Notes: generated by a model not told the origin, from the sequence alone. DNA of 63,017 bases, filler included, from Collodictyon triciliatum (GCA_043381765.1; 10 parts of 10 records of this genome joined end to end with filler, not necessarily neighbours in it); one strand, 5' to 3'. Shown: positions 1 to 63,017, counted from the whole stretch's first letter. Translations and numbers: made by a program.

Positions 1-112
1 AGAAAGAGAAAGAAAGAGAAAGAAAGAGAAAGAAAGAGAAAGAAAGAGAAAGAAAGAGAAAGAAAGAGAAAGAAAGAGAAAGAAAGAGAAAGAAAGAGAC
101 AGAGAGAGAGAG
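1..112. repeat. (AGAAAGAGAA)n purine microsatellite
   Basis: Near-perfect 10-nt tandem repeat at the window start, visible directly. Confidence 0.95.
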
Positions 113-168
113 GAAGAGATCCAAGGAGTTGACTCTGCTCTGTTTCCGCCCTTTCACACCCCAACAGG

Positions 169-1848
169 ATGACCACGAAGCAGATACACACCTCGCTCAA
201 GGAAGGTCGCGTTGAGGAGGCCATGGCCGCGTTCGACGAGGTGATCAAGGAGAACCCAAAACAGCCGTGGTATCTGATGTACGGTTTCTTTCCAAACGCC
301 TCCTTCTCTCATACACCTATGCAACACTCGCCTGATTTATCCCTTGAGCCCCATTCTATCATCTCTTTCAGCACACAGTGTTTGTGTTTGCGCGCGCGAG
401 AGAAAGAAAGAGAGAGAGAGATTTGTGCCTCTCTTGTCTTTGTGCGCAGCCCCTTCCCAGCCAACTGGATTCACTCTCTCACCCTCCTAACCTCGATCTT
501 GCACAGAAACCGGGGGCAAATCAAGTATCACATTGGCCGCCACGCAGAAAGTCTCCCCGACTTTGACGCAGCCCTTGAGTTAGACCCCGGGAATGCGTCC
601 GCCAAGTTTTGGAAGGGTAAGTGCAGCCCTCCCTTCTTCTTCTTCTTCTTCTTCTTCTTCTTCTTCTTCTTCTTCTTCTTCTTCTTCTTCTTCTTCTTCT
701 TCTTCTTCTTCTTCTTCTTCTTCTTCTTCTTCTTCTTCTTCTTCTTCTTCTTCTTCTTCTTCTTCTTCTTCTTCTTCTTCTTCTTCTTCTTCTTTCTTTC
801 TCTTCTTCTTCTTTCTTCTTTCTTCTTCTTCTTCTTCTTCTTCTTCTTCTTCTTTCTTCTTTCTTCTTCTTCTTCTTCTTCTTCTTCTTCTTCTTCTTCT
901 TCTTCTTCTTCTTCTTCTTCTTCTTCTTCTTCTTCTTCTTCTTCTTCTTCTTCTTCTTCTTCTTCTTCTTCTTCTTCTTCTTCTTCTTCTTCTTCTTCTT
1001 CTTCTTCTTCTTCTTCTTCTTCTTCTTCTTCTTCTTCTTCTTCTTCTTCTTCTTCTTCTTCTTCTTCTTCTTCTTCTTCTTCTTCTTCTTCTTCTTCTTC
1101 TTCTTCTTCTTCTTCTTTCTTCTTCTTCTTCTTCTTCTTCTTCTTCTTCTTCTTCTTCTTCTTCTTCTTCTTCTTCTTCTTCTTCTTCTGTTTTGCGTCA
1201 CTCTCCTTTGGAGGCTCGCTTGCCAAACCAGCTCGAGAGACAGCATGCTAAACCCAGGCCATGCCAGGCCTCGTTCTCTACAAAATGGGACAAGGCAGCG
1301 CCGCAGAGACCATCTGGATCAGCGCCCTCTACGATCCCGGAGATCTTTACATCCTCTCCAAGGTTGATCAGGCGCTCATGGCTCTGCAGACCGGAGCCAA
1401 GTTTGATATTCCTCCGTTCCTGGTGAAAACGCCAATCATCGTGTCCAACCCGCCAGCCTCCTTCGCCGGCACTTCACAAAGCACGGGGACTGCCCGAGAT
1501 GCATCCACCCAGCCGGAAGCCACCAGCGAAAGCGAAGGCGCAGCATCAGACCATGTTCCAAGCTCAGGCTCTGACAAGGGTTCGGCATCAGCTTCTGCTT
1601 TGGCATCTGGGTCTGGTTCCGGCTCGGGTGCTGAGCTTACAGAGGCTGAAATCGAGAATCTGCGGCTGGCTGACTTGGACCCAAAGGAATTGGATGAGTT
1701 TAGGGCGCGTGTCCTGATTAACTGTATGAAGGCTGATGTTGAGCACAAGAAGAAGCTGGCAGAGACAGTCAAGATCGACATGCCGAAGGAGGAGATCCTC
1801 ATGCATAATTCTGGAGATGAAGAGATCGATAAGATGCTTGGTGAGTAG
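169..1848 (+). CDS. TPR-repeat protein, 3 exons (169-278, 507-616, 1268-1848)
   Basis: GT-AG introns 279-506 and 617-1267 join in frame to give EEAMAAFDEVIKENPKQPWYLINRGQIKYHIGRHAESLPDFDAALELDPGNASAKFWKGLVLYKMG, a typical TPR pattern, followed by an S/A/G-rich linker and an acidic C-terminus. Confidence 0.85.
634..1188. repeat. (TTC)n microsatellite of ~550 nt within TPR gene intron 2
   Basis: Visible directly; it explains the poly-F/S/L/K/E ORFs in the track. Confidence 0.97.
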
Positions 1849-2629
1849 TGTGCCGGAGTTTGTTTTTTTTTTTTTAAAAAAATCAGGACATCATGACTCC
1901 GAAATAAGAAAACTGAGATCGATGTGTTTAGCTCGTGCTAAATAATAATCATTAATACTTTTTTTTTCTCTTCTCTCCTTGGAACCATCCCGATGGAAAT
2001 TCAATATTCATTAATCATGGATTAGCACTCGGGTATTATCACGTCAATTCAAACAACCACGACCAGGCCATCGAGATATTCTCCAATATCTTGTCAAAAA
2101 AGAAAGATGTCATTGGTGNNNNNNNNNNNNNNNNNNNNNNNNNNNNNNNNNNNNNNNNNNNNNNNNNNNNNNNNNNNNNNNNNNNNNNNNNNNNNNNNNN
2201 NNNNNNNNNNNNNNNNNNNNNNNNNNNNNNNNNNNNNNNNNNNNNNNNNNNNNNNNNNNNNNNNNNNNNNNNNNNNNNNNNNNNNNNNNNNNNNNNNNNN
2301 NNNNNNNNNNNNNNNNNNNNNNNNNNNNNNNNNNNNNNNNNNNNNNNNNNNNNNNNNNNNNNNNNNNNNNNNNNNNNNNNNNNNNNNNNNNNNNNNNNNN
2401 NNNNNNNNNNNNNNNNNNNNNNNNNNNNNNNNNNNNNNNNNNNNNNNNNNNNNNNNNNNNNNNNNNNNNNNNNNNNNNNNNNNNNNNNNNNNNNNNNNNN
2501 NNNNNNNNNNNNNNNNNNNNNNNNNNNNNNNNNNNNNNNNNNNNNNNNNNNNNNNNNNNNNNNNNNNNNNNNNNNNNNNNNNNNNNNNNNNNNNNNNNNN
2601 NNNNNNNNNNNNNNNNNNNNNNNNNNNNA

Positions 2630-3480
2630 ATCTTAATTAGAGTCAGCTCTCTGCCACCTTGTAGGACATTTATAGCTATGCCTGATGATACCACTAGAAT
2701 GACGATTTGTTCATCTGCTCTAACTCTAGTGGTTAATTCATGAGACTTTTTTTTAAGGGCCATGAAAAGCACCCATAAGACAACAAGTGGATTTACCTCT
2801 TTGTTTACGATATAATCCAAAATTTGCTATTTGTGCAACTTTGTCCTTCATTGGAAAGGGGTTCATGCTCTTCAACGTAGTCCGACATGTTTTGTTAGTT
2901 GTAGCAATATATCCCTCGTTGATTTTTCTTTCAGTCTGCGCGAGATATGGAGTTTTAGTCTCGATTCCCTGTACTTCATCCACATGGAGACTTCTTGAAT
3001 CTCGAAGGATAAGTAGTTGGTGGTAATCATATAATGCATCCTGCGGTTTGTCCTGTGGCCTTGGCCTTGTGGTTGCACGAGATGCAAGACAGTGTTTAAC
3101 CTCTCTCTCAGTCTATCCACAAGTCTCTCGATCTGTACTGATTTACACGATTCAGTGAACACGAACCAGAAAGCATGAAAGAAAATCCCATTTATCTGTG
3201 GGTGGATTACATATATACAATTAGTTGCGTACTTTCCTCATAACACTCGAGATTGAAGCACAAATAGGATGAAGATTGTCCAAAAATTTCGATGGAGCAT
3301 AGCGACTATATCAAAATATTATTCACGAAAGGTAGGAGACTGGAAAGTAGATGCGCAGATTCTATCGGATTCATGGTCTTCAACCAATTCTACCTCAAAT
3401 GAATATGTATGTAGCATGAGATTGTCTGCAACAAAATTGAAGGATTTTACATGATAAGAAAAACCGATGAGAGAGCGCTT
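2630..3480 (-). mobile_element. Degenerate Helitron RepHel remnant (Pif1-like helicase N-terminal part and upstream linker)
   Basis: The minus strand gives VRADEQIVILVVSSGIAINVLQGGR (cf. Pif1/Helitron motif VASSGIAAxLLxGGRTAHS) and KSF...ELVEDHESDRICASTFQSPTFRE (cf. KSFEDL...GLLEDDxEW...ASTFQSPxxLRxLF). It has stops and frameshifts. Weaker Helitron-like traces lie at ~2000-2118 and ~4000-4380. Confidence 0.7.
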
Positions 3481-3708
3481 TACTACAATTAATTTGTGAG
3501 GCATATCAAAATGAAAACGAAATATTTTTTCAGATGAACCACTTAATATTCACACTCAATGGATATGGTATCGCTTTCGTTGTTTCTTATTCAGAGGTCA
3601 GCTCGTGAATAAGCTTAAAAAACATTTCTATATCAGTGGAGAAAACCAGAAGAAAACTAAAAAAGGAAAAAGTAAAAAAGAATAAGAAAAAAGATAAAAG
3701 ATAAAAGA

Positions 3709-3992
3709 TTTTTTTCCCTTTATTCGATTCAAAGTGTAGCGAGGTTATGCCATACAAGAGGCGGGATGGGAGCGCATGGTAGAACAAACGTGAGTAAGAG
3801 AAGACATTATGGATAGGCTAGTACCGGAAACAAATCGGTGATAGCGAGTTGGTCAGGTGGGCGCCCGAAGTGGTTGATTGGTTGCGTGGGTAGCAGGGGT
3901 TGGATATACTGTGGGAGATATCGCACGACACATTCCCACATCTCTCTTCGCTTGCGGTGAGAGTAGCTGGGACGTGCGGGCTTGCTTTCAGC
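3709..3992 (-). mobile_element. 3' fragment of non-LTR retrotransposon, family A
   Basis: Clearly alignable by eye with 34078-34364; ends in CTTTGAATCGAATAAAGGG followed by A7. No TSD found. Confidence 0.85.
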
Positions 3993-4504
3993 TTTTGACT
4001 ATCGGCGGGTCTATAATACCTATAGAATTGGCTTATCGACTCATTTTCTACAGTATGTAAGGATTCGGACTGGTGATTTCATATCGAAAGAGATTAGAAA
4101 ATGCAATAGTCATCGAAATGGCGGAGAGTCGAGTGTGTTTGACCGCCTTTGGTGTATAAAAAAAAGCAACTTAATACCTTCAGTCGTACAATAGAGAATC
4201 TTAACTGGTCTGCCTGGACGAATGGGATGAGCTCGTTGAAAAAATGCATTTATCCCGCCATTTGCTCAATACCAATTTATTGGATTTCACGTCATAATCG
4301 ATGCGAGTGTGCAATTGGGTTGGAAATCCTTTAGTAAGATATTTTAGTGTTCACGCGTGCGATACAACCCTATTCGATTGCACCCAAATTCATATTGATA
4401 AAAATACCGACTGATAGAAAAAAAAAATAAGGCATAGAAAATTTATGAGATATTCTTGATAAATAATCCAAAACATGAAATGGGTGTATAAAATGATAAT
4501 TAAT

Positions 4505-4617
4505 CGATAGATATTTACTTGTGCACCGCCATGTCCAAGTGATGATAGTCCAAATAAAGGCTAGCGAACCAAGGCAACACCGCCCATCCTGCACAAAGTA
4601 AAAGCTTCAATATATAT
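4505..4617 (+). mobile_element. Short retroposed element, family B (diverged copy)
   Basis: Shares GGCTAGCGAACCAA..CAACA...CCATCCTGCACAAA with 35082-35172; flanked by the direct repeat AAATGATAATTAAT (4491-4504 and 4618-4631). Confidence 0.7.
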
Positions 4618-5719
4618 AAATGATAATTAATTAGATATTGAAATTCATTAATCGCAAATTACATTAACCATAGCAATCACTACGAAATATCCGTTAAATT
4701 GTGAGGCATGCTGCTACCAACAGCACGAAAGGACAATGACTGAATGAAAACACGCATTCATTTGTATACATATATTGATGTCAGGTCGGAGCTAAACATT
4801 TACCACCAGGAAAGGTTTTTTAATTAAAAACAAGTATCGGACTGATTTATTCAACTATTTTTTTCTTTTTCGACAGTCAGCCCCACCCCTCACAACACTT
4901 CTAAGTATCTATGTCCCTCATGCAGCCGCGTCGCTCTTTTTGTGTGTTCTGTCACGCGCATCCACTTAACAAATAAAAAGTATGCAAGACACTCACAAAA
5001 ATCCAGCACACTCACCTGCACAGTCCCCGCCTCATTCTTGTCGTGAGGTCTAACCGAACAGATATTTCTGAAGAACTTTCGAAGATCTGGTAGTTTCCCA
5101 AAATCCCTCTTTTAAAAAGCTCCGCGATTATACAGCTACTCCAATTTAAATTAAAAAATCGAAAAAAAGTTAACCTTATAGCAGCCAGGGTTTTCCCGTT
5201 GACAGATAAATGGAGTGCAACTTTGGAACAAGTTTTATTCTCGTAAGAAAAATCATGTTTGACAAACTAAAAACAATTTGGTGTCTAATACAACACGATA
5301 TATTTTCATTAATGTTGGAATAAAAAGAGGCTAACAGCGATGTGTGCAGATGGAGAGGCTTACAACACAAATTCAAGCGCCCATAAATCTGAAGCTCTGC
5401 ATGAAACACATTTGCAGACAAGCCATAAGAAGGGCATCGTGTGGCATCTCATCACTTCCTTTCCGGAAAAAAATACATGACATAATAGTTAGAAACACAT
5501 ACACGCTCTGCAACTCTATTACATGTAGGCACACATACATACGAGATAGTACACGGCCAACATACTCCCTTCAGGTCGATATCCCAGATTGAACCTACAA
5601 CATTGAGAAACGCATAAAAACGAAGAATCAGCAAGTTAGTAAAATTTTTCATCCTTCGCAATCCATTTCCTGACTACACTAGATGAAACATCTCACTCAA
5701 ACGACCCATCACCTGGTAC

Positions 5720-6530
5720 ATTCCTCTCAGAAAACACGGACTTCTTGACCACACACTTTGAGAGAAACATGAAAAATATCTTGGGCACAGCTGCCTTTGG
5801 TTTGGTCTTGAGATGTAGTCGAAGGAGAGCCACCTTACCGTCAAGAAGAGTGAGTGACATATCTCTCTTTGCAGCTGCCAAAGGCTCTGGCTGAGAAAAA
5901 GGGCAGCATCATGTTCGAGCTGCAGCACCACCCAAACACCATGGCGTTCTACGACTTCGGATTCTGGGGCAACGACCTGCTCTTTCCATGGAGTCTGCAG
6001 AAATCGAAGAGCTCTGCTTGTTCATAAAAAAATTACATGGCACTTAGAGGCGACATCACCTCGAATATGGCATGCATACAATTCAAGGCTTTTTATATCT
6101 GCATTCACATGGCCGAAGATTCATCCAGCACCGTGGCCTCAAGATCTAAAACTTCCTGCTTGTGAACGGCATTTCCGAGCTGAACGACATCAGCCTTGTA
6201 AAATTGGCGCGTCCATCAACTCGGTTAGTGGCTTCAAAGGCTCAAAGAACTTGTCACCGAGGCCTTTCGAGATTGGAAAAGGTATTGGCTGCCTAGTGAT
6301 ACCAACTCGTATGAGGTGGTCTTCTGGTCTATCTTGAATAAAGTATATTAGTATGAGCCATCAATATAGAATGAGGTCAGCACAAGAGCCACGGGCCGGT
6401 GAATTTCCTCCTCTCTCCCACCGCATCATGTCCTTCTTGACTCGCAGTTCTGAACCACAAACGCTGGGATAGAAAGTACGAAGCTCGCATCAATTCCCGA
6501 CAGATCAGGGCTGAGCTCAAAGAGCGTCAC
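5720..6530 (+). pseudogene. Protein kinase pseudogene (TKL-like)
   Basis: Kinase motifs in order across frameshifts: ILGTAAFGLV (G-loop, ~5781), TVKK, LQHHPNTMAFY, IQGFLYLHSH..IQHRGLKI*NFLL (HRD loop with TAA at 6147), LNDISL (DFG position) and PSDTNSYEVVFW (subdomain IX). Confidence 0.8.
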
Positions 6531-8039
6531 CACTATCAACCCGGTTGTAATCATGGTCACTCCAAGAATGGGCTTTGTCAGCGTCGCGAAAGCCGTAGAG
6601 TTTGTCACTTATCCCGAGAAGTCCATTACGTAGTTGCGTCCAAGTCTGCGAATACGAATGAGATAAGCGACTCAAGTTTGATATCCTCATCGACGAGCAC
6701 GTGAGAGTTCTGACTTTAGAGTTCAAGATCTTCCTCATGCAACATGCACTAATATTAGAGGAGACCAGACAGTGGCAAGCTCTGCATTTCTCAACCATCT
6801 CTCACTCCATTTGTTATAATTTGCGGGATTTGAGGCTTCTGCTCAGCCATTTGCTGATCTCTGTCCTTATTGCCCATACATCCCTGAGGCATACGCAGCA
6901 TAATAATTTCCCTGACAGAAACTCTGCAGCTTTGCTTCTTTGTTGATAAAATAGTCAGTGGGAAGGCAAAATAAAAAAAAACTTTCATAATGTGTAAATA
7001 TGAACAAAAGCAGATTGAACTGAGGCAAAAGCATCTGAACTTATTCCATAAATAGAAAAATCTAAAATATACAAAAGCGGATATTATATAGTATGATTAA
7101 TTTTTTTGGACATGACCTTTCGATTTATAAATTCTGTTGCAATTATTTGATTGCATGTAACATTATTAATTATACGTACCAATTCCACACGATTTCATCA
7201 CATGTTCGGTATTCACAATGCACATATTCAACACATGCGCTAATCAAGAACAACCCACAAGCTCAAGGAATCGGAGCTACTAAATGCTATGATGATAGTA
7301 AAAATAGCTGATGACCCGAAACAGAATAGCAACGTTGGTTAAAATGGCGCAAGTTATCTAAAAGATGCAGTGTCTTTTGTTCAGAATTTGGTCTATTTCT
7401 TTGAATGGTTCAAGAATTGTGGCTAATTTATCACCCTAATTTGGAAAAGAAAAACTTTCTTCGCATTGGTTCGTTTTTAATGAATGTTATGTTTTATTAT
7501 CTTATTTCGAAAAATTCTAAGAATTCTCGTAGAAAACCAAAATTAATCAAATCTGGAAAATATAATTAATGTATTATTTAAATTTAAGGAAATCAAAAAG
7601 CTGAGAAGCGTATTAAATATACCTAGCGTAATATTCCATCTCATGCTTTTATTCTATTCTCGAACGCTTACTGCCTTCAATCAATGTTGTCGCTCTTTGT
7701 CAATTTACAAAAGCACGCGAGTGGAGTATCGTATCATATGTAGATTAGATGCAACAGTATTGCATATCCTTCTATCTTGAATTAAAACAGCCCCATCCTC
7801 ATCAATACTGTTACAAAAAGAGGCAATTGCGCGGATTACAGATGGTAGATGGTTTGTGCCTGATGATTGAAGAGAAAAGACGGTTGAGAAATAGCGACGA
7901 CTGGATTTTGGGCGAGTGAGGCGACATATCGACAGGATATATGGGTAAATAACAGTGAATCTATTTGAAAATCAAGCATTCATTTGCCTCAGGTTTCCTG
8001 ATTGCTACCTGCCATCATTATGTAAACATATAAATATAG

Positions 8040-8139
8040 NNNNNNNNNNNNNNNNNNNNNNNNNNNNNNNNNNNNNNNNNNNNTTAATTAATTAANNNNN
8101 NNNNNNNNNNNNNNNNNNNNNNNNNNNNNNNNNNNNNNN
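8040..8139. other. Artificial scaffold spacer N44-TTAATTAATTAA-N44 (also 16172-16271, 24303-24402, 32433-32532, 40559-40658, 48681-48780, 56801-56900, 59317-59416, 61155-61254)
   Basis: Identical 100-nt six-frame-stop linker repeated nine times; the intervening pieces are 8032, 8031, 8030, 8026, 8022, 8020, 2416 and 1738 nt. Confidence 0.98.
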
Positions 8140-8310
8140 TGATTATTCGTAGTGATGAAGTTGCGGCAGATGTCTTCCAGCTCCTTCAGCCTTTGGGGAT
8201 TCAGCAAAGTGCCTTTCATGTTGTAGATAAGGGTCGACTGCATCACTTGGTTCCACAACCTTACTTTCCCCGCGTCCGAGAGATGATAGTTGCTCCGCAC
8301 TGATATTTTC
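8140..8310 (-). mobile_element. L1/Tx1-like LINE ORF2 fragment (region just after the RT core), cut by scaffold end
   Basis: YHLSDAGKVRLWNQVMQSTLIYNMKGTLLNPQRLKELEDICRNFI matches the LSxxGK/RxxLxxxVxxSxxxYxM...LExxxRxF pattern of L1-clade ORF2. Confidence 0.75.
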
Positions 8311-8883
8311 GACCTAGCGCCCTAGACCTTCCATTCATGGAATACTAATTGTGGAAAATATTACTAATGGATATATTATTGATGATTGATTATACAACTA
8401 TTATATATTCATAAATTAATTAAATATAAATTTATCAGTAATAAAAAATATCCGTTTGAGTCTCATAAGTGCTGGGCCACAACCCCCATCTTCATTTGAA
8501 TGCCCCAAATGATAATATTTTTGTCGACAACTAACCCATTATTTGGTCGGCAAGGGGAGCATCTTGATTCATTCCATAATCGGAGAAGAATCGCCAGAGG
8601 ATCGCCACGCCATCAGCGATTCAGGCCCGAATCAAGCGCAATCGAGGTCATGTTTGGTAAAAAATCTCGATTTTCGACCGTCCATTGGGTCTAGGTGTTT
8701 GTGCGCATTCTGTTTTTATTGGGATTGCTTTTCTTGTGGTCTGTTCGTCAATTAGAAAGGATGAAATAGTGAGAAAAGTTGAGCGATGTGTTTGAGAAAA
8801 TCGTGAATGAGCAAAAGTAAATTTAGTTTGTGGTCTTGTACTTTTACCTTTCCATTTTCTTTTCTCCTTTTTTTCTGCTTTTT

Positions 8884-8995
8884 TTTATTTGTTATTTGTT
8901 ATTTGTTATTTGTTATTTGTTATTTGTTATTTGTTATTTGTTATTTGTTATTTGTTATTTGTTATTTGTTATTTGTTATTTGTTATTTGTTATTT
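8884..8995. repeat. (TTATTTG)n heptamer microsatellite
   Basis: Visible directly. Confidence 0.95.
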
Positions 8996-9915
8996 GAAAA
9001 CAGAGCTTGGTTTAGGTCTCGTGGGGTAATAAAATAGCTATGAAACAAAACAAAATAGCAGAAAAGAAGGCGGGCAGATGTTGGACATTCGAGCTTCGAA
9101 ATCAATTATGTCTCAGATGCTGGTGCTATTTAATCTGAAACGAAGGCACCATTTTCCAGTAAAAAAAAAAAAAATCAATTAATTATTAACAAACGAGTGC
9201 ATTATTGCTTCGAGGATTTCAGTATTGAGAGCAATCGGCGGACAAAGGACGAAATAAACAAAGCAAATCGCCATAAAACCCCTTTGTGAAAAATACCAAA
9301 TCAATAGTTTTTCATTCTCGTTCTATCCCACAGTTATGGGGTATATATAATGAATCCTAAGCGTGTGTGGAAATGGGTCGGGATATTAATTATTTTATTT
9401 TTTTTAAAAATAAAAAAAAAGAAATAGAGAAATTCATGAGGTAAGTGAAGATTGACAGAAGGGGTTGCCAATCGAGCAATTCATTTCGCTAAGGTCGCCT
9501 TTGTCGCGTGCTCCATATATTTAAGCTAGACGGAACCTTTTCCTTTGCTTGACAATTTAATTACAGAGGGAATGCATAATTGTGCGGCTATAATGGCGTA
9601 TAAAAGGAGCAAGTGTTTAGTGAGAGCCTCGAATTCGCGGATTTCTTGCCCGTTCTTTTATGGGGGCTTATCACATAAGCTACACAGCACGCATCGCCTT
9701 TTCACGAACCTGTCCGCCCTTCGACCGTCGAGCGAACTTTGATTGGTTCACCTTCCATTGTTTTAAAATCAATTCCCCATTGATTTGTGGGAGGAGACGG
9801 GCGAATTAAATGGATGTTTTGTTCGCTCTGCTGCTATGGTGTTATTGTAATCGGGCGGTTACATCGTGCCATCTCTGATGCGCAATAGCAGCTGTCCTCT
9901 TTACATTCTCTTCTC

Positions 9916-9958
<43 letters not shown>

Positions 9959-10224
9959 GCGTCTTAGGCAGAGATACAGGATTCCACTGTCGATCTTTCT
10001 ACAGAAAGAGCCTCTCCAAAAGAAAGAGTTTCTAGTAAATTAAAATGCCAATAAGGTTGCATCTCTCATCCTGCATAAAATGGTAGGAAAATAGTGGGGG
10101 AACAATCAAGAGCGAACGAGTCTCTCCCTTTCATCTTTCCGTTCCAGTTCATCCTATTGTTTTTCGCCTTAATCTTGAAAGGGATTGAAGCGCTCCTTGC
10201 TCTTATGCCTTACATCTGTGTCCC

Positions 10225-10293
<69 letters not shown>

Positions 10294-10562
10294 CATAAAT
10301 CTGGTGGGCAAATATTGAAGCCCCCTTTGTTTTCTCCTTCCTCAATGTGTTCTTTCGGGGTACAGAGAAGGGAATGCCACGACGCTTCTGTTGTGCCTAT
10401 CATTATTTCATGAACATATGTTCACAACTTCACTACAACTTAAACTCTTTATTTTTCTTACATAAAAACACTTGCTAGATCTGCGTATATATTTTCCTTT
10501 CCATTTGATTTTTCAATCTTTGATCAGTTCTTCAATCGATTCCTTTTTTTTTTTTACAGATT

Positions 10563-11775
10563 ATGTACGCGCGCTGGAGAGTCAACAAACCAAAACTCAA
10601 AACCAAAATAGTGTCTCTGCCTTTGGAAATCAAACCATGCACTTCGGCGATGGCTGAACGACAACATAGCCCTTTTTTCGAGTCGTTGGATTTGATAAAA
10701 AGTGTGCATCATCCGTTCTTGTATAAATATAGTGCTGGCATAACTCCCTTGGTATTAATCATCTCTATTGTAGGCCACGAAGGCAAGAGAGGAAAACAAG
10801 ACAATCAAGATAATCATCAAATACGAGCGCAAGAACAAGCGCAAGAACAAGCACAAGAACAAGCACAAGCACAAGCATACTCATCCCCTGGCCAATGCCC
10901 TTCATATCATAATTTCGTTGAATCCACTGCACTCTTCGGCTGCCCTGTCAAAGATTCTTCCTCTGTAGCGGTCATCTCTGACGCAAGCACAGATTTTCCT
11001 TACCTGTTGTCGATTCCCTGGATCATCATGAATCCAGTCATTCACCAGAACATTCATTTCCCACAAACATCAATGTGCATAGTGTACCATACGCTTCCAT
11101 GTGAGTGATTTTATGCCCACTTTGCTCTGTAACGCAGGGGAGAAAATTTAAGTTGAAAAAAAAACGTGACTATTTGTGACATAAATTACATATATATATA
11201 TATAAATTGCTATTGAATAGTGCTTTATGATTTTTCTTTTTCTGATTCATCTGAATTATCATGGACCTGTAGCTGCATCACCATTATCACCAGTAACTTC
11301 TCTGTCGAACAAGCACGAACCCAGGGACGTGGCAGACGGATTCGTAGAGGCGCGAACAAGTCCCTCTGAGCCGCCCATGTTTGGTTTCGATACGTTAAGA
11401 CATCCATCGGCCATTAATGACTGTCATACAGGCTTTGATTACATCTCTTATGAACCAAAAAACGGTCAAAATCACCTGCGCAATCGTAATTCTCTATACG
11501 AGACTCATTCTTCTAGCCCATGCAACAGAAGTTATGTGCGCCCCTTTATTGAGTTTAGCAATCATGTCCGCCCCGCCGTTCGAAGGGCTTATCCATACGT
11601 CTCCAATTGCGACATGATGCGAATAATTGGAAAACTTTGGAGGAATATGTCAGAAAGCGAAAAGAATGTGTATCGGGCGGGTGACGTCATGGGGATTAGT
11701 AAGTGTGCAAACTTTATTGATCAGACTCAGGATGTTCCTCTATCAACACAGAGGAAAAAACTGTTGAAAAAATAA
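10563..11775 (+). CDS. HMG-box transcription factor, paralog 1 (exons 10563-11100, 11271-11775)
   Basis: A GTGAGT donor at 11101 and a TAG acceptor at 11270 keep the frame. C-terminal HMG box RSYVRPFIEFSNHVRPAVRRAYPYVSNCDMMRIIGKLWRNMSESEKNVY, then NFIDQT and a basic tail. Confidence 0.85.
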
Positions 11776-12099
11776 AGGATTGTGCAGTTTCTTAGGCCTT
11801 GTTTGAAAGATATTCAATTAATCATATATTTCCATTTTCTATCTGCCTGGTTTGGCCATGAGTATAATACAAAATGTAATTGAGTTCGCCATTTTCTTTT
11901 CCTTTCTTGTATTTTTCGTTTTCCTTTTCTTTTTCCTTTTCCTTTTCTTTTTCTTTTTTGAAGTATGTTCAGTCGACCGTGTGATTTGGTATAGAATATG
12001 GCCTATTTCAATCATTTCTCTCTTGTCTTTCATTTTTTTAAAAGAAAAACAATACTGCTCGTTTCCAAAAATGCTACTTGTATGAATCAGCGCTAGTTA

Positions 12100-12123
12100 A
12101 TGATAATTATGATGATGATGATG

Positions 12124-12218
<95 letters not shown>
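12100..12218. repeat. (ATG/ATA)n microsatellite between the HMG genes
   Basis: Visible directly. Confidence 0.95.
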
Positions 12219-12874
12219 CCGTGGTTCTAAGTCTGTTCTCCAACATGCACAACTTACTCGACCCTTGTATAGTGTAACCTGGTTGCGCTTTGAATTAAAA
12301 AAAAGAGGGAACATAATTTGTACAGATTTCTTCAATGTGATAGGAAAATAGATAAAAAAATAGAAAAGAAAGGAAAAAGAAAGGAAAATGACGAAGATTG
12401 AGGCCATACTCCCTTCATTTCCAAACCACTTACATTTGTGTGTTTGATGCAGTTAGCATAAAATTTAAGGAGATGGAAATTCGGTAGCAAAATTCTTTTA
12501 ACCACGAGCTTCAAATAAATATATGTCCATTGTTCGGATTAGGTTTGTTGGCACTACGCTATCTTGAACTATTGAAGATTCCTAAGCTTTTCATATTCAA
12601 TTGCTGTGTATGTGCATATATGATAAGTATATTTAATTACTTAAATATAAGCAAAACAAACTGCTCTAAAATGATACTCTTTTTTTTTTTTTTAATAATT
12701 AGATGATAATATTTCCCTTGTAATTTTTGATTTGTATCGATTCAAAACACGTGGAAAATATTTCTCTCAAGGCTCGTTGAATTCATTAAGTTGGGATTTA
12801 TTCTTTCTTTCAGATTGCTCCATTAAGTTAGTTGTTTATCAGGATTCAATCCTGTAAATGTAGATAGAAATTCA

Positions 12875-14243
12875 TCATTCTTTTACCCTGCGCCGACGCC
12901 TCTTTCTCTCACAAGCGATTGGTGTTTCTATGGTCTGATCGATAAAATTGATATTTCCTTCCGACTCTAGTGAACCCATGATGCGATATTTTTCCTTGTC
13001 TTGCTCTGGTAAATCTCTCCACAGTTGTCCGATTTTTCGCATCAACTCTTGGTTCGACAGAAAGGGGTGTGACCTTCTGACTGAGGGCCGGATAAAGTTG
13101 CTAAATTCCAAGAATGGCCGAATAAACTTCTTTCCTTGGAATGTATTCCTTGAGAGTCTTTCTGGGAAGGCGTGCTGCTCCTCATGAAATGTGAATTGTT
13201 GAGTGTCGCCTTCGTTTCTCTCAATATTAATTCTTTTTTTCCCTGTAGCATAGTCAAAGAAAACAGTATCCTCTATCGGGGGATTTAATGGAGATTTTTC
13301 ACGATTTATAAGGTTTGAATCCTCTCCAGACTTTGAATCCGCTATGAAAAATCCAATTATATGTATTAGATTCGATGAAAGAATAAAGTTTTATTTTGAA
13401 ATATTTTTATTTACAATTTCGAGGACAACCTAGATTGCGCATATAACAAAAAAAATAATGTTTTTTTCAACGGTTTCCCTAATGTCATTCAAAATATATA
13501 TAAAAAAAGAATTATATTTACTTACATGTCGTTTCCGGTAGAGATGTAGAAGTATTGCCCATTAAAGGATTTACTGAATCTTCTCTGAAGAAATCGCTAT
13601 TGTAAAATAGAAAATAATCGAATGCTTCAATTTGGTCGATATATCTAATATCTTCTTGGTCTGCTTCTGAGTTAAATGTATTCAGGTCATTCGCAGCCTC
13701 CGTATTTCCATGTGCGGTTTGAGTATTCGCTGATAGAGTGCGATTTTAGAATGTTATAAATTAATTAATTTCTTTGAACCAAAAAGTAAAAAATAACTCG
13801 GCAATCATAAGAAAATATGTAAAAGTATTTTGAGTCATACGTGTTAGAGATATGTATGCATCATACGCTGAGAAGGGATCGTGATCGATTTGCACCATGC
13901 CACGCTCGAATGGAATTGACGCGGGGGGTTTCTCATGAGCCAATACAGGGAAAAAATTCCTTGTAGGCATATTTGTGTCGGGAATGATATGCTGGAACTT
14001 AGTTACCTGAGAACTGTTCTCATTGTTTGGGTTCCACACCTCAGACTCTGATTGGATATTAATTTCTGCTAATGCATTCATGTCATCTTGCTTACTCTCA
14101 TTATCAGAGTAAAAATAAGTAAGAGTATTATCAGGGAGAAACAGCATTTTCTTATGCTCAAGGGCTTCCTCCTCGACAGCAAAGGGGGTTTCGATGGCAG
14201 CAACCCGTTTCTTACTCTTGCGATACCTCCACGATACGTACAT
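12875..14243 (-). CDS. HMG-box transcription factor, paralog 2 (3 exons: ~14243-13841, ~13729-13526, ~13341-12875)
   Basis: Phase-1 GT-AG introns join MYVSWRYRKSKK... to KKFIRPFLEFSNFIRPSVRRSHPFLSNQELMRKIGQLWRDLPEQDKEKY (HMG box), then NFIDQT and RKRRRRR. Confidence 0.85.
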
Positions 14244-16074
14244 TATGATGGTTGTACTTCCTCAGCTTTGTGTCCCTTTGTAACTATTTAAATCGGACCG
14301 CGTACTCCCAATGATGTTATGGGATATCTTGCACTGCTTGACGGCTGGTGTTCAAATAAGTTTCTAATAGAAAAAAGAATATAGGGCCCACACGGAGGGG
14401 TAAACATTTTTTAGAACATCAACATCGAGTAGTTCAGAGGCAAACCAAACAAGTCAAGTTCAACATGTTCTTTAATATGGAGGTTTTTTTTGTTTTTTTT
14501 ATTCCTTTGTTTTGTTTGTCATCCTTGCTTTGGTTTAGTTTTCGACTAGTTTTGTACTATATCATAGCGTTTTCTTCCAATTCGATTTGATTCGATTTGA
14601 TTTGGTCTGATTGGGTCTGTTTGGGTTTGTTTGCTTTGTTTGCTTTGTTTGCTTTGTTTGCTTTGTTTGCTTTGTTTGCTTTGTTATTGACTTGTCTTGC
14701 TGGCTTGCTCAGGTCTAGTCTGGTTTGTTTGCTTTGTTTGTGACAATACGGATCCTTCCCTTCTTTAATGAAAGTTGGCTCGTCTAAAATATATGATAAT
14801 TCCTGTGTCTGTTTTCGTCTTTGGTCGGATGACTAATCCGTCATAAAACAAGCCAATACAAGCACACGCACCAGCGGAACAGAGGCTGCTGAATGTCAAA
14901 TTTCTATATACGGAAATACAAACAAGGAGTTTCCCACTGAATAATTAATTTTTTATTTTTGCTTTGCTTTGCCATCAGGGAATTGTGCGAATGGCACGGA
15001 AAAAGGAACAGCGAGTCTTGAAAGTGCGCAGTGATTGATGCGGCTATTACGACAGCCAGTCGGAAGTTGCAGCAAGGACTGTAGTCAAGTCATGAAGAAT
15101 TCATACTCGCAGGGAAATGCAGGAGCTTGAGAGTTAAGGCACGAGAAGATCGATCCTATAACTATTGGCCACTGTTGTTTGCGCTGCCTGCAGCTACCGC
15201 TTAAACCTGTTCACACATACCTGAATTTCTCAAAAATTCAATGTCCTTTCCCCACGTTTGGCATTCGTCTGGGGTACTCACTGTTTCATGTTTGAACGCC
15301 ACGATATGAATCATGACAATCACATCCACGCCCAAACAAGATATCCACGCCCGGAATAGACGTGGGTGGTAGCACATAGAAAAGAAAATCTGCAATATAT
15401 CCACAGAGATAGAATTGACACGCTGCAGAGTCAAGTATGTCCGTTTAACACAGTGAGACGCGTTACAATTGGCCGCTAAAAAAAAAAAAATGACAGAAAG
15501 AGGCTAAACGTCGCATTTAGACATTGCCACCTTTATAATTTCGTGCTGCAATCGCATAGATATCGCTTCAATTTTGGTGATGGACTAAGAAAGAAAAAAA
15601 AAAGAATCAGAGTCACAATCGATATGCAGATGCACACGGGTGAACCGTGCGTGGATGATATAAGGGAACTTTTTGAATGTCCACAAAGTTCGACCTCTTT
15701 CGCTTTATCTCATGAACCCTAAGGAGAATCTTTAACCGGCAGTACAGCCGTCTACCCCTCGACCAAAGGAATATCTTAAAGCCTTTGGTGGTGATTGAGG
15801 CCACGTTAAGTTCAGGAAAGAATGCATAAATATTTACACCGTGGTGTTCTAACCATATTTTACTATGGACTTGTATATTTTCAATATCCAAAGTGCTTTA
15901 TTATGTTTTTATTTATTTACTTATTTATTGTTGCATGACTCCTTGACACTTTGTATAAAATAAATGAAAAAAATCATATTTTAAATTAACGATTGTGTTT
16001 ATTTAACATTTAGACTCAAAAAAAAAAGGAGGGGTCTTTTTTGTTACCTAGTTGGAGGAGATTCCCCCACCCCC

Positions 16075-16171
<97 letters not shown>

Positions 16172-16271
16172 NNNNNNNNNNNNNNNNNNNNNNNNNNNNN
16201 NNNNNNNNNNNNNNNTTAATTAATTAANNNNNNNNNNNNNNNNNNNNNNNNNNNNNNNNNNNNNNNNNNNN

Positions 16272-17032
16272 GGGGGGGGGTATCATATTCTCACCTTTGA
16301 GATTCATCTCAAGACGAAGGGCTTTTTTCGTGTCACTACTCACCGCGGGGGACCCAGACAAAATCAGATGGATTGCTTGCTCCAGCTTTTCATCTTTGAA
16401 GATGGGGTCTCTAAAAGATGAATATGAGAAATTGTAAAGTTTGTTATTCAGATAAATACACATCTTTCTACATAAAGAGAATAAAGAGAATAAAGAGACG
16501 ATAGAGTGATAGAGTGATAGAGTGATAGAGTGATAGAGTGATAGAGAAAATGAGAAAATGAGAAAATGAGAAAATGAGAAATGGGTAAAAAAAAAAAAAT
16601 GCACAAACAACAAATAAACAGACAGACAAATTTCATTTTAATTTTTTGGACATATTGCATTATGGATATCGATACTTCAAATTCAACTTACACCAGCGAT
16701 TGCGACGACCAAATATGAGATGGATTCTCCCGGACAATTTTAATCAGCATCGCCAGCAGGAACAAACAGTTGAACTGATTCATGCACATTCCGGCGGTCA
16801 GTTCAGTTGTGACCAATTGATGGCCAATATGTTCGAGTAATTTCTGTATTCCAAAATAAATATCGAAGTTAGAAACCACTATGAATCGAATAAAGAGGAA
16901 AGAAACATCAAAGTAAGAAAATATCAACAAATTGGGGAAACAATGAAATTATTTAACCTCTCGAGCAGGTTCGGGGGTCATGAGAATATCAGTATTCTCT
17001 TGGGCAGTCGACATAAGAGGTTCTATAGTCAT
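16272..17032 (-). CDS. Hypothetical protein, 5' part (3 exons), cut by scaffold end
   Basis: In-frame splicing gives MTIEPLMSTAQENTDILMTPEPARE|KLLEHIGHQLV...SSQSLV|DPIFKDEKLEQAIHLILSGSP...; no family recognised. Confidence 0.5.
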
Positions 17033-19178
17033 AGTATTTATATCAGAACATTTCGGGGTGGGGATGAATCAGCGTGCATTCGAGATTAGTAGGGGTTGAA
17101 TAGGCTGAAGAAAAGGTACACCCATCAAATAGTTGGTTTAACTGGTAAAAGATTCACGTGGCAGCAATTATTTATGTAGATATTTGATATGTTGATATTT
17201 ATTCTTGTACATGATTTCTCCATAGTATAGATGATCTCAATTTACTAACAAGATTCTGAATTTTTCATAATAACGAAGAAAAAGAGAAAATAATAATAGG
17301 AGGGGATGTTGTATTCGATGCATGATATTGATCCTCCCATAAATATGTACGTATTGTGCTGCTGAAATGAAAGAAATGTGATATGAGCTCTCAGTTGAAT
17401 AGGTTGTGGTTTTGGGGTGATTATCTTGCCAATCCATTATGCTCCTTAATAGGAACATGTCATGCATCAGTTCAGAAAAAATAAAGAGATACGAACAAAT
17501 AATGGAAGGGTAACTTATTTTTAGTTCATGGGGTATTATTACATCGAAGCTGAAACACTAAACGATGTAGAAATATATTCATATATTTTTTCTAAAGTTT
17601 GGATGGCTTAAGAAGCCGCGATGGTTGGGCAAACTTGGAGAGCGATAAGCTGATGAGAAAATCTGAGTTAGAATTTTGACAGGAAACAAAAAAAAAAAAA
17701 GAACATGTGGAAAAAATGGAAAAAACAGTCAATAAATAATTTAGGGATGATAAGATGAAGGAAAAGGGGAGAATGAACGAGAAAGGATATGATGATTTAA
17801 GGGATTCATCACTCTGACCGCGACGCTGCTCTTGGGAGCTGGAATAATTAATCTTCTCAATGAATGTGTCCCCTTTATTGAATTGTGGGGTTCTTGTGAA
17901 GTTGATTGATACCAAAATGCATATTGATCGGTAAAAGTGAAGGATACATCTCTACAGTTTTACATGAGCGCACCATATGCGAGTGACCTACTGCATGCAT
18001 AGGTATAACAGTCTAGACCTCGACTAACGACCACAGAAAGACATCAACAGATGAAATAGGACCGGGCTGTGCCGTCAGAATGGTGCGATCTATTATCAAA
18101 GTTTAAATAAATTTGGTGTAAGTCCTTGATGATGCACCATAGGGAAAATATCCCTGTCCCCTACCATTATTCTGGGTGTTGTAGGCCGGGAGTTAATATA
18201 GGTTTTAAAAACGTATTACAGAGGAGGCATAATAACGTGAGTTTATAACCGTTTTTTTTTTTTCATTCTATTGTCTTTGGGACGCAAGAAAATGTGGCGT
18301 TCTGGTTTACGCGAACAGGTCGCATCATTTACAATTTTCAATGACTCACACGAATCAAACAATAAAATATTAAACCCCACCACCACCACCAGCAGCAGCG
18401 CGCACAAGCCGGATGACCCTCCAACTCCTTTAAATATGAATCTTCCAGAATGCTCCGTCAGAATGTCCGCGATGGTCATTGTAAGAGTAAGAATAATCGA
18501 AATATAAATATAATGTGAGTNNNNNNNNNNNNNNNNNNNNNNNNNNNNNNNNNNNNNNNNNNNNNNNNNNNNNNNNNNNNNNNNNNNNNNNNNNNNNNNN
18601 NNNNNNNNNNNNNNNNNNNNNNNNNNNNNNNNNNNNNNNNNNNNNNNNNNNNNNNNNNNNNNNNNNNNNNNNNNNNNNNNNNNNNNNNNNNNNNNNNNNN
18701 NNNNNNNNNNNNNNNNNNNNNNNNNNNNNNNNNNNNNNNNNNNNNNNNNNNNNNNNNNNNNNNNNNNNNNNNNNNNNNNNNNNNNNNNNNNNNNNNNNNN
18801 NNNNNNNNNNNNNNNNNNNNNNNNNNNNNNNNNNNNNNNNNNNNNNNNNNNNNNNNNNNNNNNNNNNNNNNNNNNNNNNNNNNNNNNTTGTCTTTTGTGC
18901 GCTTGCGCTTTATTTAATCATAAGCGTATGATGAAAAGGGGCATTTATAGTCGTCATTTATATTATTGCAGTTACGCACTCACTTTCAGATAAAGCTGCA
19001 AACGCCCAAAGGTGACATTTCTTTGTTTTTGTTTTTGTTTTTGTTTTTGTTTTTGTTTTTGTTTTTGTTTTTGTTTTTGTTTTTGTTTTTGTTTTTGTTT
19101 TTGTTTTTGTTTTTGTTTATTCGTTTCAAACTCACGCAAGACCCAAAACTAAAGCCAGCCGCGCCAAAGCTGACGAAG

Positions 19179-21439
19179 ATGAGCGTGCAGTCACGCTTCA
19201 TGCAACACTTGAAAGATTTCCTCTGTTTGATTGGTAAGTCCCCTCAGGAAGGTTTTCTTTTTAATTTCTACAGTTCCACGTTTTCCTTTCTTCCTTTCTT
19301 CCTTTCTTCCTTTCTTCCTTTCTTCCTTTCTTCCTTTCCTTCTCTTATTCCTTTGTTTTCTCTCTTATCCATAACAACAAAGGCTCGGACGAGATTGCAG
19401 AGGCACTGTCAAAGCCCGAACACCAGACAAACTTCATATGCGCTCCTTTGGAAAAAGTTGGTGTGTTTGTTCACGACTGTCTAGTAGGTTTTAATTCATT
19501 CCAATTCAATTCAATTCAATTCAGTTGCATTCATATATATATGTATTACATTTATTGCTCATATCACAATACAGAATTACATCAAACAAAGAGGTACATT
19601 TCTCCACTGGAATAGCTCTAATGTATAGTAAACGCACATAAACGAATGCAGGAGCTCTTTGAGGCGAAGCAGCCTAATCCCACTGCTGATGAATTGGATG
19701 TTGGACAAGAGGGTTCGACATATTTTAGTTTCATTTCGCGAAGTGTTTGTGCTTTGTTGATATTGTTCAATCTATCTTTTAATTTTTTGAAGACACATAT
19801 TCTCTACTGCATTCTGTTTTTGCCGCCCCTCCTTTTTTTTTTTTTTTTCACACTCATCATATTTACACCGTGTTAAATTGTTTGTAACATATACTCAAAT
19901 ATTGTGGGGTATTTTTAATGCGAGAGGCCAATCAAATACACACAGATATAGCGAGCCTGATAGGCTCAGGATTGAATGTGGATATAGAAGCAGATATGAA
20001 CGAAAAGTTTGCGGGCAATGTGTATCTATCTGGTCAAGAGAATACATTCGAGAAGAAAAACGACCAATCGAATGCGATGAATGCCTCAAATAGCCCACCT
20101 GCTAAGAGACCTAAAGTCGATGTTTTATCACTTATCACGGACACAAAAGAGGAGGTGCGCTGTAATTTTCTTGCCATTAACGCCGTATCAAAAATCACTT
20201 GTACATATGATAGCCTGGAATTTGAAAAAGATTGATAAGGAATATCTTCAATTTTAGTTGAATGTAATACTAACTGTAATCAAAAATATGTGTGATAAAA
20301 TTGATGACGCAATACAATTTAATTAATGCAATAATTCTGCAATTTTTAATCAAAAAAAAAAAGCTCAAGAAGAAAATCAATTCATTCATCGAAAAGAAAA
20401 GGCAGCAAAATAACATTAGTAATCAACTCGAATTCTGTAATCGCACAGGTGAGTGCATAAATTTTTACATGAGCAACATTACATAATTAAAAACACGATG
20501 AATTTCCCTCTATTCTTTTTCTCTTGCTTCACCACCCATCTGCGCTGCATACAAGATGGAAAATATTTAAAGATCGGGGTTCCTATTAAAATGATTAGAC
20601 GCGCCTTCGGATGAACCAACCTGCTCTCGAATAGATGCTTGTGTCGATGAAAGAAGCTCAAAAGTCAGAATAACTCGCGCTGACACATCGCAAGTTGTCA
20701 CTGTAACACCTGAAAAGTATGGAGAACCACCGCTCTTTTGCATCGACCTGACTGAAGTTCCTGATGGTGTGGATGAAAGAGTTCGTAACGCAGAATATTA
20801 TCTGCGAGTGAAGAAAAGTGCGGCTTGAATCCATCGTTTACTCATAGAGCTTTTTATTTTTATTCATTTTCTCCATTAAACATTCGCTCAATTACAACTG
20901 CAAGGTGTGATGTCCGATGAATATTGATTCCTCCCTAATTAATTTTATTTCATATTTATCGCTATTTATCATACCATTTTGCTAATACTTGATAATTTAT
21001 TTACATTCAGCATCAGCACATTAAAATATTCAACCTCCCACTTTTTTCTTTTTTTTTTTGCTCCTATTTATATATAATTATGTGACAGCGGGCGCAGTGC
21101 CAAAGGATGTGTACCAGCGACTCAGAGCCATCGAGACACGGATTTTGGAGATTGAGCATAACGGAACTTTGGCCAAAGTGAAGGAATGGGAAGGTGGTAT
21201 GCATCGGCTTTGCATTTTGTTTATATTTTTACGTCCTTTTCAAGGCTTCTGACAGTTATGCATATAGTTCCTTCTTTTGTTTTGTTCTTATAAGAGATAG
21301 CCTCTGAAAATAATTGCACTGAAGAATTCTAGAATATTAAACTTGCATATTGGTTTGGTTGGTTTTCATGGCAGACTCGGAGACGAACCGAACTGCAGAC
21401 ACAACAAAGAAAGCATTCAATCGAATGCCGAGGTTCTAA
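19179..21439 (+). CDS. MBIP: MBIP-like protein (MAP3K12-binding inhibitory protein / ATAC complex subunit), multi-exon
   Basis: Exons encode LKKKINSFIEKKRQQNNISNQLEFCN, GVDERVRNAEYYLRV and GAVPKDVYQRLRAIETRILEIE, matching the MBIP motifs RISAFIERKQ..NVREFCN, EERLQNIEAHL and GPVPRDIYQRIKKLEDKILELE in the same order. Confidence 0.78.
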
Positions 21440-21888
21440 ATGACTTTTATTCAGGCGATTATCTGACATTTTATTCAACTTCAAAGAAAATATTACATAA
21501 TTTCAAATAAATTAATTTGAACTTTAATAAAAGGCTCACTATCAATTTTTTTTAGCACCTCTTAGAAACGGGCGAAATAAAAAAAGATTTTAAAAAAGCA
21601 TTAAAAAAAGATACAAAAATAGCGCAAACAATTGGAAACCACATCCATTCCTTTTGCGACTGTCTGGCCGTTGTGTGATGTTGAAGAACGAAGCTTTTTC
21701 TCTTTTTTCAATTTAATAATATTACTGATGTACAAAATTGATTGTGTAATCATCAATTCTAAAAAATCAAACCTTATCCGAGGTATATTGGTATGAGTGG
21801 CATGTACTACAGGTTTTTTTTTTGTTGTTGTTTTTTTGAAAGTTTTTTTATTTTTTCTAGAAGTGGTGGGAAAAGTGAACCAAGCGAA

Positions 21889-23739
21889 TCACCACCCGTA
21901 TTTCCCCCGTGTTTCAGCCTTTGTCTTTTGAGAACTGGAGTTTCTTTCTTCCAACTCGTACTCTTTCTCCAAAGCCAGCACTGCGAGCGACCGAATGTGA
22001 TTCCGTGACTTTGCAACCCGAGACAGTTGCTTCTTTGCTGCTGATGACTTTGACAATAAAGAAAGATAAAGAGGGGGAAAAAAGAAGAAAAATGATGACC
22101 TTTAAAAAAGAGCACATGCGAACAAGGAGTTCGGTATATTGATACAAGTTTGAGCATGAATATTCATTCAGAAAAGAGACAGAGACAGATAATTGGAAAA
22201 AAGTTTGAGACATAATCGCGCAGTGAGGAAAAAAATAAAAAAAAAGAAGGGTATATGCGATTACTCCGTGCCCGAGGGATTTCATTCTGCCAGCATCGGT
22301 TGGAACCCAAACAGAGTTGGATACATCGCGCTGGTTAATGTCAACCACATCGATACCGCCTTGCTTTATAAACTTCCTCTTTTGTGTTGCACATGTAGAA
22401 GGGATTCTTCGATAAGCAGATTGCAGCAAGATGAAATGGAGTGAATCTAACATGAATAAAAAAAAACCTCGTTTTGGGGAATGAATTTTGATATATCTTC
22501 ATGAGATTGTCGGACTGGATTCTGCGAGGCAAGAGAGCTATGAAACATAATGGCGATTAGTTTCAAGAGCCAGCGATTCGCCGCATCTATGTTTTGTGGC
22601 TATGTATTTATTAAAACAGTGCGCATGTTTCTTAACCAAACATACTAGTTAAAATTTTCTCTTTCATGATTATACCAATTCATTAAATTGAAAATACCTT
22701 GCATTTGAGAATGAATGCGTATTTAACGGTGAGTACGCCGCATCAACCGGCAGATTATATCCAGAATATGCGTGGGTGGGATAGTATGCTCCATATGTTG
22801 TTTCTTGCATGGTGTATACATTTGTATTTTCATACGTATGATTCTGTGGGGCTTCGAACAAAGCCATTAAACGTAACATCGATTATTACTTTAAAGAACG
22901 AAAGTTTTGCATTTTTTTTTTTTATAAATACAGCATATTAATGATACATGAAAGGTAATTGCATAAATAAAAAAAAAAAAAAGAGGGGATGAAGAGAACA
23001 GATAATACGAAAATGAAAAGGAAATGAGATAAAGAATACGAAATTATTCAAGAAATAACCGAATTAAAAAAATACAGAACATAAGCCCTTAAAATACAAC
23101 ACGCTTTCATGTAGATGCTAGCGACTTACCGGGTGTGTATTGGGCAGGGTATGGATGCACAGCAGAGCCAGCAGCAGAGGCCTTCGTTTCGTGCTGCCCC
23201 AAACCTTCTCTGCTCTCTGTCGAAACAGTTCCTTCTTTCCCGTCCAAGCCATCCTCAACCCTGGGATTCAAAGCACCGATCTTTGCAGCGTAACTTGTCG
23301 CAGGCGCAACAGCAGAGTCAGAGGCTTTGCTTGGAAGGTGTCTGCCCAAGTGTGCCGGGTCGAAGAACGCTGCGGGAATGCTTTCGTTTTGAGACTCGAG
23401 CGTGTGATCAAAGTCGGTGTCTGCCGCAAGTTCGTTCGCTTTGCTTTTTGCTCTTGCTTTGGCTTTTGCCTTGGACTTTGCTTTCTTCGCGCCGTGGCTG
23501 CCGGTGTTCTTTGGCGCGGGGAGCGAGGAAAACAGCGGAAGATGCGACGCGGACAATGACTCGTTTTCTGTTGCGTCTTTTTCAGGGGAGTCTGACTCGC
23601 GGGAGGCTTTGAGGGAATGTGTCTGAGAGGCTTCTGGAGTCTTTGAGGAACGGACTGGGCTTTGTTTCGGCTGCGGGTTGTGATCGTGATCGGAAGACGC
23701 GTCTGATCCGTAGTCCAGGCTGACGAGAGAGGACGCCAT
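21889..23739 (-). CDS. PRCC: PRCC-like protein (proline-rich, MAD2B-interacting/splicing-associated), multi-exon
   Basis: N-terminal MASSLVSLDYGSD, internal LFSSLPAPK, and last exon KSRNHIRSLAVLALEKEYELEERNSSSQKTKAETRGKYGW*, the PRCC C-terminal signature. Confidence 0.85.
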
Positions 23740-23801
23740 GCGCTTGATGTGTGACTCGAGTTGGTTTCGGTTTGATTGGAAGTTCTTCCCTTGTTTTTCA
23801 T

Positions 23802-23876
<75 letters not shown>

Positions 23877-24402
23877 TTAATTGGATTTAAGCTGGTTGTC
23901 CTTTTCTTCTTCTTTATTATGTGAGGTCAGCCGAACAGAACGCTTACTCCCATCGCGATACACATGAGAGATATGAACTCGCTCTTTCGGACGCCTTATG
24001 GGTCGCATGAGGAGATAAGATTAAGTGATGACACAAATAACAAGTGTGCTTGGCTTAATGATGGTGGATTGTGGTTAGATTGAATCGCATCAGGTTTACC
24101 TATGCGCCCCGCCTTCCAGAGTATGCCTTTGAAGCTGCATGGATTGGTTTCGTTCATTTAGGTAGTGTTGTCTCGTGTTGACGAGGATGCCAGGGAAAGA
24201 GAAGAGAAAAGAAGAGAAAAGAAGAGAAAAGAAGAGAAAAGAAGAGAAAAGAAGAGAAAAGAAGAGAAAAGAAGAGAAAAGAAGAGAAAAGAAGAGAAAA
24301 GANNNNNNNNNNNNNNNNNNNNNNNNNNNNNNNNNNNNNNNNNNNNTTAATTAATTAANNNNNNNNNNNNNNNNNNNNNNNNNNNNNNNNNNNNNNNNNN
24401 NN

Positions 24403-24713
24403 ATGGAAAAAAAAGAAAAGAAAAGGAAAGGAAAAGGAAAAGGAAAAGGAAAAGGAAAAAGGAAAAGGAAAAGGAAAAGGAAAAGGAAAAGGAAAAGGAA
24501 AAGGAAAAGGAAAAGGAAAAGGAAAAGGAAAAGGAAAAGGAAAAGGAAAAGGAGAAGGAAAAGGAATAGGAATAGGAAAAGGAAAAGGAAAAGGAAAAGG
24601 AAAAAAGAAAAGGAAAAAGGAAAAGGAAAAGGAAGAAGGAAGAAGGAAGAAGGAAAAGGAAAAGGAAAAGGGAAAAAAGGATGGAAAAGGAAAAGGAAAA
24701 GGAAAAGGAAAAG
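24403..24713. repeat. (GGAAAA)n degenerate microsatellite
   Basis: Visible directly at the scaffold start. Confidence 0.95.
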
Positions 24714-25114
24714 GGTTTACCCTGCTTCGACCTTCCGTCATTTCTGTCTGCGTTTTATAGGCGATCGAGTCCGTGCCTACAAACAAAACAAAGCGCAGCC
24801 CTGTGACAAAGTGGAAGAGCGACTGCATCACCGCGCATTCGAGAACAGAGAAAGTCTCCCAGAGCGTGGCTCCCCTTTCCGCTCAAAAGGCACTCTTTCT
24901 CTCTCTTTTGGATCGCTTGTTGGCTGCGCCTGCAGGAATTCCCTTCCCAACGTAAAAGTTTTTCCTCTGTCACTTTGATTGTTCATAATTTCATTTCATT
25001 GTTCTTTCTTTTCGCTTTTCCTTTCGCTTGACTGAACCCCGATTTCCAAGTCCATTATTCTTTCTCGCGTGTAGTCTTTTTTCTTTTTTTTATTTATTTA
25101 TTTAATTATTGGTT

Positions 25115-28100
25115 TCAAGGCTCGAGAAACTCAAGGTCTGCAGCTATGCTTATATGGTCGCTTGGAAAGTGGATATTTGGCAGCCCGACTCCATCCTGAA
25201 CAACGTCTTCGTCGGGCACTTCCAGAACGCCTACGAGTCAAGTCGGGTTGTGTTTATTGTTCCGAGTATTGAGACTGGCGTTCTTATACATACACAGACA
25301 CATATAGATATAAAGCGCATTCATTTATGACGAAAAGAAAATAGTAATCCCATATCCATGCTTTTCTTCAAGCAGCAGACTACTTCGACCCTCGATAATA
25401 CTGAAACGAACCTGTTGCTGCCAGGACTTGGTTGCTGAACCATATGTAATCCAAGCATCCCACAAAATCGGCCGTGTAGTTTGTGAAAGGGGGCTCGCCT
25501 GCGCAAGTATGCCGTGAGATAAGGCTCCTTTTCTTCTCCTTTTTTTTCAAACGAAAGAACATTCAAACAGCTCGGGGACAATGTAAGAATGGAAGGAAAG
25601 GAACGCCGCTCATTCTTGACATTCTCTCGTTCCATCTTTTTGGTACAGTTAGAAAGAGATAGAAAAAAACGGATGGATAGGCGGGGGTGGTCATCACGTG
25701 GAAGGCAAACACGCACTCATAATGCCGTAGCTGCTTTCTAGTGATAGGGGATGTTGGAGCCCTTCCTATAATCCAGTAAAGTATATTAAAATAATCAAGC
25801 GAAATTACTGCGATTGTAAATGCTTTCATTTTCTTCAACTTATTTATGGAGATTTTACATTGCAAGCCAAGTAATAAGAACAGAAAGTACAGACATCTTC
25901 AAGTATCCTTTTTTGTTTTGTGTTTTTTGGATGGGTTTTGGTATCTTTTCTCTCATCACCCGTAACAAATTATGCGACTATCAAACCTTGGTGTATTGTC
26001 CGTATTTTCGATTGATTAGCTCCGGATGGTTCGGCCGCAGTGATTTATTGCGAATTAATTCATACACACCGCTGTGGCGGACAAAATTGAACTTAGTGAA
26101 GATAAAAAAAAAGTGATTGAAATTAAGAAAACTGGTGAATCAAATACCTTTTTTTGGCTCTAATATAAACATACCCGCCATTTTTTAAGTGAAATGAATA
26201 TAAAAAAGTCGTGAAATATTGAGATGTTTTTGAAATATGAAAGAAACGCAACGAATTCAAATGAAAAAAAAGATGAAAATAAGCTGTTGAAACCTATCTG
26301 GTAGTGAATTGAAGTCACCGCATAAGACGATGGGGACTTTTGAAGGGCCGCCATATCCTGATATCAGCTTCGTGCATTCTGATTGAAAGTATGCGCATGA
26401 GTGACACATGAATCACTGCACACACGGGCCTGGATTTTGAGCCTTTTCTTTTTCTTTTTTCTGGTCATATTCGATAAAGAACCTTCCAAGAGAATTTGTG
26501 TCTGCATTATTTTCACATCGGCAAACTCAGGATTCCACTGGATGTGTGTGTTTGCAACCAACAAGAGTCGCCTAGCAAGAGGGGGGAAACGGTGAAAAGT
26601 TATATCTCCTTTTTTTAATGAATATTTATTTACGATTCCAACAAGAGCATGAAAAAGATGATGAAAATGCCCAAATGAATGCTTTCCTGTTTTTTTATTT
26701 TTTGTTTTTTTGATTTTTTTGATTTTTTTGATTTTTTTGATTTTTTTGATCACACGAACCCATTACTAGCAGCTTTTGAGTAGCTATTTGACTCAATTCT
26801 TCGCAAAAGAAGTAAAGATGCTGTGTATAAAACATACATTTGTAACCCATTTCGGGGGATTTGGTCGCCTGTTTGCTCCGTCTCCAAACACACTACAATC
26901 TACCATACTCGATAATAAAGAAGATAAACGAAAGAAAAAAAAAGAACCTATGTTATCCTTCGTTTGTAGTCGATTGATTGCATCCGAGTCTCCCTTGAAT
27001 TCTGGCTTTGTCATGGCCAAACTGCTGTATTCCAAGACATGATCTTTGATGCACTCGAATCTGTTGGTACATATCAGCTAAATCGATGAAGGAAAGTACA
27101 ACTCATCACGAGGGTACATACATTTTTAAAATAATTCATAAAAAAAATACAAGAAGGAAAATTTGTCTCGTAAACTCAAACTTTGATGATTTGAAGAATG
27201 TTGCGGTTCCGTCGACGGTTCTTTTCTCGTGTTCTTGCAGCATCTTCGCTCTTGCTTTTGATTTGAATATTCCCATATATCCGCACTTTTGCAACTCTGG
27301 CAAGAAAAAAGTGTTGAAGTGCATCGTTTCCACCTCCTGATGCAGCGAAAAGATATTGTTATCTTTTATGTTAAAGCATATTTATAATCGTCAGTAGTGA
27401 GCATATTAACTGAGATGAACTATGTAAATGCATTAAAAAATTGCATTTCTTGATTGAATGGCTCTTCATTTCTTTTTCTTTTTCTCTCTTATCTTTCATT
27501 ATTTTTTTATAAAAAAAAAATGGAAAAATACTTGCAAGCAGAGAATATCAGGTTCGTGCGTTAGTATCTCGTCCAAAATCTTCTTTTTTCTGTACATATA
27601 ATTCAAAGCCCAAGAAGGACAGTAGTAAAACATGTTTGGCGATGCAAGAACCTCCGCAAGGATGTTGTAGCACATAACTCGAAACTTTCCTGCAAACAAA
27701 TTAAATGTTTGGATATGTGATTATGATTTGATTCTAGATATAAAAAATATATAAACGTTGCAAAGATGCGGAATTTAATATAATATAAGTATGAAAAAAA
27801 TTTGTGACTTGTTGCAAACTCATTCGTTTATATACAAATTACAAGGAATTCATTATTTTCTTTCTTCATCGCCCCAACCTGACGTTTTCCGTCCATCGGG
27901 GATGGTAACCCATTTTCTCGGTGGAGGTGGCGGCGTTTCTGATGATTTGATTTTTTGGGGTCCAAAAATATGATGATGATGATTACAAAGAAAAAGGAAG
28001 AAAATACAAACAGCACAGTAAAATGCAGAGGAGAGAGAGAGACAAAAAAACCAACAGATTGTGTATGTGGACAATGCAAACCAGGTGAGTTGTCACGTAA

Positions 28101-29015
28101 ATGGTACACAATCTGAGTCGTTTGCTGTTGGATTATCAAGTCGGACGGAACATTGACGATGGGGTTCCCTGAATGACCGAATAATATCAGCATCAAAACA
28201 ACCTGATGAAATCACACCGACAAAATAAAATAAAAAAGGATACAAAATAAAAAAAAGGATACAAAACAAAACAAAACAAAACAAAACAAAACAAAACAAA
28301 ACAAAACAAAACAAAAAGGACACAAAACAAAACAAAACACAAAACAAAACAAAAAACACAAAACACAAAACAAAAAACAAAAAACAAAAAAAAAACCGTC
28401 TGCACGCAGATTGAGCAGGTTCCTGAGCCTGCCGATGTCCCAGGGCAGAACGGCGATGCGGTTGTTGTGGAGCAGCAGCGTCTCCAACTCCCGCAGCCTG
28501 CGCAGCCCGGGCGGCAGCGACCTGAGCTGATTGCCAGACAAGTCCAGATACGTGAGCTGCGGCAGCCAGTCGTAGAAGCCTTCGGGAATCCACGCAATCT
28601 GATTGCCGCCCACAAGCAGCACGGCCAAGTGCGAGTACGCCGCCAAGGCCGACGAGACCAGCCGCAGCCCGGCCCCGCTCAGATCAAGCTGGTCCCAGAA
28701 GCCTTCCTCCTTGGCCGGCGATCCGCCTCTCTGCGCAAACATGCTGCTTTGCAGTGGCGAGTGTGTTTGTGTCTGACTCTGCAGTTGACTCTGCAGTTGA
28801 CTCTGTAGTTGACTCTGTAGTTGACTCTGTAGTTGGCTCGGTGTTTGTGAGCTCGAGCTGAAAGGGACGCTGCTTCCAAGAAGATGGCTGCCGAATGCGC
28901 CGAACCCGCGCATGGGTGAGGCCTGCAAGGCAAAGGAATCGTAGCTTGTGCCCGTGTCGGCAGACTTGACTGGGCTTTGGAACAGCTGTTGCGGGGCGGC
29001 AGGTGGCCGTGACAT
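25115..29015 (-). CDS. CCR4: CCR4/CNOT6 mRNA deadenylase (LRR + EEP nuclease), multi-exon; start may lie in the N gap
   Basis: LRRs (LTYLDLSGNQLRSLPPGLRRLRELETLLLHNNRI), FRVMCYNILAE, YCPSWAL, PDILCLQ, LLVANTHIQWNPEFADVK, EPPFTNYTADFVGCLDYIWFS and LPNIHFPSDH; (SQLQ)n repeat in the N-terminus. Confidence 0.95.
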
Positions 29016-29567
29016 CCTCAAGTGTCGGTCTGCTTCTTTNNNNNNNNNNNNNNNNNNNNNNNNNNNNNNNNNNNNNNNNNNNNNNNNNNNNNNNNNNNNN
29101 NNNNNNNNNNNNNNNNNNNNNNNNNNNNNNNNNNNNNNNNNNNNNNNNNNNNNNNNNNNNNNNNNNNNNNNNNNNNNNNNNNNNNNNNNNNNNNNNNNNN
29201 NNNNNNNNNNNNNNNNNNNNNNNNNNNNNNNNNNNNNNNNNNNNNNNNNNNNNNNNNNNNNNNNNNNNNNNNNNNNNNNNNNNNNNNNNNNNNNNNNNNN
29301 NNNNNNNNNNNNNNNNNNNNNNNNNNNNNNNNNNNNNNNNNNNNNNNNNNNNNNNNNNNNNNNNNNNNNNNNNNNNNNNNNNNNNNNNNNNNNNNNNNNN
29401 NNNNNNNNNNNNNNNNNNNNNNNNNNNNNNNNNNNNNNNNNNNNNNNNNNNNNNNNNNNNNNNNNNNNNNNNNTTCCGCATATAGTAACAGCACGAAAAC
29501 GCGACGGTTGCGGAATATTCCGTGTCAGATTGCTATATATGTGTCATTTACAAATGCGGGATTTATA

Positions 29568-31938
29568 CTATTTGTTTTGCTTGAAGAGCCTGCTTTGTGG
29601 TGGCTGCGGTGTGGCGGAAGGCGGCTGCGGATTTGCGTGGTTGTAAAAGCGATGGAGATTGGAGACCAGCAGATTCCCACTGGATGTCCGGGAGCTCCAC
29701 GGTTCAGCGGGGCCGAGGTTTTGGTTAGAAATACTCTCTGATGGCCTTCTTGCGGCAGATGCGGCGTTTCCGGCAGACGATGAACGCGCAATCGGCCTGT
29801 GGAAGCCGCCAGACGAAGGCCTGTAAAAAAATGCAGTGGTCGGAAAGATTTTCTTTTTGTGTGTCTCTTTTCTAAAAAAAAAAAAAGAAAGAAAAAACTG
29901 TTTTGGTTCAATCGGGTGTCGCAGATAGCAAATGCTCCAGTAAGAAACAAATAAAAGGAGGACTTGGTATTGAGTGTTTGATTAAACGCAATTATAAACT
30001 GAAACGAAGAGATGTCACGGCTTTGAATACACACCGCATCACTGTTTTATTAGCCACATACATCCCCCTTCGTTTCATTTAATTCCTTGTTTTTTTTTCT
30101 TTTTCTTTTACCTTTGATTTGTACTGTAATTGGGACTGGCATTGGAAACCTGCGAAAAGGCGGCGATGTTTGATGATGACGTTGGGCCTGTGTTGAACTT
30201 AATCCCAAACTTTGTTTGCTGCTGCTTTTCTTGCTCCATCTTCCGAAGCTCTGCAAGCCTCCATGATGCACGGTCCAAATCCTTTTGCTGTGTGGATGTG
30301 AAAAGTGCGCGATGGCATCAGTCTTGCTATCTTCATCGGATGTGATAAGTGATTACCAGCTCCGGATTACATAAGAGAAAGATAATTTTGTGTACGCCTT
30401 ATCTTCTTCTTCTTTTTTTTTTAATGATGATGATTTTGATAGGATGCTTCGCCTAAGTGGGGTATCGTGCAGAATTCACCTTATCGTTGACAGAGGTCTC
30501 CATGCTAGTCAGTTTCTCATCCTTCAACCGAAGAGTCTCAGCCAACTGCGTAAGTTGGCGTTCCTTTTCAGTCAGCACCTTTTGCTTCTCCTCCAACATG
30601 GCTTCCTTCGCATCTATGTCGCCGATTCGCTTCAGCATTTCCTGCAGGGTTGAAATATGTTTAAATCACCTAGCTCTTTATATTATCAGAAAAGTTTCAT
30701 AAAAATTAAAGATTAACACCACTAGAATAAAAAAATATCGTCAAGTAGGGTATGATTGGGTTCGAATATAGATGGCAAAATACAATATAATCTGATCAAC
30801 AAGCTATTCTGATGTGTGAGTCTTGATTTCAAAAAGGAAAGATTTTCTCAAAGTGTTATATGATTGGCCACACATTCACAATGCGCTCACGCTCTTCCAA
30901 AAGGCATCTTGAGCATTCATCGTGCTGGCATTTCAGTCTGATATTTTCTGCTTGGACACGTCGTAACTCTTTTTCAGATGCTTCTAAGGCCAGGGATAAT
31001 TGTTGCCACGCAGAACGGGCGTTTCCCAAGTGTTCCTTCGTTACTGCAAACTGCTCGGCCAAAGCTAATAACATGAGGGAAAATACAACAGAATATGACT
31101 AGCGTATTTTGACAAAAGTGGGTGAAATGAAGTCCAATTAATGTATTTTATCTCTTGGCCATCAAGACTGTGCCTTTGAAAAACTTAATTTGTTATCACC
31201 ATTACGCTGTGTAAATGTAAATATAAACCTTTGAGTCGCTCTTGTGTTTGAACCTCGAGCTTACTAAACTCAGACTCCATATTTCGCCGATTTTCCATTT
31301 CACTGACCAAATCTTCCTGTCTTTGTTTCAACCGATCTTTCAATGACTCGATTTCTTCCATTGCTATTTTTTTTTAAAAAAAAAATGGATAAACTTATGC
31401 CATCATATGTTTTTTTTAAAAAAAAAAATAGATACAAACAATCGTCTAGGTGTTGTAAATATTATTATTATTTTAGGAAGGTGAGGAAATATGGACTTTG
31501 TCTTGATATTCCATTTTCTGTGCTCCCTGGATGTGACTTGGTCTTCATCATCTCGTCCAAGAGGCGCTTCAGTGAAGCGACTTCCTCCTCAAGAGACTTA
31601 ATCTTCGCTTTTGGGTTGTCATCATTCACAATGGCTTTATTCCTAACTTTCCTGTAGTTTTTTCATAATTTACGGATGCGTTTTTGAGCTCGTATAAAAA
31701 TTATTTACATCATTAACCGAATTACTTGGTCACTCTCTATTATCACTCTTCAGAAAATATGAGACATAGCCGTGTCTAATGGATGTGTGCCAGAGCTCAT
31801 TATAAAAGTACCTCGCTTTGCATGCCCATATCAGTGTATTTTTCGTTTCATGGTAGTTGTATTCGGAGGGGCTTACATTTGCTATCATCGTCGTCTTACT
31901 ATTTCCTCCCAGAGAGTCGGACAATAATTTCGTGAGGG
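29568..31938 (-). CDS. Kinesin, 3' part (end of motor domain, coiled-coil stalk, tail)
   Basis: [51 protein letters not shown], followed by several coiled-coil exons; 5' exons are off the scaffold. Confidence 0.9.
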
Positions 31939-32803
31939 CTAAATATTGGTTTGTTTGTTTGTTTGTTTGTTTGTTTGTTTGTTTGTTTGTTTGTTTGTTT
32001 GTTTTGTTTGTTTGTTTTGTTTNNTTTGTTTGTTTTGTTTGTTTTGTTTTGTTTGTTTTGTTTGTTTTGTTTTGTTTGTTTGTTTGGTTTGTTTGTTTGT
32101 TTTGTTTGTTTGGTTTTGTTTGTTTTTTTGTTTGTTTTTTTGTTTGTTTGTTTGTTTGGTTTGTTTGGTTTGTTTTTGAGGCAAATTTCCCAGAGATCGA
32201 TCTATTCTGTATCCCACAACTTTAATAAATGTGATGAACACACTGAGAGACAGAGTTGAGAGGAACAATAAAAAAAAACTATGAATAAGAAAAAGTCCTT
32301 TTGCTGAGAAACAAGCACACTGAGAGAGAAAAAGACACATTCTCCAGAAAATATTATTATTACACTGGCGTTCTTTCCTTCTCCCAACCCGCCACATTCT
32401 GAAGCCGGAAAAAAAAAAAACAAAAAAACAAANNNNNNNNNNNNNNNNNNNNNNNNNNNNNNNNNNNNNNNNNNNNTTAATTAATTAANNNNNNNNNNNN
32501 NNNNNNNNNNNNNNNNNNNNNNNNNNNNNNNNAAGCCCTACGGAAGCTATCATTCAGAAAAAATGTTTTTCTCTACTTTATGGTTTTTTTTTTTTAAAAT
32601 TTTCCCCCCCCCCCCTTTTTTTTTTTTTCTTCATAAAATAAAAGAGTCTGCTATGCATAGTTTTCTTTTAACCCATAATTTTAATGGCCCACAGATGAAA
32701 CCACCCAAAGATATTTATGGTAAGGATAAAGTACCCACATAACCATGTTTCCATTCCTTTCAAGGCATATCCCCTTTTCCTCATATTTGATATACCCTCT
32801 GAG

Positions 32804-33934
32804 CTTTCGTGTATTATTTCGTTGGTATGTTTATCGACATTACACTGCCGTTCAAGGAGACACCTTTTTGAACCCAACAACTCTTAATATTAACGGTATT
32901 ATTTAGTTAACCGCTCCAACGAGCTCGAAAAACGATTATGGATTTCCACACTTAAAAAAGGAACATCAAAATCTGTGGCACATGGATATGAATTCAGCGC
33001 AGCCCTTTTTAAGAGCGCGACCATTCTTGGATGTCAGTCCACAATTACATATCTCTTCGCTTTCCAGGGAAAGCAATACGCACTAAAATGTCCTCTCAAG
33101 GCAGATATGAGCGAAAATAGATTCATTCATGAAGAGGACGGAAAACTCAAGCAGACAGAAGTACTAACTTCCTTACATCATCCCAACTTAATTCTAATCG
33201 TTGATGCAGTCTCTATTCCAAGTATTAATGGCCAAGAACAGTACTTCTGTCTGCTGATGGAGCTCGCAGATGACTCTCTTCACCATGATGTAAATCTCTC
33301 TTCAGTCCTAGATACCAAAATCAAATACATTCGCTACATCAAATACTTCCACCATATACTGCTCGGGATGAAATTTCTTCACGAAATGGATGTAGCACAT
33401 GGATGCCTGAAACCAGAAAACATACTCATTGTTGATGGCATCGCAAAGATATCAAATTATGTAAATTCCTCGGTCTATGCTAGAGAAATCGAAGGTAATC
33501 GAGGCGGTCTTTCGGTGACATGTGTACATTGGCTAGCTCCCGAGTCGCTCTCTGGTGATATTTCCAACCTTAAATCGTCTGATATATTTGTGATTGCTAC
33601 AATTCTGTGGTACTTGAGGGTTCGAAGATTCCCTTTTGCACAACATAATGACGAGGAGATAAAAAAGTTTCTGTTGGCCGGTGAAAGACTTCCTCTCCCT
33701 ACTTTCAATCCGCCCCACGTAGCAGAGATTATTCAGATATGCTGGCAACCTGACCCAAATCAGCGCCCGAAAATATCAGAGTTGCTTCGCATTTTCGAAT
33801 CATATGAAAATTCATCACCTGCTCTTAGCTTTAGCCGACGGGATTGTGAGTCCATATGGGGGTTAGACAATGACGAAGGATTCAAGTTTGCATGGAAAGA
33901 TTTTGAGGAAAAGAAAGTCTTGGAAAGGCTCTGA
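32804..33934 (+). CDS. Pseudokinase (TKL-like fold) with upstream PH-like segment; 5' partial
   Basis: Long exon 32907-33934. YALK, LHHPNLI, HWLAPE, SDIF and CWQPDPNQRP are present, but HRD is HGC, DFG is NYV and there is no GxGxxG. The preceding FVYYFV|VNRSNELEKRLWISTL resembles a PH-domain C-terminus. Confidence 0.8.
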
Positions 33935-34077
33935 GTTTATATAAGCTCCTGTCTCTTCGTTGCGTCAACAAAACAGCAATAAATGAAGAAATCTGAAATC
34001 CAAAACAATGATGATGATTATTATAATAGTAACGATAACTAAGTTAAAAAAAAAAAGAAATTAAATAAGGAAAAGAA

Positions 34078-34644
34078 TTTTTTTCCTTTATTCGATTCAA
34101 AGTGTAGCGAGGTTATGCCATACAAAGGGGCGGGATGGGAGCGCATGGGAGAGAGCAAACGCGAGTAGGGGAAGACACTACCGTGGAGGGCTAGCACTGG
34201 AAAGAAGTCAGTGATAGCGAGTTGGTCAGGTGGTCGTCCCAACTGGTTGATTGGCTGCGTGAGCAGGAGGGGTTGGATATGCTGTGGGAGATATCGCACG
34301 ACACATTCCCACATCTCTCTTCGCTTGCGGTCAGAGTAGCAAAGAATGCGGGCGTGTTTCAGCAGACTGTTCAGGAAGCTGTATTGCACGAGGCTTTCCA
34401 GTCTGGGTACATTGATTTCTCGTTTGGGTGAATCATTAGAGCGAGAGAATGCACGCACACTCCATAAGGACAACAGCATATGTCCCCTTGTGACTGTCCA
34501 GAGTATTCTAGAGTCGTGGGTCATTTGGTATTGTGGGCCAAACAGGATGTCAGACGCGCTGAGTTGGTTGGGAGCATAATCAAGTCCAGAGAGCATCTTG
34601 TGGGTAGACTCTGTCATTTTTTGAGCAAGAGAGCACTTCACAAT
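34078..34644 (-). mobile_element. 5'-truncated L1/Tx1-like LINE (family A) with 14-bp TSD
   Basis: TSD AATAAGGAAAAGAA at 34064-34077 and 34645-34658; short A tail. The ORF starts xCSLAQKM, as expected at the end of the ORF2 CCHC finger. A second copy lies at 3709-3992. Confidence 0.88.
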
Positions 34645-35081
34645 AATAAGGAAAAGAAAATAATCATCTCATTCAGATATTTAATCTCTATGTCAACTCC
34701 TTTTCTGTTTGAACTATTCCCCTTTTTCTTTTTCTATATTTTTTTTACCACCAGGAGTAGGTCTATCCCCACTATTCAGTGTCTTGGCCAAGTGCGTTGG
34801 GTTTTCTGTGGGTCGTGAGCGATTCGAAAGCGACCCCAAAACATATGGCAAGGTCAGTTGCCAGGTACCATTTACAACCGACGAAGAAAAGGTTATGTAA
34901 AGCAGACCCATTGAAATTCATCTTTAAAAGAAAAATGGAAAAAAGGAGAGCACTGGAAATGAAAAGATGGATATTGGTAGAAGCCATTGATACAATCAGA
35001 GTGACAAGACACACGTATATAAAATGAAATAAAAATAATCTCATACAAATAATAGGAGTGTTTATATAATGTCTGGCGATG

Positions 35082-35172
35082 TAGCGTCCATGCAAACGAT
35101 GGCTAGCGAACCAAAGCCAACATCTTCACCATCCTGCACAAAATTGAAAGGAAGAATAAAAAAAAAAAAAAA
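35082..35172 (+). mobile_element. Short retroposed element, family B, with poly(A) and 16-bp TSD
   Basis: Perfect TSD ATAATGTCTGGCGATG at 35066-35081 and 35173-35188; ends GAAAGGAAGAAT plus an A run of about 15. Confidence 0.9.
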
Positions 35173-36220
35173 ATAATGTCTGGCGATGGCGAGCCTCTAG
35201 TAATCACTTTATACTCATTCGCTACTGCATTCTATGGAAAACATCGAAGAAATCTGAGGACCCTAGAAGCAGTCGGTCGACCATTCATCTGCCTCTTTTT
35301 CTTATTTATTTCTTTTTTTTTGAAAAAAAATAAACAATCAATTCAGTTATGATACCTGGTTTGCACTTATTTTTAATTATTTTTTTTTTTTGTTCATCAT
35401 CAAAGCTGCCACCCTGCCAATTTTTCTTTTATCATTTTTTTCTTTTTCTTTTCTTTTCTTTTTCTTTTCTTTTTCTTTTCTCTTCTTTTTCTTTTCTTTT
35501 TTTAAATATGGAATGAAAACAAATAAACTGAAATGTGCTTCTTAAAGGGTACAAAAGAGGCGGGTGCACCGATGGCAATTCTGACAGCCATCGGTTCGTT
35601 TTTGCGACCACCTGCACCTCATTGATTTAGGCTTTTTTTTAAAAAAAAAAAAAAAACTTGCTCCAAACTTTTCATCATCAGCAACCCAACACAAATAGGC
35701 TCATCGTGGGCTATGCGTCAAAACGCTGCCCGAAATCCCAATGAGATTTCCAACTCCGTTTCAAGAGTCTTCATGAAGGCTCAGAGAATAGACCGTGGAC
35801 TGGTCATTCTCCGATGCCACTGACAATGTGGCGGAGGGCGATGTGCTTCTTAGCGCGCTACTACCCTCTACTCACCCGTGGATAATGGCGTAGTTTAATG
35901 TCTGTGTTCCTATCTTGCTACTCATAGGGAAGTTTTTTATTTTATATTTGTTTGGTAGCCGTGTCTCCGCTGTCACCAAGGACAACCTGCGTACCGCCAG
36001 ACACAATCGACGATATTTGACCCATTTGGCAGCGCAGAGTGAAGTGCCGTATTCTTTATCCATATTATTTTTTAAAAGTGTTTATGCTATTGGTTGATGA
36101 ACATGTGCTGTTTTGCTGATTTCTGGCCGGTCTGAATGGGTAGCTTCTCCTTGAAATGAAAGAGATTTATTGTGGTTTTTTTCTTCTTATTTTGCTTGAT
36201 TTATTGAGAACGGAGGGATC

Positions 36221-37194
36221 TTATTCCTCGCGGTAGATTGGCGTCCACTTGGGCACTTCGGCAAAGAGGCGATAAGCGTGGACATTGCGGGACTCGGTCA
36301 GGGTGAAGCGATGATAGATTCCGACCGGCTGATTTGAGGCAAGAGAATAGTGAGGTTGATGAGGCAAGATATATGATTTCGGAGTGTGGATGGTACTTTC
36401 AGGTTGTATAGTGCATGAGAATCATGTGTTTGGTCCAATTGAGTCGTACCAGAATGATAAAGTCGCCTGCGTTGAGAACAAGACGAATCCACTGGTCATT
36501 TCCGTTGCGAACGTCAAAGATGCCTTCACCGTTGAAGATGTAGCGGATTTCCTCGTCTTCATGCAAGTGCCTACGGAAGAATCATCAGGAGTGTGTTGTA
36601 AAAACAAGGTGTAATGGATTTTGCATCGGGGTTTAACAGGTGCTGTTGTTGAGCTGATACGAAAGTGATATCATCATGTCATTATGTGATAAGGACAATG
36701 TGTTGATAATAGTATAGAAGGGGGAGACAAGACCGCTGGGAATAAATAAAGGGTGAATGTATATATCTCCGAACTCTTTGAAGAAGATCTTCAACTTCTC
36801 CTCAAGACCGGGAAGAGATTCGTTGAGCTTCACCTGAAAGTCGTAGGGAACAAGTTAGCATCTGATACTATGAATAACCAAAAAAAAAAAAAAGTGCAAG
36901 TTCAAAGAAAGCTGGCATTGGCCGTAAGAAACGCCCACGTTTCACGTATGATCAGAACATTGTACACTTTGAAGTAGAGGTCAGTCGAGAGGGGAAAAAG
37001 AGTCTGGTTGGTTGACGGTTAATAAGCAGATTGGTTGTCACTTCGTCGCGGTTTTTGTAGTTGCGCTCCTTCATGATGGCCTGCAGCTCAGGCTCGCAGT
37101 TGGCCGGATCGATGAACTGATAAAAGACATTCAACGGCTTCAGCTCTTCCAGCGAGACAGAGACCTCGGGTTGATCCAGGAGGAAAGCTTTCAT
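36221..37194 (-). CDS. ADI1: Acireductone dioxygenase (ARD/ADI1), 4 exons
   Basis: [54 protein letters not shown] and [11 protein letters not shown]; the cupin metal ligands are intact. Confidence 0.95.
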
Positions 37195-38247
37195 GGGGGG
37201 AGAGGTCTGTTGTGTTTGGAAGCAAGAACTTTAGTTGCAAGGGTTATGCTTCTAAGAGCCTTATATTGACACCCTCTGGTTGGCGAGGGCGAGAATCGCG
37301 GCAAGCGGCTCGATCGTTGGCCTCTTATTTTCCTCTCTCCTTCTTTCCTTCTCAATGATCAATGAAGCAAGCAACGAGTGGTGTGATGCGCAAAGACTTT
37401 GACTGAGGAACGTTGACAGAGTTTGTTCATCGCCTCTCAGACGCTTGTTGGATTCATATAGACAAGGGTGTTCCTGCGTGTGCTTGGCCACTTCGGCCGT
37501 GGCAGGGAGGATGAGCTCTGCAAGGACGGACCGATGGAGAAAAGGATAGGGCATTTCTGGCCTTGGAATTGACAAGGTCTACTCAAGAAAACTGTGGCGC
37601 TTAGTTGGCTGCCTATGCGACCATCTCAGCCGTTGGTAGTTTTGGATCGACCCGGCTATACCAGACACTGCCATTTGCCTTCGCGATCACGCAGGCCATG
37701 GCCCGCCTGTCAAATTGGTGCTTGCTCCGCTGACAGCCGAATGTTCCTTTGTGGCGTGGTGAATGAATAATGGCAACGCTTTATGTAGTCATGTCCGAGA
37801 TTCCCAACCATATTTTCCACATCTGATAATTCCTTTTTGGGCGTGTGTTGCTAGCTTCCAAGGGCATTAAATCCCCCTTACATCTATGTTTTTGTTTTTG
37901 TTTTTGTTTTTTTGCTTTCACACCAAACTTTTGCTTGCATAGTGCGATGCCACATCGCGATAAAGTGTCGCCGATCAGAGCTTTGATTGAGAGTAAAAGA
38001 GACAATTCATAAATATAGGGTGTGATAGTTTTAAGGGTGCAAGCAAAGTGATTTTCTGGAGGGGCCAGCCACATAATTTCTATTTATCGTTCCATCTGTT
38101 CTCTCCTCTAATTTTCTCCAAAACACAAGATGACACCAACACCAACACCAACGCCATCAATGAAATTCGAGTTTATTTTTTTTAAAATTTTTTTGGGGAG
38201 CGCAAGATGACAAAAAAAAATATTAAAAAAGCGGTGTATGTCCAGAC

Positions 38248-40392
38248 TCAATTGGAGTGTATGTCCTCCTCAACTTCGGGTTCATAGTTTACAAGATAGG
38301 GATTCGATACCATAACCCCCATCCGGTTTAGAGAGGATGAATGAATTGCCTGGTCATGAACTAGCGATTGAAATCCATTATAATATTTGTGTTTCTGAAA
38401 ACTATGCAGTTTCAATCCAATCTCGCTCATTTCAGAGGCTAGAACCTTTGCAAAATCCGCATCCCGAAGCCGCACCACCGACGACATTAGTGATGTGTAA
38501 ACGGCTTTTCCGTATTTTCTTTTTTGATTTTCCCGAAAAACGGCAAATTGCTTTCTGTAAACTTGCATGGCAACCTCGTCGTGACAGAGTTGGGACAATA
38601 GCTGTATATGAAGCACCACGGTGAGCGCATTTCCAGAGATGTTTTCCTGTTTCATCAAGCTGAATAGTTGAAGACCTATGGCGTGCTGGTCTAGATGGAA
38701 ACAGGTCGATAGGATAGAATTGCATACAGTAACAGGAACAGGAATCGACCTCTCCAAGGAAAGCGCAAGGATTTGAATGGACTCGTTTAAGAGTTTATGC
38801 CGCGACAGACATATAATAAGTGACTCATATACCTTTTCGGACCTGGGCAAGAGGTCATGCTGGGCATAGCTAAATGTTTTGTTTACGACATCCATGATGG
38901 AATCAGGTGCATTCAAAGGTAGCTGCATTTTTTCAAAAATTAGGCAGACTTGATGCGACGTTTCATAGCTTAATCTATCACGGATGCTCAACAAGTATTC
39001 TGGTTTATACGGGACTTGAGAGTTGTGGGCACTCTCTGAATTATTGTAGGATTTATCAATCGAATCCTTGGTAATAGATTTGATGCGGTGATTTGATTTG
39101 ATATCATTCATGGGCGTGAAGGAAATGCATAGCAAAATATGGCTCAAGCAAAATTCCTGGCTGAGCACCTCGCCTATATTCGGACTATTCTTCATATCAT
39201 TCATCAAGGAGAATCCCTGTGCCATCCGGTGTATTAAATGTGAGAATTGACCACTTGATGATAACGCTTTGATAAAGCTTCTGAATATGTCAACAGAATG
39301 CTCTCTGGTAATCTCGTCGTGAATGAAGTCTTGAAGCCCAGCGAGTATGTTGGGGGTTTGGGGGTTTCCAGATGCCTCCAGCAACATACATAGGCCTTGA
39401 ATAGTCAGGAACTGTCTATAATGTTTTGCTATCTCTAGTGCCCCAGCAAACTTCTTTTCTGCACAGAATGCATGAATGAAAATCTCGACCATATTCTTTT
39501 TATTTTCCGACTCTCCTTTTTCATAGTCATGGCCTCTACTCTTGGATAACTGTGATATTCCGCTGCTGTGGTTGCTGGTCCATGCTTCCAAAAACTCTAT
39601 TGCATACCGCCAATCGTCCACCCCAGCACAAACGTGCGCAAGAATCGAAAAAGTGGCATCATCTGGCTTCATCAGAGACGGGAAGCAGGAACGAAAGTAC
39701 TCCAAAGCTCGACGATACTGCCCTGACTGCTTGTATGCGTGCAATAAGGAGTGTGCGATGATTCTGCGCATGTCTTTGTAGGAGGACAGTGCGGTGTTTG
39801 GCTCCGTAACAGTATGTTCTTGAAGCAACTTCCGGGCAAGCAATTCCACCTGGCGATAATGACCCTGCCTTGCATAGAAGTGGAGGAAAGCATAGTAACG
39901 AGGCTGCACGCTTGTCTCGACAGGGCTTTGCATCAGATAGGTAAACAAGGAGTCCGCTTTCTCTGGCATGGCTCGAGTCAACTGCTGGATGGCTGCATCG
40001 TTGTCATCAGTCGCGAGTGAGGAAAGGTCATTTCTGCTTGATGGAAGTGTACGTTCATGAGAGTAGGCAGCGTCATGGGGCGGAGAAGTTGGGACTTCGG
40101 GGCTCTTTTCTGGGCGGCTGTCAAAGATTTGCTGGAGCCGCGGGAATATGGACGAAAGCTCCCCGTAAGTCTTTGGCAAATAGGAAGAGGAAGGGCTGCT
40201 TGAAGGGTTGTTTGGATCTGGCTTGAGGAGTGTCTTTGTGGAGAGGAATCGGGCAGCAGGCGAAAGCGCAACAAAAGTAGGCGGAGTCAACCAAGCCAAG
40301 TTTACAGAAGCTCGTCTTTGGCGTTTGTGGAGCGCAGACACAACACATCCTACTTGACGGCATGCCCGGGGTCCAAACATAGCCCACCCCAT
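38248..40392 (-). CDS. PPR-like helical-repeat protein, intronless, probable mitochondrial presequence
   Basis: ORF of ~714 aa with an R/S/L/A-rich N-terminus and degenerate PPR motifs (HSLLHAYKQSGQYRRALEYF..KPDDATFSILAHVC; VYESLIICLSR; VCNSILSTC..GLQLFSLMKQENI; VYTSLMSS). Confidence 0.8.
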   Translation of the reverse strand: MGWAMFGPRACRQVGCVVSALHKRQRRASVNLAWLTPPTFVALSPAARFLSTKTLLKPDPNNPSSSPSSSYLPKTYGELSSIFPRLQQIFDSRPEKSPEVPTSPPHDAAYSHERTLPSSRNDLSSLATDDNDAAIQQLTRAMPEKADSLFTYLMQSPVETSVQPRYYAFLHFYARQGHYRQVELLARKLLQEHTVTEPNTALSSYKDMRRIIAHSLLHAYKQSGQYRRALEYFRSCFPSLMKPDDATFSILAHVCAGVDDWRYAIEFLEAWTSNHSSGISQLSKSRGHDYEKGESENKKNMVEIFIHAFCAEKKFAGALEIAKHYRQFLTIQGLCMLLEASGNPQTPNILAGLQDFIHDEITREHSVDIFRSFIKALSSSGQFSHLIHRMAQGFSLMNDMKNSPNIGEVLSQEFCLSHILLCISFTPMNDIKSNHRIKSITKDSIDKSYNNSESAHNSQVPYKPEYLLSIRDRLSYETSHQVCLIFEKMQLPLNAPDSIMDVVNKTFSYAQHDLLPRSEKVYESLIICLSRHKLLNESIQILALSLERSIPVPVTVCNSILSTCFHLDQHAIGLQLFSLMKQENISGNALTVVLHIQLLSQLCHDEVAMQVYRKQFAVFRENQKRKYGKAVYTSLMSSVVRLRDADFAKVLASEMSEIGLKLHSFQKHKYYNGFQSLVHDQAIHSSSLNRMGVMVSNPYLVNYEPEVEEDIHSN

Positions 40393-40517
40393 CGACACAG
40401 CCTTGTTTGATAGGCAAGGAAGGTTATTTTTTTATTTTTTTGGTTTATGTTTGGTTTATGTTTTTTTTGTTTTTTGTTTTTTGTTTTTTGTTTTTTGTTT
40501 TTTGTTTTTTGTTTTTT

Positions 40518-40558
<41 letters not shown>

Positions 40559-40658
40559 NNNNNNNNNNNNNNNNNNNNNNNNNNNNNNNNNNNNNNNNNN
40601 NNTTAATTAATTAANNNNNNNNNNNNNNNNNNNNNNNNNNNNNNNNNNNNNNNNNNNN

Positions 40659-40753
<95 letters not shown>

Positions 40754-40936
40754 TTTTCTCTTCTTTTCTTTTCTTTTTCTTTTCTTTTTCTTTTTCTTTT
40801 CTTTTTCTTTTCTTTTTCTTTTTCTTTTCTTTTTCTTTTTCTTTTCTTTTTCTTTTCTTTTTCTTTTTCTTTTTCTCGCATCTCCAGCCTACGAAACACA
40901 CCCAGCCAGCTGATTTGGATCAACTTTCAGGCGTTG

Positions 40937-42672
40937 ATGAGCCAGCCCGAAAGCATAGATGACTCCGTGCAATTGTCCAACGTCATTACACAAGTCTCGC
41001 GTGATCCTCCCACCAGTGCCACAACCCCGCTGATTCCCCCTTATCCGCCCTACCAGACAACAAGAAAAGGTGTATTGCACTTTGGACATTGTTTGATGAA
41101 CCGACTTAGTGTAGCACATTATTTCTTTCCATGCAGTGACTCTAATTATGAAGGAATATAAGGAGATAAAATAAAGAACTGATAAAGCATAGCATTTTTA
41201 TAACGATATATAATTCAGAGGAAAAGAGAAAGAAAGGATGGTGCTTCAAGTTTTTATGCTGTTTTTGCTCTGAGGAAAACTCTGTTAATCAAGACGTAAA
41301 CAGACATGCAGCGCATGGATATGGTGCAGTTAGCCATGTGGTTTGTAACTTTTCAATAAATAATCCTAAAAATGGTTTTACATTGCAGTATCTTTTCTTT
41401 ATACTTTAAACTCCATAATTATTCGGTAGTACACATATTTTTATGTTTTTAATCGAATAACCAACAGGCTTCCAACGAACCTTTACTCCCACCGTACCCT
41501 GAAGAAGCTTCTCCCAAAAAAACCATTGTCCTGGACTTGGATGAAACACTCATTCACGCCTCCTTCAAGGTTACTCTGCGAATCCTTTCTTAAGATATGA
41601 CTCAATTATAATCAAACTCGTGATAATAATAATAATAAAAAAGAATAATAAATCCACACGAAAACACATTCAGTACAGATTTTACTTTTATAATTATTGA
41701 AGTGGGTATTTGTTTGAGACCACCATTGCATTTAATGCAAATATTACTTTTCAAAAAAATATTCAGCCAATCACCGCCTATGACTTCATCGTTGATATTG
41801 AGATTGAAGGAACCCACCACAGAGTTTACGTATCAAAAAGGCCACACGTCGATGAATTCCTAAGGGAAGTTGGAAGGCTTTTTGAAGTTGTTATTTTTAC
41901 TGCATCTCTTTCAAAGGTTCATGATTCAAATAATAGCTAAATAATTCATGTTCTATTGTATTAACGAGGCAGTGTCTTTGAATCGAATAAAGGGAAAAAA
42001 ACGAGGCAATGTAATGCTGTTTGTCACTATTTCAAATTATTTTCAGTATGCTGGCCCGGTGATTGATAATTTGGACCCTGGGCGAATTGTAAATCACAGG
42101 CTTTTTCGAGATGGGTGCACTTACCATATGGGCAATTTTGTCAAGGTATTAACATAAAATAAAATAAATAAACTATGAACATGTTGATATTGAGTGAAAA
42201 GGAATACCCTTTCAAAATGACAAAAGGTCAGATATCGAGAATCCAAAAAAAAAAAAGCAAGATTTTATGTAATTATTGTAAAAATTTACATTGTAAATCG
42301 TTTATAACGATCAAAATTCTGCGATTAAATAACATATAGCTATAAGATTATAATTCATTATTAAATTAACACAAATATAATAAAAGGATATGTCGCGTAT
42401 GGGCAGAAACATCAAGGATGTCTTTATTATTGACAATTCCCCCGTGGCGTACTTTTTCCAGCCCCAAAACGCGATTGGAATTTTAAGCTGGTTCGATAAT
42501 CCTGAAGACCAAGAGTTAATTAAGCTTCTCCCTCTACTTCAGTCACTCGCAGAAGTATTTGTCTATTTGCTTTAATTTTATGACCTTCATGAGATACTTA
42601 CATATGGAACGTTAGGTAGAAGATGTTAGAACAGTTCTGCAGCCGATGAGTGCAATCCCCAACACATCCTGA
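40937..42672 (+). CDS. CTD small phosphatase (CTDSP/SCP/PSR1 family, HAD), multi-exon
   Basis: [10 protein letters not shown]-terminus, LCCF motif, [47 protein letters not shown] and IIDNSP. Confidence 0.95.
41976..41999 (+). mobile_element. 24-nt family A micro-insertion in a CTDSP intron
   Basis: CTTTGAATCGAATAAAGGGAAAAA between AACGAGGCAGTGT (41963-41975) and AACGAGGCAATGT (42000-42012). Confidence 0.85.
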
Positions 42673-43477
42673 TTTCTTTTATGCTGACACTTTCAACCAG
42701 CAAAGAGAAAAGTGTTTTTTTCTTTTCTTTTCCTGCAATAGACCACGAATGAGCATGCTATAAAAATTCGTGCGATTGTCCTGCCTCTCCGCTCTCCTCT
42801 TCGTCCACACACTTTTTTCTTTTTCTTTTTCTTTTCTTTATAATTTTTTTTTCGAAACTGTCCCTCTTTTTATGTGTGCCTTTCATTCCATTCCTCTTTT
42901 CCTCTGCAGAACTAACCAAAAGAAAAGAGGAAAGAAAGAAAGAAAGAAATGATAATACACCACTTTTCAAGGAATAAACATATGCTGTATCTAGAATTGT
43001 GTCTCTTCCGCTTCCATTACTTTCCATTCTATTGACAAACCAAATCATTGTAAATCTGCAATTTCTCCATTCCAGTTGTTGGGTGTTCACACATATATAT
43101 GTTCAAAGATATCTCTTTTTCATCATCTCCCTCCTTTGTCTCCTACCTACATTTTTTTTTCTCTTCCTTTACGACAAGACTAATTCTGTGTCTTTTGCTT
43201 GCACAAGAGGCTATGTTTTCAGTCGCAGCTTTTGTCGCCTGTCACTCTTCCGCGTCGTTCACCTTTTTTAGGCTTCGGTTTCCCATCTAAAACTCTGCCG
43301 TTTACAAACTATTCATATGTGCGAGTCGTGTAAGTCAATCTATGCTAAACAAGTCCAGCCAGATCAGAGAACTGTGCTGTAAAAGCCGAAGCGGGATTTG
43401 GGACGATCTAAACAACGCACAACACAACCCAGGCAGGAAGACAAGAAGCGGAAAGGAAAGGAGCCGGAACAAAGCAG

Positions 43478-43549
43478 ATGGAAAGTCCAATGAAAGGAAT
43501 GGGTCTCTATGAGATCGGGCCTATTCTAGGGAGCGGCGAGTTTTCCAGG
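43478..43549 (+). CDS. First exon of a Ser/Thr protein kinase; remainder not visible
   Basis: MESPMKGMGLYEIGPILGSGEFSR followed by a GTGAG donor; kinase subdomain I. Confidence 0.6.
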
Positions 43550-44330
43550 GTGAGCCATTCCTTCACGCCTCTTCTTTGTGTTTGTATATCCCTCGACTCC
43601 TTCGAAGAAACTCACGAAAATAAACAAAAGAGAAATGTGTATGTTGTTGTCGTAATATAGCTGATCGACGGAAAAGTTGAGCAATAGTTCCAAAGTTTTC
43701 CATTAGGAAGCTTTGCCCTTGGGCGCAATAGCCTTTTCTTTTTCTTTTTTTCTTTTNNNNNNNNNNNNNNNNNNNNNNNNNNNNNNNNNNNNNNNNNNNN
43801 NNNNNNNNNNNNNNNNNNNNNNNNNNNNNNNNNNNNNNNNNNNNNNNNNNNNNNNNNNNNNNNNNNNNNNNNNNNNNNNNNNNNNNNNNNNNNNNNNNNN
43901 NNNNNNNNNNNNNNNNNNNNNNNNNNNNNNNNNNNNNNNNNNNNNNNNNNNNNNNNNNNNNNNNNNNNNNNNNNNNNNNNNNNNNNNNNNNNNNNNNNNN
44001 NNNNNNNNNNNNNNNNNNNNNNNNNNNNNNNNNNNNNNNNNNNNNNNNNNNNNNNNNNNNNNNNNNNNNNNNNNNNNNNNNNNNNNNNNNNNNNNNNNNN
44101 NNNNNNNNNNNNNNNNNNNNNNNNNNNNNNNNNNNNNNNNNNNNNNNNNNNNNNNNNNNNNNNNNNNNNNNNNNNNNNNNNNNNNNNNNNNNNNNNNNNN
44201 NNNNNNNNNNNNNNNNNNNNNNNNNNNNNNNNNNNNNNNNNNNNNNNNNNNNNNNNNNNNNNNNNNNNNNNNNNNNNNNNNNNNNNNNNNNNNNNNNNNN
44301 NNNNNNNNNNNNNNNNNNNNNNNNNNNNNN

Positions 44331-47442
<3,112 letters not shown>

Positions 47443-48291
47443 ACAAATATCCCCTTCTTGCAGAGGCAGTTTGTAATGTATTGCCTTCGGTATGAAATTA
47501 TGAGCAATATATGAATATTGATATGTATATATTATATTGTTTATTTGATTTATGTGTTTGATATTTTATTCATTTTTTATTCATTTTTTATTCATTTTTT
47601 ATTCATTTTTTTATTCATTTTTTATTCATTTTTTATTCATTNNNNNNNNNNNNNNNNTTCATTTTTTATTCATTTTTNNNNNNNNNNNNNNNNNTTTTTT
47701 TATTCATTTTTTTATTCATTTTTTTATTCATTTTTTTTTTTTATTCATTTTTTTATTCATTTTAATGATGGCTTTATTTGTGGTACACATGGCCAGCAAA
47801 ATCGGAACGTCTCCACCCTTTCCAGTTATGGATAATCTAGTGTGGAATTAATGTCGTCACTCTTTTGCGTCATTTACGAGCGATGATGCATTGTAGGCTT
47901 TTTCCTTTATATAGAAATAAATTTTATTAAAATTTGAAATGCCATTATTGTATCATTATCTTTCCTTACACTGCAACTCACTTTCTGCCGCCGGGCGAAA
48001 AGACACAAGCGCGGTGTGACTTTGCGACTTTAAGACAGTAGATGCGGCCAGTCGCAAGGAACAATAAACTCTGCTTCCTCCAAATTACACAGCACTCATC
48101 AACTTCATAGGGCGACACAAGTTTGTCTGTGCTTGACATTAAATAGAAGCAGGAGTAGAGAAAGAAATCTGCGCAAAATATAGAAAAGAAATAATAATAG
48201 TTGTAATAAAAAAAAAAGGTACCTGTTTTGCAAGTGTCCAGCCTGCTTGCTTACATTTTGGTTGTTGGCCGACAGAAATAATTGCAACAGA

Positions 48292-48480
48292 ATGGCGGCC
48301 CAAAACGCCGAGCGACGTCTGCAAAGGCTTCTGTTCCAAATGAGCCCGGAAGCATCAGCTCGTGTGGGTCTTATTTCCTGCTCAGCCTCTGAATCACCGC
48401 TGCAGTCCGAGCGGAGCAGCCCATCCTTTCCGGTTCGCGAAATGACGTATTTCTTGGATGGCGGCCAGGAAGTAACTGAG
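48292..48480 (+). CDS. Acyl-CoA oxidase, first exon (cut by scaffold end)
   Basis: LQSERSSPSFPVREMTYFLDGG is the ACOX N-terminal motif; a GT donor follows. Confidence 0.75.
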
Positions 48481-48993
48481 GTTTGTGTTACTGTTTCTCT
48501 ATTTTTTATCTCATTTTAAGGGGATCAGCTCCTGCGTCTCTTGTTTCTCTTTGTTTCTCTTTGTTTCTCTTGTTTCTCTTGTTTCTCTTGTTTCTCTTGT
48601 TTCTCTTGTTTCTCTTGTTTCTCTTGTTTCTCTTGTTTCTCTTGTTTCTCTTGTTTCTCTTGTTTCTCTTGTTTCTCTTGNNNNNNNNNNNNNNNNNNNN
48701 NNNNNNNNNNNNNNNNNNNNNNNNTTAATTAATTAANNNNNNNNNNNNNNNNNNNNNNNNNNNNNNNNNNNNNNNNNNNNTTTCTTGTTCTTTTTCTTTT
48801 TCTTTTTCTTTTTCTTTTTCTTTTTCTTTTTCTTTTTCTTTTTCTTTTTCTTTTTCTTTTTCTTTTTCTTTTTTTCTTTTTTTCCTCTCCTCTCCTCTCC
48901 TCCTTTATCATCGATTTATATATCACAACTCATAAATTGATCTTAGTAAACTTTAAGTGTAAAAAATATCATCTAACAAAGTCAAAAAAATAG

Positions 48994-50132
48994 CAAATAT
49001 ATTAGAACAACAGAATCTGGACCTTACTGTTGTCCATCACTGTGTTTATATATACACCAATTTGAATGCGATCGACGAGTTTCGTGTGCTGTACCGTGAT
49101 AACAGAAAAGTACAGACATTTTCGATATTCATCAGAGTTGTTTATTTTAGTCGGTACTACAGTAATTATCTTTCTTAAAATAACAATTAAATATGGAATT
49201 CTTAACTTGAACCATACTATTTAGTGTATTTTATTATTGTCTTATTATTTGCTAATTTACTAATTTGTAATCAAAGTCGCAAGCCCAAATTATTATGCAA
49301 CCGATGAATATGAACACATTCATGGCCAATTACCAGACATATCTCGAAACTATACTTGGATTTTTTGTTATTGAAGATGAGATCTTGAAATCCACCGAAG
49401 GATTGATGTCATATATCATGGTTTGCGCATTCTTGGACAGCTGAATAAATTAGAAAAAACCTGGAACCTTAATCATTTGTCATTTTAAATTTTTATAGGC
49501 AGACTCAATATGGGAGACATTTAATTCTCGACTGATTGCAATACTCAGAGAAAGCTTGCCAAATTGCCAAAAGCATGACGTTCTATTGCATATGAAAACT
49601 TCTGTTTTTGCTTTCTGTCGTGCAATGCTTAACTATGGGTACAAAGTGCGCACTATTGTTGACATTTTGGATGCAAGCCAAGACAAGTATGGAGATATGA
49701 TAGCGACTGAACTCCAACGAGATATTGCAAAGGTTTTGTTTATTCTTTGTTTGTCCTTTTTTTTTTCTTCATTGTACTGACCGCATTTTCATAAAAAAAA
49801 AGTTTATCTTAACACCTCGGTCTTTATTATATTATATTATATTATATTATATTATATTATATTATATTATATTATATTATATTATATTCACAGAGGTGAG
49901 AGAATCGACAAGAGTAAAATAAAAAAAATTGAAATGTTCAAACACTGCATTACTTTAGATTTTCCTGGAAGATAAATTTGAGGCTTTTACTGTAAATTCA
50001 TCAAAAGAATATGACAAATTGATAGGCTCGTTCAACTTGGATGCCGACGAAGGAGCTCCAAAGTAGTAATCTTGAAAATTGCCTTGCTTCAATTTTTCAC
50101 TTGTTCACAGTATCTAGTTTAACTGATATTTT

Positions 50133-50193
<61 letters not shown>

Positions 50194-52803
50194 ACTCTAA
50201 CTCTAACTCTAACTCTAACTCTAACTCTAACTCTAACTCTAACTCTAACTCTGGTTAACTAATTTTTATCTTGTAACTCATCTCTTTCTAGATTCCCAAA
50301 AACATTCCCATTTTCTCGCATGGTTCCATTCATATGCGTTGTTATCCAAACGTATGTAAAGGACACTTTGCGGTATACTAGTCAAGAGACCGATCTCGGA
50401 GAAGCTGTTCGCAAGGTATAAATGTGTTGTGTCCGTTCATTCCTCTTCCTTCGTTACACTGGAAGAAAGAAATTTACTTAAGCTATGCAAGTGAAGGAAT
50501 AATTTTAGTAAACTTTTCTGCCATATTGTCCAATTAAGGTCCAATCTTTTCACTATATACTCTGAATAGGCCACCGACAGGTTCATAACAAACTACGTAT
50601 GCAAAGGATTGGCAGATATAATTGCAAAAGATTATCGACAGCAGCAATTATCACAGGTTCATTTGTTTTCCTTTCGATTCTTTTTATTCTTCCTTTCTAT
50701 TTTTTTGTTATTTCTAATTATTATTTCAGTCGTTTTGATTATCACGGTTTTGTATATTCATAATGCATTTATATGATCACTGGTAGTAAAAGAATATCTT
50801 CATACCACATTACCAACTTTATCATCATCGATACGCTCTAATTTAAAGCTATTTTCATGGTATACACAGATCGCACAGATATACCTAAACTGCCAGATTT
50901 TTGGAGACAGAGTTTGTGCCTTTTATGAGGAGACACACCTGAGTGATCGGTGGGAAACCCCTTAATATCAGCTTGAATATTACAAGTGATATTACCGCCC
51001 TTATGTCTTGTGGCGGACATTCAAAAAGAATTTTATGAAATACATCCTTTTTTTTTTTTATTAAAACTTACTTTTTTTATGACACTTCCTCTTCTATAAA
51101 CCCCCTTCCTTCTCCTTAAAACAAGCCATTCGACCATACAAAGCCGCCTGAATAACTCCCGCCGAAGTTTCCGTGAAACTCAGTTTAAAGCTGAGCAGGT
51201 AGCAGATACGTCATTTTGTTGGCTTGAATAGAAATCATAACGTTTTTGATTAAGGAGGAAATATGTCGAATTTAATAAATGTTTTATGTGGTTATGGCCC
51301 TCTTTTTCTCTTTCTCTTTCTCTTTCTCTTTCTCTTTCTCTTTCTCTTTCTCTTTCTCTTTCTCTTTCTCTTTCTCTTTCTCTTTCTCTTTCTCTTTCTC
51401 TTTCTCTTCCTTTTCCTCTTCCTTTTCCTCTTCCTTTTCCTCTTCTTCCTCTTCCTCTTATCCATCGCCATGTTAAAATTGTATGGTTTATGGAAAGGCT
51501 ATTGTGTACTGTGTTCAGAAAAAAGCAGACGAGTTTTTTATTCTGGGCGAAGAAATCGAATGGTAGATTTCATATGTGTAATCCAATATTTGCCTATTAA
51601 TTTTCTCCTTTGTGATTCTATCCCTGTCACAATTATAACACGGTCATTATTTCCCCTTCCAAATTCTGATTACCCACAGGGATCCCGTTTCTGTTTCTGC
51701 AACCGCTCATGACTTCTTGGACGGTTTTGTGCTATTTCTTTTCTCTTCATTTTAATAAGATATACAGCGTATACATAATCGTTTATGTATATTAGTGGGA
51801 TTTATAGACCATAAAAGTTATTTAATATCTATTTCTAGACCTCTGCAACTATGTGACAACTGCATTCATTAGTCTTTCTTTCTTTGATTTAACCGTCCAA
51901 GAAGCAATATGCGTACACATATTCAAGCACCTACAGTCATCTTTGTTGGTGCGGGTTCTTGAACATTTGAACTTATGACTCTTTTCCAATTTAACTTTCA
52001 GCCTTTATCCTATATGGGATATTCTGCTCCATCCAAATTAACTCTGATTTATTTATATTATTTTTTATTTTCGCTCTTTCTGCTATTCGGGAGTAGAAAA
52101 TATTCCTAAGTCCAAATGTTCGAGCATACACTTTACAAGGAGTCCACAATTTTCTTGAAGACGTTTCTACACTAGAACAGTTGGCAGTGCGACTGTCCTT
52201 TCCGTCATTGAGAGACTCCTTTACCGAAGCAAGACAGGTTTTTCTCTTTTCCTCTCTCCTGCTCCCATTCTTCTTTGTCCTCCTATCCCTTCTTTTTATT
52301 ACGCATTTAATTACTTTTTATTTTTTTGTTCAATTATCATCGATAGAAAAAAGAAATTATTATATCAAAAAAAAAGTCATCGTCTCTTATACCTCAACTA
52401 GACGTATTACAACCTCCATCCACTTGTATCAGAAATTTGTGTCGAATTATATATATTCACTGGCATAATGCCTTAAAATATGTGTTCTTTTTTCTTTCCA
52501 ATTTGCACTATACGAGCTGTTTTCGGCTGTCTTAGATTCTAATTATTGTTTTGTTAATGATATAGTATGGAACCCTGCTCCTTTTTCCTGGAGATGTTCT
52601 GTCCGAATTCCACTCAAACTCGTCAAAGTATCCAAAAGTTGAGTACAACTACCTTAACTCGGTAGTGTCACGGTACAGTCATAATTTTGATAAGTTTGTT
52701 ATTGTACTTAATTGGCAACTGAAGTTTTTGTGCGCTTATTTCTGCCAAACTTCGGATAATTAGGTGCACATTGGACTTAAGTTCTCTATTGCAAAGGAAC
52801 TAA
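48994..52803 (+). CDS. EXOC6: Exocyst component Sec15/EXOC6, 3' part, many exons
   Basis: [62 protein letters not shown] and SFTEARQ match Sec15 in order. Confidence 0.88.
50191..50252 (+). repeat. (CTAACT)n intronic hexamer repeat after (CT)n
   Basis: About 10 tandem copies, visible directly. Confidence 0.95.
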
Positions 52804-53207
52804 ATAANNNNNNNNNNNNNNNNNNNNNNNNNNNNNNNNNNNNNNNNNNNNNNNNNNNNNNNNNNNNNNNNNNNNNNNNNNNNNNNNNNNNNNNNNNNNN
52901 NNNNNNNNNNNNNNNNNNNNNNNNNNNNNNNNNNNNNNNNNNNNNNNNNNNNNNNNNNNNNNNNNNNNNNNNNNNNNNNNNNNNNNNNNNNNNNNNNNNN
53001 NNNNNNNNNNNNNNNNNNNNNNNNNNNNNNNNNNNNNNGTTTTCATTAACTGCTCCGGTTGGTTACACTACTGATGGATATAAAGCAGATGAAATTATAT
53101 ATTTTTATTTACGTCTTCTCCTATAGCGAGGCCAACCTTACCATAATTAGCTGACTTAGTTTTATGATATTTCTTTGTTTTCTCAAAAAACTTTGCTTCT
53201 CGAATAG

Positions 53208-55667
<2,460 letters not shown>

Positions 55668-56272
55668 CAAATAAATATGTGATGGTTGGATAAATGGGTT
55701 TTTCTTAAGTTTCTTGACCAGCGGGCTATTTTCCCTCTATTTAAGATTTGTCTCAGAGTAAATTTAATATTGCGAGAGAAAAAAACCTTCTATAGTGTGT
55801 TTTTGTCTTCACCAAGCATTTCTGGACGGTAAAAGCCTATCCAGACTTGCGTGTGTATCGATATCTTATTCTCGCGCTATTTCTCATGTATATACAATTT
55901 CATCTAAACTTCATTTCATGTTTTTCCTTCTTTACGCTATCAGACTTGTATTGGATTTTGTTTAAACAAAATAATACCAAGACTACAGAAAGATTTATAA
56001 AAGAAGAAAAACAAAAGGTTTACGAAATGGTATTTGGAATATCTGCCAATCCCTAGCCAAAACCTTCCTGAACCGTATCGAACAGGCATCAACACCCATA
56101 AGCATGATGACCATATCCATTCAATCTTGTAGTTATTTGTACCATAAAAAATAAAAAAAGGATTTGTTTGAGAGAAAAAAAATCTGCAAGGTTACGACGG
56201 CTTTGGTTACATTACCACAAATACAACCACGACACAAACCATCCGCATTTTCGTTTTCATTTCGTTTTATTC

Positions 56273-56306
<34 letters not shown>

Positions 56307-56426
56307 ATGATTAATTGCGGTGGATTTGGTAAATGAAAGAACCAAACTACTCTCAGCAAACACGAACGCTCTTTCAAGATTTATTTCTTGGAATTTGTTG
56401 GGCCGTGGAAAAGTACGACTCTGTAG

Positions 56427-56800
56427 TTACAAAACACAGCCGCAGCCACTGTGATGGCTGCCTTGACTGGCGTTCAGAGTCGCTTGTGGTTGCACCGGCT
56501 GCTCAACAAGACTTGGAGTCTCCAGGATTTTGGTGACAAGCTCCTCAAAGGTCTAAGTCATTCCGGATGAGTGAATGGATGGGCGCATATTTACACTCCC
56601 TCAAAAGAAGAGCATTCGTCCATAAAACACCACTATATGCCGAGATGATGGGGTCTCTGACGCAGCATTGTGCGATAATAATAATAATAATAATAATAAA
56701 TAATCACCACCATCTGTGCAGTGATTGTTATACCTGTTGGACCCCGACTCGAGTTTTTGCACTGCATTCCATGAAAAGCATGTTTTGTCCTCTGGCGAAG
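56427..56800 (-). CDS. RAB18: Rab GTPase, Rab18-like, last two exons
   Basis: FARGQNMLFMECSAKTRVGVQQ|TFEELVTKILETPSL...SGCGCVL*: G5 motif, the Rab18-type FEELVxKIxxTP and a prenylation tail. Confidence 0.85.
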
Positions 56801-57045
56801 NNNNNNNNNNNNNNNNNNNNNNNNNNNNNNNNNNNNNNNNNNNNTTAATTAATTAANNNNNNNNNNNNNNNNNNNNNNNNNNNNNNNNNNNNNNNNNNNN
56901 AAAAAGTGTAGGGACCTTAGTGTTTGGTACAATTTGAGTAGTAATATTCGAAAATGGTGTTTTTTGCCCCCCCCCCCCCCCTTAAATGATAACCATATCA
57001 CAACCCCTCTGTGCTCTTATAGACAGATTTAGAGTCTTCTGTTAC

Positions 57046-59033
57046 CTGTTCCTCACTCAGACGAGCCGGAGGAGATGCGCGCAACTTTGTGTCATGAAGG
57101 AAAGCAAATCCTTCCTTTACGGTGCCAGTTTCTGAGTCCGTCAACGACACTCTTTTTTATTTGATTAACGACTTATTGATAAGAAATAAAGCGATCCAAA
57201 AATATGAAGCACAATAGGGATTATCTGATTTCTATGTGATATTTAAAGTTTCAATTGAAATCATAGCCCTTCTATACACGAAAGATGGCGCATTAATGTA
57301 AAATAAACACCATTTGGCCTAATTAAAAAAAAAAATTGATTCTGATCCATTTCACAATCTTATGATGCATGTCATCATGGTATCGGAACAGGAATACATA
57401 CTTTTTTACTTGTCTGCTGACCAGGACTCTCAGTGAGTCGTCCCTCATACTAGAAGCCCATTCGCTACCCTTCAGCCTGCTGACCGTGTCCTCCAATGTG
57501 GCATATAATTTGGAGCCCTTTAATTAATATGCATAATAGATAGCTAGATTTAGTGCCACGTTTAAATGTAGGATACTGACATTTCATTCGAATAAAAGGG
57601 AAAATCACATATACGTTAATTCTCCCTTTTATTCAATTTAGAGAGAAAGTCAAGTTTGTGTGTATGCATAGCAGACTCATATAAATTTGAAAAGCTCTCA
57701 TCGGATAATGGTATTTTTGTCGAGCAAATACCTTCTGGATGTGCTCGAAGGCTTGAGACCTTTCGAGAATGCCTTTCCTTAGCTGGTGTGCAGCCTGTAC
57801 ACGTATCATTTTTTATGGATATGGATATTTTCATGAAGCATGCATATGTCATATCGAAATGATAGTAAATTGTGTATATAATCTGGTAGGGTTAGTAGCT
57901 CCTGATTCAATTGTTAGATCCAGGGACACTGTAGATGTGGATGGCTAAATTATTATTTTTTAACCTGGTTGGCTGGGAGAGTCGGGACGGGGCCAAGGAT
58001 GTCAATCATCACAAGTCGCTTGAGTGATTAGAATACGATGTTTAAAAGAACGGTTATTAATTAGATGTAAGCAACGGAAGAAAACTCTTGAATCTGTTCT
58101 GCTTTGAGATAAAAATGAATACATGAACTAATTCGGGAAAGGCGGCTGCAAGGAGCATTCCAACGTTTCCTCCCATACTGTGGCCTTCATATTTTGGTAG
58201 GGCATATGGTGATAAATATGGTCATTAATAACTTGGCAGTGGGTTTTGTACCCATCCATATGTAAATTTTAGGATGATAACAATACAAATAAGGCAGACA
58301 CCATTATGGTGAGATTTTTCAAAGGAAACAATATATTGTTATACTTCAAACCCAAAAGAGATCATTTTCAATTAGAGTAGAAATGTATAATACAGAAACC
58401 CCCATGCCTATGATGTCAAATTGAGTCCATTTCAAATGGTTTACCACGAATGCATGAACGTCACCGATATAATCAGTGAAGTAATAGAAGGAGCCTGAAA
58501 TTTTGTATGAAACCTGCTTAATATCACACATTTATAATTATCTTCAAACGCAAGTACATACCAGGGGGACGGTGAGAGCTCTTTCCATGACCCGGAAGGT
58601 CGATAGCAACAAACCGGGCTGTTGGGATACGCTTCGACAGAATAGGTGCAATTCGAAAGAAGGAAGCAGAGCTATCCATCCAACTATTGAATTATAACAA
58701 ACTGCTGTAATGGATTATGTCGGTTTTTTTTTCTTCATTTAAGGCACATAAAATAAAATGGAATGGAATGGAATAGACTCCAACAAATTAGGGGACGACT
58801 GAATCGGAATATCAACGCATGTGTGTTCTTGGTGAATGGGGAGGAATCGCACGGCACGAAACAGCGATTACTTGTATATTTTGACTCGGATATATTGTTT
58901 ATAAACTTTACCCATGAAGAAGAAGGATGTTACGCTCCGACTGTTCCGGTCCCCATTCACAAACAGCAATTTCCATGTCAGGATAAAGCATGCAGCTCCA
59001 TTCCTTTGGCACGGGTGGGAACAATTCACTCAT
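57046..59033 (-). CDS. SERHL-like alpha/beta hydrolase, 3' truncated
   Basis: ILLLHG|WIDSSASF, FVAIDLPGHGKSSHRP, nucleophile elbow GHSMGG and LVMID. Confidence 0.9.
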
Positions 59034-59113
59034 CGCTGGAATGATCAAAAAGTGGGATTGAAAGTCACCTTCGGTACTCTTGCATAGTTGCAGTTTTCTT
59101 TCAACCACGAGAT

Positions 59114-59167
59114 TTTTTTTTTTTTATTCTTCCTTTCAATTTTGTGCAGGATAGTGGAGATGTTGGC
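59114..59167 (-). mobile_element. Short retroposed element, family B (54 nt) with 14-bp TSD
   Basis: TSD TTCAACCACGAGAT at 59100-59113 and 59168-59181; the insert matches the 3' part of 35082-35172 including the poly(A). Confidence 0.9.
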
Positions 59168-59220
59168 TTCAACCACGAGATATCATCCACCGCTTTCACT
59201 TCAGCAACTTTTTCTTATTT

Positions 59221-59316
<96 letters not shown>

Positions 59317-59416
59317 NNNNNNNNNNNNNNNNNNNNNNNNNNNNNNNNNNNNNNNNNNNNTTAATTAATTAANNNNNNNNNNNNNNNNNNNNNNNNNNNN
59401 NNNNNNNNNNNNNNNN

Positions 59417-59509
<93 letters not shown>

Positions 59510-59512
59510 GAA

Positions 59513-61075
59513 ATGAGAGATGATATGATGAGTTTTTATTTCTATGATTTTCGATTCCTTTTGTCCCGAGAAGAACGCTTTCCGTTGGTTGGACTATCTC
59601 ATGTATTACCGTACATGGCGAAGCAAATGTTAACAGCTTATCATAATAACATTAAGGAACATTTTGTAAAGAGGTTACTGCGCTTTATAAATAAAACGGT
59701 CCCTAAAGATGAGAATATTACAGAAGCTATTAAAAAAGCAAAGTTACGAAAGTTGAAAAAAAAATTCATCTCCAAGAATATCGAAATACCAGAGCAATAT
59801 AAAGAATGGACTAAAATACATTTGAATCATATCATTCCCAGCGATATCGTAAATGTTATCGAATATGATGCTAAAGCCGATTCAAAAAAGTACATTCCAT
59901 CTCTGATTTACATGAATCGCATTTTTGAGGACATTTGACCAAAAACTGTTTCAACCAATCTCTATAAGAACTAACAATATACCATGTCATATTACTCTAG
60001 ATACTACATGTTTGATAGGTCTATTAGTATTATTTGAAAAATATTATTAATGAAGAACATATCAGGATGCAAAGAGACATATGGGATTATTTCTTTGAAA
60101 TGAAGAAGAGGGTCTTTCATCAAAGAGACTACAATTTCAAATACATGATATAAACAGACAACTTGGTGGTGTCATTATTGTTTGAAAAGAAAGATATTTC
60201 AAATCCAAAAATCAATTATATAATCAAAGCACCAATAATATCTTCATATAGATGAACTTTCCGAAGAGCAGTTATCTTTATTAGCGACAAAAAAAAAATA
60301 TAGTTGGAGTGGACGCAGGCAAGTTTAATTTTGTTTGCATGGTGGATGAGACAGGTAAGAAATTATGTTACACGGCACACCAAATAAGACATGATAACAA
60401 ATCTCTTTAAAGTCACAAAATACTCTTGCGCGAGAGAAAAGAGAAAAGTACAATGCTTCAGGGGTATGCATGGCAACAGGTTTACAAAGTGCTATTTCTT
60501 TTGGTCACATGACTGTTGAAGAGAATCGGCAGTTTGAGACATCAAGAGCATCTTTAATCGATTTTGAGACAGAACTGAGTAAACATTATTCATGCACGCT
60601 CGATTATGAACAATTTCGAAAATATATACCTATGAAATCAAGTTACCAGATAGAATTATCCAGATTTTATTAACACGTAACTTTTCGGAAGATGAGATGG
60701 AGACAGTATGTTGATACAAAAAGAATTGAACAATTGTTTATGGACCAAATCGAAAAGGCATTTGGCAAGGATGTTGTACTGGCTTATGGAGACTGGAGCA
60801 GAAAATCTCAGATGAAAAATTTTATGCCAATAATCGGAAGAGGATTACGAAAAATACTATCCAAACGTTTTGAAACAGTTAGTGTAGATGTATTTAGAAC
60901 CTCCAAGATGTGCTGTAACCACGAAAAAGAACTGGAATATATGAAACTGAGAGGAAATAGGAAAAAAGTGTATAGATGTCTCATGTGTAAAGAACACAAT
61001 CGCTCATAGAGTAAACAAAGTGTATTCTTGACAGGGGACTTTAACAGCGCCAAAAATATACTCAACAAAGTTCTT
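59513..61075 (+). pseudogene. Fanzor1 (eukaryotic TnpB-related RuvC RNA-guided endonuclease), decayed and 5'-truncated
   Basis: Ordered motifs across stops and frameshifts: MLTAYHNNIKEHF, KLFQPISIRTNNIPCHITLDT, YMI*TDNLVVSLLF, RuvC-I IVGVDAGK (D at 60312), FRKMRWRQY, LAYGDWS, RuvC-II VDVFRTSKMC, zinc-finger cysteines and RuvC-III GDFNSAKNIL (D at 61037). Confidence 0.9.
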
Positions 61076-61264
61076 TTAATCCTTCAAAAAAAATGCATGC
61101 ACCTCTTTTTTTTTTTTTTTTTATAATAAAAAAAAAAAACTAATAAACCTTTCCNNNNNNNNNNNNNNNNNNNNNNNNNNNNNNNNNNNNNNNNNNNNTT
61201 AATTAATTAANNNNNNNNNNNNNNNNNNNNNNNNNNNNNNNNNNNNNNNNNNNNTTTTTTCTAT

Positions 61265-61302
<38 letters not shown>

Positions 61303-61314
61303 TTATCTACCCAG

Positions 61315-61576
61315 AACCAACCGCACACAAATCCACGAACTACTGGCAGACACCCAAGAGAGTGGAGAGCTAGAGGTCGCCAAAGCTACAACCAAGCAAA
61401 GCGCATCCACATCGTTCCAACACTTTACCCAGATGACGTCCTCCCAGAAGAACGAAGCCGTGGCGAGTCTGAGCGAGTACTGCGACCTCAACCCCACAGA
61501 CAAGCCCATGAAGTTCTTACTGAACATCGTGAGCACACCGAACTACGACGGCATCACCGTACTGGATGATAAGTAA
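61315..61576 (+). CDS. Last exon of a probable class III adenylate/guanylate cyclase (C-terminal TPR-like tail)
   Basis: After a polypyrimidine tract and CAG: TQIHELL...AVASLSEYCDLNPTDKPMKFLL..PNYDGITVLDDK*, resembling the IYELL...PxDxP...WDGxxxLxxK tail of these cyclases. The catalytic domain is not in the window. Confidence 0.6.
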
Positions 61577-61756
61577 TGTCACCATCGGCCACCTCACATG
61601 CCTTCTTTGTGTCACAATACTTGGAAGGCTCTCGTTCAGAAAATCGACCGGAAGAGAGCCCCCTGTCCAAATTAGTCCCCTTGGGAAATGATGGAAAAAG
61701 AAGAAACTGGACAATAAATAAACAATTGAAACAAATAAAAAAAAAAAGAAAAGGAA

Positions 61757-61778
61757 CTTTGAATCGAATAAAGGAAAA
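61757..61778 (+). mobile_element. Family A micro-copy without a clear TSD
   Basis: Exact CTTTGAATCGAATAAAGGAAAA in A-rich intergenic DNA; only AAAAGAA is repeated on both sides. Confidence 0.6.
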
Positions 61779-61990
61779 GAAGTAGCCGCTCCTTATCACA
61801 ACGACGGCATACTCGACCATCAAATCAAAATACACAAGAACAGGGCGTTCTATCAACAGCCTGATATTGGTCTCCTATCTATGTTTCTCTTTGCGTATCT
61901 CCTGAGCTTTATTAGTCTCAGAATTCGTGTAGGTGCCTCGGTATTGGGCGGAAGCTGTCATGTGCTCAAGTTGCAGCCTGGCATCAACCT

Positions 61991-62920
61991 CTATCGCGGA
62001 GTCAGAGAACCCGGTTGATAGGACTGAATTCTGGGCGACGACACCTGGAATGGTGCTGCACTAGCAATACTTCTCACTACGGTGACATTCGATACGGATT
62101 TTGAAGTGGCTAAGCCTTGTTGTAATGGGCTCGATGGATAAGCAAACTAGGGATAAGTGTGTTTAAGAAGTAAGATAATATAATTATAATGGCTATTTGT
62201 TTAATTAATTAATTTCGTTAAAAAAATAAGAAAAATAAGAAAAATAAGAAAAGAATAAAAATAGGGCTTCCTATCGCCTCAGTAGGCAGATAAATTGCCT
62301 AAAAATGTTAAGATAGATGAAAACAACCACGGGGACTGATTTGATGTTTTGTTCTGTGTGCGATTAACCTGGTGATATCCAAGTGTCGGAGTTGCGGGCT
62401 GGCCTCTTGGGGATGGTGGCTGGTACTGGGGTGTTTGTTGGTAGGCACTATTATATTGCGGAACTGATAAAGAGCTGCTTGATGAAATTTTTGGTAGCTG
62501 CTGATGAGAGTGATGGTATCGACTCTGTGATGGAGTTTTCGATAGCTGTGAAGGTAGATTGGGCTGGTACGGATTAGCAGGACTATGCGGAGTCCCTAAA
62601 CCTGCCTCTAGACGGGCCGATGCTGGTCTCTGTGATCCGTACATCGGAGAATTGGGCGGATACAGGTTATGTTGGTGGGCGTGTCCTTCCATAGATGCAC
62701 TGGAGGAGCTTTGTTGTGAATGGGTCCTTGTGTGGCCAGATGCCGCAACTCGCTCCACACCGCGCGGTGTAAGCGGCTTCGGCTGGTAAGGCGATTCATC
62801 CCGGGGAGGATTGTGGTGTTGTGGTTGGGATATGGACCTTCCATGCCCTGATGATGCATAGTGTTCTATTCTGGGTGATGAAGTCGCCTGATGAAGTACA
62901 TACCGAGAGTGCGTTTCAGC

Positions 62921-63017
<97 letters not shown>
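61991..63017 (-). CDS. C-terminal part of a polyQ and S/P/Q-rich low-complexity protein (2 exons)
   Basis: (CAA)n polyQ runs in frame into an open exon ending at a donor near 62369; the last exon reads FAYPSSPLQQ...GSLTPR*. Confidence 0.65.

Follow-up and report, generated by a model that had tools for sequence, protein, structure and literature searches.

Tc1/mariner-type Fanzor1 elements have been described in giant viruses and protists (Bao & Jurka 2013, PMC3627910, in the parts of that paper available to us). Decayed multi-copy Fanzor1 families have been known from print since 2013, and Fanzor1 in giant viruses is also known from print. The available parts of the same paper (PMC3627910) report about 150 copies of CMe-1A, about 80% identical to their consensus, in Cyanidioschyzon merolae, and 17 copies of SPu-1, 9 of them intact; in the part of Jiang et al. 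2023 (PMC10530073) available to us, the count reaches up to 122 Fanzor copies per genome. The guide-RNA mechanism of Fanzor1 and TnpB is described in the available parts of Saito et al. 2023 (PMC10432273), Jiang et al. 2023 (PMC10530073) and a preprint by Yoon et al. The last of these (bioRxiv 10.1101/2023.08.09.552727, in part) gives a Fanzor1 signature, DPG..E-x6-[CH]xxC..C..RD-x5-N, which puts the catalytic, C-terminally shifted Glu exactly at the Glu site named in the initial annotation of the DNA studied here.

The locus described below is a genomic fossil of an ordinary kind, dead and context-free. We describe its sequence and lesions, place it among its relatives, and weigh the explanations for its present state.

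The contig and its Fanzor1 remnant

We use "the window" for the whole stretch of DNA that was analysed (63,017 bases). It consists of 10 unlinked scaffolds, seven of ~8.0 kb and three of 1.7-2.4 kb, with nine N44-TTAATTAATTAA-N44 linkers between them. The Fanzor1 remnant lies alone on a 1738-bp contig at window positions 59417-61154. Because this contig stands by itself, the remnant is without genomic context and its neighbours in the window are not physically joined to it; what had been taken for a scaffold end in a continuous stretch is actually a contig-join linker between concatenated scaffolds. The other scaffolds encode generic eukaryotic domains (PPR, protein kinase, TPR, two HMG boxes and UDPGP), and since they are unlinked to the remnant contig, these domains are uninformative about it. 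A PPR ORF on one of them had no homologue at E 1e-10, and its Atlas neighbours were a mixture of fungi and plants. No second copy of the family was found in the window (tblastn of six relatives against the ten scaffolds, with no match off the contig better than E 0.3). Scans of the whole window with Rfam and for tRNAs gave no match, and neither did the phage collection that was searched. The features of the contig, in window coordinates, are as follows.

59417..59505, no strand: (TAA)n microsatellite at the contig start, read from the sequence.
59510..61108, + strand: Fanzor1 remnant of ~525 codons in three frames, collinear with residues 99-627 of P0002, an intact 648-aa environmental relative that served as the alignment reference.
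59510..59935, + strand: longest open piece, ~142 codons, in the REC-side N-terminal half, with HNNIKEHF at about 59637-59660.
60151..60153, + strand: in-frame TAA inside the MI-x-TD motif; a sense codon in other copies.
60303..60320, + strand: RuvC-I GVDAG, with the Asp codon 60312-60314 kept and Ala where the DPG signature has Pro.
60408..60410, + strand: in-frame TAA adjoining an Arg that is invariant in six intact relatives, by alignment.
60449..60550, + strand: insertion of ~34 codons after RuvC-I, by alignment; it marks a sublineage.
60671..60673, + strand: in-frame TAA, from translation and the P0002 alignment.
60887..60922, + strand: RuvC-II with the zinc finger's first half (DVFRTSKMCCNH, VDVFRTSKMC), with Val and His replacing Glu and Cys.
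60983..61009, + strand: second half of the zinc finger, CLMCKEH, then an in-frame TAG (61007-61009); His at 60995-60997 for Cys.
61034..61060, + strand: RuvC-III GDFNSAKNI, with the Asp codon 61037-61039 kept and Gly where the RD signature has Arg.
61097..61154, no strand: T/A runs to the contig end, with no match to the 3' block profile or terminal motif of the relatives.

A tblastn search with P0002 was collinear with the contig over residues 99-620, and the three-frame alignment extended this to residue 627, 61% of the aligned positions (317 of 521) being identical. The REC-side motifs, RuvC-I, RuvC-II with the zinc finger, and RuvC-III follow the order of P0002 without rearrangement, and the stop-to-stop ORFs between 59507 and 61126 are spread over three frames. 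The initial annotation had joined these pieces into one collinear frame of roughly 500 codons, a reading that holds at ~525, and every motif that it named was found in the translations, from HNNIKEHF through IPCHITLDT, MI*TD and YGDWS to GDFNSAKNI. With E 4e-80 over the C-terminal 243 codons, the match lies far beyond chance. Introns were considered as the cause of the frame changes and rejected, the alignment to P0002 holding no intron-sized insertion anywhere in the remnant; the 34-codon insertion has an open frame, and its protein sequence is conserved across five diverged sequences. Because homology starts directly after the microsatellite, ~98 N-terminal codons and all upstream sequence are missing; a further ~20 codons are missing at the C-terminus, and the contig ends inside the gene on both sides.

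Against P0002, the remnant makes ~7 frameshift moves (near 59936, 60045, 60077, 60223, 60299, 60447 and 61085) and has five in-frame stops (TAA at 60151, 60236, 60408 and 60671, and TAG at 61007). With these lesions it does not form a single open frame of at least ~600 aa, and their number is higher than the "several stops and frameshifts" noted before. Four signature positions are altered: DPG reads DAG, the catalytic Glu is Val, two zinc Cys are His, and RD reads GD. A GTA codon for Val, at 60890-60892, stands in place of a Glu present in all relatives, and a His codon at 60920-60922 in place of the second zinc Cys. The earlier reading of the Glu codon as GTA was correct, as was its statement that both catalytic Asp codons survive; the other three altered positions (the DPG Pro, the RD Arg and the zinc Cys) had gone unlisted. 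The DPG Pro, the RD Arg and both zinc Cys are kept in all six intact relatives. The two Cys-to-His changes are the identical two-letter codon change, each at the second place of its CxxC pair. Under plain neutral decay such a pairing looks unlikely (about 1e-4 by a rough estimate), and the remnant's line may at one time have had a Cys2His2-type finger.

We built a profile from six intact relatives (alignment A1) and searched it against the PDB at E up to 1. All three distinct matches were Fanzor1, with no other solved family among them: Parasitella parasitica PpFz1 (9cf0, E 8.9e-52), Spizellomyces punctatus SpuFz1 (8gkh, E 7.7e-49, over profile positions 3-605 of 617) and Guillardia theta GtFz1 (9cer, E 2.7e-40). 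The pieces of the remnant itself also matched Fanzor1 chains only, the C-terminal 243 codons at E 2.9e-8, 1.8e-6 and 2.5e-4, and the N-terminal ~143 codons at E 2.5e-6 (residues 522-651 of the GtFz1 chain) and 3.9e-3, with PpFz1 matched over residues 630-687. The identification as a decayed Fanzor1 is thereby borne out by the kind of HMM and structure search that the initial annotation had proposed, in which no Fanzor2 or TnpB chain appeared at E up to 1. The Yoon signature, as given in the available part of the preprint, is matched by 24 of 28 tested rows, including all six closest intact relatives, and the read-through of the remnant fails it. From the Fanzor1-only PDB matches and the failed signature, the remnant is, as judged by sequence, a Fanzor1 by descent that lacks the features of a working one.

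Two other families were considered and rejected. For Fanzor2, no Fanzor2- or TnpB-named chain is among the PDB matches at E up to 1, and the partner gene of the relatives is a DDE_3 transposase, not an IS607-type serine recombinase. For prokaryotic TnpB (IS200/IS605 and IS607), which OrfB_IS605 and OrfB zinc-ribbon domains above the curated cut-offs would mark, all Pfam matches were sub-threshold. Over eight pieces of the remnant, Pfam gave 17.1 bits for OrfB_IS605 (cut-off 30.5) and 14.6 bits for Cas12f1-like_TNB (cut-off 26.3), and the intact relatives likewise fall below the cut-offs in the local Pfam copy. The precomputed family of these relatives is PF26935, which bears the name DUF8286 in the Atlas.

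Relatives and element anatomy

At E up to 1e-3, an exhaustive search with the C-terminal part of the remnant found 1633 representatives, a number that falls to 629 at 1e-10 and to 14 at 1e-30. A scan of metagenome contigs gave 49 related loci and a scan of IMG/VR gave 330 relatives, with many giant-virus MAGs, on contigs as long as 289 kb, among the best 80 of the 330. Identity between the viral relatives and the C-terminal half of the remnant is 38-51%. The Atlas neighbour clusters of P0002 are 92-100% viral, most often of the phylum Nucleocytoviricota, and carry DUF8286; the contigs behind P0002 and its 90% cluster are environmental and ~2.6 kb long. Intact ORFs were found on environmental contigs only, at an identity of at most 61%. 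The genes flanking the relatives are of giant-virus type and include an mRNA capping enzyme (locus L004), a D5-like primase-helicase (L012), a topoisomerase IA (L059) and an RNase III (L115). Among 122 fetched loci that match the remnant protein, 101 carry a Fanzor ORF of at least 560 aa.

A quick maximum-likelihood tree was built from 28 rows: 15 locus proteins, six relatives, six distant outgroup representatives, and the remnant, read through with X at each break. The 15 locus proteins were drawn from the 101 full-length ones by removing those at least 75% identical to a protein already kept. The remnant pairs with P0002 (SH-aLRT 100) inside a clade of giant-virus and aquatic-metagenome sequences, and the pair sits on a long separate stem of 0.67. 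At 0.48, the end branch of the remnant has almost double the length of P0002's (0.26), as is expected of a copy free of constraint. The ~34-residue insertion is common to the remnant, P0002, P0013, P0069 and P0102; none of the giant-virus relatives has it.

The relatives have a block of ~100 nt 3' of the gene that stops sharply at the right repeat. At E up to 1e-3, the sequence profile of this block finds a match in 117 of 129 related loci. The conserved block ends in a near-invariant ...AAAGGTGTAA in 98 of 122 loci (alignment A2); past AAAGGTGTAA, similarity breaks off sharply, mostly 40-100 nt after the stop codon. The last 35-40 nt of the block recur inverted upstream of the gene, with more than one profile match in 60 of 117 loci, and a 12-letter motif search placed an inverted upstream site in 56 of 98 loci. 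In 28 loci the distance from this site to the gene is 401-437 nt, and in 11 it is 1120-1326 nt. An ORF of ~340 aa with DDE_3 and HTH_28 domains is found upstream in L003, L004 and L059. RNAalifold returned 0 pairs on the gappy MAFFT alignment A2 of the block.

The T/A runs of the contig at 61097..61154 stand where the relatives have their C-terminal tail, followed by the conserved 3' RNA block and right inverted repeat. The block profile has no match on the remnant contig (the best E in the window, 6.6, is on another scaffold), and the terminal motif is absent from the window at up to 8 mismatches. The remnant has no guide-RNA scaffold and no element end, in agreement with the initial annotation, which had seen neither; the contig stops short of the expected site.

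The family is probably a sublineage of the Fanzor1 clade DUF8286, whose intact members reside in Tc1/mariner-type elements of giant viruses. Those elements comprise (i) inverted terminal repeats, (ii) sometimes a DDE transposase, (iii) a Fanzor1 of ~620 aa, and (iv) the 3' block of ~100 nt. In the ancestor, by analogy with characterised Fanzor1 and TnpB systems, RNA would have been transcribed from the block, reading past the right end into the flank, and would have directed the nuclease, with its one RuvC site (Asp, shifted Glu, Asp), to cleave double-stranded DNA of matching sequence. The remnant itself is incapable of this ancestral activity, its start, tail, RNA block, ends and catalytic Glu all being gone.

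Other copies and competing explanations

Copies were compared in four of 24 listed public runs, X1, X3, X4 and X8. Sampled words of the window were present at no more than 13% in the listed public runs, and at 0.05-0.13 in the metagenome runs; no RNA run was listed as containing the stretch. X8 is labelled by organism and holds 43 million letters, its kind (RNA or DNA) being a guess. It contains 282 family contig pieces, spread over 28 of 30 bins: 19 at a likeness of at least 99%, 62 at 95-99%, 118 at 90-95%, and 83 below 90%. Such a number of diverged pieces makes the family a decaying multi-copy repeat, with, on a rough reading, tens of variants at least. No RIP-like bias was seen between copies, the changes falling over all transition types. 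One X8 contig runs on upstream (place 59532) with other, coding-like sequence.

At most of the lesions compared, the X8 copies differ from the window. Among the rows listed, (i) all ten covering X8 contigs and one X1 contig differ at the 60151 stop, where the X3 contig agrees; (ii) all six covering X8 contigs differ at the 61007 stop; (iii) all covering X8 contigs differ at the His codons, 15 at 60920/60921 and 4 at 60995/60996; and (iv) all 12 covering X8 contigs differ at the Gly codon 61034. Among the indel rows listed, small X8 indels fall on or close to five of the seven frameshift places, in a share of the depth. Given these differences, which affect two of the stops, the two His codons and the Gly codon, most lesions look private to the remnant copy or its near kin. 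The metagenome contigs are closer. Those of X3 cover 59695-59845 with 0 differences and 60061-60211 with 2, and one of X4 covers 60787-60937 with 0 differences from the window. The 60151 stop, the base lost near 60077-60079, the Val codon and the 60920 His all recur in these two freshwater-type runs, and at least these lesions are thus real DNA and not assembly error. A short contig of a high-copy repeat is possibly a mosaic of copies, in which case some lesions could be chimeric, and independent confirmation of lesions is limited to the sites that X3 and X4 cover.

Fragments of the family also occur as short predicted proteins (P0032, P0069 and P0077) on NCBI contigs of 513-629 bp, being 71-77% identical to the window where they match it, and additional fragments lie on ENA, JGI and Logan contigs. 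P0032 keeps the Glu, the Cys residues and the RD, but has a wrong-frame start, and P0077 is out of frame after the GDWS region; both are, by their apparent reading frames, broken copies too. We found six proteins of at least 427 aa with words common to the window, none of them from NCBI, which is weak evidence that no intact copy is predicted in a labelled genome. In the runs and protein sets searched, an intact copy of the sublineage in a labelled organism was not found.

We think it likely that the contig derives from a single dead copy of a Fanzor1 DNA transposon, of which it is one fragment, in a multi-copy, diverged repeat family of a eukaryotic genome, and that the source organism is also present in freshwater-type metagenomes. 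Homology, lesions, multi-copy status and the lack of the RNA block are direct observations; as to its origin, the family would have arisen by transfer between giant viruses and a host. The contig bears no host flank, which makes the argument for chromosomal residence an indirect one, and the relatives of known context are all on giant-virus contigs. Both points would suit a contig that belongs to a giant virus sequenced along with the organism, or to a large endogenous insertion of giant-virus DNA, with the remnant as a dead viral transposon copy. The same can be said of its GC content, a check that the initial annotation had suggested: at 0.31, the contig is nearer to the ORF median of the viral relatives (0.29) than most other scaffolds are (0.33-0.44). 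The organism's run, X8, can also contain its viruses, and a comparable case, HMa-1 in a Hydra contig, is reported in the available part of Bao & Jurka (PMC3627910). We nevertheless regard a viral source as unlikely, because 282 pieces of 85-99% likeness in the run of one organism fit a decaying genomic repeat better, and further broken copies lie on separate short contigs. The giant-virus loci, moreover, have open Fanzor ORFs (101 of 122 at 560 aa or more), and the remnant and P0002 form a long separate branch with a 34-aa insertion of its own.

The dead-repeat reading also has to be set against two explanations that would spare the gene. If the gene were intact in the organism, its frameshifts and stops would be errors that assembly or sequencing had introduced into a collapsed repeat contig; of the seven frameshift places, two do fall in A runs (A10 at 60290-60299 and A8 near 61085), and the contig is short, with low-complexity sequence at both bounds. 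This we hold to be very improbable, since independent metagenome contigs share the 60151 stop, the state at 60077-60079, the Val and one His codon, five of the seven frameshifts lie outside long homopolymers, the 12 lesions are accompanied by four altered signature residues, and the remnant's tree branch is long beside that of P0002 (0.48 versus 0.26). A reassigned genetic code, in which in-frame TAA and TAG are read as Gln or Glu, would agree with all five in-frame stops being TAA or TAG and none TGA, and with three of them aligning with Glu of P0002. We rejected it and give it practically no credence: the seven frameshifts persist whatever the code, one TAA adjoins the invariant Arg, other copies have ordinary sense codons at two of the stops, as nonsense mutation predicts, and the long ORFs of the other scaffolds are open under the standard code.

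Comparison with known Fanzor1 elements

The remnant by itself is of little weight and has modest value as a pointer. In at least one labelled organism (X8), a Fanzor1 sublineage of the giant-virus clade forms a multi-copy repeat with diverged members, and this repeat family has a bearing on the published proposal that Fanzors are spread among eukaryotes by viruses. A further reading, which we put forward tentatively and consider rather doubtful, is that of an undescribed host-genome sublineage of the giant-virus mariner-type Fanzor1 clade, distinguished by the ~34-residue insertion and, in the remnant's line, by a Cys2His2-type finger. Such a sublineage would have entered a freshwater eukaryote from a virus and been amplified there to tens of copies, and it may include intact members that carry a guide RNA. 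Open ORFs of 648 aa at 61% identity are present on environmental contigs, and an intact member with its RNA, if found, would be one more natural RNA-guided nuclease to characterise.

The solved proteins SpuFz1, PpFz1 and GtFz1 have the same motif order as the relatives (RuvC-I, a shifted Glu beside the zinc finger, and RuvC-III). The relation to them is distant, with pieces of the remnant reaching just E 3e-8 to 2.5e-6, and the remnant, unlike them, is a non-working gene. CMe-1A and SPu-1 resemble it in being multi-copy families of diverged, mostly broken copies in a cellular genome, but belong to another Fanzor1 lineage. Elements of the PGv-1, PUl-1 and PUl-4 type, which are Tc1/mariner-type carriers of Fanzor1 in giant viruses and protists, are of the same clade as its nearest relatives with known context. 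The anatomy of these relatives is of the Bao & Jurka type, with inverted repeats, in some cases a DDE_3 and HTH transposase, and a 3' block that ends at the repeat; the link to PGv-1 rests on this anatomy and on the description in the available part of that paper, not on a named PGv-1 sequence. Compared with the PGv-1 type, the remnant is without ends, transposase, 3' block and open frame, and together with P0002 it forms a separate long branch with the 34-aa insertion.

Make-up of the window and its other scaffolds

Ten unlinked scaffolds make up the window (1-63017); the N44-TTAATTAATTAA-N44 linkers between them lie at window 8040, 16172, 24303, 32433, 40559, 48681, 56801, 59317 and 61155. 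Neighbourhood across a linker is without biological meaning, and this make-up bears on every finding from the window. We note that very long T runs (~90 nt) adjoin linkers at scaffold ends (window 59226-59316 and 61260-61282); breaks in the assembly seem to fall at homopolymers and at microsatellites.

ORFs on scaffolds other than that of the Fanzor1 remnant offer a hint as to the type of host:

11221-11772 (+) and 12878-13390 (-): two HMG-box ORFs, on the same scaffold and less than 2 kb apart
38251-40431 (-): single-exon PPR ORF of 727 codons
62279-63016 (-): long poly-Gln ORF, CAA-type

Insertion and zinc finger of the Fanzor1 remnant

The remnant carries an insertion of ~34 residues 3' of RuvC-I (window 60449-60550) that is common to the relative proteins P0002, P0013, P0069 and P0102 and was found in none of the giant-virus relatives aligned. 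This insertion is a marker of the window's sublineage. Within the zinc finger, Cys is replaced by His twice (codons 60920-60922 and 60995-60997), in both cases by an identical two-letter codon change at the second position of a CxxC pair. All other copies seen retain Cys. The pair of replacements may represent a former Cys2His2-type variant, not random decay.

Complete elements among giant-virus relatives

The giant-virus relatives of the remnant (loci L001-L129; for example, 2635-5952 of L003) are complete elements, with inverted repeats of ~35-40 nt ending in ...GGTGTAA and a conserved block of ~100 nt at the 3' end. They fall into two size classes:

Class 1: Fanzor only, left repeat ~400-437 nt upstream (28 loci)
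Class 2: with a DDE_3+HTH_28 transposase

In these relatives, the C-terminal tail of the protein overlaps the 3' block, such that the first part of the block is also translated.
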